Origin: a virus
Lineage: Duplodnaviria > Caudoviricetes
DNA: 53,446 nucleotides
Reading direction: 5' to 3' (one strand)
Virus record (IMG/VR): IMGVR_UViG_3300013285_000579
Coordinates: 1 to 53,446 of that record
Shown here: in pieces, positions 1 through 53,446 of the stretch
Layout: every line of letters begins with the position of its first letter
How positions within the stretch are numbered: position 1 is the stretch's first letter
Translations under genes and position numbers: made by a program
Notes under the pieces: model-generated
What the model was told of the DNA's origin: nothing
What the model saw: only the letters and a program-made list of their open reading frames with translations
The model's database searches: none

Positions 1-1
1 A

Positions 2-1993
2 GTGACCGGTGATGTTAGTGCAGCTAATATAACTGCAACGACTTTCATTGGTGCATTAACCGGTCTTGCTTCAAGTGCAACTGTTGCTGCATCAGCTAAT
101 AGTGTTGCGGGTGCTAACGTAAGCGGCACCGTTGCTAATGCAACCTACGCAACTACATCTGGAACATCTTATTCTGTATCCGGCGCAAATGTAACGGGCA
201 CAGTAAGTCTAGCAACATATGCAACAACAGCCAACGCAGTAGCGGGTGCTAATGTCAGTGGTACAGTAGCTAATGCAACTTATGCAATCACATCTGGTAC
301 ATCTTACTCAGTGGCAGGCGCTAATGTAAGTGGTGCAGTTGGACTAGCTACGTTCGCAACAACATCTAATGCTATAGCGGGTGCTAATGTAAGCGGTACT
401 GTTGCTAATGCAACATACGCAATTACATCAGGGTCAGCAACTACTAGTGCTACGGTAACAACAGCAGCACAACCAAACATAACTTCACTCGGCACACTAA
501 CAAGTCTTGGTGTAAACGGAACAGTAACCGCAGTAGCATTTACTGCAAACACTGGTGTGTTCACTGGCAATGGTTCTGGACTAAGTGCAATTACTTCGGC
601 TAACATCGTTGGTCAAGTTACCAATGCATTGGTTGCAGGAACAGTATACACATCAGCACAGCCTAATATTACTTCAATCGGTACACTAACATCATTGGCG
701 ATTACTGGCAATATCACAAGCGGTAATGCAACTCTTGGTAATTTAGTGACAGCTAACTTCTTTACTGGTAACGGCAGCTTGCTTACTGGTATAGCTAAAG
801 CAACTAGTGCAGACAGTGTTGCCAATGGTACTAGTAACGTAAACATTCCGTCCATCAATGGTAACATTAATCTTAATGTTGCTGGAAATGCTAACGTAGC
901 TGTGATAACTGGCACAGGTGTCAATGTTGCTGGATACTTGACTGCAACAGGTAACGTAGCAGCTAATTACTTTACTGGTAATGGTAGCTTACTAACCGGA
1001 GTTGCAGCATCTACTGCAACTAGCGCAGCTACTGCAGGTACAGTCACTACCGCAGCACAGCCAAATATCACTAGCACTGGTACATTGACTGGGCTAACTG
1101 TAACCGGTAATGTATTATTCTCTGGTGCTAACATAACACTAGGTGATATTGCTAACTTGCATATTTCCGGTGGCACAGCTAATTACGTATTAAAAACAGA
1201 CGGATCAGGCGCATTAAGTTGGACAGCACAAACCAGCGGCAGCAGCAATGCAGCAGGTGCAAATACTCAGATACAGTTTAATGATGGTAACATCTTTGCA
1301 GGTAATGCAGGTTTAACCTTCAACAAAACAACTACGGTTCTTACTGCAAATAACTTAGCAGTAACAGCATCAACTAGTTTGGGAGCGGTTGGGAACATTA
1401 CGGTAACCGGTGGTGTAGGTGGACAAGTACTTGGTACTAACGGTAGCAATGTATTAGCTTGGATTACTCCAGCAACAACCTCTATCACATCATCTACTGG
1501 TATAACAGTTGATACTTTTGTAGGTAACGGATCAACTGTAGCTTTCACCTTAAGTGTTACCCCTGCAACCATCACGCAAACACAAGTTAACTATAACGGT
1601 GTCATGCAACTACGTTCAGCATATACATTGACTGGCGCAAGTATAGTGTTCTCTGAAGCTCCTATTAGTGGGTCATCGATTGAAGTCACTACTACTCAGG
1701 GTGTTACTGCAACTTCAGGCACATATGCAGTACGTTCATACATTGGAACTGGTTCACTTACTACATTCACAGTGACAACTGGATTAACTGATAGTAGCGT
1801 ACTGGTGACAGAGAATGGAGTATTGCAAACCCCAACAACTGACTATACGGTATCTGGTACAGTATTAACCTTTGCAACAGCACCGGCAGTTGGTGTAAAA
1901 ATACAAATCAGAGAGCTTGGAATCTTCGTAGTAAACAGTGCAGCAACTGCGACTACAGATATATTAAGTCCCTTCTTGTTGATGGGAGCTTAA
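2..1993 (+). CDS. Tail fibre protein, 5'-truncated (Ala/Thr/Gly/Asn-rich repeats)
   Basis: Repeats 'GANVSGTVANATYA', 'TTAAQPNITS' and 'FTGNGSLLTG'; fibre motif 'YVLKTDGSGALSW'; C-terminus 'LSPFLLMGA'; ORF is open at the window edge. Confidence 0.8.
   Translation: MTGDVSAANITATTFIGALTGLASSATVAASANSVAGANVSGTVANATYATTSGTSYSVSGANVTGTVSLATYATTANAVAGANVSGTVANATYAITSGTSYSVAGANVSGAVGLATFATTSNAIAGANVSGTVANATYAITSGSATTSATVTTAAQPNITSLGTLTSLGVNGTVTAVAFTANTGVFTGNGSGLSAITSANIVGQVTNALVAGTVYTSAQPNITSIGTLTSLAITGNITSGNATLGNLVTANFFTGNGSLLTGIAKATSADSVANGTSNVNIPSINGNINLNVAGNANVAVITGTGVNVAGYLTATGNVAANYFTGNGSLLTGVAASTATSAATAGTVTTAAQPNITSTGTLTGLTVTGNVLFSGANITLGDIANLHISGGTANYVLKTDGSGALSWTAQTSGSSNAAGANTQIQFNDGNIFAGNAGLTFNKTTTVLTANNLAVTASTSLGAVGNITVTGGVGGQVLGTNGSNVLAWITPATTSITSSTGITVDTFVGNGSTVAFTLSVTPATITQTQVNYNGVMQLRSAYTLTGASIVFSEAPISGSSIEVTTTQGVTATSGTYAVRSYIGTGSLTTFTVTTGLTDSSVLVTENGVLQTPTTDYTVSGTVLTFATAPAVGVKIQIRELGIFVVNSAATATTDILSPFLLMGA
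95..433 (+). repeat. In-frame degenerate tandem repeat, about 135 nt (45 aa) unit, about 2.5 copies
   Basis: ANSVAGANVSGTVANATYATTSGTSYSV... recurs with a 45-aa period in ORF 2..1993. Confidence 0.75.
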
Positions 1994-1996
1994 ATA
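1991..1996 (+). promoter_or_regulatory. T4-type late promoter-like TAAATA element
   Basis: TAAATA 4 nt upstream of ATG 2001; the same motif recurs before many structural genes. Confidence 0.55.
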
Positions 1997-2000
1997 CATC

Positions 2001-3962
2001 ATGGCAATATCATATCTAGTTCTTGGTCAAATCATTCCACCTGCTACTGTAGCTACGAATCTGTACACCGTTCCACCGTACATTAGCACAGTTGTTAGTA
2101 CAATTGCAATATGCAATCAATCAACTTCGCCTACAACGTTTAGTCTGTCAATTAGACCAGCCGGTGCAACGGTTGAGACTAAACATTATTTGAATTATAA
2201 CACTGCAATTGCCGGCAATGATACAATTGCATTGACGCTGGGCATAACACTGGCTACTACTGATGTGGTTACCGCTACTTCATCATCGGGCAATGTTAGC
2301 TTTGTAGCATTTGGGGCAGAGACTGGTACACTACCGGTGATTGTTGCCCCCGTGATTAACACAATTACCTATACTGATAGTTCGTACAATGCAATAAGTG
2401 AGACTGCAATTGCACCCGCCGGTGGTTATATCAAATTAGCAGGATCGGGATTCACATCTGGTTCTATTGCATATGTAGATGGTGTTGCTGCAACAGCTAC
2501 TACATATATTAGTCGCGATGAAGTGCGAGTTCAATTACCCGCAAAAACTGTAGGCAATTATTCATTGATGTTGTTCACTAGTGCCGGTCTTGGTGCTATA
2601 TACGCCAATGGCATTGTATGCTCATCAGTACCAAGTTGGACAGCTAGCTCTTATAATAATCCTACTGCTGGTCAGATAGTAAACGTCCAGTTGTTAGCTA
2701 CGGGTGATGTGCCGTTGACTTATAGTTTGCAAAGTGGAAGTTCATTGCCAATTGGTGTTACCTTGAGTAGTACTGGATTGGTGTCGGGCACTGCTACTGG
2801 GATATCAAGTACGACCACAGTTACATTTACCGTGGTAGTAAGTGACGTGCAACTTCAAACGGCACCGCAATTAATCAGCTTAACATTGACATTCTATATA
2901 GGTAAACTTTGGGCTTGGGGCAATGACGGATTTGGTCAGCTAGGTGATAACGCAATATCGTACCGATCGTCACCAATTCAAGTGGGTTCATCAATTGATT
3001 GGAAAACAGTTTCGGTTGGATACTCACATACTACCGCAATAAAAACAGACGGAACACTATGGACTTGGGGAAAAAACGGCTTCGGCCAATTGGGTGATAG
3101 TACTACCGGTATCGCAAATTCTAAATCTAATCCTAACCAGATTGGGGTCTTAACTACGTGGCTATCAGTATCTGCGGCAGGGTATTGTACTGCTGCGGTG
3201 AGAACAGACGGTACACTTTGGACTTGGGGATATAATAATAACGGTCAATTGGGATTAGGTAACACTATTAATACGTCTAGTCCCGGCCAAGTTGGTAACC
3301 TGACTAATTGGTTGTCAGTTTCAAGTGGACAATACCATATAGTAGCTATCAAAACAGATAAGACAATATGGACTTGGGGCGCCGGCACTGATGGTAAGAT
3401 GGGGTTAGGTAATACCACCAGCTATTCCAGCCCCAAACAAATAGGATCATTAACTGATTGGTTACGAATATCTGCAGGTGTATACCATACTGCAGGTATT
3501 AAAATAGATGGCACACTATGGACGTGGGGTAAAAATGCAAGCGGCCGGCTAGGCCTAGGAGATACTCTTAGTAGATCCAGCCCGGTACAAGTTGGATTGT
3601 TGACCACTTGGCTATCACTAGCTGGCGGCTATCTATTCTCGACAGCAGTTAAAACGGACGGAACTCTTTGGACCTGGGGTAGCAACCCGTACGGCCAACT
3701 TGGCCTAGGTAATACTACAACTTATTCAAGTCCCAAGCAAGTTGGTGCATTAACAACGTGGAAATCAACTTCAACTGGTTGGTATGATTCACTCGCTACA
3801 AAAACAGGTGGCACACTTTGGTCATGGGGGTATAACTATATCGGACAGTTAGGTCTAGGTGACACTATTAATCGTTCTAGTCCGGTACAAGTTGGTACAT
3901 TAACTAACTGGACATCAGTTTCTGCTGGAAATACGCACACCGCAGCAATCTCATCCACCTAA
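2001..3962 (+). CDS. Tail-associated protein: about 108-aa 'YxVLGQ' domain + IPT/TIG-like + putative Ig domain + RCC1/BLIP-II propeller
   Basis: About 7 repeats of 'KTDGTLWTWG.N..GQLGLG......SSP.QVG'; 'GSSLPIGVTLSSTG' Ig-like motif. Confidence 0.75.
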   Translation: MAISYLVLGQIIPPATVATNLYTVPPYISTVVSTIAICNQSTSPTTFSLSIRPAGATVETKHYLNYNTAIAGNDTIALTLGITLATTDVVTATSSSGNVSFVAFGAETGTLPVIVAPVINTITYTDSSYNAISETAIAPAGGYIKLAGSGFTSGSIAYVDGVAATATTYISRDEVRVQLPAKTVGNYSLMLFTSAGLGAIYANGIVCSSVPSWTASSYNNPTAGQIVNVQLLATGDVPLTYSLQSGSSLPIGVTLSSTGLVSGTATGISSTTTVTFTVVVSDVQLQTAPQLISLTLTFYIGKLWAWGNDGFGQLGDNAISYRSSPIQVGSSIDWKTVSVGYSHTTAIKTDGTLWTWGKNGFGQLGDSTTGIANSKSNPNQIGVLTTWLSVSAAGYCTAAVRTDGTLWTWGYNNNGQLGLGNTINTSSPGQVGNLTNWLSVSSGQYHIVAIKTDKTIWTWGAGTDGKMGLGNTTSYSSPKQIGSLTDWLRISAGVYHTAGIKIDGTLWTWGKNASGRLGLGDTLSRSSPVQVGLLTTWLSLAGGYLFSTAVKTDGTLWTWGSNPYGQLGLGNTTTYSSPKQVGALTTWKSTSTGWYDSLATKTGGTLWSWGYNYIGQLGLGDTINRSSPVQVGTLTNWTSVSAGNTHTAAISST

Positions 3963-3981
3963 TCCCAACAATAAATACAGC

Positions 3982-4605
3982 ATGGCAATCACATATAAAG
4001 TCCTTGGACAAATCAACCCTGTAGCTACTATTGCTACAACATTGTACACTGTACCTGCTACTGTAAGTGCAGTAGTCAGCACCATCGTAATGTGCAATCA
4101 AGCTGCAACTGCGACTACATTTAGCTTGTCAATTAGACCAGCTGGCGCAACAGTTGATACAAAACACTACTTGAACTTCAACACCGCAATTGCAGCTAAC
4201 GATACGATTCCAATGACATTGGGATTAACACTAGCTCCAACCGATGTGTTGAATGCTACTTCAACATCGGGCAGTGTCAGCTTCAGTGCGTTCGGTGCAG
4301 AGAGCACACTATCAACTAGTGCAGCACCTATCATCACTAACTTGTATATAACTAACAGTAGCTATGTAACACAATCTGACACTGTACTGCCTCCCGCTGG
4401 TGGATATATTAAATTGATTGGCATGGGATTTATTGATGGCTGCTCAATCTACGTAGGTGGTGTTGCAGTCGCTACCACAGTGATAAGCAGTACTGAACTT
4501 CGTGCAGCACTATCCGCAAAGACAGTGGGGACATACTCGGTGATGATGTTCAATGCAAATGGTAGTGGTGCTATCTACTCCGCTGGTATTATTTATTCGG
4601 CATAA
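3982..4605 (+). CDS. Paralogue of the N-terminal part of 2001..3962 ('YKVLGQ' domain + TIG-like domain)
   Basis: Colinear similarity with the first about 207 aa of the upstream gene; TAAATA at 3972-3977. Confidence 0.75.
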   Translation: MAITYKVLGQINPVATIATTLYTVPATVSAVVSTIVMCNQAATATTFSLSIRPAGATVDTKHYLNFNTAIAANDTIPMTLGLTLAPTDVLNATSTSGSVSFSAFGAESTLSTSAAPIITNLYITNSSYVTQSDTVLPPAGGYIKLIGMGFIDGCSIYVGGVAVATTVISSTELRAALSAKTVGTYSVMMFNANGSGAIYSAGIIYSA

Positions 4606-4612
4606 TTTAACC

Positions 4613-4942
4613 ATGGCAACAACATATAAAATCTTAGGGCAAGTTAACACAGCAGTTGACTCATTGACTACATTGTATTCAGTACCTGTAGCAACCAGCA
4701 CCATTCTCAGTACTCTTGCAGTGTGCAATCAAAACAATACTGCTGCTAACTTTAAGATAGCAATCAGACCAGCTGGCGCAACTATTGACCTTAAACATTA
4801 CATCAACTACAACACCACTGTGCCAGCTAACGATACAGTGACACTGGCAATAGGTATAACATTGGCTGCAACAGATGTAATCACAGTCAGTGCCAGTTCT
4901 ACTACAGTTAGTTTTCTGGCGTTTGGTAGTGAGATTTCATAA
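4613..4942 (+). CDS. Stand-alone 109-aa 'MATTYKILGQ' tail-fibre accessory domain
   Basis: Start reassigned to ATG 4613 by homology with the N-termini of the two upstream paralogues. Confidence 0.75.
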   Translation: MATTYKILGQVNTAVDSLTTLYSVPVATSTILSTLAVCNQNNTAANFKIAIRPAGATIDLKHYINYNTTVPANDTVTLAIGITLAATDVITVSASSTTVSFLAFGSEIS

Positions 4943-6654
4943 TGTCTGTAAAGACCAGTAGCAAGCAATCGCTAGCAAGATTCAGCACTTTAGCCAGTGC
5001 ATCAATTATTACTCCGGCGGCCGCAGCGGCGGCCGCAGCCACTGTTCCGGTTATAAGTCAGGTTTATATCACCGATGGCAGCTATGCTACTATATCACAG
5101 ACTGCACTCAGCCCAACAGGTGGATATCTTAAAATTATCGGATCATCTTTTCAAGCTGGATCAGTTGTTTATGTAGGTGGACAAACTGCAACTGTATTAG
5201 CAACTACATTTGTAAGTAGCACTGAAATTCGTGTGCAAGTTTCAGCATTGACGGTTGGTAACTATTCAGTGATGGTTTTCAACACTAACAGTAGTGGCGC
5301 AATTTATGCCAATGGTATTGTGGTGTCATCGGTCCCGAGTTGGACTACTAGTAGTTATACTTTTGCTGGCAATGCGGTCAACACTCAATTGACTGCAACC
5401 GGCGATGTGCCGTTGACCTATAGCTTGCAAGGTGGAAGTTCGTTGCCCGTTGGTGTCACATTAAGTTCAACTGGATTGATATCGGGTACTGCTATCGGTA
5501 TTTCAACTAATACAGTCGTAACTTTTACAGTTGTTGTAAGTGACTTACAGCTACAACCAACTCCGCAGTTGATCAATTTAACTATGACCTTCTATGTTGG
5601 TAAGTTATATACTTGGGGGTATAACGGTGATGGGCGGCTGGGATTAAACAACACTATTAATACATCCAGCCCGGTACAAGTTGGTTCATTGACCGACTGG
5701 ACAGCAACGGTTAATCTGCTTGCCGCAATTAAAACAGACGGAACTCTCTGGACTCGCGGGCCAAATACGTACGGTCAACTTGGCCAAGGTGATACTCTTA
5801 GTAGATCCAGCCCGGTACAAGTTGGTACATTAACCTCGTGGTTACGAGTTGCCGGTGGCTACAATATGGGCGCAATTAAAACAGACAGAACACTGTGGGT
5901 ATGGGGCGCCAACTTTCAAGGTGCCTTAGGTCTAGGCGACACTATACATAGATCAAGTCCGGTGCAAGTTGGTGCATTAACTAATTGGGCAACTGTTCGA
6001 GTTGGGGTTTCTTGTATTTTAGCAACCAAAACGGACGGAACTCTTTGGACTTGGGGTCAGAATTACCGCGGCACCCTTGGGCTTGGCGACTCGTTACCGC
6101 GATCTAGTCCTGTTCAGGTGGGTACATTAACAAATTGGTTGTCTCTGGCCGCCGGCCATCAAGTAGCCGCAATTAAAACGGACGGAACTCTTTGGACTTG
6201 GGGCTTCAACTCATATGGTCAATTGGGATTAGGTGACATTATTGACCGATCTAGTCCAATACAAGTTGGCTTGTTAACTAATTGGAAATCGTTAGATAAT
6301 AGTGACGGCGGCCGGCTTGAATTTTTAGCAATCAAAACCGACAACACGCTGTGGGCTTGGGGATATAATACTTCTGTCCTTGCCGAGGGCAAACTAGGAT
6401 TAGGCGACACGGTTAGCAGGTCAAGTCCAACTCAAGTTGGTGCACTGACTAATTGGTCAACTGTTACTCACGGTTCGAAAGCAGTGGTTGCAATTAAAAC
6501 AAACGGTACACTTTGGTCCTGGGGAATCGGTCAATACGGCGAGCTTGGGCTAGGTAGTACAACTAACATCTCAAGTCCACAACAAGTTGGTTCATCAACC
6601 ACGTGGGTAGCTGTCAGTTCCAGTAACCTAGGTTGTAGTGCAATCTCCAGCTAA
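4942..6654 (+). CDS. TIG-like + Ig-like + RCC1/BLIP-II propeller tail-associated protein
   Basis: RCC1 repeats; similar to residues about 110-653 of 2001..3962; TAATG overlap with the upstream gene. Confidence 0.75.
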   Translation: MSVKTSSKQSLARFSTLASASIITPAAAAAAAATVPVISQVYITDGSYATISQTALSPTGGYLKIIGSSFQAGSVVYVGGQTATVLATTFVSSTEIRVQVSALTVGNYSVMVFNTNSSGAIYANGIVVSSVPSWTTSSYTFAGNAVNTQLTATGDVPLTYSLQGGSSLPVGVTLSSTGLISGTAIGISTNTVVTFTVVVSDLQLQPTPQLINLTMTFYVGKLYTWGYNGDGRLGLNNTINTSSPVQVGSLTDWTATVNLLAAIKTDGTLWTRGPNTYGQLGQGDTLSRSSPVQVGTLTSWLRVAGGYNMGAIKTDRTLWVWGANFQGALGLGDTIHRSSPVQVGALTNWATVRVGVSCILATKTDGTLWTWGQNYRGTLGLGDSLPRSSPVQVGTLTNWLSLAAGHQVAAIKTDGTLWTWGFNSYGQLGLGDIIDRSSPIQVGLLTNWKSLDNSDGGRLEFLAIKTDNTLWAWGYNTSVLAEGKLGLGDTVSRSSPTQVGALTNWSTVTHGSKAVVAIKTNGTLWSWGIGQYGELGLGSTTNISSPQQVGSSTTWVAVSSSNLGCSAISS

Positions 6655-6701
6655 CCCTCTCAACAATCAATATAGCATAAATACAATAAGAGAACACAAA
6701 T

Positions 6702-7085
6702 ATGGCATTAACAAAAATACTCAGCGCAAGCGTATCAAACATAGCTTCAATCATTCTGAACGATATTTCGTCACAGTTTGACGGGGTGAAGTCTGTATTT
6801 CCATTAGTTCTAGAACAGACAAGCATAAATACTATCGTTGATAGTAAAGATTTAGAAGTTGTAGTTAACGGACAACGGTTAGCCCCGTACGTAACTACAT
6901 ATACGTATCCTTGGATTAATCCATATGATTCGTTCAAAGGATTCAAAGTTAGTGGTAGCAATCTTATAATTTACAATGCGCCTTATATCGGCGACACTGC
7001 ATTTTTGAAGTTGACACCCGTGTCTGCAACTAAGCAGACGAGAAGATACCCGTTTTCAGCGACAACAATCGCATTAGGAGATTAA
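6702..7085 (+). CDS. Hypothetical virion structural protein
   Basis: 'MALTKI' start; upstream TAAATA; located in the fibre cluster. Confidence 0.6.
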   Translation: MALTKILSASVSNIASIILNDISSQFDGVKSVFPLVLEQTSINTIVDSKDLEVVVNGQRLAPYVTTYTYPWINPYDSFKGFKVSGSNLIIYNAPYIGDTAFLKLTPVSATKQTRRYPFSATTIALGD

Positions 7086-7089
7086 TTAA

Positions 7090-9885
7090 ATGGCAAAACA
7101 CGTAATATTAGAGAGTTATACATTCACACCGTCAACTCGCACACTGGTAGTAACTGGTAAAAACATTCGCAGAGAGCAATTGTTATTGATTACTAATACC
7201 ACTACTGGTACGGTAATTTATAACTTTTCTGATCCTTCATTACTTGCAACTGCATATACAAATGCAGTAGACAGCGTAACGGGACAAGAGACAACTACGG
7301 TAGTATTAGCTTACAACACCGTGTCAATGTCTGCTACTGACAAAATTGCAATAATGACTGAGGAAACTTACACCGAGATCACTCCATCGGAAACAATGCG
7401 TGACCCGGTTGACAAGTTACGAGTTAGTACACCCCAGTCACTAATTGACACCGACTTTGAGTATGGTATTCAGTCCACTAAGTGGGAAAGTTTGAACTTA
7501 CTCAATAATCGTCCTAGTGCATTTTATGACCCTACTACACCTCTCTCTGGTATCACTGGTATCAGTGCCACTGCAAAAGTAGTCACCGTATTATTACCTA
7601 GCACCACAGGTATTGCAGTTGGTCAATCGATTTTCGTTCAAGGTACGTTAGACCCCGTTAACGGTGATGGCTGGTGGCTAGTTGAGTCGGTTTCTGCTAA
7701 CGTCAACTTTACGTTTACGGTAACTAATACTCCGGCAGCAGCACTGTGGGACGCTACTAAATCTTACATTTATGCTGGTACTTTCTACACCGGCGCTGCA
7801 TTACCAGCAGCCACTAGTGCCATTGTTATTGCCACCGGTGTTGCCACTGTTACTACTACAAATGCTCATGGACTGCGAGTTGGTGATGGCATTTATGTAG
7901 TTGGAACAACTGGAGCAACTGGTACTCTAAACAGTACTTGGATTATTGCAACTACTCCAACTAACAATACATTTACTTTTGCTACGGCAGCAACCGGCAC
8001 TATCACTGCTGTAGTTAACGCAACGATCTACCCTAGGGCCGCTGGTTATGTGCAACACCGAGCATTTGACGGGGGCGTACAGTTTACCAATGTAACCCCA
8101 TGGCATGGCTACCAAGTTGTTCGTCAGACTCGCCGCTACTTTAGATATCAATCTGGTAAAGGTATTCAGTTCTCAACCGGTAGTAGCTTGAAGCCACAGC
8201 TGTTACTTGATGGTATTACATCATCTGGTACCACTGTAACCGTACAGACTAAGTTCGCGCATGGTTTAATGCCTGGTGCAACAGTTAAAATCTCCGGAGT
8301 AAACGAAACTGCCTACAACGGTACCTTCACAGTGCTAACAGCACCATCTGCAATTACATTTACATATGCTGCATTAACTGCTCCATCTGCAACTCCTGCA
8401 ACTGGCTTTCCGATGTATGCTTCGCCAAATACTTGGTACGGCAGTTCCAACCGTGTTGGTATGTTTGACTTTCAGAACGGATTCTACTTTGAGTACGATG
8501 GTCAAACACTATATGCAGTTCGTAGAAACAGTGTACGACAAATCTCCGGTAACTCAGCCGTAACAGCGGGTAGTCAATTAGTAACAGGTACTATTAGTAA
8601 ATTCTCAAGTGAACTAAAGCCCGGTGACTATGTTGTTATTCGCGGTATGAGCTATCTAGTACAACAAATCACCAGCGACACACAAATGTATATCTATCCA
8701 GAATATCGCGGTGTTACTGCAACTGCTTGCCAGGTATCTAAAACAATAAACACTCGTTATGCACAAAGCGCATGGAACATTGACAAGATGGACGGTACTG
8801 GCGCTAGTTTGACTACACTAGACTTGGCCAAGATGCAGATGTTCTACATCGACTATACATGGTACGGCGCAGGTGCGATTCGCTTTGGATTTAAGAACAA
8901 TCGTGGCGAAATTATTTACTGCCACAGAATCCCCAACAACAATGTTAACTATGAAGCGTATATGCGCTCTGGTAACTTGCCTGCTCGTTATGAAGTTAAC
9001 TCAACTCCATATCAGACAAACTTAACTGCTACTCTGGCCAGCACTTCGCTTGTTGGTTCCACTATCAGCGTAGCAGATGCAAGTCTATGGCCAAGTTCAG
9101 GCACCGCGGTGTTGACACAGGCAGCAGCAACTGGTGCGGTTATTGAGTATGTAACTTATTCTGCAAAAACCAATACTACACTGACTGTTCTTGCTCGTGG
9201 TGTGACTGGTGGCGGAGCAGCAACTACCTTTACATACAGTGCAACTGCACCTATATCAGTTGAGTTATACGCTCCTCAAAATGCAAGCACTATTAGTCAT
9301 TGGGGTTCATCTGTTATTATGGACGGTAGATTTGACGATGACAAATCATTTGTGTTTAACGCAGGTATGACTTCTACATTGACTAATGCAACAATCAACG
9401 TTCGTTATGCACTGATGAGTATTCGCTTAGGCCCCACGGTAGACAACGGATTGACTGGTTTACTAGGTGCCCGTGAAATTATCAATCGTATGCAGTTAAC
9501 TATGCGCTCCATGGATGCTTATACTAGCGGTTCAGGTTTTAGAATTGAGCTGGTTCTTAATGGTCGTCCGGCATCGGGCACTTTTGCATCCGTTGGCGGA
9601 TCCAGTCTAGCTCAGGTTTCTTACCATGCTCTTAATACTGTAATTACTGGCGGCGAAAGCATTTACGGATTCTTTACTAACTTAGCAGGTGCAACTAGTC
9701 AGGATTTGAACTTAGTTCGTGATATCGGCACTAGCATCTTAAGTGGCGGTATATCATTGACTGTTCCTACTACTGCGGCCGGCCTATACCCAGACGGTCC
9801 AGATGTTATCACTATTGTTGCAACTGCACTGGGTGCAACAAGTTCTATTAACGCTCGTATTTCTTGGACTGAAGCTCAGGCCTAA
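7090..9885 (+). CDS. Large beta-rich virion structural protein (fibre/baseplate-associated)
   Basis: 931 aa, Thr-rich; repeated 'TVTT..AHGL..G' modules; 'YFRYQSGKG' and 'WYGAG' motifs seen in large-myovirus structural proteins. Confidence 0.65.
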   Translation: MAKHVILESYTFTPSTRTLVVTGKNIRREQLLLITNTTTGTVIYNFSDPSLLATAYTNAVDSVTGQETTTVVLAYNTVSMSATDKIAIMTEETYTEITPSETMRDPVDKLRVSTPQSLIDTDFEYGIQSTKWESLNLLNNRPSAFYDPTTPLSGITGISATAKVVTVLLPSTTGIAVGQSIFVQGTLDPVNGDGWWLVESVSANVNFTFTVTNTPAAALWDATKSYIYAGTFYTGAALPAATSAIVIATGVATVTTTNAHGLRVGDGIYVVGTTGATGTLNSTWIIATTPTNNTFTFATAATGTITAVVNATIYPRAAGYVQHRAFDGGVQFTNVTPWHGYQVVRQTRRYFRYQSGKGIQFSTGSSLKPQLLLDGITSSGTTVTVQTKFAHGLMPGATVKISGVNETAYNGTFTVLTAPSAITFTYAALTAPSATPATGFPMYASPNTWYGSSNRVGMFDFQNGFYFEYDGQTLYAVRRNSVRQISGNSAVTAGSQLVTGTISKFSSELKPGDYVVIRGMSYLVQQITSDTQMYIYPEYRGVTATACQVSKTINTRYAQSAWNIDKMDGTGASLTTLDLAKMQMFYIDYTWYGAGAIRFGFKNNRGEIIYCHRIPNNNVNYEAYMRSGNLPARYEVNSTPYQTNLTATLASTSLVGSTISVADASLWPSSGTAVLTQAAATGAVIEYVTYSAKTNTTLTVLARGVTGGGAATTFTYSATAPISVELYAPQNASTISHWGSSVIMDGRFDDDKSFVFNAGMTSTLTNATINVRYALMSIRLGPTVDNGLTGLLGAREIINRMQLTMRSMDAYTSGSGFRIELVLNGRPASGTFASVGGSSLAQVSYHALNTVITGGESIYGFFTNLAGATSQDLNLVRDIGTSILSGGISLTVPTTAAGLYPDGPDVITIVATALGATSSINARISWTEAQA

Positions 9886-9900
9886 TCACAGGAATACTCA

Positions 9901-10779
9901 ATGTCAAGTAGAAATAGTTTACAACATACTGTATCCGCGACTGCCCCCGTTGGTGCAGCACTAGGTGATGAATGGTATAACTCCACTACCAACTTACTGT
10001 ACAAGCGTATGGCGGTTGCCGGAGTCCCTCAATGGGCTACAATCACCGCAGGAGCTAGTACAACAGCAAGTACAGTGGTTGTTCCTACTAATATCTCAGA
10101 AAAGATTAATAGAACAATTACTAATCAGGCTGGCTATACTATCACTAGTACACTAAGTGCGACACTAGTATTGCCATCTACTGCGGGATTCATGTATATT
10201 ATACACTCGATTTACATTACTAACATTGATGCAGCACTGGCCGCAACTACGCAAGTTAGTGGTAGCATAGTATTTGCATCACCGATTTCTACTGTCTCTT
10301 TTGCAAACAAGATACCTATTCCAGCAAGGGCTGCACTAGAACTTCTTCGTAAACCGCAATTATTGAATCCGGGCGATGTGATAAATTTACAGTCATTAAC
10401 TTCCGGTACTGGTGCCAACAGCCTGTTAGCCTCAACTATAACATACGAACAAGTACCATCAGCTGGCAACTACTTTGGAGTTGGAGTAAGTGCAGCTAAC
10501 GTTGTAGGTGATATATATACTGCAACTGGCACGGGCGCAGTAATTGACAGCATTAGATTAGCAAACAGTAGTGATTTGGGTGATATTGCAATAACATTGA
10601 CGTGGACTGATGCATCTAATGTTACACAATCTACATTGACTAACAGCTTTATTGTTCCTGCTAACTCTACTGTAGAGTTATGTGAAAGTTCCAAACGTAT
10701 TCCTGTTGGACATAAAATTAGAGCAGTATCAACTACTGCATCAGCCGTGAGCGTGTTTATCTCTGGTAGGACACAGTAA
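9901..10779 (+). CDS. Virion accessory protein with two tandem beta-sandwich-like repeats
   Basis: 'IHSIYITN...IPIPARAALEL' and 'IDSIRLAN...FIVPANSTVEL' repeats; SD-like CAGGA upstream. Confidence 0.6.
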   Translation: MSSRNSLQHTVSATAPVGAALGDEWYNSTTNLLYKRMAVAGVPQWATITAGASTTASTVVVPTNISEKINRTITNQAGYTITSTLSATLVLPSTAGFMYIIHSIYITNIDAALAATTQVSGSIVFASPISTVSFANKIPIPARAALELLRKPQLLNPGDVINLQSLTSGTGANSLLASTITYEQVPSAGNYFGVGVSAANVVGDIYTATGTGAVIDSIRLANSSDLGDIAITLTWTDASNVTQSTLTNSFIVPANSTVELCESSKRIPVGHKIRAVSTTASAVSVFISGRTQ

Positions 10780-13298
10780 TGGCTGGTGGGATTTATAGGC
10801 TCAATCAAGCCGTAGAGCAGCAGATCGACGGTGTATGGCCTGTAGTTGCGAAATACCCACTAGTAAATTCACTTACCCCGGTTATATCAGGCGGTACTGC
10901 TACCGGGTCAGTATTAACATGCAGTACTGGCTCATGGACGGGTGCAGCATCCTACAGCTACCAATGGTACAACAACGGAGTGGTGATAGCTGGCCAAACA
11001 GCTAATACGTATACTATATTGGTAGGTGATGTGGGTTTTACCATCACTTGCCGTGTATCAGCAATTGATTCTCCATTCACTACTACATCGGTAGCTATTT
11101 CAAACAGTATTGTTGCCGTTTCCTACAACATCGCTGGCCAAATAACTTTACTTGCCACCACTAGCTGGACGGTTCCGACGGGGGTTACTTCAATAAGTTT
11201 TGTTGCAATCGGAGCCGGCGGAGCCGGCGCCCAAGGCGACTCAACTGGTTTTGCCGGTGGCGGCGGCGGCGGCGCCTTGGTGTATCGCAATAATGTTACA
11301 GTAACCCCGGGTCAAACTGTAACGGCTAATATTACGTATTATATATCATCCTTTGTGACTGTTACCGGAGTAACTTCTACTGCCGGCGCTGGGAAAAACG
11401 GCCTCAACGCCGCCGGCAGCGCAGCACCCGGCGCCCCATCAGGTACGTATGATGTCGGGTTCAGTGGCGGCAGTGGCGGCAGCATTGCCGGCGGAACATA
11501 TGGTGGCGTCGGCGGCGGTGGAGGCTGTGCCGGCTATTACAGCAATGGCGGCGCCGGCGGATCTACTACTGGTATTAGTATATACGTTGCACCTGGTATC
11601 TCTATAGGCGGCGGCGCCGGCGGCAATGCCTATTATACTACATCCGGCGCCAGTTCTCTTATTACGGGCGGGGGAGGAGGAGGTGTAGGCTTATTTGGTG
11701 GTAGTATAACTGCCGGTGGCCCTAGTCAAGGTGGCTCCGGTGGCACTGCCGGCGGCCTTGGCTACCCTTACGCCACCGGAGCCACCTCAGGTAGCGCTGG
11801 CACCTACGGTGCCGGTGCTGGTGGCTCAAAAAATAGCACATCGGCTACTGCGACCGTACAAGCGTATGGCCCAGGCGCCGTCAAAATTATTTGGGGTGTT
11901 AACCGTGCTTTCCCATCCACTGGAATGTCGGATCAAGCATCCGGTGCCCCCACAGTAGCGACTGTAAACTATGCAACAATAACGGTACAGCGCGGTGCCT
12001 CCCTGACTTCAATTATACCCGTAGTTGCTGCTGGCGGATCAGTTGGTACATTTACTTATTCTATTAGTCCGGCACTACCTACCGGTTTAACCTTATCTAC
12101 CTCTACCGGGGCAATAACAGGTAGTACCGCAGCAGCAGTAAGTTCAACCATATATACTGTTACAGCTAGTGATGGGACTGTAGTATCAGCCTCCTTTACA
12201 CTGAATATTACAGCAGCAGCACCTTTAGCCGGAACATTATTTAACACTAATTACACTTTACCTCAGTGGTCAACTACGTCAATTATACCATTTACTGCAT
12301 CAGGTGGCACCGGCCCGTATACCTATTCAGTACGCCCTGCTCTCTCCGTTGGTCTATCACTTAATTCGTCTACTGGACAGATTACTGGTGCTCCATCTAC
12401 GTTTTATGATAGTACACCCTGCCTTATTACGGCAGTAGATCAAGACTTGAACCAGGTTACCGCATCGACTTCGATTCGGGTTACTTACGCAGCAGCCGGA
12501 GCCGGCCCCATAGTTGAATACTTAGTTGTGGCCGGCGGCGGCGGCGGCGGCGCTATTGCCGGCGGTGGCGGCGGCGCCGGAGGCTATCTTACTGCCACCG
12601 GCTACCAAACATTACAAGGCATTCCTATTACAGTGACAGTCGGCGCCGGAGGCCCCGGGTCAGCTTCAACTTCGGGTACTGTAGGATTTAATAGCGTATT
12701 TGGAACTATAACTGCAACCGGCGGTGGCGGTGGCGGCTACGGTGCGGCGCTCGCCGCCGGTGGCGCCGGCGGATCCGGTGGCGGAGGTGGCTACGGTGGG
12801 GCCGGTGGCGCAGCCTCACCCGCAGGGCAAGGCAAGGTTGGCGGAACCGCCCCAGCTGGCGGCTTTGTAGGCGGTGGCGGGGGCGGAGCTGGAACGGTCG
12901 GCGTCGCCGGCTTGTCGTCTAGCAACGGCGGCAATGGTGGCATCGGTTTAAGTTCATCTATATCCGGCTCGGCAGTGAATTATGCTGGTGGCGGAGGTGG
13001 TGGAACTATCTTTACTGCGGTAGGTGGTACCGGTACATATGGCGGCGGCTCTGGTGGTTACAGTGGTGGCACATTGGGCGTTGCTGGCACTGCTAATACC
13101 GGCGGCGGCGGCGGCGCCGGAGGGAATAATAACCCAATCAACGCATCTACTAGCCAACCGGGAGGTTCCGGCATCGTAATCATCCGGTATGCAAACTCAA
13201 GTGCATTAGCAGTATCAACTACCGGTAGTCCAACGTATTTGAACTCCGGTGGTTATCACATTTATACATGGACTACTAGCGGGTCTATCACATTCTAA
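10779..13298 (+). CDS. Glycine-rich tail-fibre adhesin with Ig-like domains
   Basis: Two Gly-rich domains ('WTVPTGVTSI...GAGGAG' and 'VEYLVVAGGGGGG...GGSGIVIIRY'); two 'P.LP.GL.L..STG.ITG' Ig repeats. Confidence 0.75.
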   Translation: MAGGIYRLNQAVEQQIDGVWPVVAKYPLVNSLTPVISGGTATGSVLTCSTGSWTGAASYSYQWYNNGVVIAGQTANTYTILVGDVGFTITCRVSAIDSPFTTTSVAISNSIVAVSYNIAGQITLLATTSWTVPTGVTSISFVAIGAGGAGAQGDSTGFAGGGGGGALVYRNNVTVTPGQTVTANITYYISSFVTVTGVTSTAGAGKNGLNAAGSAAPGAPSGTYDVGFSGGSGGSIAGGTYGGVGGGGGCAGYYSNGGAGGSTTGISIYVAPGISIGGGAGGNAYYTTSGASSLITGGGGGGVGLFGGSITAGGPSQGGSGGTAGGLGYPYATGATSGSAGTYGAGAGGSKNSTSATATVQAYGPGAVKIIWGVNRAFPSTGMSDQASGAPTVATVNYATITVQRGASLTSIIPVVAAGGSVGTFTYSISPALPTGLTLSTSTGAITGSTAAAVSSTIYTVTASDGTVVSASFTLNITAAAPLAGTLFNTNYTLPQWSTTSIIPFTASGGTGPYTYSVRPALSVGLSLNSSTGQITGAPSTFYDSTPCLITAVDQDLNQVTASTSIRVTYAAAGAGPIVEYLVVAGGGGGGAIAGGGGGAGGYLTATGYQTLQGIPITVTVGAGGPGSASTSGTVGFNSVFGTITATGGGGGGYGAALAAGGAGGSGGGGGYGGAGGAASPAGQGKVGGTAPAGGFVGGGGGGAGTVGVAGLSSSNGGNGGIGLSSSISGSAVNYAGGGGGGTIFTAVGGTGTYGGGSGGYSGGTLGVAGTANTGGGGGAGGNNNPINASTSQPGGSGIVIIRYANSSALAVSTTGSPTYLNSGGYHIYTWTTSGSITF

Positions 13299-13355
13299 CA
13301 TAGTAATACAGTATATTAAATAATTATCAGCACCAAGTATCTCAGTAAATACTTG

Positions 13356-15128
13356 ATGCAAAAAACACTTCACTTCTTATCAGGCATTCCCCGTTCGGGT
13401 TCAACGGTACTTGCTGCAATTCTTAATCAAAACCCACTTACTCATGTCAGCACTACATCGGGTCTAGTTCACGCACTAGACGGACTAGCTAATACTTGGC
13501 ACAGTGCTGGCCTACTGAACGAAACAGACGCAGACCGTTCTAAACTAGCTGCTACTATGCGTGGTACAATCGATGCATTTTACAGCGATATTGATAAACC
13601 AGTTGTTATTGACAAATCACGAGGCTGGCCTATTGCTCAAATTATGCAAGCAATGGCACAAGTGCTACAACATGCACCTAAAATCATCGCTACAGTACGC
13701 TCAGTTCCTGACTGTGCTGCAAGTTTTATTCGTGTAGCAAAGCCTGTTGACTTAGATGAATTTATGCAATCAGGTCAACTAATGGATCACTTGAAAGCAG
13801 CATACATCTCGTTGCAAAATGGATACAACTTTGCTCCTGAATGTTTTCTGTTCGTAGAGTACGACGACCTAGTGCGCGATCCTAAAACTGAACTCGCAAG
13901 AGTACATGCTTTCTTGGGACTACCTGACTTTGAATATGACTTCAATAACATTGACGGTTCTTCTGTGTCAGAAGATGATGAGAACTTGCATGGTCATGCT
14001 GGTATGCATGATGTTAAACCCGTATTAGAACGTCAACACAATCAAGACCCAAGAGAACTATTGAAGCATCATTATCCTACGTTCTGTCAAGGTGAGTTCT
14101 GGCTAGAGCATCCACGCACTATACCTGAAATACATGACCTTGATTTGCAGCTAGCAGCTAGCACTACGGGTGACTTTGCTGAAGGTTGGCGCCTGACACA
14201 AAAGCTAGAAGCTGAAGAACCAAACAATCATCGTGCAGCATACAATCGTGGTTGGTATCTATTGCGTCAGGGACAGATTCAAAAAGGTTATCAGTTGATG
14301 GATCGCGGCCGACTATCCGGCGTGTTCGGCAATAGTAAGCCTGATGTTCCTACTCCGCACTGGGACGGCAAAAGCAAGGGCATTGTATTATTGTACTTAG
14401 AAGGTGGATTAGGAGATCAGATTCATCAGATCCGATATGCAAAGAATATTGCAGATCGTGGATGTAAAGTCATTGTAGCTTGCTCGGGCCAACTGGCTTC
14501 GTTATTCTTTAATGCAGAAGGTGTATCTAGTGTGATCCAACATGAAGCAGTGTTCGGTATCTATCATGACTTTTGGGTAGCTGGCATGAGCGCAGTTGTA
14601 CCACTTGGATTTGAATTAGCAGATATCAGCGGCAAGCCGTATCTAGCTAAGCCTAATGTGATAAAAGGGCACAAGAAACGAATCGGTCTACGTTGGCAGG
14701 GCAACAGTCAGTTCGAACATGAGCATCACAAAAAGTTCCCGTTCTACTTAATGTTTGACGCAGTAAAAGACGCTGATGTTGAGTTTATTAGTTTGCAACG
14801 TGATGAAGGTGCAGAAGCATGTCCGTACTGGGTTAAGCAAGTCCCGCTCAACTCATGGGATGACACTCGCGCAGCTATCGCAAGTTGCGACCTAGTGATT
14901 AGCTCTTGTACATCAGTTAGTCACTTAGCTGGCGCAATGGGCGTTGATACTTGGGTAGTGACTCCAATCATGCCCTACTTCATGTATGCACTAGAGGGCG
15001 AAAAGACCCCATACTATGCCAGTTTCACACTATTTAGACAAGAATCGTTTGGTGACTGGACTATACCTTTTATCAAAATGAAAGAACGCTTGTCAATTAG
15101 TTACCCTAAACTGAAACTTTTAGGATAA
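13356..15128 (+). CDS. Sulfotransferase fused to TPR-like and GT9-like (GT-B) domains
   Basis: PAPS-binding 'GIPRSGST'; 'EGGLGDQIHQIRY' and 'DLVISSCTSVSHLAGAMG' GT9-like motifs; ATG 4 nt after TAAATA. Confidence 0.75.
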   Translation: MQKTLHFLSGIPRSGSTVLAAILNQNPLTHVSTTSGLVHALDGLANTWHSAGLLNETDADRSKLAATMRGTIDAFYSDIDKPVVIDKSRGWPIAQIMQAMAQVLQHAPKIIATVRSVPDCAASFIRVAKPVDLDEFMQSGQLMDHLKAAYISLQNGYNFAPECFLFVEYDDLVRDPKTELARVHAFLGLPDFEYDFNNIDGSSVSEDDENLHGHAGMHDVKPVLERQHNQDPRELLKHHYPTFCQGEFWLEHPRTIPEIHDLDLQLAASTTGDFAEGWRLTQKLEAEEPNNHRAAYNRGWYLLRQGQIQKGYQLMDRGRLSGVFGNSKPDVPTPHWDGKSKGIVLLYLEGGLGDQIHQIRYAKNIADRGCKVIVACSGQLASLFFNAEGVSSVIQHEAVFGIYHDFWVAGMSAVVPLGFELADISGKPYLAKPNVIKGHKKRIGLRWQGNSQFEHEHHKKFPFYLMFDAVKDADVEFISLQRDEGAEACPYWVKQVPLNSWDDTRAAIASCDLVISSCTSVSHLAGAMGVDTWVVTPIMPYFMYALEGEKTPYYASFTLFRQESFGDWTIPFIKMKERLSISYPKLKLLG

Positions 15129-15136
15129 ATTACTAA

Positions 15137-15179
15137 ACCCAGCTTGATAAATACTGTATGAAGAATTTATCAACTGGGT
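15137..15179 (+). promoter_or_regulatory. Hairpin overlapping a late promoter (TAAATA 15148-15153) upstream of the adhesin gene
   Basis: ACCCAG(C)TTGATAAAT pairs with ATTTATCAACTGGGT, 15 bp. Confidence 0.55.
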
Positions 15180-15185
15180 ATTATT

Positions 15186-16004
15186 ATGGCTGAAACAAAC
15201 ACAAAAGGCTGTCTAACAGCAGGGGAAGTTTACGAACGACAAGTTGCTGGGGTGTGGCCTACTACTACCGCTGGTCAAGCTGCGTACACCACTCCGGGTA
15301 CGTTCTCGTGGACAGCACCGGCCGGGGTTACTAGTGTTTCGGTTGTTGCTGTCGGTGGCGGCGGATCTGGCAACGGCAGTGCCGGTGGAGCCGGTGCCGG
15401 CCTAGGATGGAAAAACAATATTACAGTTATCCCGGGTCAATCCTACACGGTAGTAGTAGGCGTAGCTGGAACCCGCAGCGCAAGTGTCGCAACCGCAATG
15501 GCAGGGGGAGATAGTTATTTTATCGATGCAACTACAGTAAAAGGTGGTGGCGGCGCCGGTATTACGACCGGTGGTACCTACGTCGGCACCGGTGGCGGCA
15601 ATGGAGGCGCAAGTTCTCTTGAGAATGCCGGCGTTGCTTATGGCGCTGGCGGCGGCGCCGGCGGCTATATTGGTAACGGCGGCGCCGGCGGATATAGTAG
15701 TGCAGGTTTAACTGGTACCGGCGGCGGCGGTGGCGGGGGTGCTGCCGGTGGAGGCAGCGGCGCGGGTGGCGGCGTTGGCATATTAGGTCAAGGGGCAAAT
15801 GGCGCCGGTGGTACCTACTCCGGTGGCGGCGGCTTCGGCGGAAGCGGTGGAGTTCAGGGTAGCTCTCCCTACCCGGGCGGTAATTACGGTGGAGGAAGTG
15901 GTGCGGCGAATGTCGTTAACCCAGGGGCCGGTGGACCAGGTGCAGTTCGAATTATCTGGGGCACTAGCCGTGCCTTCCCGAGTATACTTACCGCTAATTT
16001 ATAA
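15186..16004 (+). CDS. Glycine-rich adhesin (gp38-like receptor-binding tip)
   Basis: 'SWTAPAGVTSVSVVAVGGGG' ... 'GAVRIIWG..RAFPS'; poly-Gly motifs. Confidence 0.75.
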   Translation: MAETNTKGCLTAGEVYERQVAGVWPTTTAGQAAYTTPGTFSWTAPAGVTSVSVVAVGGGGSGNGSAGGAGAGLGWKNNITVIPGQSYTVVVGVAGTRSASVATAMAGGDSYFIDATTVKGGGGAGITTGGTYVGTGGGNGGASSLENAGVAYGAGGGAGGYIGNGGAGGYSSAGLTGTGGGGGGGAAGGGSGAGGGVGILGQGANGAGGTYSGGGGFGGSGGVQGSSPYPGGNYGGGSGAANVVNPGAGGPGAVRIIWGTSRAFPSILTANL

Positions 16005-16073
16005 TAGAAATATTTCTAAATAACGCAACACAAAGAATAAATACATAACAGCATTTTATTAAAGGAAAACAAA

Positions 16074-16460
16074 ATGGCACTATTCGTACAAATTATCGAC
16101 GGCGAAGTTAAGCAAGTTTGGGACTCTACCCCGCCGGCCGGCGAAGCAGGTTGGGTTGACGCAGTTGAAGTTCGCGCTCCTATTCAATCAGGACGTCAGG
16201 GCTACACTGCACATCGTTATGATTTGACAACTACTCCAGTTCAAATCATCTGGGATACATATGATATCACAGTCGAACAGCGTAAAGCAGATATGTCAGC
16301 TAATGCAGGATTCGCATTCCAACAAGTTCTACAAGAACAGGCTCGCAATCCAGAATCTTACAGTGCAGAGCAAGTGGAAGTAGCACGTTTGGCAATGGTT
16401 GCTAAACAAGATGCAATTGCCGCAGCTACGACACACGACGAGCTAGACGCATTAGTCTAA
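16074..16460 (+). CDS. Putative tail-fibre assembly/chaperone protein
   Basis: Strong SD (AAGGA); follows an adhesin; C-terminus 'AIAAATTHDELDAL' resembles Tfa-like chaperone ends. Confidence 0.5.
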   Translation: MALFVQIIDGEVKQVWDSTPPAGEAGWVDAVEVRAPIQSGRQGYTAHRYDLTTTPVQIIWDTYDITVEQRKADMSANAGFAFQQVLQEQARNPESYSAEQVEVARLAMVAKQDAIAAATTHDELDALV

Positions 16461-17239
16461 TGATTTACTTCTTAAGTGGCTTGCCACGATCGGGCTCAAC
16501 ATTGTTGGGTTCGATATTGAATCAAAACCCAGATGTTTATGTTTCACCAACAAGTCCTTTATTGGACTTGTTGTGCCTACAGAACGAAGCATTGAACAGG
16601 GTTAAAGAACAATATACATTTGATGATGTAAAGCAATCGGAATCGATTTACAACGCATTGCCAAAGGCTTTTTACCAGCATATAACCAAACCCCACATCA
16701 TTGACAAGCACAGAGCTTGGGCACGAAATGTTATGCCAGCACAGATGCACATTAGTAGTGACCCCAAAGTCATTTGCACCTATCGGCCTGTTGCTGAAGT
16801 TGTGGTTAGTTTTCTAAAGCTAGTTAACAAAGACCCCAACAACTTTATTGATGCTGCATTGCGAGAAAAGCGTATAGCTATTACTACTGAGAATCGTGCA
16901 AAAGAGTTGTGGGAAGGCTATATCAGCGATCCATGGCAAAGTCTGCAAATAGGATTAGAGAACTACAAACAGAACTTGTATTTCGTTTCATACAGTGAGT
17001 TAATTGCCGACCCTACCATTACTATTGACGGTGTCTATGACTTTCTTGGCATAGAGCGGTATCAGCATGAATTTGACAACATCAGCAACAGTTGCGGCGA
17101 ATCAAAAGACGCCGCATGGGGACTCAAAGACCTACATACTATCAGACCTAAACTAGCTAAAACTAGTGATGATCCTGTAACCGTGTTAGGTGAGAATTTG
17201 TGTAAATACTTTAATCAATTTGATATTAAACGAGTATAA
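16460..17239 (+). CDS. Sulfotransferase family protein
   Basis: 'GLPRSGSTLL..ILNQNP' and 'IIDKHRAW'; paralogue of the N-domain of 13356..15128. Confidence 0.8.
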   Translation: MIYFLSGLPRSGSTLLGSILNQNPDVYVSPTSPLLDLLCLQNEALNRVKEQYTFDDVKQSESIYNALPKAFYQHITKPHIIDKHRAWARNVMPAQMHISSDPKVICTYRPVAEVVVSFLKLVNKDPNNFIDAALREKRIAITTENRAKELWEGYISDPWQSLQIGLENYKQNLYFVSYSELIADPTITIDGVYDFLGIERYQHEFDNISNSCGESKDAAWGLKDLHTIRPKLAKTSDDPVTVLGENLCKYFNQFDIKRV

Positions 17240-17242
17240 CAC

Positions 17243-18385
17243 ATGACCAACAAGACCTCTCTCACATTAACGCAAGCGTACAGCAAGCAATTAAGCGGCA
17301 CTTGGCCTACTACTTGGTATGTCCCGCCGCAGTATTTATGGGCCTGGGGTACTAATGCTTATGGTAGGCTGGGACTAGGTGATACTACTAATCGTTCAAG
17401 TCCGGTGCAAGTTGGCGCACTTGGCACCTGGTCAGTTATTTCAGCTGGGGTTCTAGTAACGGCCGCAATTAAAAAAGATGGCACATTGTGGTGCTGGGGT
17501 TCTAGTAACGGACAAGGTGCAGTAGGTGACGGTACAACCTCACCTAGATCCAGCCCAACTCAAGTAGGTGCATTGACCAGCTGGACGTTAGTTGCAGCAT
17601 GCGGTCAGAGCGTTAATGCGATTAAAAATAACGGAACCCTTTGGGCCTGGGGATGGAATGGTTATGGTATGCTAGGCGACGGGACAGTGATTAGTAAATC
17701 CAACCCCGTGCAAGTGGGTATATTGACTAACTGGCTGACGATAGCATCCGGTCGATATCAAGTTATTGCAACAAAAACAGATAATACACTTTGGATTTGG
17801 GGTAAGAACAACGTCGGACAGCTAGGCCTAGGTGACACTATATCCCGATCTAGTCCAGTACAAGTAGGTGCACTGACTACCTGGAAATCAGGTTTTGCTG
17901 GTGGCCAAAATTCAATGGTGATCAAAACAGATGGGACACTATGGGCTTGGGGTATTAACACCTGGGGTCAACTAGGGCTAGGTGATACCATCAGCCGGTC
18001 CAGCCCAGTGCAAGTGGGTCTACTAACTACATGGCAGACGGCCGACGGCAACGGAGAGACTGCTATAGTTGCATCCCGAACAGATGGTACTGTTTGGACT
18101 TGGGGCAGAAACCTCGGCGGTGGACTTGGTCTAGGTGACACTATTAGTCGTTCTAGTCCGGTACAAGTTGGCTCGTTGACTAACTGGCTGTTAGTTTCTA
18201 GTAGTGGGTATTCAGCAGTAGCAATCAAAACAGACGGTACCCTTTGGACCTGGGGTAGCAACTACTATGGCCAACTAGGTCAAGGTAATACTATTGACCG
18301 ATCTAGCCCGGCACAAGTTGGGGCTGCAGCCGCGTGGCAGTCGGTGTCAGGCGGATATAACTGGTGTGTCGCAATCTCCAACTAA
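17243..18385 (+). CDS. RCC1/BLIP-II beta-propeller protein
   Basis: About 7 RCC1 repeats after a short N-terminal 'QLSGTWP' peptide. Confidence 0.8.
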   Translation: MTNKTSLTLTQAYSKQLSGTWPTTWYVPPQYLWAWGTNAYGRLGLGDTTNRSSPVQVGALGTWSVISAGVLVTAAIKKDGTLWCWGSSNGQGAVGDGTTSPRSSPTQVGALTSWTLVAACGQSVNAIKNNGTLWAWGWNGYGMLGDGTVISKSNPVQVGILTNWLTIASGRYQVIATKTDNTLWIWGKNNVGQLGLGDTISRSSPVQVGALTTWKSGFAGGQNSMVIKTDGTLWAWGINTWGQLGLGDTISRSSPVQVGLLTTWQTADGNGETAIVASRTDGTVWTWGRNLGGGLGLGDTISRSSPVQVGSLTNWLLVSSSGYSAVAIKTDGTLWTWGSNYYGQLGQGNTIDRSSPAQVGAAAAWQSVSGGYNWCVAISN

Positions 18386-18425
18386 AATAAATTTCAACAT
18401 CAGGTAACTTAGTAAATACTTGACA

Positions 18426-18992
18426 ATGAAATTAAACTTAGGCTGCGGGTACAATCAGTTACCTGGATATATTAATGTAGACCATGACCCAATCTGTAAA
18501 CCAGATGTAGTTGCTGATCTGGAAGCAACTCTTCCATTCGAAGATAACTCGGTAGATGAGATTTATCTGCACCACGTGTTAGAACATCTGGGTCAGACAA
18601 CCAAAACATACTTCAGTGTATGGAAAGAGTTCTATAGAATTCTCAAAGATCAAGGTGTAATCAGAATCATAGTGCCGCATTGGCAACATGAAAACTTTCA
18701 TCACGATCCTACGCATGTACGCAAAGTAACACCCGTTGGAGTAGATATGTTCAGTCAAGCACGCAACATGAACACTATCCGCACGGGTGGCAATGAGACT
18801 ACATTGGGTCTTCAACTTGGAATTGACATTGGTGTAACTGAAGTTGGTTATGATCTAATGCCGGACTTTGAAAAGATGATGCAAGGCCAGTCATCCCATG
18901 TAATAGAGCATGAAGCGAACAAGTATAACAATACTTGCTATCAAGTTCAAATCAATGCAAAAGCACACAAGCCCCCAAGGAGCACACTATGA
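18426..18992 (+). CDS. Class I SAM-dependent methyltransferase
   Basis: 'KLNLGCG', 'LPFEDNSVDEI...HVLEHL', 'YRILK..G' and 'DPTH' motifs. Confidence 0.8.
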   Translation: MKLNLGCGYNQLPGYINVDHDPICKPDVVADLEATLPFEDNSVDEIYLHHVLEHLGQTTKTYFSVWKEFYRILKDQGVIRIIVPHWQHENFHHDPTHVRKVTPVGVDMFSQARNMNTIRTGGNETTLGLQLGIDIGVTEVGYDLMPDFEKMMQGQSSHVIEHEANKYNNTCYQVQINAKAHKPPRSTL

Positions 18993-19615
18993 TTTTTGAC
19001 AAGAAAGTTATTATCATTGATGACTTCTACACTGATCCATATGCAGTACGTCAAATAGCATTAAATGCAGAGTATGAAGATGTACCGGGTATCAAGAATT
19101 ATCCAGGTAATAATTCAGTTAAGTCATTCTGGAGTGATGAACTAACTGAACTAGTGTGTAGAGCGACAGGTGAGAACATTGAACCAGAACCTAGTTCCAG
19201 TTGTGGTCATTTCAGATACACTCCTGCTGCTGCTTCCTCTAGGCAAATCATTCACTTTGACCCTAAGCCAACTCAGTGTTGGGCTGGTGTAGCATATCTC
19301 AGTTTACCCGAACACTGTATCCCTGATGCCGGTACTAAGATATACTCACACAAGCGCACTGGTATTAGCACCGCACCCAAAGATCATATTGAATCAAGTA
19401 TCATTGGTGTGCGTACTGTAGAAGATATGAAAACTTTCTTCGAAACTGAAGGACTAGATGAATCACTATGGCAACCCGAATTAACAGTTGAAATCAAATT
19501 CAACCGATTAGTACTGTTCAGACCTTGGTTATGGCACGGAATCTCTAATCACTTCGGAACTGATGTTACCGACAGCAGATTAACTCAGCTAATATTTCTG
19601 CAACCTAAAGGATAA
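18989..19615 (+). CDS. DUF6445-like / 2OG-Fe(II) oxygenase-fold protein
   Basis: 'IIIDDFY..P..VR', H-x-D ('IHFD'), 'FNRLVLF....WH', 'RLTQ'; SD AAGGAG before ATG 18989. Confidence 0.65.
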   Translation: MIFDKKVIIIDDFYTDPYAVRQIALNAEYEDVPGIKNYPGNNSVKSFWSDELTELVCRATGENIEPEPSSSCGHFRYTPAAASSRQIIHFDPKPTQCWAGVAYLSLPEHCIPDAGTKIYSHKRTGISTAPKDHIESSIIGVRTVEDMKTFFETEGLDESLWQPELTVEIKFNRLVLFRPWLWHGISNHFGTDVTDSRLTQLIFLQPKG

Positions 19616-19619
19616 AAAC

Positions 19620-20249
19620 ATGAAAAAAATTCTCATCATGGGCCTACCCGGGGCCGGCAAAACATTCTTAGCAAGCGAGGTTAAGAAGCAACTACAAGAG
19701 AATGGTTGTACTGTGGATTGGTTCAATGCCGATGTTATTAGGCAGCAGAATGATGACTGGGACTTTAGCCCAGAAGGTCGAGTTCGACAGTCACTCAGAA
19801 TGAAAGAGCTAGCAAAGAATTCTACTGCCGATTATGTTATATGTGACTTTGTTGCCCCACTCATTGAAATGAGAACCAACTTTGCCGCAGACTGGACTAT
19901 CTGGGTAGACACTATTAATGAAGGTCGATATGCAGACACTAACAGTGCATTTGTCTCACCGACTACCTATGACTTCAAAATAACCGAGCAAGATGCAGTA
20001 AAGTGGGCTAAGTTCATCGTTGAACATATGTTCGCAAAGAAAGCTACAAGTGATGAATCAATTATTCGCAGTTTGGTGAAAGCAGTTAGTTGGCGCATTA
20101 CTGGGACATTGTCTATCTTTGCCATCAGCTATGTAGTCGCGGGCGATATCGTAGTATCCAGCACAATCGCATTTATTCAATTAATCTGGAACACCGGGCT
20201 ATACTTAGTGCATGAAAGAATTTGGAATAGGGTAACCTGGGGCAAATAG
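19620..20249 (+). CDS. cysC: Adenylyl-sulfate (APS) kinase-like P-loop protein with a C-terminal DUF2061-type membrane domain
   Basis: 'GLPGAGKT', 'ADVIR....DWDFSPEGR', 'DFVAP'; C-terminal 'RSLVKAVSWR...YLVHERIW'. Confidence 0.65.
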   Translation: MKKILIMGLPGAGKTFLASEVKKQLQENGCTVDWFNADVIRQQNDDWDFSPEGRVRQSLRMKELAKNSTADYVICDFVAPLIEMRTNFAADWTIWVDTINEGRYADTNSAFVSPTTYDFKITEQDAVKWAKFIVEHMFAKKATSDESIIRSLVKAVSWRITGTLSIFAISYVVAGDIVVSSTIAFIQLIWNTGLYLVHERIWNRVTWGK

Positions 20250-20253
20250 CAAC

Positions 20254-20282
20254 TTGCATTCAGTGGTTAACTATGTTATGAT
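20254..20282 (+). promoter_or_regulatory. Sigma70-like promoter (TTGCAT-17-TATGAT, extended -10)
   Basis: 17-nt spacer; ATG 20290 lies 7 nt downstream. Confidence 0.45.
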
Positions 20283-20289
20283 ATCGTCA

Positions 20290-21006
20290 ATGGACAATAC
20301 ACTTAACTTATTTTATTCACGCGAAGCCCAAATTGAGAATGCATACATCATTACGGTAAAAGGTAATGAGTCATCCGAAAAATACTCTGCCCGATGCAGA
20401 AACTCATGCGACCAAGTGGGTATGAAGTACAAAGTTTGGGATGCATTTGACGGTACTAGGGGTCCGATCACTACACCGGATCAATGCATAGATGATTCGT
20501 TCATGCGCTTACTCAAAGTAACAGACCACTATCTTACCCGAGGGGAAGTTGCTTGCGCATTAAGTCACATCAGTCTATGGGTTCATTGTGCGAAGATTGA
20601 CAAGCCTATTATCATCTTAGAACATGACAGTATCATGGTTCAACGAATTGAAGCATTGAACACATATAATTCAATTGTATATCTAGGTGGCAGTGAATGG
20701 GCAGAGCAACGTTGGCCTATGTATCACGTCCCTCCTTTTGCAAGTGAAGGCCCTAACTACTTGTTTATCTGTCGCGCACACGCCTATGCAATTGATCCTG
20801 TGGTTGCTAAGAATCTACTTGCCCATGTGTTGAAGATGGGCATTCACGCCCCACTAGATATCATTATGAAAGCTGACTTGTTCAATATCTCGCATCAGGG
20901 CTTGTTTGCTTATGATAAGAATATCGATCTTGTTAATGACACAACTATCAAGTCTCGTCCTACAGCAGGCAGAACAACTGACCGTAACGACAACCTATCG
21001 ACTTAA
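20290..21006 (+). CDS. Glycosyltransferase family 25-like protein
   Basis: 'GEVACALSHISLW', 'IILEHD' and 'AHAYAI' motifs. Confidence 0.75.
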   Translation: MDNTLNLFYSREAQIENAYIITVKGNESSEKYSARCRNSCDQVGMKYKVWDAFDGTRGPITTPDQCIDDSFMRLLKVTDHYLTRGEVACALSHISLWVHCAKIDKPIIILEHDSIMVQRIEALNTYNSIVYLGGSEWAEQRWPMYHVPPFASEGPNYLFICRAHAYAIDPVVAKNLLAHVLKMGIHAPLDIIMKADLFNISHQGLFAYDKNIDLVNDTTIKSRPTAGRTTDRNDNLST

Positions 21007-21007
21007 T

Positions 21008-21613
21008 ATGTATAAATTTAGCATGGATTTTAACATGGGCAGAGGCGCGATGCAAAACATCAGCACCTTGGTATCTACTTACGGTGTACCAAGCACAGTG
21101 ATTGAAGTTGGAGTGTTTGAAGGTGGTACTACGTTTTGGATTAGTGAGCAGCTAGCGAAGACTAATCAAACAGCACGTGTATACGCAATCGATCCGCACG
21201 TTGGTAGCAATGATATGAGCGAAGATTTTAATGTAATCCAGCAGAACTTTGCATACAACTTAGCAGCACACCCTGCTAAAAATGTAACTTACATTCAGAA
21301 GCACAGCAAAGACGGACTGATTGATTTAATCAATGCAGGCGTAAAAGCTGAACTAATCTACATCGACGGTGATCATAAAGCTGCTGAAGTATTAACTGAC
21401 TTGGTACTATCTTGGGAGCTACTTAAAGTCGGTGGCATCATATTATGTGATGATACTACTACTTGGAAGTACAAAGACATTAACGGAACACAATCTGCTC
21501 AAATGAGTCCTAGGCTTGCAGTTGAAACCTTCATTCAGTGCAACTGGCATAAACTAAATGTATTGAGCATTCCGGATGGGGCACAGACTGCCTTCATTAA
21601 AATTCAAGAATAA
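21008..21613 (+). CDS. SAM-dependent methyltransferase (Methyltransf_24-like)
   Basis: 'IEVGVFEGGT', 'YAIDP', 'LIYIDGDH', 'LKVGGIILCDD'. Confidence 0.8.
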   Translation: MYKFSMDFNMGRGAMQNISTLVSTYGVPSTVIEVGVFEGGTTFWISEQLAKTNQTARVYAIDPHVGSNDMSEDFNVIQQNFAYNLAAHPAKNVTYIQKHSKDGLIDLINAGVKAELIYIDGDHKAAEVLTDLVLSWELLKVGGIILCDDTTTWKYKDINGTQSAQMSPRLAVETFIQCNWHKLNVLSIPDGAQTAFIKIQE

Positions 21614-21660
21614 CATACTAATTCTCAGCCGACCCTAGCATACTGATAAGTAGTTATCTA

Positions 21661-22095
21661 ATGAACGTGTTCCAACTTAACTATACTGCTAGACTCCAGC
21701 AATGGTATGATCTACGCACTAGGCTTATAGGCCTAAACATGCTTGAAAAATGTATCGAAATCGATAATTGGTGGCAAAAAGCTCCATTAGTAAATCACCA
21801 TTTACATCTGTTGGATAGTCTAGCATGGCCCGGTCCCTGGGACCTTTTGGAAGAAAATACCTACTGTACGGTTGCAAGAGCGCTAGGGATGTGTTATACT
21901 CTACTATTGATCGGTGTAGAAGACATTGAACTAGTCGAAGCGACTGATCCGCAAGGGGAAGATATGGTACTAGTCCTGGTCGACCGCGCTAAGTATGTAC
22001 TTAATTATTGGCCCGATACCGTAGTAAATAACTGTTCAACCGATTTTACAGTAAAACGTCATGTAGACGTATCCGCAATCAAATTAAAATTATAA
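21661..22095 (+). CDS. Hypothetical protein upstream of nrdA
   Basis: Clean ORF filling the intergenic space; 'WPGPWDLL..N.YC' motif. Confidence 0.6.
   Translation: MNVFQLNYTARLQQWYDLRTRLIGLNMLEKCIEIDNWWQKAPLVNHHLHLLDSLAWPGPWDLLEENTYCTVARALGMCYTLLLIGVEDIELVEATDPQGEDMVLVLVDRAKYVLNYWPDTVVNNCSTDFTVKRHVDVSAIKLKL
21872..21900 (+). promoter_or_regulatory. Sigma70-like promoter inside the upstream gene, possibly driving nrdA
   Basis: TTGCAA-17-TATACT with extended -10 TG. Confidence 0.4.
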
Positions 22096-22104
22096 TAGGC
22101 AATT

Positions 22105-23760
22105 ATGAACATTAACGTAGTTAAACGTAACGGGGAAATTGTTCCCCTCGATATTTCGAAAATACAAAGGCAGGTAGCACACGGGTGCAGGGGTATTGAT
22201 AACGTCAGTCCTAGTATGATTGAAATCAAGGCTCAGATCGAGGTACGCGATGGAATGAGTACAAAAACCATCGATGAACTACTATTAAAAGCAATGGTTA
22301 ACCTGATCGATGAGAGTGAAAACAGCGACATTAACAATGTGAATTATCAGTATGTAGCAGGCAGGCAGAAGGTCAGTATGCTACGTAAAGAGGTATACGG
22401 TACATATGATCCTCCCTCACTGTATGATATCGTAGTCACTAATATCGCAGCGGGTATGTACACCACTGCCCTACTTGAGTGGTACACCAAAGAAGAATGG
22501 GATATCATTAACCTGTTTCTTGACCACAGCAAGGACGAAAATTACACTTACGCAGCTATCGCTCAATTAACCGAAAAGTACTTAGTGCAAAACCGTGCTA
22601 CTGGTCAAATCTTTGAGAGCCCACAGATTCGGTATGCAATCGCAGCCGCCACTGCCTTCCACGCAGAACCAAAAGACAAGAGATTGAAGTATGTCAAAGA
22701 GTATTACGAATGCGCAAGTGATGGTCAGTTTACTCTTGCTACCCCTGTTCTCGCTGGCCTTGGTACTACTACTAAGCAGTTTTCTAGTTGCGTACTTATC
22801 TCTAGCGATGATACACTTGACTCTATTTTCGCCTCGGGTGAAATGATGGCCAAGTATGCTAGCAAACGTGCTGGCATTGGGTTAGAGATTGGTCGCATTC
22901 GCCCTCTTGGCGCAGCAATTCGTAACGGTGAAATCAAACACACGGGTATGATTCCTTTTCTTAAGAAATGGTTCTCTGACTTGCGTAGTTGCAGTCAAGG
23001 TGGCATTCGCAATGCGTCATGCACCGTTACATTCCCGGTATGGCACTACCAGTTCGAAGACCTCATAGTACTAAAGAACAATCAAGGCACCGAAGAAACT
23101 CGCGTTCGTCAAATGGACTACAGTGTTGTAGTCAACAAGATGTTCTGGAATCGTTATCGCAACAATGAAAACATCACCCTGTTCGATCCGCATGAAGTGC
23201 CTGATCTGTATGAAGCATACTACCGAGACAGTGATGAGTTTACTAAGTTGTACGCATCGTATGAAGCTAGAAACGATATCAAGAAGAAAGTCCTGCCCGC
23301 AGTAGAAATCTTCAAGAACGGTATTCTAAAAGAACGCACCGACACCGGTCGCATCTATCTAGTGAATATCGACAATGTTATCAATCAAGGTCCGTTCGAT
23401 ACTAAAGTAGATCCAATCTATCAATCTAATTTATGTCTTACCGGTGATACTACGATTCAGATTATGGATACTAATAAAACTATTCACTCAATCTCTCTTG
23501 AGGATTTTGTCAATAAATTTGATGCTGGTTATATGTCAAATATAAAAGTTAGAAGTTCAAATATCTTAACTGGTGAAGTAACTTGGAATGCAGTGAGTAA
23601 CGCCGCTAAAACAGCAACAGTCACTGAATTAATTGAAATCGAAGATGAATCTGGTAAAATTATTAGATGTACATTGGATCATCAGATATATACTACAAAT
23701 CGTGGTTATGTTAGAGCCGGCGACTTAGTAGAAACTGACGAGTTATGTGTTGAAATTTGA
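22105..23760 (+). CDS. nrdA: Class Ia ribonucleotide reductase alpha subunit, N-terminal part (aa 1-443) fused to split-intein N half
   Basis: ATP-cone 'VVKRNG'; 'TPVLAG...QFSSC'; 'SQGGIR'; NrdA sequence stops at 'YQSNL' and is followed by 'CLTGDT'. Confidence 0.95.
   Translation: MNINVVKRNGEIVPLDISKIQRQVAHGCRGIDNVSPSMIEIKAQIEVRDGMSTKTIDELLLKAMVNLIDESENSDINNVNYQYVAGRQKVSMLRKEVYGTYDPPSLYDIVVTNIAAGMYTTALLEWYTKEEWDIINLFLDHSKDENYTYAAIAQLTEKYLVQNRATGQIFESPQIRYAIAAATAFHAEPKDKRLKYVKEYYECASDGQFTLATPVLAGLGTTTKQFSSCVLISSDDTLDSIFASGEMMAKYASKRAGIGLEIGRIRPLGAAIRNGEIKHTGMIPFLKKWFSDLRSCSQGGIRNASCTVTFPVWHYQFEDLIVLKNNQGTEETRVRQMDYSVVVNKMFWNRYRNNENITLFDPHEVPDLYEAYYRDSDEFTKLYASYEARNDIKKKVLPAVEIFKNGILKERTDTGRIYLVNIDNVINQGPFDTKVDPIYQSNLCLTGDTTIQIMDTNKTIHSISLEDFVNKFDAGYMSNIKVRSSNILTGEVTWNAVSNAAKTATVTELIEIEDESGKIIRCTLDHQIYTTNRGYVRAGDLVETDELCVEI
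23434..23757 (+). mobile_element. Split intein N-fragment (108 aa)
   Basis: Block A 'CLTGDT'; block B 'IRCTLDHQIYTTNRGYVRAGDL...DEL'; followed by a stop codon. Confidence 0.92.
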
Positions 23761-23770
23761 TTACCAAGAA

Positions 23771-23798
23771 TAAATACATATAAGGAAATTATATGTAT
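23771..23798 (+). promoter_or_regulatory. Late promoter TAAATA plus a hairpin that sequesters the endonuclease start codon
   Basis: ATACATATAA (23774-23783) is the exact reverse complement of TTATATGTAT (23789-23798), which contains ATG 23793; the SD lies in the stem and loop. Confidence 0.7.
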
Positions 23799-24728
23799 AC
23801 AGAACTTTACGAGAAATTAATTGATAATGCAAGAAAAGAAAACAGAATGAGAGATCAGGGAACTTACTATGAACGACACCATATTGTTCCTGATTTTTTA
23901 TTTAAGAATAGAAAAAGAACAGGTCCTAAAGGAAATCTAGATGGTAATCCTGACAGCGTAGGAAACATCGTCTTACTGACTTTCTCTGAGCATTTAATGG
24001 CTCATTATTATTTGTATGAGATATATAAAGAAACTAGATATGAATACTCTGCTGGTTCTGCCCTACAATTCTTTTTTGTTAAGGCAACTAGTAATCACAA
24101 AAGACAGGTTAATTTATCTGAGATTGATGGGAAGTTTCTTAAGGACATGGACCATTTGAGGCTACTTGGTAACGAGTGTATTAGTAAAGCACGAAAAGGA
24201 AAGATGCCAGTAGTTAATGCTATTACTAGGGAAAAACAAGGATCGGTGCGCATAGACCACCCAAATGTATTGTCGGGTGAATGGATTCATCATAGCAAAG
24301 GTATCCCTGGAAAATCCGGTAGAGATATGACTGGTACTAAAAATGTCAACTTCAAAGAACTTACTCAGGATCGAAGAGAAAGAATGTGGAAATGTGTTTC
24401 AGTATCATGTCAAGAAGGATATCTAAAATTAAATTTATTACAAGAGTCTATGAAAAGAGAATTTATTGAATTTAAGAAAATTTCGTTAGCTTGGATTAGT
24501 AATAAATTTGGTTCTTTGAAAAACTTAATTGAAGAAACTAATAAAAATATGAATCTTACCATTAAGTACGATCCATATCATAGAAGTATATCGCACCGAA
24601 AGATTGCAGAGGAAAATTCAGCAAAACATCGATGGTATAATAACGGAATAACTAACGTCAGAGTAACAGATGAAAAAGAATTTTGTAAAGAAAATCCAGA
24701 ATTTGTCCAAGGAAGAATAAAAATATGA
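23793..24728 (+). CDS. Free-standing HNH homing endonuclease (T4 MobE-like)
   Basis: 'Y..LI..A......YYERHHIVP...NIVLLT..EH..AH..L' is the MobE-type HNH pattern; C-terminal 'RWYNNG...F..GR'; AT-rich; lies between the intein halves. Confidence 0.85.
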   Translation: MYTELYEKLIDNARKENRMRDQGTYYERHHIVPDFLFKNRKRTGPKGNLDGNPDSVGNIVLLTFSEHLMAHYYLYEIYKETRYEYSAGSALQFFFVKATSNHKRQVNLSEIDGKFLKDMDHLRLLGNECISKARKGKMPVVNAITREKQGSVRIDHPNVLSGEWIHHSKGIPGKSGRDMTGTKNVNFKELTQDRRERMWKCVSVSCQEGYLKLNLLQESMKREFIEFKKISLAWISNKFGSLKNLIEETNKNMNLTIKYDPYHRSISHRKIAEENSAKHRWYNNGITNVRVTDEKEFCKENPEFVQGRIKI

Positions 24729-24826
24729 TAAAAATTAAAAAAATTAAAGTAGAGCCTACTGACGTATATGATATCACTGTACCAGAAACCGAGTGTTTTT
24801 TTGCCAACGATATTTTAGTTCATAAC
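24725..24826 (+). mobile_element. Split intein C-fragment (34 aa)
   Basis: Basic N-terminus 'MIKIKKIK'; block F 'VYDITV'; block G 'FFANDILVHN'; +1 Cys at 24827. Confidence 0.92.
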
Positions 24827-25828
24827 TGCCAAGAGATTCTATTACCTACTAAGCCTTTCCAACGTATTGAAGATGAGTCCGGCCGCATTGCCCTCTGCAC
24901 ACTTGGCTCAATCAATTGGGGTTCATTCAAGTCACCACAAGAAATACGTAAGTGCTGTAGAGTTCTTGTTCGTAGCCTGAGTAATCTATTAAGCTACCAA
25001 GACTTTCTATCTATTCAAAGCAAGTTGGCTAACGATGACTTTGAACCACTGGGTGTTGGTATTACTAACCTAGCTTACTGGCATGCACGTAAAGGATTTA
25101 AGTACGGTGAACCAGAAGCACTTGCAGAAGTTAAGCGTTGGATGGAACATCAGGCATACTATCTAACTGAAACTTCGGTTGAGTTAGCACAAGAGCGCGG
25201 TGCTTGCAAGCGTAGCGAATTCACTTACTACGGTAAGGGTGTGTTTCCTTGGGAACGTAGGAACAAGGGAGTAGACGAACTAACCAGTTTCGCTCCAAGT
25301 ATTAATCTAGACTGGGAAGGCTTGCGCCAAAAGCTATTGCAATATGGCATCAGAAATGCTACACTAATGGCTGTTGCACCTGTTGAAAGTTCTAGTGTTG
25401 TGTTGAACAGCACGAATGGTATTGAAATGCCAATGGAACTTATCAGTGTCAAAGAAAGCAAAGCGGGTAGCTTTGTTCAAGTTGTTCCCGAGTACAAGCG
25501 TTTGAAGAATCGTTATCAAATGATGTGGGAGCAGAAGGACTGTGTAGAGTACTTGAAAACTAGTGCGGTGTTAGCTGCATATGTGGATCAGTCATTGTCT
25601 ACCAACACATTCTACAATCCTGCATTCTTTGATCAAGGCAAAGTACCCGGTACACTGATTGCCAAGAACTTGATGCTTGCATACAAGTGGGGCTTGAAGT
25701 CAATGTATTATAGCCTAATTAACAAAGTGGGCAGTAAAGCTGCATTACAAGAGGAAAGCAACATCATTGCTTTCGTTAAGCAAGAACCAATTGAAGAAGA
25801 AGAATACTGTGAAAGCTGCGTCCTATGA
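24725..25828 (+). CDS. nrdA: Split-intein C half fused to the C-terminal part of RNR alpha
   Basis: After 'VHN': 'CQEILLPT', 'ALCTLGSIN', 'RNATLMAVAPVESSS', 'KSMYY' and C-terminal 'CESCVL'. Confidence 0.95.
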   Translation: MIKIKKIKVEPTDVYDITVPETECFFANDILVHNCQEILLPTKPFQRIEDESGRIALCTLGSINWGSFKSPQEIRKCCRVLVRSLSNLLSYQDFLSIQSKLANDDFEPLGVGITNLAYWHARKGFKYGEPEALAEVKRWMEHQAYYLTETSVELAQERGACKRSEFTYYGKGVFPWERRNKGVDELTSFAPSINLDWEGLRQKLLQYGIRNATLMAVAPVESSSVVLNSTNGIEMPMELISVKESKAGSFVQVVPEYKRLKNRYQMMWEQKDCVEYLKTSAVLAAYVDQSLSTNTFYNPAFFDQGKVPGTLIAKNLMLAYKWGLKSMYYSLINKVGSKAALQEESNIIAFVKQEPIEEEEYCESCVL

Positions 25829-26925
25829 GTAAAGAACAATACGATTTATCAAAACAAACAAACTACCTCAAGCGCACTATGTTCTTGGACCCGGCAGGTC
25901 CAGTTACTGTTCAACGCTTCGAGGAAGTAAAGTACCCACGCATTGCTAAGTACGAAGAAACTGCCCGTGGATTCTTCTGGGTTCCGGAAGAGATTTCACT
26001 GACTAAAGACAAGATGGATCACAAGGATTCATCCGATGCTATCAAGCATATCTTCACTAGCAATCTACTACGCCAGACTGCACTTGATTCAATTCAAGGC
26101 CGTGCTCCTAGTCAGATTTTCAGCCCTGTTATCAGTATTCCTGAACTTGAAGCACTAGTAGGCAACTGGAGCTTCTTTGAGACTAACATTCATAGTAAGT
26201 CATACTCACACATCATTCGTAATGTATACGGAGTACCCAAAGAAGAATTCAACAAGATCCATGATACTAAAGAGATTATTGACATGGCCGCTAGTATCGG
26301 TAGATACTATGAAGCACTACACCAACTCAACTGTCGCAAAGAATGCGGAATGCCCGTCACTGAACGTGAGCATATCAAAGCTATCTGGATGGCACTACAT
26401 GCATCTTATGCGCTAGAAGCATTCAGATTCATGGTATCGTTTGCAACAAGTCTCGCTATGGTAGAGAATCGGATTTACATCGGTAACGGAAACATTATCT
26501 CCTTGATCCTGCAGGACGAGTTGCTTCATACAGAGTGGACAGCATGGTTAATCAACAACGTAACCAAAGATGACCCTCGCTTTGCATCTGTAGTAGACGA
26601 ATGCAAAGTAGAAGTTTATGCATTATACCTAGAAGTTATTGAAGAAGAAAAGAACTGGGCAACCTATCTATTCTCTAAGGGTGTAGTGATCGGGTTGAAT
26701 GCTGAGATATTAAAAGACTTTGTAGACTTCACGGCTTTCAATCGGTTGAAAGATATTGGCATCAAGTATGCTGAAGGTCATCCTAAGCACAGCCCTATCC
26801 CATGGTTTAATAAACATGTAAATCTCAACAAGAAGCAAGCAGCATTACAGGAAACAGAAAGCACATCATACGTCATCGGAGTGATGAGTGATGTAGTAGA
26901 CTACGACCAACTACCGGTACTATAA
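25825..26925 (+). CDS. nrdB: Ribonucleotide reductase class Ia beta subunit
   Basis: 'FFWVPEEI', 'LDSIQGR', 'ETNIHSKSY', 'DELLH' and 'ALQETESTSY' diiron/radical motifs. Confidence 0.95.
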   Translation: MSKEQYDLSKQTNYLKRTMFLDPAGPVTVQRFEEVKYPRIAKYEETARGFFWVPEEISLTKDKMDHKDSSDAIKHIFTSNLLRQTALDSIQGRAPSQIFSPVISIPELEALVGNWSFFETNIHSKSYSHIIRNVYGVPKEEFNKIHDTKEIIDMAASIGRYYEALHQLNCRKECGMPVTEREHIKAIWMALHASYALEAFRFMVSFATSLAMVENRIYIGNGNIISLILQDELLHTEWTAWLINNVTKDDPRFASVVDECKVEVYALYLEVIEEEKNWATYLFSKGVVIGLNAEILKDFVDFTAFNRLKDIGIKYAEGHPKHSPIPWFNKHVNLNKKQAALQETESTSYVIGVMSDVVDYDQLPVL

Positions 26926-26926
26926 A

Positions 26927-27169
26927 ATGACAATGACAGCAATCATTTGGTCGAAAGACTCCTGTCCTTATTGTGTTCAGGCTAAAGCCCTGCTCACACA
27001 AAAAGGCATCACGTATGAAGAACGAAACATCATGCATGGTACCTGGACAAAAGAACAACTATTAGAAGCAGTACCAACTGCACGTACATTACCACAAATC
27101 TTCTTGAATGAAGAATATGTGGGCGGGTTCACTGAACTCAGAACTAAATTAACAGAAAGCAATAAATGA
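26927..27169 (+). CDS. Glutaredoxin
   Basis: CPYC active site; 'TLPQIF....VGGF'. Confidence 0.93.
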   Translation: MTMTAIIWSKDSCPYCVQAKALLTQKGITYEERNIMHGTWTKEQLLEAVPTARTLPQIFLNEEYVGGFTELRTKLTESNK

Positions 27170-27468
27170 AATTCGAACAAGGCAAGACCTACACTATTAA
27201 ATTGAACTCAGGCGAGGAACTTATCGCTAAGGTATCCGGTCTCATTGATGCAAACACCATCGATATCACTGATCCAGTGTCAATTGCTCCCGCTCAAAAT
27301 GGTATGCAAATGATTCCTAGCATGTTTACCGCCGCCCCCGGTTCTTCAGTAACGCTAAATACTACTAACGTGGTAATGTTCTCAGAGACTGAGGACGGTA
27401 TCAAGATGAAATACATTGAAGCAACGACCGGTATTAAAGTTCCGGATAAGAAAATATTCTTGGGGTAA
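27166..27468 (+). CDS. Small Sm/Hfq-like-fold phage protein
   Basis: 'IKLNSGEELIA' ... 'YIEATTGI' pattern common in T4-like phages. Confidence 0.6.
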   Translation: MKFEQGKTYTIKLNSGEELIAKVSGLIDANTIDITDPVSIAPAQNGMQMIPSMFTAAPGSSVTLNTTNVVMFSETEDGIKMKYIEATTGIKVPDKKIFLG

Positions 27469-27469
27469 T

Positions 27470-27754
27470 ATGGCAGCAGTAAGTCGTGTAGGAGATCAGA
27501 ATCAAGCCGGTGGCGCTATCAAGCGCGGCGCCGACTCGGTGTTTGTTAACGGGGTTGCAATCGGATTGCACGTTAGCGGCATAACTCCTCACGCGCCATG
27601 GGACCGTCGTTCACATTCTCCGCATGAAGCAGCTACTACCACTGAGGGTAGTGCTACTGTATTCGCTGAGGGTGTGCCTGTACTTAGAGTAGGATCGGGA
27701 AACACTTGCGGTCATAGTATCGTACAAGGCTCACCGGATGTATTTGTACCATGA
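27470..27754 (+). CDS. PAAR-domain spike-tip protein (gp5.4-like)
   Basis: 'AAVSRVGD', 'GSATVFAEGVPVLRVG...CGH....GSPDVF'. Confidence 0.88.
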   Translation: MAAVSRVGDQNQAGGAIKRGADSVFVNGVAIGLHVSGITPHAPWDRRSHSPHEAATTTEGSATVFAEGVPVLRVGSGNTCGHSIVQGSPDVFVP

Positions 27755-30126
27755 GCTTGACGGGTAAATACTCTCCTCTCAACTTAAACAGCTTGGGGTC
27801 ATTAGCGCAGAACATTGGATTGCGAATCAATGCTAATGCCGAACATCACATGGGTACTAGCGATTCATTGTCTGGACATGCAATGGGTACAACCTCACTG
27901 AATACTGTTATTAGAATGCTAGTTCATTCTATACGAGAAGGATTTCTAAACGGTAATCTAACCTGCTATGCGGATCTAATATCAATTGGCTCTGCATCTA
28001 TTCCTGCATTAGGGGATAGCAAGCCCCCTCAGTATTTGCGCACAGCAACTCTTGCCCCTTATCCTAGTGCATCACCGTATGATAGTGAGTACGCTAGCTA
28101 TGGTTGGTTAAGAACTATTCCTCTGCAAGCGCACTACGAATTCTATATCAACAATGGATCGTACAGTGACTTCCTGCATACATTCAACATGGCATCTGGC
28201 TTTATCGCACAGTCGAACAAAGCTATCGATGCAATGAATGCAGCGGATACATATCTTGACGGTGTGTACAGTAACATGAACGACTTAGTTACTGCTGATT
28301 TGGCAGGGGTAAGTTTAGCATTATTCTTCTGGGGACAAGACTTGATTGCATCGGGCAGAGCGATAGACCTCAGTCAGATAAGCACATTCGGTGACCCTAG
28401 TAACTTACTTAAGACCTTGCACAAGAACAAAGCAATGACTAAAGCAGTTACATTGGCATTATTAGTAGCCGGGTTCTCGTCAGATGAGATAGATCGTATC
28501 ACTGGTGGCGGCGATGTTTCAGTGGATCAGCAGAAGAAACTATACGGTGCATTCAGTATCGTTATGGGCAGTGATCTAGTTGACGCATTGATTCCATTGA
28601 ACTGTCAAACTAAGGGGCTAGACACTCTTGTTGACTTGCTAAACCCAAAGAAGCTGTTTCCTAATAGTTATTCAACGCTAACCGTCCCTGAGTATAATGC
28701 AATACCGGGCCCTACCAACAGCAAGACTTACTATCTACTGTATACCGGCGGTGAAGTAACATCACAGGTACTGCATGGATTCGGAGAGAGACTGAAAACT
28801 ATTCTCCCTGACACATTAGCAGCCGCATGCGGTGCATTCACTAATACGATGCTACAGGTTAAAAACATCAAGACAATGGACATTGAACGTTTCAGTCAAG
28901 TAGTACGTAACCTAGAGACAGTTAGTGACTTGGGTGTTAACGGTACCAGTGCACCGACTAATCAACCTATTAGAAACTCAACGCTGCCTATAATCGCAGT
29001 AGGTTCCGGTGATAAAGGAAGATACACTACTTGTGATTTCTTCGGTGCTATGTCGGGTCTGCCATATGACTGGACTAAGCTAGAGAGTTATCTAACATCA
29101 CTAGGTACTTCTACTCTCTTTTACATATACAAAGAACTATATCTAGCAGTAACATGGGATCAGGCAACCGCTACTGTATTATACTCTACTAGCACAGACG
29201 GAGATGGTATCACTGTATATCAAGCTACCGGAGTAGTACTAGTCGAGCAAGGCGGAGGTTTTGGCCGCGCCGGCGCTGCATCACCCATCGTCACTCTCAG
29301 TAACGGTGGCATGGGCATTACTACTATAGGGGTGAACGATTCAGAACCCACGATAGGAAATTTCGGCAGAGTCACATCAATATCACTCACTTCCACCGGA
29401 CCAGGCTCTAGTTCAATTCCTACTGCAATTATAGAAAACCCACCGGGCCCGGGATGGGGCGGTATGAATGCGGTTGTGTTAGGATATATTAATCAAGCTA
29501 ACGCTGAGATTGCTAACATCAAAACCAACAACCCCGCACTAGCACTAGTGATAAACAAACTATACAATGAATTCGGTAATCAGATGACAATTGAACAGAA
29601 TGCTAGAAGTCTTGGTTTAAGAGCAGAAAAGTTCTTACCTGATCTTAGCACTGTTATCACTGAAGTATACGGCTTCATGGAAAGTTTGAACATCTACTCA
29701 ACACAGACTGAATTCTGGGGTGCAGTACAGAATATAGAAGCTATCACTGATACTGCTACGGTAGGTGGTAACAGTGTTATTGGTGGCATGAGAGAAGTTC
29801 GCAATGCTCATCGTCTGGGATTAACGGGCGTCGAGCAAGATAACGAAGTGGGAGTAGAGCAGCTTGTCCTGCCTAGAGTCAACGGGTCAATTCCTACTAC
29901 TAGTACTGGTGCTATATACGGCATACCAGTCATGACTGGGGGTCCGGTTACTGGATTGACTCCTAGCGCTGGTAACGGCAACACATCGCCGTGGACTACG
30001 TTAGTCCCGGACACAGTAGACATAATTACAATTACGCCTATCGTGATACCGTCAATACTTACGCCGTCTCAAGCAATCGAGGAAGTTATATTATGTAACT
30101 GCGACTGCTGGGACAAGTTAATCTAA
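27751..30126 (+). CDS. Large hypothetical protein, probably structural (baseplate region)
   Basis: 791 aa, coupled to the PAAR gene; 'GGGFGR...P.VT.S' repeat; C-terminal 'CNCDCWD'. Confidence 0.55.
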   Translation: MSLTGKYSPLNLNSLGSLAQNIGLRINANAEHHMGTSDSLSGHAMGTTSLNTVIRMLVHSIREGFLNGNLTCYADLISIGSASIPALGDSKPPQYLRTATLAPYPSASPYDSEYASYGWLRTIPLQAHYEFYINNGSYSDFLHTFNMASGFIAQSNKAIDAMNAADTYLDGVYSNMNDLVTADLAGVSLALFFWGQDLIASGRAIDLSQISTFGDPSNLLKTLHKNKAMTKAVTLALLVAGFSSDEIDRITGGGDVSVDQQKKLYGAFSIVMGSDLVDALIPLNCQTKGLDTLVDLLNPKKLFPNSYSTLTVPEYNAIPGPTNSKTYYLLYTGGEVTSQVLHGFGERLKTILPDTLAAACGAFTNTMLQVKNIKTMDIERFSQVVRNLETVSDLGVNGTSAPTNQPIRNSTLPIIAVGSGDKGRYTTCDFFGAMSGLPYDWTKLESYLTSLGTSTLFYIYKELYLAVTWDQATATVLYSTSTDGDGITVYQATGVVLVEQGGGFGRAGAASPIVTLSNGGMGITTIGVNDSEPTIGNFGRVTSISLTSTGPGSSSIPTAIIENPPGPGWGGMNAVVLGYINQANAEIANIKTNNPALALVINKLYNEFGNQMTIEQNARSLGLRAEKFLPDLSTVITEVYGFMESLNIYSTQTEFWGAVQNIEAITDTATVGGNSVIGGMREVRNAHRLGLTGVEQDNEVGVEQLVLPRVNGSIPTTSTGAIYGIPVMTGGPVTGLTPSAGNGNTSPWTTLVPDTVDIITITPIVIPSILTPSQAIEEVILCNCDCWDKLI

Positions 30127-30136
30127 TCCCAAAGTA

Positions 30137-30165
30137 TTGACCTTTACCCTGCATAGTGTTAAACT
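30137..30165 (+). promoter_or_regulatory. Sigma70-like promoter (TTGACC-17-TAAACT, extended -10)
   Basis: Intergenic; 17-nt spacer. Confidence 0.5.
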
Positions 30166-30186
30166 GTGCAACAGAAAGAAGTATAT

Positions 30187-30759
30187 ATGAAGAATATAGC
30201 CACTAAAATTTTAGCAATAGTCGTAGTGGTGTACACCCTCGTCGTTGTTGTATCTAGTGTCAACATAGAAGAACCTGCAGTTGCAGTAGAAGCCAAGCCG
30301 GTCGATAGTAAGCAATTACAATGTCTAGCGGAGAATATCTATCACGAAGCTGGTAATGAAAGCCTAACCGGGCAAGCAGCAGTAGCCTGGGTTGTTATTA
30401 ATCGCGTACATCACGGTTTCGCCAGCACACCCTGCAACGTAGTCTATCAGACCGCATGGATAACAAAGCTCAATGAAGAAACACTGGATGAGTATAAAGT
30501 TAGAATGTGTCAGTTCAGTTGGGTATGTGAGGGAAAAGCTAGACCTAACGCAACTGACCCTAGATATCAACGGGCAAAGCAAGTTGCATATGAAGTATTA
30601 GCATATGATGCATATAACGAAGTATTGCCCCGTACCGCATTGTTCTTTCATAATCTAACGGTTGACCCACTCTGGCCATACAAGCAAGTAGCAAGAATAG
30701 GCAATCACATCTTCTACAGTAAACAGAAAGCAACACATAATGAAGTCAAGTCCAGATAG
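30187..30759 (+). CDS. Cell wall hydrolase, SleB/Hydrolase_2 family, with an N-terminal membrane anchor
   Basis: 'CLAENIYHEAG.E...GQ.AVA.VVINRV', 'CQFSW', 'IGNHIFY'. Confidence 0.9.
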   Translation: MKNIATKILAIVVVVYTLVVVVSSVNIEEPAVAVEAKPVDSKQLQCLAENIYHEAGNESLTGQAAVAWVVINRVHHGFASTPCNVVYQTAWITKLNEETLDEYKVRMCQFSWVCEGKARPNATDPRYQRAKQVAYEVLAYDAYNEVLPRTALFFHNLTVDPLWPYKQVARIGNHIFYSKQKATHNEVKSR

Positions 30760-31285
30760 AGGTACCTTTACTATGGGTATGTATGAGAAGAAACTCATAG
30801 ATTACCCTACGGATTCTGAATCATTGGATATGATTGACTTCTACAAGAATGATCTACAACGGCGACTAGAACTGGAAGAAACAGCAGAGTGGCAAACAGA
30901 AAATATGGAATATGATCTACGCACAAGTTCGTTGATGACAGAGAAATGTAGTGACAAAATCTATGCCCAGCATCTTTATGCAGCATTATGCAACAATGAT
31001 TTCACTAAGAATGACGTATGGCCTATACTAACAGACAAACGGTGGAGTTGTTCATGGCGACACGCAGGTGGAATCATATCTAATATACGTGAAGAGGGAG
31101 ATTATATTGACTGGTACTGTAGTGGAATTCAACAATCAACTGACTTAGACGATGATCAATTTAGAGCATTAACTAAGATAGAACAAGAAGTTTATCTACA
31201 GCAGGCAGCATACGTGGCCGAGGGCGTAGTTACAGATGAGATAAGACAGGACATATTACAGCTAGGTTGGATAGTAGCTGAATAA
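30740..31285 (+). CDS. Conserved phage hypothetical protein
   Basis: 'YAQHLYAALCNN...WSCSWR..GGII......GDYIDWYCSG'. Confidence 0.65.
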   Translation: MKSSPDRGTFTMGMYEKKLIDYPTDSESLDMIDFYKNDLQRRLELEETAEWQTENMEYDLRTSSLMTEKCSDKIYAQHLYAALCNNDFTKNDVWPILTDKRWSCSWRHAGGIISNIREEGDYIDWYCSGIQQSTDLDDDQFRALTKIEQEVYLQQAAYVAEGVVTDEIRQDILQLGWIVAE

Positions 31286-31310
31286 ATACATATCATTAAG
31301 GAGATATATT

Positions 31311-31430
31311 ATGTTAGACACATTATTTTGGTTAGCAATCGGAGCATTCGTAGGATGGAACTTCCCTCAGCCTCAGTTCGCAAAGAACATTCAAGCTAGA
31401 GTTATTGCAGTATTCAAGAAGCCTGTATGA
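31311..31430 (+). CDS. Small membrane protein (39 aa; not in the ORF track)
   Basis: MLDTLFWLAIGAFVGWNFPQPQFAKNIQARVIAVFKKPV; SD TAAGGAG; ATGA overlap with the next gene. Confidence 0.7.
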   Translation: MLDTLFWLAIGAFVGWNFPQPQFAKNIQARVIAVFKKPV

Positions 31431-31717
31431 ACAAGCTACTCGTAATTGTGTTGTTATGCTTAAGCAGTTCAGCTATAGCGCAACACAATGATGGTCACGG
31501 ACATTGGCAACGTGGTTACGGTGGCTGGAACTGGATGGCACCCGCTATTATCGGTGGAGCTATTGGATATGAACTATCACGCCCGCAACCGTATGTTATT
31601 CTACAACCACCACCATTAGTCATACAACAGCCTACTATTCTTACAAATTGCAGTCCTTGGACTGAGATTCAGAACATAGACGGCACTATTACTCGTACTA
31701 GAACCTGCACTCAGTAA
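31427..31717 (+). CDS. Small secreted or membrane protein
   Basis: Signal-peptide-like N-terminus; 'APAIIGGAIGY'; Pro/Gln-rich; C-terminal Cys pair. Confidence 0.65.
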   Translation: MNKLLVIVLLCLSSSAIAQHNDGHGHWQRGYGGWNWMAPAIIGGAIGYELSRPQPYVILQPPPLVIQQPTILTNCSPWTEIQNIDGTITRTRTCTQ

Positions 31718-31771
31718 ATTATTTCGGGCGTCTACTGATTGTATAAATCATATAGACACTGAAAGATTTAC

Positions 31772-32626
31772 ATGACACACGCATCTAATACGGTACAAGA
31801 GACACTCGACTCTTTAACAGAGTCACTATTGATCACGGATTCAAGATTAGGACAATTCCTAGTATATAAGAATGATATGGTGATCAGCAAAGCCATCGAT
31901 CTATTCGGTGAGTATTGCCAAGCAGAAGTTGAAATACTCACTAAGTATGTCACATCCCCTGATCATTTTTATGTTGATATCGGTACCAACATAGGTTATC
32001 ATCTGGTTGCAGTACATAGAGCAACAGGATGCAATGTACTAGGATTTGAACCCAACCCAAAGCATTTTGCAGTAGCAACTTATAACAGTAGAGAATACGA
32101 TAAGATTCAGCTTGTCAATGCCGGAGCAAGTGATAAGCGCACTGAATTCACACTAAAAGACTTTGACCCCTCACAAGCTACAAACTACGGTGATATCCAC
32201 ATCACCTCAGGTGAAGGTATCACAGTAAAGATGATCACCTTAGATAGTCTATCATTAGATATATGCACTCTTATTAAGCTAGATGTAGAGGGTCATGAAT
32301 ATGAAGCATTACAGGGATGCACTAAGACTATTAGTAAACACAGACCCGTAGTCTTTTACGAAGCAATGGAATGGGATGTTTGGAACAAGTGTCACACTTT
32401 CCTAGCTGACAGACAGTACAAACAGTACTGGGTAGCATGTCAAACAAGGCCCTTGATTGAAACATTCAAACCCACAATTGAAAACCCATTCGGTGCTAGC
32501 ACAGTGTCAAACATTCTAGCTGTACCTGCGGACCGTGCGCAACCTGACTACTTAGTAGAAGTTGTTCCGGGTGAGAGTTTCCTTGCTTGTTTCGAACGGT
32601 ACAAGAAACTACGGATCATGTTCTGA
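31772..32626 (+). CDS. FkbM-family methyltransferase
   Basis: 'VDIGTNIGYH', 'FEPNP', 'LIKLDVEGHEYEAL.G'. Confidence 0.85.
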   Translation: MTHASNTVQETLDSLTESLLITDSRLGQFLVYKNDMVISKAIDLFGEYCQAEVEILTKYVTSPDHFYVDIGTNIGYHLVAVHRATGCNVLGFEPNPKHFAVATYNSREYDKIQLVNAGASDKRTEFTLKDFDPSQATNYGDIHITSGEGITVKMITLDSLSLDICTLIKLDVEGHEYEALQGCTKTISKHRPVVFYEAMEWDVWNKCHTFLADRQYKQYWVACQTRPLIETFKPTIENPFGASTVSNILAVPADRAQPDYLVEVVPGESFLACFERYKKLRIMF

Positions 32627-33270
32627 TGAGCAAGTTAGTTCTATTTACTAGCGGTTCTACTAAAGAAGCTAAAGAAGTCTCACATGACTGGGACTTTATT
32701 GACAGTCGTATAGCTATATCTATCGATGAGCTACAGTTAACTAGCAATGATACCGTGCTGAACGTACTACCCTTCAACGTTATAGGTTACTATGCGATAA
32801 CGGCTGGCCCTGCAAGTAAAGCTCGTGCAACACTTATTAATGCTACATTCGACCCCTACTCATATATAAGACTGTTTAACAAGTATCAGCCCACGGTCAT
32901 TGCGCTTATTCCCAGACACATAGAGCTATTATTAGAGACTAAAGGATTTAGTACATTAGATATGAGTTGTGTACGCTATATGGTTATGGGCAGTCAAGCT
33001 GTATCTCAACATATGATAGATATGCTATTAATTAAGGGTGTTAAATTAATAGCCAATTGGTATGGTAGCACTGAGAACCCTCCACCAGTATCTATAGCGT
33101 ATAATAGCGCAGTCTTTAACTTTACGGAAACTCACGGATACAATGTAGAATTTGCATCAGACGGAGAATGCATTGTTAACGGAATCAGTACGGGAGACTT
33201 GTTTAACACTCAGTCCGGCGAGTTCATTAGCAGGAAAGAAAATGCAACTAACAGTACATGGAAGTCATAA
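32626..33270 (+). CDS. Minimal AMP-binding (ANL adenylate-forming) enzyme-like protein
   Basis: 'LFTSGSTKEAK' P-loop-like motif; 'WYGSTE'; 'STGDL'. Confidence 0.7.
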   Translation: MSKLVLFTSGSTKEAKEVSHDWDFIDSRIAISIDELQLTSNDTVLNVLPFNVIGYYAITAGPASKARATLINATFDPYSYIRLFNKYQPTVIALIPRHIELLLETKGFSTLDMSCVRYMVMGSQAVSQHMIDMLLIKGVKLIANWYGSTENPPPVSIAYNSAVFNFTETHGYNVEFASDGECIVNGISTGDLFNTQSGEFISRKENATNSTWKS

Positions 33271-33841
33271 GCTAATAGCCAGAGAATATCTAGCCGGCGA
33301 CTTGCCCGCACTCATTCAATTCTGCACCGAGTGTAAGGATTTAGGGTATGAGAACAATAGCTCACTAGAAGCTATTAAGCTAGATAAGATGACGATGTCC
33401 TACGGCAAGTTCTTCATAGCACTAGACGGGGATAAAATAGTAAGTATAGCGGGAGTGCATAAGCTACCCGAAGTACATGATCATGCATACAGATGTTTAT
33501 TCAGAGGGGCGCAGCTTAATGGCTACACTCCTAAGTTTAGCACGAACATGTTCACTAGTAGTATACATTATACATACTTTCTTTATCAACAAATCAACTA
33601 CATACTTTCCGTCGATGAAAATGCAGAATTCTTTATAAGCACCAATATAAACAGCGATACAGGCGCCTGCAGCTCACGAATTAACGCCATAATGATGCCT
33701 AAAATGGAAAAGCTCGGTATTTGGCGGTTATACAAGGAAAACATGCTACTGTACAACACAATGCAGAATATGTGGCAAATAGATACGAAAACATATATGA
33801 GTACGAGAGCTACTTGGTCAGCACAACAAAATGCTCTTTAA
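33242..33841 (+). CDS. Hypothetical protein, possible GNAT fold
   Basis: 'FFIALDGDKIVSIAGVH...YRCLFRGA'; overlaps the upstream gene. Confidence 0.45.
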   Translation: MQLTVHGSHKLIAREYLAGDLPALIQFCTECKDLGYENNSSLEAIKLDKMTMSYGKFFIALDGDKIVSIAGVHKLPEVHDHAYRCLFRGAQLNGYTPKFSTNMFTSSIHYTYFLYQQINYILSVDENAEFFISTNINSDTGACSSRINAIMMPKMEKLGIWRLYKENMLLYNTMQNMWQIDTKTYMSTRATWSAQQNAL

Positions 33842-34484
33842 CTAACTCAGTTAACTCGGTAACATACTGAGCCATTAGGGTAAATGTACATTCTAGCCCC
33901 ACGTGAGAAAAGTTATCTAATACACCCTCTTTGATTTTACGATTGATCCACTGACTAGCGCTGTCATCAAAGTAATAGCGATACTTCTCTTCGGGACCGT
34001 TGGGCCTAAGAGTAATATTAATAATATCAACGGTTCCCACGGTTTTCCGCGCAAAAAGTTGACGAACAACCAATTGCAATCTATCTACTCGCCCAAAGTT
34101 AACAGCACTATGTCTATAACTTGCATCAAGGTTATACCATTTGCTACGGTCATCTAGCCTATACATTGTATCAGTATCTAGATTAACTAAGTACGATCTG
34201 TCCCCACTGATGTTTAGATGATACCTATCGTCTATATCACTATGGCTACGGTATGCGCTTCCCGGTGATAATCGTATTAATCTAGCCTCTCCGTGAGTGA
34301 CCGGTAGAGTGTTTAACAGTTGATGCCATATAGTACCCTCAAATTCTTTCTTTATGGTCCATGCATCGTAATAGAAGTCTTTTGTGCATTCATTGATACT
34401 TACTTTGAAGTCTATATCTAGTGTGTTATGTTGAGCAAGAGTGACCAATTCGTTTGGTACATTATATATGGTAGGTTGTAGCAT
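33810..34484 (-). CDS. Aspartyl/asparaginyl beta-hydroxylase-like 2OG-Fe(II) oxygenase
   Basis: 'ARLIRL.PG..Y.SHSD...RYHL' and 'HSAVNFG..DRLQLV'. Confidence 0.7.
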   Translation of the reverse strand: MLQPTIYNVPNELVTLAQHNTLDIDFKVSINECTKDFYYDAWTIKKEFEGTIWHQLLNTLPVTHGEARLIRLSPGSAYRSHSDIDDRYHLNISGDRSYLVNLDTDTMYRLDDRSKWYNLDASYRHSAVNFGRVDRLQLVVRQLFARKTVGTVDIINITLRPNGPEEKYRYYFDDSASQWINRKIKEGVLDNFSHVGLECTFTLMAQYVTELTELVKEHFVVLTK

Positions 34485-34522
34485 TAAATATTTATAGACA
34501 CGCGCCTGTTATTAAATAAATG

Positions 34523-35785
34523 ATGAACGAATCCAAAACCTTTTGTATGCACCCTTTCACGGGCCTAGCTACACGCGAAGACGGCGCAATTAAATTATGT
34601 TGCCGCAGTAACCCTATAGGAGATATCACTAAAGAGTCATTAGAAGATATATGGAACAATGTTAGCATGAAACGTGTGCGTAAGCAAGTATTGAATGGAG
34701 AAAGACCCCCAGAGTGCGAACCCTGCTTTAGTGTAGAAGATCAAGGTGTGGAATCGTTGAGACAGAGACATAACAGTACTATCTTTCCTGATAGTCGCAC
34801 TGTACTATTCCCAGAGTATATAGATAGAATGACTGATGATTATTCAATGCCGTTTGACATCCCTACGATGGAATTAAAGATGAATAACTTGTGCAATCTT
34901 AAATGCCGTATGTGCAACCCTGTAGATAGCACTAGCTGGAACGATTGGAAAGAGATAGAACCGTTCTTTGTCAAAGAGAATAACTTCATGGTTAAAATCA
35001 TTGCAGATAATAACTTAATGAACAAACCCTACCTAGATAAGTTCGAAGACAATGCATACTGGTGGGATTCGTTTGAGAAGCTATTACCCTCATTGCGTAA
35101 GTTAGACTTTGCCGGTGGGGAACCGTTGATGGATCCACAGCATTATAAGATACTAGAGATGCTTGAGCCTTATGCCAGTAACATTAGCCTTAAATATGCT
35201 ACTAATATGAGTACATTGGGCAAAGGTAAACGTTCTGTAATGAATTACTGGCCTAAGTTTAAGGACGTTGCAGTCAATGTATCCATCGATGGTATTAAAG
35301 AGTCCTATGAATATATCCGCGGAAACAGTGATTGGAATATAATGATAGCTAATATTAAGACAGTGCAGGGTATGGGCAATATTAAAAGAATGATCGGGGC
35401 AACCTGCGTACAGGCAACTAATGCGCTTATACTAGATAAGATCATTGAATACACGTTAGATGAACTAGGTATTATATTCTGGTGTAACTTCCTACGTTAT
35501 CCTAATGTACTAAGCATTCAGGTATTGCCCCCTGAATTAAAGCTGCTAGCAGTAGATAGATTACTCATAGCTAAGAATAAGATTCACACCTATAGATTAA
35601 TCAAGCAGCAACCGGAACTATTACCCCTGATCAGTAACGAAATTGATAACATTATTAACTATATACAGGGTGAGGAACATCATGATAAATGGATGGATTA
35701 TCTTGAGTTTAATCGACGGTTAGATAAAACCCGTAATCAGGGCCCGGTACAAATGATTATACCTGAGTTCAAGCCCTATGTATAA
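34523..35785 (+). CDS. Radical SAM protein with an N-terminal twitch/SPASM-like domain
   Basis: CNLKCRMC; 'AGGEPL'; N-terminal 'FCMHPF...LCC...ECEPC'. Confidence 0.88.
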   Translation: MNESKTFCMHPFTGLATREDGAIKLCCRSNPIGDITKESLEDIWNNVSMKRVRKQVLNGERPPECEPCFSVEDQGVESLRQRHNSTIFPDSRTVLFPEYIDRMTDDYSMPFDIPTMELKMNNLCNLKCRMCNPVDSTSWNDWKEIEPFFVKENNFMVKIIADNNLMNKPYLDKFEDNAYWWDSFEKLLPSLRKLDFAGGEPLMDPQHYKILEMLEPYASNISLKYATNMSTLGKGKRSVMNYWPKFKDVAVNVSIDGIKESYEYIRGNSDWNIMIANIKTVQGMGNIKRMIGATCVQATNALILDKIIEYTLDELGIIFWCNFLRYPNVLSIQVLPPELKLLAVDRLLIAKNKIHTYRLIKQQPELLPLISNEIDNIINYIQGEEHHDKWMDYLEFNRRLDKTRNQGPVQMIIPEFKPYV

Positions 35786-36680
35786 AGTAACAAGCATATA
35801 TCCCCATCAAGATAGAGTTAAAGTTGAATGGAATCTAGGAAAACGCTGCAACTATGACTGTAGTTACTGTCCTAAAGAGATACATGATAATATCAGCAAA
35901 CATACTGATATTGGTATACTCAAATATAGTGTAGATCAACTATCTATGATGAAAAACGTAAGGCTTAGCTTTACCGGAGGTGAGCCCACAGTACATCCAT
36001 TCTTTAGTGACTTAGTAGAATATGCCAAGCAGACTATTCAATGGGTGAGTGTAACCACTAATGGCACTCGTAAAGCTGATTATTATATCATGCTGCCCAA
36101 TGATCATTATGTATTCAGTTTGCATTTCGAACAAGACTGGGAAAGAGTCGTAGAAACTATCGTCACGGTTGCTCAAACTGGCAGAAGAATGATGGTTAAT
36201 GTGATGGCACACCATCTAAAGATGAACGAGGCCAGACTAGTAGTTGAAATATTGCGTGAACATGATATAATGTACGGTGTAAGACGCATCCGTTGGGGAG
36301 AGTTTGACCGTGATGACTATGACGATGATAAGTATACTCCGGATGATTTAGCCTGGCTATTAAGTAATACTAGCACAGTTGCGCATAATACTATAATTAA
36401 CGACGATGCCGCTATGACATATCATGCAAATGATATTATTAAGTTACATATGAATGATTTCAAAGGATGGACATGCAGTGCAGGCACTGAAAGTCTCATG
36501 ATTAACTGGGATGGGGATGTATATAGAGCTACATGCAGAGTCGGCGGTAGTCTAGGGAATATATATAAGGGTGGATTCTTACCAAGCCCCGGCCAAGTAA
36601 TATGTACACGTAACAGTTGCACCTGTGCAGCAGACATACCATTAACAAAGATAAAGAATGAAAAAAGTAATAGCGATTAA
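35778..36680 (+). CDS. Radical SAM protein with a C-terminal SPASM-like domain
   Basis: CNYDCSYC; 'TGGEPT'; 'TTNG'; C-terminal Cys cluster. Confidence 0.88.
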   Translation: MYKVTSIYPHQDRVKVEWNLGKRCNYDCSYCPKEIHDNISKHTDIGILKYSVDQLSMMKNVRLSFTGGEPTVHPFFSDLVEYAKQTIQWVSVTTNGTRKADYYIMLPNDHYVFSLHFEQDWERVVETIVTVAQTGRRMMVNVMAHHLKMNEARLVVEILREHDIMYGVRRIRWGEFDRDDYDDDKYTPDDLAWLLSNTSTVAHNTIINDDAAMTYHANDIIKLHMNDFKGWTCSAGTESLMINWDGDVYRATCRVGGSLGNIYKGGFLPSPGQVICTRNSCTCAADIPLTKIKNEKSNSD

Positions 36681-37773
36681 ACCAGTACAGCAAGTAGGCC
36701 CGATGATGGTTACATGGGACTTAGGCAGAAGATGTAACTATGACTGTAGTTACTGCCAAGCGCATCATCATAATAACTATAGCAAACACCGTACATTAGA
36801 AGAATGCACTAGTGTATTTGACTTTATTATAGAATGGACCGGTACATATAACAAGTACCGTAATACAAAATTCCCAACAACTATTAACTTTACCGGCGGT
36901 GAGCCTACTAATAACCCTAACTTCTGGAAGATATTAGAGTATATTAACCAACAGGATCCTAGCATTAGTCTCAGTTTAACTACTAATGGGGCATTCAATA
37001 AGAAATATGTTGATTATATTGTCAATTATATGACGGGAGTTACTGTTAGCTATCATACTGAAGCTGACCCTATGCTCAAAGAACAAGTAATACAGAACAT
37101 CCTAGAACTCAGTAAGCATAAGATATGGCTGCAAGTTAATCTAATGATGCACGTAGATCACTGGGATGAGTGTGTAGCTGTATATGAAAGATTAAAATCT
37201 CATAATGTCACTGTTAAGTTGCGGCCAATTGGTGACGGTGCATTCGCTATTAAAAGCTGGTTTATTGATACGGATGGGTCAAACCGTAGAACTACCCACG
37301 AATACAGTGAATCACAACAAGAATGGTTTTGGAAGCAGCATGGAGTAGATTATAAAGCTGTCAAACAATCAGCTGGCCATGACATGGGTAGACAATGCTG
37401 CGGTAATAGACAACTATGCGGTAAGAGTGAGTGTAGAACTGACGAGCCGGAGGCCAAGTGGGAAGATATCTCATTAATCAATACAGAGTTCAAAGGTTGG
37501 TCATGCATGGTAGATTGGTACTTCCTGCATATAGATCATGAAACAGAACTAGTGTATCATCATCAAACATGTAGAGCAAAGCATGGAAAACAAGTGGGTG
37601 CAATAGGAAGTCTATCTGACACTAAATCAATGCTTGACACACTTAATGCTAGACTAAGCAATAAAGTAATAGATCACATTATATGCCCTAATAGTCGTTG
37701 CGGATGTGGAATGTGCGTCCCCAAAGCTAAAGACGCACACGTATTCGAAGAAATATTCAACGAGAAGCGTTAA
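36658..37773 (+). CDS. Radical SAM protein (paralogue of 35778..36680)
   Basis: CNYDCSYC; 'TGGEPT'; 'ICPNSRCGCGMC'. Confidence 0.88.
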   Translation: MKKVIAIKPVQQVGPMMVTWDLGRRCNYDCSYCQAHHHNNYSKHRTLEECTSVFDFIIEWTGTYNKYRNTKFPTTINFTGGEPTNNPNFWKILEYINQQDPSISLSLTTNGAFNKKYVDYIVNYMTGVTVSYHTEADPMLKEQVIQNILELSKHKIWLQVNLMMHVDHWDECVAVYERLKSHNVTVKLRPIGDGAFAIKSWFIDTDGSNRRTTHEYSESQQEWFWKQHGVDYKAVKQSAGHDMGRQCCGNRQLCGKSECRTDEPEAKWEDISLINTEFKGWSCMVDWYFLHIDHETELVYHHQTCRAKHGKQVGAIGSLSDTKSMLDTLNARLSNKVIDHIICPNSRCGCGMCVPKAKDAHVFEEIFNEKR

Positions 37774-37776
37774 ATC

Positions 37777-38562
37777 TTAATAGAACGGTGTATCACCCAA
37801 TCCGATCTTAGATCGGAATTCTTCAGTAAACTCGCCGTCTATCCGTAGACTATAAGTTTGCTTGTTAGTAACTCCCCCGCTATGCCAATCCTGATCATTA
37901 AAGAAGCTGGCTAAACTGACCATGGGGACTTTGTTGTCAGTCTCTGCATCCCATATATAGAAGGGTTTATCTAAGTTAGGCCTTATATGGATAAACTCAT
38001 GACGATGATTAAAGTAGTCAAACTCTGCGGGTGGTAAGAAGTCACGATGAAACATCATGCGGCAGTCATGCTCCGCCTTAAAGATCAATGTACGGCCTAA
38101 ATGCTTAAAAACTTTATTCTCTACTAGGTCATCAAGCCATACTTTAAGTTCCGGAAAGTACTGTACGTCGGGACTCCAATCTTTCTCGTCGAATCGTGAC
38201 ACCCAAGGTCCGGCTTCAGTCTTTAGGAAGATCATTTGATATGGATCATACGCACCCATGGCCAACTTTAAGTATAATACAAACTTGTCTCTATTCTCTT
38301 TAGTAGATCCAATACTTCTCCCAACCACCTTTATCTCATGATCATCGGGTAGTTGATTGTATTCTTTTAATACGTGGAACAATGGCTTGAATCCTAGATG
38401 AGCAATTTCTTCTACAATGCCCGGAGCCAATAAATTTCCTTCTTTCTTATGCTCTGCTAGTACTAAGCCGCGGCATATCTGTAGATGAATCTTTTTGAAA
38501 CCCTCAATGTCTAAGTATGGGTCTAGGTTTATGTATGGTTGATTGTTGATTCCGCGTATCAT
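37777..38562 (-). CDS. Hypothetical protein, possible 2OG-Fe(II)/cupin oxygenase
   Basis: 'FHRD', 'FFNDQDWH', 'YSLRIDG'; start at 38562 overlaps the upstream stop. Confidence 0.5.
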   Translation of the reverse strand: MIRGINNQPYINLDPYLDIEGFKKIHLQICRGLVLAEHKKEGNLLAPGIVEEIAHLGFKPLFHVLKEYNQLPDDHEIKVVGRSIGSTKENRDKFVLYLKLAMGAYDPYQMIFLKTEAGPWVSRFDEKDWSPDVQYFPELKVWLDDLVENKVFKHLGRTLIFKAEHDCRMMFHRDFLPPAEFDYFNHRHEFIHIRPNLDKPFYIWDAETDNKVPMVSLASFFNDQDWHSGGVTNKQTYSLRIDGEFTEEFRSKIGLGDTPFY

Positions 38563-39512
38563 GTTCTTACTCCGCAAGTTTTACTACACTGAGGAATCGT
38601 TTTGTTCTCTAGTGCAGTGTTGTATATATCTGTCCATGTACTGTTCAGTGTCTCACGTATAGAACGGTCCCGTAGATCGTTACCACCTATCTGTTTCAGT
38701 ACGTTTCCCATCATTGTTGTGTTGTCCTTCATGAAGGCTGTTTTTTGGTTTTTGTAGGGTATCAATCCTAAGTAACAACAGGGCCATATTAAGCCTTTGT
38801 TATCGATATATACGCTCTTAATCTTTTTAACCTCACACTGTATTATAGAATTGGCTACCACATCTTTGTAGTCAGTGACGCTAGTTACAGGAATTGTTGA
38901 AGTCAATACAAAGTCAGTGCTAATTATCTGTGAATTATCAGTGAATCTATCCGTAATCTTGCTAGTGAATGACTGAAACCCTAGCTCTATGCTAAGTTGC
39001 CGGCACAATTCAACTTGATGCACGTTATGTTGGAACACAAGCATGTGCCACTCAGCTAAACCCCCTGCGGCTATGTAGGCCTTAGCATTCTCTATAATCT
39101 TGGCGAAAACCGTGTTGATTCTGTATATGGAATGAGTATCTTCCAAGCCGTCTAGAGCGAAAATTGTCTTTACATTCGCTTTCGTCATGAAGGCGTTATT
39201 TCGCCAGTATTCAGTGTTGCGCAAACTACCGTTAGTATGCACATCAATACGTATATTACTGTTGCATTTAATGATATATAGAATAATGTCAAGTAGCTCA
39301 TTGTTCATTAAGGGATCGCCGATGTTGCCACAGAACATCACCTTCGTTAATTGTTTTATAAAGTCTTCCGGCACTATCGATTTGAAGAACATTAAACTCA
39401 TATTATTTTCAATTACAAGGGGATTACCTGTACGGATACACTGAGGACATGCTGCCTGACAGAAACTTGATACTTCTACATGTAACTCGGTTATCTCACT
39501 GTACTGATACAT
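38559..39512 (-). CDS. Radical SAM/SPASM protein
   Basis: CQAACPQC; 'CGNIGDP'; 'HTNGS'; 'IWPCCY'; 'CSKTCG'. Confidence 0.85.
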   Translation of the reverse strand: MYQYSEITELHVEVSSFCQAACPQCIRTGNPLVIENNMSLMFFKSIVPEDFIKQLTKVMFCGNIGDPLMNNELLDIILYIIKCNSNIRIDVHTNGSLRNTEYWRNNAFMTKANVKTIFALDGLEDTHSIYRINTVFAKIIENAKAYIAAGGLAEWHMLVFQHNVHQVELCRQLSIELGFQSFTSKITDRFTDNSQIISTDFVLTSTIPVTSVTDYKDVVANSIIQCEVKKIKSVYIDNKGLIWPCCYLGLIPYKNQKTAFMKDNTTMMGNVLKQIGGNDLRDRSIRETLNSTWTDIYNTALENKTIPQCSKTCGVRT

Positions 39513-39912
39513 TTCTACCCCAGCTGATCCGATTCCATATTCGTTCATGTAGATAGTGAATGACTAAGAACGCCAGGTTGTTCCAGATTGTCCAACTGAG
39601 TGCGTCAGTACTAGATAACCCAAGCGTCATCCCAATGACAAACAGTGCAATGAAACTCATGATACGCCAGCTAACTGTTTTAACCATGGTACGTTTATGT
39701 GTATCTGATGTTCCGCTCTTAAGCCATTTGATACTATTCCATACCTTCTCATGTATATAGAACAATGCAAATCCTATAGTAAGTGTGATAACCAAAAACT
39801 TAAGTCCAAAGCCGGCGCCGTAGCTTAATACTATACTAAGAATGAACACTGTTAATGCCGCTGTTAGTCTATAGCTAAGAGTCTTTACTAGTGTGCGGGT
39901 ATTACTGTCCAT
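39496..39912 (-). CDS. Membrane protein with two DUF2061-like repeats
   Basis: Two copies of 'RT.VKT.S.R...Y.HE..W'. Confidence 0.7.
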   Translation of the reverse strand: MDSNTRTLVKTLSYRLTAALTVFILSIVLSYGAGFGLKFLVITLTIGFALFYIHEKVWNSIKWLKSGTSDTHKRTMVKTVSWRIMSFIALFVIGMTLGLSSTDALSWTIWNNLAFLVIHYLHERIWNRISWGRNVSVQ

Positions 39913-40501
39913 TTTTTGTTCCTATTATCATATATCTATTATAGAGGGGTAGTTCTAGTACACTACTCAGTAGTACCTTTATATCAGACTGTCTGATAAA
40001 CTCCTCTAAGCTATTTACTGGGCGAATGTGTTCAGGGATTATATAGTTGTTGCTTTGTAGTACAATTATGCTGTTGTTAGGTATTCCTGATAACCATAGT
40101 TCATAGTCGTCCTGCGTAATATGTTCACATGAGGTATTGATTATGATATCACTGTCGGATCTAATATCTGTCATGTTACCGGTAACCGCTCTGAATTTAC
40201 CATAATGTGCTTCTACTTGATTCATTGTTATAGCTGTATGCTGACACAATGGATCTATATCTATTGAGCGAATGCTATCAATAGGGATATTAGATTGAAA
40301 CAGCATACTAGCTAATACTCCTACCCATCCACCGTGAATGTCTATTGTTACGGGTTTGGTGATATATTGCTTTAGATTATCTATTAGCCATTCTTTACTT
40401 TTTAGTTGTCCTGACCAAAATGCATCCATTGTACGCATAGGGTTATTACTCTGACGTATTGCTTGCATCCAGTGGTGTAAATGTTCTGTATCTATTAACA
40501 T
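39902..40501 (-). CDS. SAM-dependent methyltransferase-like protein
   Basis: 'IHGGWVG', 'SIDID', 'IINTSCEH'. Confidence 0.65.
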   Translation of the reverse strand: MLIDTEHLHHWMQAIRQSNNPMRTMDAFWSGQLKSKEWLIDNLKQYITKPVTIDIHGGWVGVLASMLFQSNIPIDSIRSIDIDPLCQHTAITMNQVEAHYGKFRAVTGNMTDIRSDSDIIINTSCEHITQDDYELWLSGIPNNSIIVLQSNNYIIPEHIRPVNSLEEFIRQSDIKVLLSSVLELPLYNRYMIIGTKNGQ

Positions 40502-40507
40502 GTTCTC

Positions 40508-41194
40508 TTATAGTCTAGTTACATTAACTCTATTAAAGTCAACGGTGTTCTTAATGGTTATGTTTTGTACCATTTGTTCCCAGTGAGCAATCTCATCATG
40601 GGTAATAGTTGATCCTAATTCTTCTACTAAGTAGTCAAGGCTTTCATATGGAGTAGGGTGCAAGTCACCGTGATTAGGTCTATTAGGTTTGTCCCTTATC
40701 TGTAGAAACAAGCTAGGATGAATAGTATCAAGTGTATCTTTATACAGTTCTAATACATCACTCTCGGTATCATATAACGGAATACTGCTTAGAAAGCAAT
40801 AGTCGCATCCTATATGTTCTAAAACTGTTTTAACTGCATCAATGTAAGCTAGATCACGTATTAGATTACCTCTAGTCTCGGTTCCATACTTCTGCATCCA
40901 TTCCGTGCCGTACATTGTCTGACGATAATCAGTAGCTGCGGTCGACCATTGCCCGTCAACGTATCTATCCTCTCTGAGTTCCCCTGTCCACATGACAACC
41001 ACTAAGTCTCCAACACATACGTTTTTTCGCTTTATACACTCAATCACACTATTGAAGATATAATGGTTACCTGCACCCTTTAATCCCCAATTCTCGTGGT
41101 AATTACTTTTTAGTGCTAGAATGTCTGCATACGTGGGCCAGTAATACTTTGTAAAGGAATCACCGAACGCAAAAAAGCGTTTGTATTTCTTCAT
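40508..41194 (-). CDS. SGNH/GDSL-like protein
   Basis: 'FAFGDSFT', 'G..GAGN', 'DLHP'. Confidence 0.6.
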   Translation of the reverse strand: MKKYKRFFAFGDSFTKYYWPTYADILALKSNYHENWGLKGAGNHYIFNSVIECIKRKNVCVGDLVVVMWTGELREDRYVDGQWSTAATDYRQTMYGTEWMQKYGTETRGNLIRDLAYIDAVKTVLEHIGCDYCFLSSIPLYDTESDVLELYKDTLDTIHPSLFLQIRDKPNRPNHGDLHPTPYESLDYLVEELGSTITHDEIAHWEQMVQNITIKNTVDFNRVNVTRL

Positions 41195-41205
41195 ATCTAT
41201 ATTAT

Positions 41206-41937
41206 TTACACGCATATATTCTCTGCAATACATTCTGCTACTAGTTTAGCAGTCATTCTACCCGGATGAATCAAGTCCCGTGCATTATCTATCTGCCGAA
41301 TTAAATCGCACCCTAACTGTGCTCCGGTATCCTCAAACATACTACAGCTATAGTACTTTGTATCACGCCAAAGATTCTTTGCGCATTCTGTATCTAAGTA
41401 TGCATGTATTATAGGATTTGAGTCTATTCTACTATAAGTTTCCATATGGCTGTTCTTATCCATATTCCACGCACCTAAATGCTCTACTGAGTTGTTCTGA
41501 TAGTATATACATCGTAGATAGTGTGTCCAAATGTTAACAACTGCTAACGGCATGCCTTGCGCACGTAATATGACATTATTATGTAATGCTGCTCTAATAG
41601 ATGATCCAGGGCATCCTAGATTAATCACTGGCTTATTGATTAGTTTACTTAGTTGCTCACTGATAGTATTTTCAGTGTGTAATCCTAATCCAAACACATT
41701 ACTGCATCCTAGTAATACAACACACTGGTTCCAGTCTATTGTATCAAACTCTGAGGTACGATAATCGGATTTATTCAGAACATACTCTATTTCGCTATCT
41801 CTATAGTACCAGTCGGCCGGCATTACTTTAAGTGATTGCTTATAGACTATATGTGTATCTGATCCTACATAATTCTTAGATGTATGGGTATACTGAGGTA
41901 GAAACATGTGTTTCTTAATATTGTCTAATAAAATCAT
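41206..41937 (-). CDS. SGNH/GDSL-like protein
   Basis: 'LGCSNVFG.G', 'NLG.PGSS', 'ARDLIHPG'. Confidence 0.6.
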   Translation of the reverse strand: MILLDNIKKHMFLPQYTHTSKNYVGSDTHIVYKQSLKVMPADWYYRDSEIEYVLNKSDYRTSEFDTIDWNQCVVLLGCSNVFGLGLHTENTISEQLSKLINKPVINLGCPGSSIRAALHNNVILRAQGMPLAVVNIWTHYLRCIYYQNNSVEHLGAWNMDKNSHMETYSRIDSNPIIHAYLDTECAKNLWRDTKYYSCSMFEDTGAQLGCDLIRQIDNARDLIHPGRMTAKLVAECIAENICV

Positions 41938-42680
41938 AATCTATTACACAGTCCTAATTTGTCTATGAATTCATTTATTAATGTCTTATCTACTATGTCC
42001 CGGTGAACCCCTAAAACTTTGATATGGTCCGGACAATTATCTATGTTGATAATATCTTCTTTCCACCATGACTTATGCCATTTAATGGTATCGGTCACGG
42101 GAAGCTCGTCCCCTAGCAGATATGAATATAATACAAATTCGCTGTTCAATATATCTTGTTGATCATTAAACCAACGAACTAGTCCGTTATAGTTAGTAGT
42201 ACGCATAATAACCCTATTACTAATTACGAATGGAGTGCCCATATTCAAACATCTAGTTAATGGCGGCAGATTTAATTTCTCACTATATCTGAAAGATGCG
42301 GCAATAAAGTCTTCTTTATCATGCAAGTTACGGATAGTACCATCACCGTATCTACCTTCCCATTCAGATAATTGGCAGGGCTTAATAAAAAAGTTCTTGC
42401 TATCTAATATCAGATAATCATCATCAATGTGCTCCCCTACTATTAATTTGAACGTTTGTTGTGTATGCCAGCCTGAGCCTTCATATTCAGTAAATCTTAA
42501 TAGTATTAGTTTATGGGTTACATAATAGCTAGCTAATAGCTTGCGCCATTGAACTAAGTCAGGGTTAATCTCATTAACAATTACATAATGAGTACACGGT
42601 GATAGAAATTTATGAATACTCTCGGCCTGCAATATCATTGCCTGCTGATCCATTACACAGGTCACAGTTACTAATTTCAT
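41934..42680 (-). CDS. DUF6492-like / GT-A-like nucleotide-sugar transferase
   Basis: 'GW..QQ.FKL', 'YLILDSKNFFIKP', 'SEF.LY'. Confidence 0.5.
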   Translation of the reverse strand: MKLVTVTCVMDQQAMILQAESIHKFLSPCTHYVIVNEINPDLVQWRKLLASYYVTHKLILLRFTEYEGSGWHTQQTFKLIVGEHIDDDYLILDSKNFFIKPCQLSEWEGRYGDGTIRNLHDKEDFIAASFRYSEKLNLPPLTRCLNMGTPFVISNRVIMRTTNYNGLVRWFNDQQDILNSEFVLYSYLLGDELPVTDTIKWHKSWWKEDIINIDNCPDHIKVLGVHRDIVDKTLINEFIDKLGLCNRL

Positions 42681-43771
42681 TTGATAATACTCAGTATACG
42701 ATTTGCAATTAATGTATGAGCTTCTGGCCCGGGATGACCATCACTACAGTTTTGGGTATGACGTTTATAAGTATCTATTCCGCTATCATGTAATATATCT
42801 TTGATATAACTAGGGCGGTACATCTCTAATGGTCTTGCATACCCGGCAAAGTTAATATAATTGATTCCTAGACTGGTTAAAAACAATAGGGCGTGTTGAA
42901 TATGATACCAGGTTCTTACGGTTAAATCACTCTCAGAGTGGGCCAGCGCCCAATTCTTAGTTAATTCAGTATCTTGCCATGCGCCGATACTTTCCATCTT
43001 ATTCTTATTAAATAATAGGTCCCTATTACACGGTGCCCACATTAGTAATGCAGTATCACCCTCAATAAAGTTATATGTTAAAATGTTATGTAATATCTCT
43101 AGATTACTAGCACCCGGGGTAGCTATATTATCTACGTCACAGTTTAATAAACTGGCAAGAACATACGGGTACGCTTGCTTTGGATCAGTTAACCCTTGCC
43201 CTGCTGTCATGCTTGCTCCGAATGATACTATTCGTTTTATATTGCTCATTCTTTTAGTTATATGTTTACTGGCATAATAGTTCCCAATTGGCGACATATG
43301 ATTAATATCTCCGGGATGTTCTTTCCACAATAAATTAAGTGAATCAATTGTATCTGATTCAAAGAATGTAATATGGGTACTATTCTTCACTGTTTTTAAG
43401 TCTTCTACTAACAGATTGTAGTTATCCTTGAAGTAACTATCGTCCCATATAGTTTCCAATATGTTAATAAATGTTGTTTCATCATTACTGTATACATTAT
43501 TAAACAATAGATCGCATTTAGGGTGAGTTTCTAACTGTCTGGATATGGATTCAGCGTCATCTTTTAAGAATACTCGGCTGATACTAGTATGGCAGAATAT
43601 AACTCTGTCGGTACTATTAATCAAATGCTTATTATCTTGGTAGGTACGCCATATCCTATACTCACTAGAGCCATTAAAGCATTTGGTAGTTACCTGACCG
43701 TCTAATTGATTGGTCCAACCATTAGTATCGGCGCTAGCACTAAAACTGTCACCGAATATCCATATTTTCAT
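42677..43771 (-). CDS. Tandem double SGNH-like protein
   Basis: 'IFGDSF...NHMS..GN' followed by 'SFGASMT.G...DGHPG..AH'. Confidence 0.6.
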   Translation of the reverse strand: MKIWIFGDSFSASADTNGWTNQLDGQVTTKCFNGSSEYRIWRTYQDNKHLINSTDRVIFCHTSISRVFLKDDAESISRQLETHPKCDLLFNNVYSNDETTFINILETIWDDSYFKDNYNLLVEDLKTVKNSTHITFFESDTIDSLNLLWKEHPGDINHMSPIGNYYASKHITKRMSNIKRIVSFGASMTAGQGLTDPKQAYPYVLASLLNCDVDNIATPGASNLEILHNILTYNFIEGDTALLMWAPCNRDLLFNKNKMESIGAWQDTELTKNWALAHSESDLTVRTWYHIQHALLFLTSLGINYINFAGYARPLEMYRPSYIKDILHDSGIDTYKRHTQNCSDGHPGPEAHTLIANRILSIIK

Positions 43772-45290
43772 ATTTCTCCCTTAGCCATTCATAGTCGTTG
43801 ATTAATTTCAGTTTCTCACTGTCATCTTTGTTCTTTTCACCGTATAATTTACCCATCAATGCACCGTTAATCGCTTCGCGCCCGTAATGTTCTTCCATTC
43901 CAACACTGCACCATATATACAATCTCTCTAGTGTAACTTCAGATTCTTGACGGTCTATTACTTGACTAGACAACTTCACACACTCACGAAACGCAGTACG
44001 CCACGTGCTGAATGCATCCGTATTGAACTTATGTATGTTAGCGACAATGTTCACGGGTTTGTATAATGGGCTGATACTTGTGGTCATATCTACGTTGCCT
44101 TTACGCATACGCATAGTAGCTAGACGGGGTAATAGCTTGACGCCACCATGACCGTATACTAACTTATTGATAGGGTTGATAGCACGAAAGACTCTTACAG
44201 TAGGTTGCTCATAAAATGGGATATCATGTGTGAAGTTGAACTCAGGATTGATAACTGCATCCCCGTCTACTGCCCAGAAGTAATCAGTCTGTGCCATCTT
44301 AGCAGCTATAATGTGTGCATTATGTATACCCTGTGCCCCATTTAATACTTGTACACGTGGGAACCGTTCTCTTATTTTAGCTAGATTGTCTTCAGCTTCG
44401 GGTTCATTGTTGTGTATGAATAGAATAGAGTACTCAGGATTGTGATTGATAGGGCTACGTACCGGGTTATTGATCCGTGCACGGTACTCACCACTGTTCC
44501 AACCCATAATCATGTTAGTGATGTTATTATCGTTAGTAGCTTCTTTGATAAGAACACCCAATACGTTAACTTCAACTGATACAGTACCGGACATAGTCTC
44601 TTGTACGGACTCATACAATTTGTTCAAAAACGCAAAGTTCTTGACGTTATGGGTGCCGTCCCAGTGATTAACTTTCAGCATGTAATACGCTAGCCGTGCA
44701 CCGTATATACAGTGTACACCATTCTCTACATCTTCTCCGATATGCATCCATCGCCATAGTCTATCGTAGTTTCTCCAGTCTATGTTCTCATCCCTACTTA
44801 ACTTGATAATCTCACGAAACCCAGCGCGCCATGCTTGTAGGGGACTACCGTTGATACGTAAGTCGCTGCTGACGTTGTTTAGCTCTATATACTTGTTTAA
44901 CACAAAGTCAATGCTATCCTCACTACCGTTCTCATGTGTACGCATATCTATTATATGCTTGACTGGCCAGCACTTGATGCCCCCGTTACCATAGCTAGTA
45001 CCGTTCACTATATTGTATCCACTATAACTGATAACGTCCTCATCCGTATACTCTATGTCAATATCAGTAGTGTAGAAGTTATCTCTTACCCAATTGTCAC
45101 CGTCTACTATGACTACTCTGTCAGTTAGTGCAAGTCTTGCACATTCTTTGTGTGCAGTGTCACTACCCTCAATGCCATGTACTCTAAGAGCATTCGGGTT
45201 AAGGGTCAGCAAGTGTTGATAGTTTTCTTCACAGTTGGGTTCGTCATAGCTTAAGAACACAGTGGTATAGTCTGAGGGATTAAATCGCAT
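43749..45290 (-). CDS. Tandem double GT-A-like (DxD) protein
   Basis: Two copies of 'EP...N...G..G...AH...VDGD...YG.GG.K..P...WR..FRE..KL'. Confidence 0.6.
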   Translation of the reverse strand: MRFNPSDYTTVFLSYDEPNCEENYQHLLTLNPNALRVHGIEGSDTAHKECARLALTDRVVIVDGDNWVRDNFYTTDIDIEYTDEDVISYSGYNIVNGTSYGNGGIKCWPVKHIIDMRTHENGSEDSIDFVLNKYIELNNVSSDLRINGSPLQAWRAGFREIIKLSRDENIDWRNYDRLWRWMHIGEDVENGVHCIYGARLAYYMLKVNHWDGTHNVKNFAFLNKLYESVQETMSGTVSVEVNVLGVLIKEATNDNNITNMIMGWNSGEYRARINNPVRSPINHNPEYSILFIHNNEPEAEDNLAKIRERFPRVQVLNGAQGIHNAHIIAAKMAQTDYFWAVDGDAVINPEFNFTHDIPFYEQPTVRVFRAINPINKLVYGHGGVKLLPRLATMRMRKGNVDMTTSISPLYKPVNIVANIHKFNTDAFSTWRTAFRECVKLSSQVIDRQESEVTLERLYIWCSVGMEEHYGREAINGALMGKLYGEKNKDDSEKLKLINDYEWLREKYENMDIR

Positions 45291-45389
45291 AAGCATATTT
45301 ATAGCCCCAGTAATACGGGATAAGATTTAATAGATCCTAGTGTCAGAGATAAATATAGAATATTGATTTCTCACTAAAGGACTAACCCC

Positions 45390-45980
45390 ATGACCCACTA
45401 TACTCTACTCCAATTCCCGATTCCGGGCAAGCACGAAGCCCTATATAGGGCCCTACATGATAAGCTGGAGAACTTCGTTGACTCCCTTACTCTACTAGGT
45501 GCCGGTCTACATTCGATTGCAGATGTCGCTGCGGCCTATGAAGCAGATAAAACTTCAGACCATAAGATTATTGCCATAAAGGTTAACCCATTCAAGCGCG
45601 TACTTATGCTATGGCAATATGTTGTAATTGGCGGTACCCCATATGGTTACGGAAACGTTGACTACTCAGAATACAAAGACTTCAACGACTTTGTTGCATA
45701 TTACTTTTCGGATAAAGTTCCGGCAATCGAGGGTGCTCATATAAACATGAGTTCATTTTATTTCACTGAGACATTAAAGCCTGACTACTTACTAGATTTT
45801 GATACTTTTCCGAACGACATTAGAACCATTCCGGAGTTTGCATCCGATCAGGATACTGACTTCTTCCACGACCAGTATCAGGCTACATTGAATTACCGAA
45901 CCTTTTTCAACACAGCCAGCCAAGCAACAGTTGAAGCAGCATACGCAGCCGACATTGCCAAGTTCGGCTACACTTTCTAA
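45390..45980 (+). CDS. Degenerate Sulfotransfer_2-like protein
   Basis: 'KVNPFKR' in place of RNP..R; typical C-terminus 'YR.FF......V...YA.DI..FGYTF'. Confidence 0.5.
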   Translation: MTHYTLLQFPIPGKHEALYRALHDKLENFVDSLTLLGAGLHSIADVAAAYEADKTSDHKIIAIKVNPFKRVLMLWQYVVIGGTPYGYGNVDYSEYKDFNDFVAYYFSDKVPAIEGAHINMSSFYFTETLKPDYLLDFDTFPNDIRTIPEFASDQDTDFFHDQYQATLNYRTFFNTASQATVEAAYAADIAKFGYTF

Positions 45981-45989
45981 ACAAAAGGC

Positions 45990-46018
45990 TTGACACTAAA
46001 TCCGTAACGTGATATACT
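45990..46018 (+). promoter_or_regulatory. Sigma70 promoter TTGACA-17-TATACT (extended -10)
   Basis: Near-consensus; intergenic. Confidence 0.75.
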
Positions 46019-46088
46019 TCATGCATGAATTGAGAAATTGATTCAATAAAGAATTTTTGTGTTATGGGTAAGCTGTTGAAAATTGTGG

Positions 46089-46117
46089 TTGACAACAATA
46101 TGATATGGTGCTATAAT
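46089..46117 (+). promoter_or_regulatory. Perfect sigma70 promoter TTGACA-17-TATAAT (extended -10)
   Basis: Exact consensus, about 75 nt upstream of the leader ORF. Confidence 0.85.
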
Positions 46118-46192
46118 ACATACATAAATTGCAAAAGAGCGAAAAAGTAGCCTAATTTGCAATATTTTGAAACCAGGACTAAATAAATTACT

Positions 46193-46369
46193 ATGATGAA
46201 AACTTTCAATCAATCGCTGAAACATACGAGCTTGTGGGCAGTCGCTCCGCAGGGCTCCGTGCTAACAGCCTTTGAGGGGAATTATTCAACAGCGCCGACA
46301 TGTATTCGCGGATCAAATGATCAGGGCAGAATGCAACAGGGGTTCATAGAAGGAGATGGTTACGCTTAA
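46193..46369 (+). CDS. Putative leader peptide (58 aa; not in the ORF track)
   Basis: MMKTFNQSLKHTSLWAVAPQGSVLTAFEGNYSTAPTCIRGSNDQGRMQQGFIEGDGYA; follows promoters; its 3' end overlaps an antiterminator. Confidence 0.65.
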   Translation: MMKTFNQSLKHTSLWAVAPQGSVLTAFEGNYSTAPTCIRGSNDQGRMQQGFIEGDGYA

Positions 46370-46401
46370 TGTAACACTCTATAGATTTTATGAAACCCCT
46401 G
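46337..46401 (+). promoter_or_regulatory. Putative antiterminator hairpin
   Basis: CAGGGGTTCATAGAA (46337-46351) pairs with TTTTATGAAACCCCTG (46386-46401); inner GTTACG/TGTAAC stem with the leader stop codon in its loop. Confidence 0.65.
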
Positions 46402-46432
46402 GAAACGAAAGTTCTCAGGGGTTTTTGCTTTT
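46393..46432 (+). terminator. Intrinsic terminator (attenuator)
   Basis: AAACCCCTG...GAAA loop...CAGGGGTTT followed by a T-rich tract. Confidence 0.85.
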
Positions 46433-46471
46433 GTGAATAAGAAAACTGTTGTAAGAATGCAACAAAGGAAT

Positions 46472-46500
46472 TTGACAGTAAATGGATTTTAAGATACAAT
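46472..46500 (+). promoter_or_regulatory. Sigma70-like promoter TTGACA-17-TACAAT
   Basis: Near-consensus, but overlaps the start of a small ORF. Confidence 0.5.
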
Positions 46501-46619
46501 ATAAGAAAGCAGATTGGCTTAAGGAGTATACGTTAACTAAAGAGCAGTTCAAGCAATTGATTGCAAACAAGGTAATGCGAAACAAACCCCAATCTGTGGC
46601 TAGTAAATCACTAGTATGA
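46482..46619 (+). CDS. Small basic hypothetical protein (45 aa; not in the ORF track)
   Basis: MDFKIQYKKADWLKEYTLTKEQFKQLIANKVMRNKPQSVASKSLV; SD-like AAAGGA upstream. Confidence 0.45.
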   Translation: MDFKIQYKKADWLKEYTLTKEQFKQLIANKVMRNKPQSVASKSLV

Positions 46620-46639
46620 TTCTAGGAAAGTGTAAAAGT

Positions 46640-46930
46640 ATTCAGGGAACGAGGCCCTGGCAGCGCACTATAAACAAGCTGTAAACGGGCGGACAGAATA
46701 CATGAAAGTGTGATAGAACACATTAGTAAGACTTCTGGTTAGGGTATTGACCCTAACATACTCAGTAGAGATACTGGGTATTCTAAAACATATTGCTGAC
46801 GCCTCAGTTGTAAATTCTGCAGGATGAGAAGACAAAATAACGAAGTGTGCAGATGGGTTCGCACAATGCAATATGTTTTAGAATACATTCTGGGATAAAC
46901 ATTCACACAACATTTGTGCCCTAGAGTGTT
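46640..46930 (+). ncRNA. Unclassified multi-hairpin structured RNA(s) at the head of the tRNA array
   Basis: Serial hairpins (CAGGG..CCCTG; GTTAGGG..CCCTAAC; ATACTCAGTA..TACTGGGTAT); perfect 19-bp inverted repeat 46778-46796/46868-46886; no convincing ORF. Confidence 0.5.
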
Positions 46931-46941
46931 AATTAATGTAT

Positions 46942-47016
46942 AATGCCATGTCCGAGCGGCTTAGGTGATAGTCTGCAAAACTTTCTATGGCGGTTCGACT
47001 CCGCCTGGCATTTCCA
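46942..47016 (+). tRNA. trnC: tRNA-Cys(GCA)
   Basis: Loop CTGCAAA; T-arm GGCGG-TTCGACT-CCGCC; U73; CCA. Confidence 0.85.
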
Positions 47017-47023
47017 AATTTAT

Positions 47024-47099
47024 GCAACCTTAGCTCATCTGGTAGAGCACCGCCCTGAAGAGGCGGGTGTGCTTGGTTCAAGTCCAAGAGGTTGTACCA
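47024..47099 (+). tRNA. trnF: tRNA-Phe(GAA)
   Basis: CCGCC-CTGAAGA-GGCGG; full cloverleaf; CCA. Confidence 0.9.
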
Positions 47100-47106
47100 T
47101 GTATAA

Positions 47107-47181
47107 GCCCTTGTATCCTTAATGGTAGAGGTCCTGTTTTGTAAGCAGGGTGCGGAGGTTCGATTCCTTCCTGGGGCACCA
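47107..47181 (+). tRNA. trnT: tRNA-Thr(TGT)
   Basis: CCTGT-TTTGTAA-GCAGG; CCA. Confidence 0.9.
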
Positions 47182-47191
47182 AAGTTTTTAT

Positions 47192-47265
47192 TGGGGTATA
47201 GTGTAATGATAGCACAACAGATTTTGATTCTGTTGGCCTAGGTTTGATTCCTAGTACCCCTACCA
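47192..47265 (+). tRNA. trnQ: tRNA-Gln(TTG)
   Basis: ACAGA-TTTTGAT-TCTGT; T-loop TTTGATT variant; CCA. Confidence 0.85.
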
Positions 47266-47280
47266 ATATAAGGAGTTAGT

Positions 47281-47748
47281 ATGCCGTGGATTGAAAACGT
47301 AGCAAAAGTTGATATTACAACCGGCTTCCATCACGATGCTGGCGAAAACAGTATGCTGATCGGTATCAATGATCCTGCAGGCTGGCCACCAACTGCCAAG
47401 CATCAATTCAAAGAGCGTCACAACTTTGAGTTCCTTGATATCGAACTAAACGACTTTGCGCTTGATGAAGAAATGCGATGCAGCCAAGAGCAAGCTAATG
47501 AGTTGGTCCGACTTCTGCAACATGCATTAGAGAACAGGATGAACGTAGTTGTTCATTGTCACATGGGTGTATGTCGTAGCGGTGCAGTCACTGAACTTGG
47601 TGTTATGATGGGCTTTGACGATGTAGGTCGTTGGCGCAGTCCTAACTTGCTAGTTAAGCATCGTATGATGTCTGCATTGGGCTGGGCATATGATGAGAAT
47701 GAAAAGCCAAATATTGACGATTGGCGCACTATGACGAATGATATCTGA
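47281..47748 (+). CDS. Cys-based (PTP/dual-specificity) phosphatase-like protein
   Basis: HCX5R motif 'VHCHMGVCRSG'; SD AAGGAG. Confidence 0.8.
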   Translation: MPWIENVAKVDITTGFHHDAGENSMLIGINDPAGWPPTAKHQFKERHNFEFLDIELNDFALDEEMRCSQEQANELVRLLQHALENRMNVVVHCHMGVCRSGAVTELGVMMGFDDVGRWRSPNLLVKHRMMSALGWAYDENEKPNIDDWRTMTNDI

Positions 47749-47749
47749 T

Positions 47750-48946
47750 ATGGGTAAAAATATTTTAATAGTCGGCGGCGGCAGTGCTGGATGGATGACA
47801 GCAAGCTATCTAGCAGTACAAACGGATGCTAACATCACCTTAGTAGAAAGTCCTAATATTCCTATAATAGGAGTAGGGGAAAGTACAATACCTAGTATCA
47901 ATGACTTCATGGATGCAGTAGGCATTTCAGAACAAGACTTGGTAGAGAATTGCAACGCCATTAGAAAATATACGATACAGCATAACAATTGGAATGGAAC
48001 CAATGATACTTGGTGGCATCATTTTTGTTTCGATGAGAGTGAACATGATGAGCAGATTGAATGGATGCGTACACTGTCACTCCCTGATAAAAAATGGAGG
48101 CATGCTTATCACTTAGACGCCACTAAGCTAGGATTGTTACTGCGCGATAAGTCAGCTATTCCGGGTGGAGTAACGCATATTCTAGATGATATTCAAGAAG
48201 TGCAATTTGACGATGCAGGAGTAACCGCAGTTGTTGGTAAGAATGGAATATATACGGCAGATTTATATATAGACTGTACTGGATTCAAGGGCTTACTGAG
48301 AAAAACTCTAGGTGTAAACACTCATCAGCATCCGGGACTAGTTAATAACTATGCACTAGCAGGGCCCGGTGACTTCATGGAGCCGCAAGTTAATTACACT
48401 CAAACTTACGCAATGGATTGCGGCTGGCGATGGAGAGTATGTATCCAAAATCGTACAGGAAATGGATATGCGTTCAACAAAGATTTAATTAGTGTGGACC
48501 AAGCTCGTACTGAGTTCATTGCTAAGACACCGGGATTACGAATAGATAAAATATTCGAAGTCCCGATGTTCAATAGTTTTAATCCAGAACCCTGGAAACA
48601 AAACGTAGTAGCATTGGGATTGAGTTGTGGGTTCTTGGAACCGCTTGAAGCAACTGGCTTATTTTTGATTCACGCACCGCTAAAGTTATTAGCGAGATTA
48701 TTGAACGATGACAAAGCTACAGCAAAGTACAATCGGGTATGGACTCGTATGTATAATCACATTGCAGATTTCTTGAGTATGCATTTTACTACTAGTAAAT
48801 TAACCCATACTGAGTATTGGAGAAGCATTCCTAAAATTGATAAAGTAACTCTACCGGAGTATGGTCAAATACTATTCGATCAATACAGCTATAGAAATCT
48901 AGCTAAAGGTCGTAATATGGAAATAAAGGTTGACAACAATCCTTAA
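47750..48946 (+). CDS. Tryptophan-halogenase-family flavin-dependent enzyme
   Basis: 'IVGGGSAGW', 'IGVGEST', 'YIDCTGF', 'GWRWRV', 'GFLEPLEATG'. Confidence 0.85.
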   Translation: MGKNILIVGGGSAGWMTASYLAVQTDANITLVESPNIPIIGVGESTIPSINDFMDAVGISEQDLVENCNAIRKYTIQHNNWNGTNDTWWHHFCFDESEHDEQIEWMRTLSLPDKKWRHAYHLDATKLGLLLRDKSAIPGGVTHILDDIQEVQFDDAGVTAVVGKNGIYTADLYIDCTGFKGLLRKTLGVNTHQHPGLVNNYALAGPGDFMEPQVNYTQTYAMDCGWRWRVCIQNRTGNGYAFNKDLISVDQARTEFIAKTPGLRIDKIFEVPMFNSFNPEPWKQNVVALGLSCGFLEPLEATGLFLIHAPLKLLARLLNDDKATAKYNRVWTRMYNHIADFLSMHFTTSKLTHTEYWRSIPKIDKVTLPEYGQILFDQYSYRNLAKGRNMEIKVDNNP

Positions 48947-49069
48947 TTGTTGTAATTCATAAACAAAAGGTACTATATGAAGCGAAGTTCAGCGAAACTA
49001 TAGTGTCAATCATCGACCCCGTATATGGTCCTCGGTTGGCACATTAAAGACAATTTAATATGCACAACC

Positions 49070-49144
49070 CCATGCTAAACTTTAGTGGTGAAGTAACCGG
49101 CTCTTAACCGGAGGAACAGAGTTCGAGTCTCTGAGCATGGACCA
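49070..49144 (+). tRNA. trnK: tRNA-Lys(CTT)
   Basis: Loop CTCTTAA; acceptor CCATGCT/AGCATGG; CCA. Confidence 0.85.
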
Positions 49145-49149
49145 TATAT

Positions 49150-49225
49150 GGGATCATAGTTAAGCGGTAATAACATCAGGCTTTTAACCTGTAAATCCTC
49201 GGTTCGAGTCCGAGTGGTCCTACCA
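49150..49225 (+). tRNA. trnK: tRNA-Lys(TTT)
   Basis: Loop CTTTTAA; T-arm CTCGG-TTCGAGT-CCGAG; CCA. Confidence 0.9.
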
Positions 49226-49294
49226 TATGAAAACATACTACGCACGGTGAACAGCCCGTCCCAAGGAACTTGAGAGGATAGTGTGTTTCTATAT

Positions 49295-49369
49295 GGTAAT
49301 GTAGGACAATGGTAGTCCACCTCCTTCATACGGAGACTGTTACTGGTTCAAGTCCAGTCATTACCACCA
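49295..49369 (+). tRNA. tRNA with a CAT anticodon (elongator Met or Ile2)
   Basis: Loop TTCATAC; paired G1-C72, so not an initiator; CCA. Confidence 0.85.
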
Positions 49370-49377
49370 AGAGATAT

Positions 49378-49451
49378 ATTCGCGTAGCACAATAGTAGAG
49401 CGCCCGCCTGATAAGCGGAAGACGAAGGAGCGTAACCTTCCGCGGATACCA
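49378..49451 (+). tRNA. trnI: tRNA-Ile(GAT) with an atypical T-loop
   Basis: Loop CTGATAA; T-loop AGCGTAA; CCA. Confidence 0.75.
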
Positions 49452-49452
49452 A

Positions 49453-49595
49453 GTTTCTGAGATAGACGTAAGAGTCGAGTCGTAAGTAGCGGCGTAGCAT
49501 AGGGAACGCAGGTTTAACGTGAAATAAACAAGACCTCCTCTATACGAGACAAACATGTGAGTCCTCCCAGGAGGATAGTGTGGCTCTCAGAAAAC
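49453..49595 (+). ncRNA. Unclassified about 140-nt structured RNA between tRNAs
   Basis: Closing stem TTTCTGAGA/TCTCAGAAA; internal hairpin TCCTCCCAGGAGGA; no ORF. Confidence 0.5.
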
Positions 49596-49649
49596 CTACA
49601 ATGGCACTTGCTAACTTAGTGTCTATATAAATGAAGTTAGATTAATTTT

Positions 49650-49723
49650 GGGCTGCTCGTATAATGGGATTACACTAGCCTTGCACGTTAGATATTGGGG
49701 TTCGATTCCCCAGTGGTCCACCA
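49650..49723 (+). tRNA. trnA: tRNA-Ala(TGC)
   Basis: Loop CTTGCAC; G3-U70 pair; CCA. Confidence 0.9.
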
Positions 49724-49731
49724 AAATTCAT

Positions 49732-49809
49732 CTGTGTTTAGCTCAGTCTGGTCAGAGTTCTCGCCTTGGAAGTGAGGGGTCGGAGGTTCGAATCCTCCAG
49801 CGCAGACCA
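49732..49809 (+). tRNA. trnP: tRNA-Pro(TGG), copy 1 (A37)
   Basis: Loop CTTGGAA; C1-G72, A73; CCA. Confidence 0.88.
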
Positions 49810-49817
49810 AAATTTAT

Positions 49818-49891
49818 CTCCGATTGGTGAAATGGTATCACTCTGCGTTTGGGACGCAGGAGCGCAAGTTCGATTCTTGCATCGGAGACCA
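49818..49891 (+). tRNA. trnP: tRNA-Pro(TGG), copy 2 (G37)
   Basis: CTGCG-TTTGGGA-CGCAG; CCA. Confidence 0.9.
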
Positions 49892-49898
49892 ATGTTTT

Positions 49899-49973
49899 GC
49901 GCCTGTAGTATAACGGATAATATACGAGCCTACGAAGTTCGGGACGGTGGTTCGATTCCATCCAGGCGCACCA
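49899..49973 (+). tRNA. trnR: tRNA-Arg(ACG)
   Basis: Loop CTACGAA; D-loop GGATA (A20); CCA. Confidence 0.9.
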
Positions 49974-49981
49974 AAGTTTAT

Positions 49982-50057
49982 GGAGTTGTTAGTGTATCGG
50001 TTCGCACTACAGATTGTGAATCTGTCAGGATGGGTTCGACCCCCATACATCTCCCCA
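49982..50057 (+). tRNA. trnH: tRNA-His(GTG)
   Basis: ACAGA-TTGTGAA-TCTGT; G-1:C73; CCA. Confidence 0.88.
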
Positions 50058-50064
50058 ACAGTTA

Positions 50065-50138
50065 GCTCTTTTAGTTTAATGGGAGAACACAGTCTTGGTA
50101 TGACTGAAACCTAAGTTCGATTCTTAGTTGGAGCACCA
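50065..50138 (+). tRNA. trnT: tRNA-Thr(GGT)
   Basis: CAGTC-TTGGTAT-GACTG; CCA. Confidence 0.85.
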
Positions 50139-50180
50139 GATAGAATTAAACGGGTACTACGGTACCCTATAAATATGATA

Positions 50181-51467
50181 ATGAAATTTAACTTTATAGG
50201 CAGTGACTGCACATTCAATAACAAGTTACAAAAAGGCATTACCGTCGATAGCAGCTACACAGTAGTTAGTAATGTCGATGGGGATTATATAACCGGAGTC
50301 GAAAGTGAAAATATTATATTGATTGCACCGATTAGTAGTGAAGAACAGTATTTTGAAGCAACGAAACATGGTTTCATGCGTATGAAAGATACTAACTTCA
50401 ATTCTACTAACCTGTGTACTACGATATTTGTTTACATGCACGAGTTCGTTGACATAAATCATATCATTGATACCATCAATAGCTTTGACAAAATCAATAT
50501 GGTTGACAATATATGGATCTATCCAAAGATGGAAAAATATCAGGTTCGTAGTGATTTTATTCCCGACTTGCCTTGGCAGAAGAAACAGAAACCAGAGTTT
50601 TACATTAAACTCCGTGGTAGTAAGTACATCAGTGAAAGTTTAATTCACTTTGGTATGATAATTCAAAATGACAAGTATAATGTAATCAAGCAATATGATA
50701 ATCAGACAAAGATACCGTATACAGTAATTACTGAAGGCATTATGTTTCCTATTCAACTTGCTAAGGATACTAGAGCGTATCCTAATGTACGCATCTATCA
50801 TGCTGATCAATTGGTGTACGAGAAGATGACTACTGAGAATGGTAATATAACCGAGTTCCGTGATAGTCCGGTCTATGATTACTATGCAGCAGATGATAGA
50901 ACACATCTGGACTCTTACATAACTAAGTTCGAAACAACACGTAAGATATACTTGTCCAATACTGAATCAGTAACATTCAGTGGTTCTACTGCAATTGCAG
51001 GACTATCTAGCGGTAATATATTGGCAAAACTTGCATTTGAGAATAAACTGAAGCATGTCATATTCTTTGATTATAGTCAAGCCAGCATAAACTTCCAGCG
51101 TGATCTAATGAGTAGTACTGATCGGAAACTACTGTATGCTAACTCGTTAGATAACATGACGTTAGGATTCGATGATGCAACAGTAAGTGACCTTAATAGC
51201 CTGAATATGTCAGACATAGATATGTGGTATGATTATCTCTGTACGATTAACGTAGAGTTTGTTAATATCGATCTTCGAATAGATGAAGATATTGAGAGAT
51301 TATTTGAATTGATGCCAAATGATAGCACACTCTGGATTAGTAATGTGTTATGTTATATTACATCAATGCGAGATTACTCTACTGATGTATATAAACTGAT
51401 TGATTCACGGTGTCATCAAAAGAATATCACAGTATTACCTCACACAAGGATATATTATGAAAGCTAG
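50181..51467 (+). CDS. Hypothetical protein
   Basis: Long ORF after TATAAATA (50168-50175); C-terminal half weakly Rossmann-like ('VIFFDYS'). Confidence 0.6.
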   Translation: MKFNFIGSDCTFNNKLQKGITVDSSYTVVSNVDGDYITGVESENIILIAPISSEEQYFEATKHGFMRMKDTNFNSTNLCTTIFVYMHEFVDINHIIDTINSFDKINMVDNIWIYPKMEKYQVRSDFIPDLPWQKKQKPEFYIKLRGSKYISESLIHFGMIIQNDKYNVIKQYDNQTKIPYTVITEGIMFPIQLAKDTRAYPNVRIYHADQLVYEKMTTENGNITEFRDSPVYDYYAADDRTHLDSYITKFETTRKIYLSNTESVTFSGSTAIAGLSSGNILAKLAFENKLKHVIFFDYSQASINFQRDLMSSTDRKLLYANSLDNMTLGFDDATVSDLNSLNMSDIDMWYDYLCTINVEFVNIDLRIDEDIERLFELMPNDSTLWISNVLCYITSMRDYSTDVYKLIDSRCHQKNITVLPHTRIYYES

Positions 51468-52056
51468 GATTACATGTAATGCAAATCATGCCTTGGGCCA
51501 AAAGTTCGCCGAGTTATTTGATGAAGTGACATACTTCAGTCGTAGTACCGGGTTTGATGCACACGGAGACTTATCTGAGTTTCTAGCAGATACTCCCAAC
51601 TATGATTGGACTATTAATCTTACTAGTGCCCCTATGTTCGGGCAAGTTAAAGTACTGGCACAACTTGATACATACTGCGACAGACATGACATTAAACACA
51701 AGGTCTTTAACATCGGTAGCTATGTGGGTACTGGACTATTAGCTGAACCTGAAACAAGTTATGACATTGAGAAATCAAGTCTTAAATATGCACATAAGAA
51801 AATTGCATATGAGTATATGTTTCATGATAACTGCCTGGATAGCTACTTGATCAACTTGGGTTTCTTGGAGAAACTAAGCCGTGGTATACATGAGAAGTAT
51901 CAGCATATCAATACATTGGGCCTTGATAAAGTCAAGGAGAATGTACAGTTCATGCTTGACCGCCCCTACATCAAGGAGATGTATCTACAATACAAACAAC
52001 CCGGCAACTATAGAATCAACAGTGGTGTTGGTATATTGATACCCGGCGTATACTAA
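51457..52056 (+). CDS. Short-chain dehydrogenase/Rossmann-like hypothetical protein
   Basis: 'FSRSTGFD', 'FNIGS' and YxxxK ('YDIEK'); SD AAGGA. Confidence 0.5.
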   Translation: MKARITCNANHALGQKFAELFDEVTYFSRSTGFDAHGDLSEFLADTPNYDWTINLTSAPMFGQVKVLAQLDTYCDRHDIKHKVFNIGSYVGTGLLAEPETSYDIEKSSLKYAHKKIAYEYMFHDNCLDSYLINLGFLEKLSRGIHEKYQHINTLGLDKVKENVQFMLDRPYIKEMYLQYKQPGNYRINSGVGILIPGVY

Positions 52057-52057
52057 T

Positions 52058-52124
52058 GCCCACGTGGACAAATTGGCAAAGGCGTTTATGAACAAATTTA
52101 TGCCCTAATGGCGCAAGTGGCGAA
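52058..52124 (+). pseudogene. Two truncated tRNA 5' halves (Leu-like)
   Basis: GCCCACG-TG-GACAAATTGGCAAAGGCG and GCCCTAA-TG-GCGCAAGTGGCGAAA resemble acceptor plus D-arm; no anticodon or T arm follows. Confidence 0.45.
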
Positions 52125-52148
52125 AAAAATATATATTATGAGGTCATT

Positions 52149-52496
52149 GTGAAATTTGAAATTGATGAAAGTTATATGTGTGACGTTTCTATTCGGAAAG
52201 AATGGGGTGTATACGACCACATCAAGCACGAAGATTTAGAACCCTATCAACTATTCAACATTATCAAAGGTGAGGATAGATGTTCATCAGTTAATAGTGA
52301 AGATCATCCTGAGTTCAATAAACTTAGAGAGCATTTGGGTAGAGAAGGATTCATTAGAATACAAAGAAGTTCATGGAACGGCGACATGGTAACGAAACCA
52401 TTCACCCTTAATGGCAAGAACTTCAAACTAGAGACAATATTTCCGTGTGGAGCTGCAATAAAGTCACACATGAAATATATGAAATATATGAAATAA
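52149..52496 (+). CDS. Hypothetical protein
   Basis: GTG start region with SD GAGGT; 'DHPEF..LR..L...GFI......WNGD.V.KPF'. Confidence 0.6.
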   Translation: MKFEIDESYMCDVSIRKEWGVYDHIKHEDLEPYQLFNIIKGEDRCSSVNSEDHPEFNKLREHLGREGFIRIQRSSWNGDMVTKPFTLNGKNFKLETIFPCGAAIKSHMKYMKYMK

Positions 52497-52499
52497 CGC

Positions 52500-52579
52500 C
52501 TCGCTGTAGTTCAAAGGATAGAATAGAATAGAAGTTTCCTAAACTTTTGATCCCCGTTCAACTCGGGGCAGCGGGACCA
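52500..52579 (+). tRNA. trnR: tRNA-Arg(CCT) with a 5-nt duplication after the D arm
   Basis: GAAGT-TTCCTAA-ACTTT; an extra ATAGA copy; CCA. Confidence 0.7.
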
Positions 52580-52584
52580 AACTC

Positions 52585-52613
52585 TTGACAAATAGGCCTA
52601 TTTGTCGTATAAT
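52585..52613 (+). promoter_or_regulatory. Perfect sigma70 promoter containing a 20-bp palindrome
   Basis: TTGACA-17-TATAAT; GACAAATAGGCCTATTTGTC at 52587-52606. Confidence 0.85.
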
Positions 52614-52621
52614 AAACACAC

Positions 52622-52696
52622 GGGTCTTTAGTGCAACGGATAGCATACGAGTCTTCGAAACTCATGACGTAGGTTCGATTCCTACAGGACCCACCA
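52622..52696 (+). tRNA. trnR: tRNA-Arg(TCG)
   Basis: Loop CTTCGAA; A20; CCA. Confidence 0.9.
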
Positions 52697-52738
52697 GAAC
52701 TAAGTTAAATACATGTAACAGAAACGCAGGAGTACAAC

Positions 52739-53299
52739 ATGGCTGTTCTAGCACTAGACATTTCGGGAATTCCAAGACAATGGATCTCATACGATGACGC
52801 AATCACTTACCAAGCTAAAGATGCGGTAGCATGGAGCATGGGCGAAGTGGTTGCAAGATATCGCGGCGGATACCAGAACGACGGATCAATTAGTTACCTA
52901 GAAACTTCTAGCATCATTGCTATTAAAGGCCATGGCTTCAATCCATACAAGCATTCAACTGTTGCACTGACTAACAAGACATTGTTTGGTCGCGACAGAA
53001 ACGTTTGTGCGTATTGTGGCGAACATCACGTTAACTATCATCACTTGTCACGTGACCACATCAAGCCAAAGTTCTTGGGTGGTGAAAATACTTGGATGAA
53101 CGTTGTCACAGCATGTAAGACTTGCAATAGTGATAAGGGTCACAAGACCTTGAAGGAATGCGGTAAGAAACTTTTGTACGCACCGTACATCCCTTCTCAT
53201 CACGAAAACATGATCCTACAACATCGTAACATTCTTGCTGATCAAATGGATTACTTGCTAGCAGGTGTGCCAAAGCACTCGCGTATATTGCTTTCATAG
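52739..53299 (+). CDS. HNH endonuclease (McrA-like, tRNA-array associated)
   Basis: 'RD...CAYCG', 'DHIKP...GG...W.NVVTAC..CN..K'. Confidence 0.88.
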   Translation: MAVLALDISGIPRQWISYDDAITYQAKDAVAWSMGEVVARYRGGYQNDGSISYLETSSIIAIKGHGFNPYKHSTVALTNKTLFGRDRNVCAYCGEHHVNYHHLSRDHIKPKFLGGENTWMNVVTACKTCNSDKGHKTLKECGKKLLYAPYIPSHHENMILQHRNILADQMDYLLAGVPKHSRILLS

Positions 53300-53330
53300 A
53301 AAGATTGGGAAGACTCTTTGCAAAAAGAGT

Positions 53331-53370
53331 TTGACAAAAATATTTCGTTGTGATATACTTTGTATAAATA
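53331..53370 (+). promoter_or_regulatory. Tandem sigma70 promoter (TTGACA-17-TATACT) and T4 late promoter TATAAATA
   Basis: -35 at 53331; -10 at 53354; TATAAATA at 53363-53370. Confidence 0.75.
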
Positions 53371-53405
53371 AAGATGTAGTGAGTAACTTCACTATGTCAC
53401 AAATT

Positions 53406-53446
53406 GCCCCTTTAGCTCATCTGGTAGAGCAACTGTTTTGTAAGCA
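53406..53446 (+). tRNA. trnT: tRNA-Thr(TGT), truncated by the window end
   Basis: GCCCCTT-TA-GCTCATCTGGTAGAGC-A-ACTGT-TTTGTAA-GCA. Confidence 0.8.

What the first reader, a model, noticed from the sequence alone, without database searches (positions are those of the whole stretch)
46089..46432. Pan-codon leader-peptide attenuator gating a phage tRNA array (candidate new system)
Seen: a perfect sigma70 promoter, then a 58-codon ORF, then an intrinsic terminator, then the tRNA array. The last leader codons (CAGGGGTTCATAGAA, 46337-46351) copy the terminator 3' arm and can pair with its 5' arm, and the leader stop codon sits in the apical loop of this antiterminator. By hand count the leader encodes all 20 amino acids within its first 43 codons (35 distinct codons there, 40 overall). 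It uses all four Ala and all four Gly codons and many G/C-ending codons (TCG, ACG, CCG, GCG, GTC, TCC) despite the AT-rich context. Established: in trp/his attenuation a ribosome reaching the stop allows termination, whereas stalling allows antitermination, but those leaders are rich in one amino acid. Inference: this leader samples nearly the whole tRNA pool, so loss of almost any tRNA (for example to PrrC, PARIS or retron anticodon nucleases) or general stalling switches on the replacement tRNAs. Caveat: a promoter-like sequence at 46472 lies downstream of the terminator.
Basis: partly seen in the sequence, partly recalled or inferred. Interest (0 to 1): 0.92.

Follow-up and report, generated by a model that had tools for sequence, protein, structure and literature searches.

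The report
All-amino-acid leader before phage tRNAs
A short gene at the head of a giant phage's tRNA gene cluster keeps one codon or more for every one of the 20 amino acids and ends inside an RNA switch that can cancel a transcription stop signal, so it probably lets the phage make more tRNA-region RNA whenever translation falters.

Summary
A 12/12 sigma-70 promoter, a 58-codon ORF, an intrinsic terminator and a competing hairpin with the stop codon in its loop are all present.

The module is conserved in uncultured, probably jumbo, phages and always heads a same-strand tRNA array.

- **ORF:** intact in every uncut copy, indels in frame, dN/dS 0.05-0.97.
- **Antiterminator:** it forms in the nascent RNA of 39/39 units. 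It is about isoenergetic with the terminator and covaries.
- **All 20 amino acids:** 90 of 94 distinct peptides (44-70 aa) hold all 20, and the other 4 lack only Cys. The single Cys moves among at least 8 alignment columns. A tree-aware independent-site simulation gave 0/2000.
- **tRNA set:** a relative's 42-tRNA array covers all 20 amino acids.
- **Fold:** AlphaFold gives none.

Best reading: a ribosome-dependent attenuator with a pan-amino-acid leader. No experiment exists.

The parts
45990..46018 (+). Upstream promoter-like site P1 (TTGACA-17-TATACT). It is followed by a small GAAA-loop hairpin and a T-run before P2.
   Evidence: 11 of 12, TG present. The same stretch is seen in relative L003. 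Its function was not examined.
46089..46117 (+). Promoter P2 of the leader transcript, with consensus -35 and -10 hexamers, a 17-nt spacer and an extended TG.
   Evidence: 12 of 12. A site of 10 of 12 or better with a 17-nt spacer is present in 38 of 38 distinct units with upstream sequence, and 11 or better in 31. The distance from the -10 to the ATG is 75-78 nt in most, 69 in one and 46 in three.
46128..46163 (+). 5'-UTR hairpin (arms ATTGCAA / TTGCAAT) with a conserved A-rich loop.
   Evidence: Compensatory arm variants are seen in relatives (TTGCA/TGCAA, CTAGA/TCTAG, CTGCA/TGCAG) in the alignments. This was read by eye and not scored. The hairpin is absent in the three units that use a nearer promoter.
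46171..46185 (+). Invariant motif AACCAGGACTAAATA. It is the presumed ribosome-binding region, with AGGA lying 14 nt before the ATG.
   Evidence: Present in 35 of 39 distinct units. The spacing is long for a Shine-Dalgarno site, and many genes of this phage lack an obvious one. Its role as a binding site is inferred.
46193..46369 (+). Leader ORF (ORF1), 58 codons, with all 20 amino acids in codons 1-43.
   Evidence: It is intact in 28 of 28 loci and in 23 of 24 further loci, the 24th being cut by its contig end. Indels seen in the codon alignment are in frame, and dN/dS is 0.05-0.97. 90 of 94 distinct homologues hold all 20 amino acids. There is no Pfam or PHROG hit and no predicted fold.
46337..46401 (+). 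Antiterminator hairpin. The 5' arm (46337-46351) is codons 49-53 of the leader. The 3' arm (46386-46401) contains the terminator's 5' arm. The middle stem is GAG/CTC, and the apical stem is 46359-46364 with 46370-46375.
   Evidence: folds; the nascent-RNA minimum-free-energy structure pairs the terminator's CCCC with ORF bases in 39 of 39 units, and ddG(AT-T) runs from -5.7 to +4.7 with a median of -1.3; 0.2% of shuffles do as well; 92.3% of cells are paired against 83.6 +/- 0.6, and 12 of 24 pairs show double changes (0 of 500 shuffles).
46367..46369 (+). Leader stop codon, in the apical loop of the antiterminator.
   Evidence: Of 29 distinct 3' regions, the stop is fully in the apical loop in 19, partly in it in 6, within 1 nt of it in 3, and 5 nt away in 1. 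The distance from the stop to CCCC is 20-33 nt.
46394..46426 (+). Intrinsic terminator: stem 46394-46402 with 46415-46423, an upper 3-bp stem with a GAAA loop, and a U-run at 46422-46426.
   Evidence: 95.2% of cells are paired, 6 of 10 pairs are invariant, and one pair is compensatory (A-U to G-C in 2 sequences). The U-run is degraded to TTTCCA in 6 of 39 units (L009, L022, L032-L035).
46447..46464 (+). Small conserved hairpin (TGTTG...CAACA) just upstream of P3.
   Evidence: Seen in most relatives, with a variable loop. Its function is unknown and it was not scored.
46472..46500 (+). Promoter P3 (TTGACA-17-TACAAT), embedded in the first codons of ORF2.
   Evidence: 11 of 12. It scores 10 of 12 or better in 25 of 37 units with downstream sequence. 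Where a P3 pattern precedes ORF2 directly (13 of the 27 loci listed), the ORF2 ATG lies at +10 from the start of the -35.
46482..46619 (+). ORF2, a 45-aa conserved small protein (DW..H/Y.LT.EQ..QLI). Its start codon lies between the -35 and -10 of P3, so P3 transcripts cannot encode it whole.
   Evidence: The many in-frame synonymous differences were read by eye. In the control, 0 of 16 distinct ORF2 peptides hold all 20 amino acids (15-18 types).
46636..46888 (+). Conserved structured RNA between ORF2 and the first tRNA. It is downstream cargo of the switch.
   Evidence: 41 predicted pairs across 14 sequences, 19 of them with compensatory changes. No Rfam family matches.
46942..53446 (+). Start of the tRNA array. 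It holds 14 ARAGORN genes plus 2 more found only by Rfam, interspersed with ORFs, and runs off the window.
   Evidence: In relative G002 the array holds 42 tRNAs for all 20 amino acids, all downstream of ORF1 on its strand.

Best explanation
This is a ribosome-dependent transcription attenuator at the head of a jumbo-phage tRNA array, and its leader peptide is kept to contain every one of the 20 amino acids.

Shown:
- A consensus promoter makes a transcript that carries a 44-70-codon ORF.
- The last codons of the ORF form the 5' arm of a long hairpin with the stop codon in its loop.
- The 3' arm of that hairpin is the 5' arm of an intrinsic terminator.
- The two folds are about equally stable, and the hairpin forms first as the RNA is made.

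Inferred:
- If a ribosome follows the polymerase closely to the stop codon, it occupies the hairpin. The terminator then forms and the transcript ends.
- If the ribosome lags or stalls at any earlier codon, for lack of any one charged tRNA or from general translation stress, the hairpin holds the terminator's 5' arm. Polymerase then reads on into ORF2, a structured RNA and the tRNA genes.
- Because all 20 amino acids are sampled before the switch, the element would act as a homeostat that raises tRNA-region transcription whenever any part of the decoding supply fails.
- In the window this adds to a constitutive promoter behind the terminator. In some relatives it is the only strong promoter for the head of the array.
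For: Architecture:
- All parts are present in the window.
- 39 distinct units from uncultured phage contigs keep the promoter, ORF, hairpin and terminator.
- 27 of 30 loci scanned show a same-strand tRNA array beginning 330-1400 nt downstream. The other 3 have 510 nt or less of flank. No tRNA lies upstream in any of them.
- ORF1 is single-copy in 5 of 5 viral records.

Translation:
- The ORF is intact in every uncut copy.
- Indels seen in the codon alignment are in frame, including a 15-nt deletion.
- dN/dS is 0.05-0.97 over 55 pairs.

Switch:
- The nascent-RNA fold pairs the terminator's CCCC with ORF bases in 39 of 39 units, and the median ddG is -1.3 kcal/mol.
- Only 0.2% of 500 shuffles are as competitive as the native sequence.
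- Covariation: 12 of 24 pairs show double changes, reached by 0 of 500 shuffles, and slid controls pair in 34-53% of cells against 92.3%.
- The G-run is kept at the nucleotide level even where the reading frame differs. In L006 it reads SRGF in place of QQGF, and the extra T perfects the stem.
- In L016 the leader arm, the terminator 5' arm and the terminator 3' arm all change together.
- The stop codon is in or at the apical loop in 28 of 29 variants.

All 20 amino acids:
- 90 of 94 distinct peptides hold all 20, and the other 4 lack only Cys.
- All 20 lie before the first codon of the switch arm in 85 of 89 peptides.
- 86 of 94 peptides have exactly one Cys, spread over at least 8 alignment columns. 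In three peptides that lack Trp at its usual column, a Trp sits in a nearby column.
- In a tree-aware independent-column simulation, 0 of 2000 runs reach the observed count. P = 0.0005 when the alignment-ambiguous D, Y and V are ignored. Cys alone gives 0.017.
- The neighbouring ORF2 family serves as a control: 0 of 16 hold all 20.
- A relative's array encodes tRNAs for all 20 amino acids.

Not a folded protein, as far as can be seen:
- AlphaFold2 with 66 sequences gives pLDDT 59, pTM 0.12 and no secondary structure.
- No Pfam or PHROG family matches.

Output depends on read-through:
- The ORF2 start codon lies inside P3.
- In L006 the only strong same-strand promoter within about 1.5 kb upstream of the first tRNA is the one before ORF1.
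Against: - No experiment has been done. Translation of ORF1 and any effect on termination are inferred.
- The peptide sequence is conserved, which a purely compositional sensor does not need. Part of this may follow from most rare residues being single-copy.
- The AGGA lies 14 nt from the ATG, which is long for a Shine-Dalgarno site.
- No anti-antiterminator or pause hairpin was found, so an untranslated transcript would also read through. This differs from the trp paradigm.
- Each amino acid is sampled by only one or a few codons, which would make a weak sensor for mild starvation.
- P3 follows the terminator in 25 of 37 units, and strong promoters lie inside the array, so control of tRNA output in the window would be partial.
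- Six of 39 units have a degraded U-run.
- With a 4-codon ribosome-footprint margin, only 37 of 89 peptides keep all 20 amino acids upstream, because D and E fall close to the arm.
- The simulation's model is simple (F81 per column, one MAFFT alignment, FastTree tree).
- The alignment used for the pair counts was fitted to the structure.
Confidence: 0.55

Rival explanations
1. This is an ordinary small early gene with its own promoter and terminator. ORF1 encodes a functional small protein. The long hairpin over its 3' end is an mRNA-stabilising or RNase III-type structure, and the all-20 composition is inherited from a diverse ancestor.
For: - The peptide is conserved, with dN/dS mostly 0.3-0.5.
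- A promoter directly after the terminator in 25 of 37 units makes the unit look self-contained.
- About 18 of the 20 residue types sit at mostly fixed positions.
- There is a weak resemblance to one WD40 repeat.
Against: - All 20 amino acids are kept in 90 of 94 peptides, including members of 44-54 aa, against 0 of 2000 simulations.
- The single Cys moves between at least 8 columns.
- AlphaFold2 gives no fold and no family matches.
- hhalign to WD40 gives a probability of only 11%.
- The G-run is conserved out of frame.
- The hairpin competes with the terminator at near-equal energy in 39 of 39 units. A stabiliser has no need of that.
- The position at the head of the tRNA array is fixed.
Confidence: 0.2
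2. This is an attenuator, but the sensor is the conserved nascent peptide, acting as an arrest peptide like TnaC, SecM or ErmCL. It would stall the ribosome in response to a specific small molecule or factor. The all-20 content would be incidental or secondary.
For: - The switch architecture is the same as in the best explanation.
- Strongly conserved peptide blocks (KHT.LW, AFEG, SIRG, FIEG) are what arrest peptides show.
Against: - It does not explain why residues relocate so that every amino acid stays present.
- The most conserved C-terminal block, FIEG, coincides with the RNA arm, so its conservation may be at the RNA level.
- No known arrest motif was tested.
Confidence: 0.12
3. The roughly 300-nt terminated transcript is itself the product, as a structured or dual-function small RNA. 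The ORF would be tolerated or secondary.
For: - The whole transcript folds unusually well, z = -5.2 with 0 of 100 shuffles as good.
- The 5' UTR is conserved, with a hairpin that covaries by eye.
- The central ORF stretch has very few synonymous changes.
Against: - The ORF is intact in all uncut copies, indels seen in the codon alignment are in frame, and dN/dS is below 1.
- RNAalifold finds little conserved structure inside the ORF body.
- No Rfam family matches.
Confidence: 0.08

Closest known systems
Leader-peptide attenuators of amino-acid operons (trpL, hisL, pheL, thrL, leuL, ilvL). The description is from my own knowledge. The abstracts of PMC1183508 and PMC3082878 were seen only in the listing.
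   Same: A short translated leader, an intrinsic terminator, a mutually exclusive antiterminator that overlaps the end of the leader, and a ribosome position that decides which fold forms.
   Different: - Those leaders are 14-32 codons long and enriched in one or a few cognate codons. This one has 44-70 codons, no codon runs and all 20 amino acids.
- No 1:2 anti-antiterminator was found here, so this is a two-state design.
- The cargo is ORF2, a structured RNA and tRNA genes of a phage, not biosynthetic enzymes.
toiL, the multipurpose uORF before topAI-yjhQ in E. coli (PMC12121999, abstract read).
   Same: A uORF in which stalling at different positions, from different translation stresses, changes downstream RNA structure and switches expression on.
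   Different: - toiL acts through occlusion of a ribosome-binding site and Rho-dependent termination. The element here uses an intrinsic terminator and antiterminator.
- toiL is described as sensing antibiotics.
- The abstract makes no all-amino-acid composition claim.
T-box riboswitches (from my own knowledge).
   Same: Antitermination in response to a shortage of charged tRNA, controlling genes of the decoding apparatus.
   Different: T-boxes bind one tRNA directly and have no ORF. No T-box or other Rfam family matches here at E up to 1 in the window, or up to 0.1 in 6 relatives.
pyrBI and pyrE attenuators (from my own knowledge).
   Same: They sense how closely the ribosome follows the polymerase across a long leader ORF (44 codons in pyrL).
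   Different: In those systems the coupled ribosome blocks the terminator itself, so coupling gives read-through. Here the ribosome would block the antiterminator, so coupling gives termination.

Membership tests
Ribosome-mediated (leader-peptide) transcription attenuator | A short translated ORF between the promoter and the regulated genes | tested here: met
   ORF 46193-46369. It is intact in 28 of 28 loci and in 23 of 24 further loci, indels seen in the codon alignment are in frame, and dN/dS is below 1. Translation itself has not been shown.
Ribosome-mediated (leader-peptide) transcription attenuator | An intrinsic terminator after the leader | tested here: met
   Hairpin 46394-46423 plus a U-run. 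It is conserved, with 95.2% of cells paired. The U-run is degraded in 6 of 39 units.
Ribosome-mediated (leader-peptide) transcription attenuator | A mutually exclusive antiterminator whose formation depends on ribosome position in the leader | tested here: met
   The structure is present in 39 of 39 units, is about isoenergetic with the terminator, is matched by 0.2% of shuffles, and covaries. Its 5' arm is codons 49-53. The dependence on the ribosome is inferred from geometry alone.
Ribosome-mediated (leader-peptide) transcription attenuator | Regulatory codons enriched for the cognate amino acid(s) | tested here: not met
   There are no codon runs. Instead all 20 amino acids are present, most rare ones once. 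This is the point of difference from the classical family.
Ribosome-mediated (leader-peptide) transcription attenuator | An anti-antiterminator or pause hairpin (1:2) that enforces termination without translation | tested here: inconclusive
   RNAalifold proposes only a 6-bp invariant pairing of the start-codon region with TCATAG. There is no covariation to judge it by.
Ribosome-mediated (leader-peptide) transcription attenuator | Read-through that responds to translation of the leader | not testable with these tools
   Only assembled metatranscriptome contigs were available, and they cannot show 3' ends or expression levels.
T-box riboswitch or any other Rfam cis-regulator | A match to the covariance model | tested here: not met
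   No hit over the leader at E up to 1, nor in 6 relatives at E up to 0.1.
WD40 repeat protein | Profile similarity and a propeller context | tested here: not met
   The weak multi-repeat hmmsearch hits are to long proteins. Of the 6 checked, 5 are WD40 proteins. hhalign gives a probability of 11%. ORF1 spans a single repeat length and has no predicted fold.

The most novel reading that the evidence does not exclude
Phages with complete tRNA sets carry a 'decoding homeostat'. A leader peptide is selected to contain all 20 amino acids, so a ribosome stall at any codon flips an antiterminator and raises transcription of the phage's own tRNA region. The stall could come from starvation, from host tRNA decay during infection, or from anticodon-nuclease defences. 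This would be the first attenuator that reads the whole aminoacyl-tRNA pool and not just one amino acid, and the first described cis-regulator of a viral tRNA array.
Probability: 0.45. Interest if true: 0.93.

Novelty: new variant of a known kind. Interest (0 to 1): 0.87.

Why it matters
- How phages regulate their tRNA arrays is largely unknown. My searches found no paper describing a leader-peptide attenuator before a phage tRNA array, or a leader holding all 20 amino acids.
- If the reading is right, ribosome-mediated attenuation extends from a single amino acid to the whole decoding supply. That would give a mechanistic link between translation stress, or tRNA-targeting defence, and phage tRNA expression.
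- It would also offer a compact, portable sensor of global translation capacity.
- The test is simple. The promoter is consensus sigma-70, so reporters in a laboratory E. coli should work.
- The comparative signal is itself unusual: a composition kept while residues relocate. It could be searched for upstream of other tRNA arrays.

Tried and rejected
- **DNA search of phage records.** Near and distant searches of GenBank phage records with 45390-47300 found only tRNA matches. tblastn of two family members against 50,697 phage records found nothing. No cultured phage is known to carry the module, so no host can be named.
- **Upstream anchor.** The upstream 196-aa protein gave no relatives when used as an anchor.
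- **Pfam and PHROGs.** Neither gave a hit for ORF1 or ORF2.
- **Pan-codon idea.** Given the peptide, codon diversity is only weakly raised: P = 0.086 in the window, and 0.003-0.81 across 32 distinct coding sequences, the window included. The null used the window's codon usage for all of them. I dropped 'pan-codon' in favour of 'pan-amino-acid'.
- **WD40 resemblance.**. I treat it as spurious or at most convergent, with an hhalign probability of 11%.
- **RNAalifold on the whole transcript.** It recovered the terminator and little else, because MAFFT misaligned the hairpin. I replaced it with per-sequence folds and a covariance-model alignment. That alignment leans towards the model's structure.
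- **First arm-motif regex.** It mis-located the arm by matching SIRG. One search corrected it. Five peptides without a recognisable motif were left out of the 89 (P0060, P0070, P0071, P0082, L039).
- **Rows dropped before the 94-peptide count.** P0034, a fragment, and L057, cut by its contig end. The N-terminal extensions of P0028, P0052 and P0084 were trimmed to the family start.
- **Metatranscriptomes.** Only assembled contigs of related strains were available. One contig, in run X1, spans 46210-46619, from ORF1 across the terminator to the end of ORF2. Contigs in X2 and X3 start at 46383 and 46371 and run on past the terminator. One contig in X4 ends at 46427. DNA may be present in such libraries and contigs show no true ends, so I give this no weight as evidence. 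Parts without cover mean nothing.
Full report
**What is in the window**

The window is a whole IMG/VR record of 53,446 bases that CheckV rates 15% complete. Its relatives include contigs of 249-363 kb. The record carries virion, RCC1-repeat, ribonucleotide reductase and radical-SAM genes. It is therefore a fragment of an uncultured, probably jumbo, phage.

From 46942 onward a tRNA array runs off the end of the window. ARAGORN finds 14 genes and Rfam finds 2 more. Directly upstream lie these elements:

- a 12/12 sigma-70 promoter with an extended TG at 46089-46117
- a 75-nt 5' UTR
- a 58-codon ORF at 46193-46369
- a terminator hairpin at 46394-46423 with a U-run to 46426

The simple terminator scan did not list the terminator because its stem is interrupted.

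All 20 amino acids occur in the first 43 codons, which use 35 distinct codons. The whole ORF uses 40, including all four Ala and all four Gly codons.

Measured against this phage's own 43 genes, these values sit in the tail:

- 0.87% of 43-aa windows hold all 20 amino acids.
- 0.7% of 58-codon windows hold 40 or more distinct codons.

GC3 is not unusual, since 10.8% of windows reach it.

**The switch**

Bases 46337-46351 are codons 49-53. They pair with 46386-46401, which includes the terminator's 5' arm. The result is one long hairpin whose apical loop (46365-46369) holds the stop codon.

In the window the two conformers differ by less than 1 kcal/mol. A transcript cut off before the terminator's 3' arm folds entirely into the long hairpin. 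When the upstream sequence is shuffled, the competing fold is on average 11.3 +/- 3.1 kcal/mol worse than the terminator. Only 0.2% of 500 shuffles match the native sequence.

**Relatives**

Searching with the peptide and then with alignments of it gave these results:

- 28 loci
- 29 more loci from a more distant clade
- 62 proteins at E of 0.01 or better, down to about 41% identity
- a few more proteins from an exhaustive profile search

No GenBank phage record holds a member.

The layout is the same everywhere. Among 39 distinct units:

- A promoter of 10/12 or better with a 17-nt spacer precedes the ORF in 38 of the 38 that have upstream sequence.
- A 15-nt motif containing AGGA is present in 35 of 39.
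- The hairpin and the terminator follow in all 39.

Of 30 loci scanned, 27 show a same-strand tRNA array starting 330-1400 nt after the stop codon. The other three run out of sequence within 510 nt. No tRNA lies upstream in any of them. ORF1 occurs once in each of 5 viral records.

In one relative, all 42 ARAGORN tRNAs lie downstream of ORF1 on its strand within about 13 kb, and they serve all 20 amino acids.

**Is the ORF translated?**

- It is open in 28 of 28 loci, and in 23 of the 24 further loci processed. The 24th is cut by its contig end.
- Its length is 51-59 codons in loci with an unbroken 3' end. One locus, L039, has a 70-codon ORF with a replaced tail.
- Indels seen in the codon alignment are multiples of three, including a 15-nt deletion.
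- dN/dS over 55 pairs is 0.05-0.97, and mostly 0.3-0.5 for the more diverged pairs.

This is good evidence for selection on translation, but it is not proof of translation.

**Is the hairpin real?**

In 29 distinct 3' regions, the nascent RNA forms 19-29 pairs between the ORF tail and the 3' UTR. The stop codon lies as follows:

- fully in the apical loop in 19
- partly in it in 6
- within 1 nt of it in 3
- 5 nt away in 1

The apical and middle stems differ in sequence between clades but stay complementary.

On a covariance-model alignment of 29 sequences:

- 92.3% of cells pair, against 83.6 +/- 0.6 after shuffling.
- 12 of 24 pairs show changes on both sides, against 6.9 +/- 1.5.
- No shuffle of 500 reaches any of the five measures.
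- Slid partners pair in only 34-53% of cells.

That alignment was fitted to the structure, which favours it.

The basal stem is the part that competes with the terminator, and it varies less. Three observations still speak for it:

- In L006 and L009 the G-run is kept although it is read in another frame, as SRGF or FRGF in place of QQGF. The extra T makes the stem perfect.
- In L016 the leader arm, the terminator 5' arm and the terminator 3' arm all carry the matching change. L003 and L012 show G-U intermediates.
- The energy difference between the two folds stays within -5.7 to +4.7 kcal/mol in all 39 units.

The terminator stem itself is nearly invariant, with 6 of 10 pairs never varying.

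**The composition result**

This is the surprising part. Of the 62 database homologues, 58 contain all 20 amino acids. Three lack only Cys, and one is a fragment. I pooled all sources, removed two truncated entries and trimmed three mis-called N-termini. After that, 90 of 94 distinct peptides of 44-70 residues hold all 20, and the other four lack only Cys.

Random peptides with the family's own composition would hold all 20 in 1-8% of cases at these lengths. All 20 lie upstream of the first codon of the switch arm in 85 of the 89 peptides where the arm motif is recognisable.

Most residue types sit at conserved positions, so descent explains much of this. The rare types, however, move:

- 86 of 94 peptides have exactly one Cys, and it occupies at least 8 alignment columns.
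- In three peptides that lack Trp at its usual column, a Trp sits in a nearby column.
- Glu and Tyr likewise appear at other positions where their usual sites are changed (by eye).

I tested this with a tree-aware null. Each alignment column evolves independently on the family tree, with its own observed composition and a fitted rate. The results were as follows:

- The null expects 41 +/- 13 of 94 leaves to hold all 20, and 0 of 2000 runs reach 90.
- Ignoring the alignment-ambiguous D, Y and V still gives P = 0.0005.
- Cys alone gives 0.017, and Val alone gives 0.037.

The neighbouring ORF2 family, from the same genomes and of similar length, has 15-18 residue types, and 0 of 16 hold all 20. 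The model is simple, and it rests on one alignment and one tree. The effect is large all the same.

- The peptide is not 'unconserved'.
- Synonymous codon diversity, given the peptide, is only weakly raised.
- A second promoter, P3 at 46472-46500, follows the terminator. It is conserved at 10/12 or better in 25 of 37 units. More strong promoters lie inside the array, for example at 52585 and 53331. In the window, therefore, the switch cannot be the sole gate of the tRNAs.

Two findings restore some weight to read-through:

- P3 is embedded in the start of a conserved 45-56-aa ORF2, whose ATG lies between the -35 and the -10. Transcripts from P3 therefore cannot encode ORF2, and only transcripts that pass the terminator can. 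In a few relatives an extra upstream promoter copy could also do so.
- Some relatives lack P3 and ORF2. In L006 the only strong same-strand promoter within about 1.5 kb upstream of the first tRNA is the one before ORF1.

**Protein or leader?**

- AlphaFold2 with a 66-sequence alignment gives pLDDT 59, pTM 0.12 and no secondary structure.
- Pfam and PHROGs give nothing.
- The exhaustive profile search also hit long repeat proteins through many weak repeat matches. Of 6 checked, 5 are WD40 proteins. A profile-profile comparison gives a probability of 11%. I treat this as noise.

**Mechanism**

Shown: the parts, their conservation, the mutually exclusive folds, the position of the stop codon, and the composition constraint.

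Inferred from the geometry and from established knowledge of attenuation:

- A ribosome that reaches codons 45-58 or sits at the stop codon covers roughly 46350-46382 and unwinds the hairpin. The terminator arms, which start 17-30 nt beyond the stop, stay free, and transcription ends.
- A ribosome held at any earlier codon, or absent altogether, lets the hairpin trap the terminator's 5' arm, and polymerase reads on.
- Because every amino acid is sampled before the arm, any single shortage could trigger read-through.

Weak points:

- There is only one or a few codons per amino acid.
- No pause or anti-antiterminator element was found.
- The Shine-Dalgarno spacing is long.
- D and E codons often lie within the last four codons before the arm.

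**Comparison and novelty**

The element works like a classical leader-peptide attenuator and meets the structural criteria of that family. It fails the 'cognate-codon enrichment' criterion, because it replaces enrichment with completeness.

The nearest concept in print that I could find is toiL, a uORF that responds to many translation stresses, though through Rho and occlusion of a ribosome-binding site (abstract). Four literature searches found no leader with all 20 amino acids and no attenuator before a phage tRNA array. I rate the finding as a new variant of a known kind, with high interest.

Environmental RNA contigs cover the module, but they cannot show transcript ends. All functional claims await the reporter and 3'-end experiments listed under the next steps.

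Noticed in passing
window 46636-46888 (extending toward 46930); relatives such as L004:3421-3673: A conserved structured RNA of about 210-270 nt lies between ORF2 and the first tRNA. RNAalifold predicts 41 pairs across 14 sequences, 19 of them with compensatory changes. It includes an 18-bp stem around a variable insert and a hairpin with a conserved AACGAG loop. No Rfam family matches. It is a possible new tRNA-array-associated RNA.
   Followed up: partly
window 46472-46619: ORF2 is a conserved 45-56-aa protein. Its start codon lies between the -35 and -10 of promoter P3, and its codons 5-6 form the -10. P3 transcripts therefore cannot encode it, and only read-through of the terminator can.
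   Followed up: partly
L037:5337-5409 and L038:4297-4369: Two relatives (two loci from two contigs) carry a tRNA with anticodon TTA, which ARAGORN calls 'tRNA-Stop', an ochre-suppressor type. ORF1 ends in TAA in most family members. A suppressor could therefore carry ribosomes past the leader stop into the switch.
   Followed up: no
window 47107-47178 and 49378-49448: Two tRNA genes are found by Rfam (53.0 and 49.0 bits) but missed by ARAGORN. By eye, the first has a TGT (Thr) anticodon loop.
   Followed up: no
L009, L022, L032-L035 (just after the terminator stem): In 6 of 39 units the terminator's U-run is replaced by TTTCCA(A/G)TT, and the downstream sequence differs. These look like recombination joints that would weaken termination.
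   Followed up: no
window 45990-46088: A further strong promoter-like site (11/12) lies 100 nt upstream of P2. It is followed by a GAAA-loop hairpin and a T-run, and it is conserved in L003. It could be a remnant or a second copy of a promoter-terminator module.
   Followed up: no
window 47281-48946, inside the tRNA array: A dual-specificity-phosphatase-like ORF (155 aa, below Pfam's cut-off for DSPc) and a tryptophan-halogenase-family flavoprotein (402 aa, E = 2.5e-86) sit between tRNA genes.
   Followed up: no
ORF1 family against long proteins P0063, P0064, P0068 and others: The leader profile gives many weak per-repeat matches to WD40 proteins (KT.KLW...G..L.TFEGH..V.SV.FSPDG). hhalign gives a probability of 11%. 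This is probably chance, but a distant origin from a repeat unit is not excluded.
   Followed up: partly
L039:2995-3207: In one relative the ORF1 reading frame continues without the terminator, P3 or ORF2 into sequence matching the structured-RNA region. It gives a 70-aa ORF with a replaced tail, which looks like a deletion.
   Followed up: no
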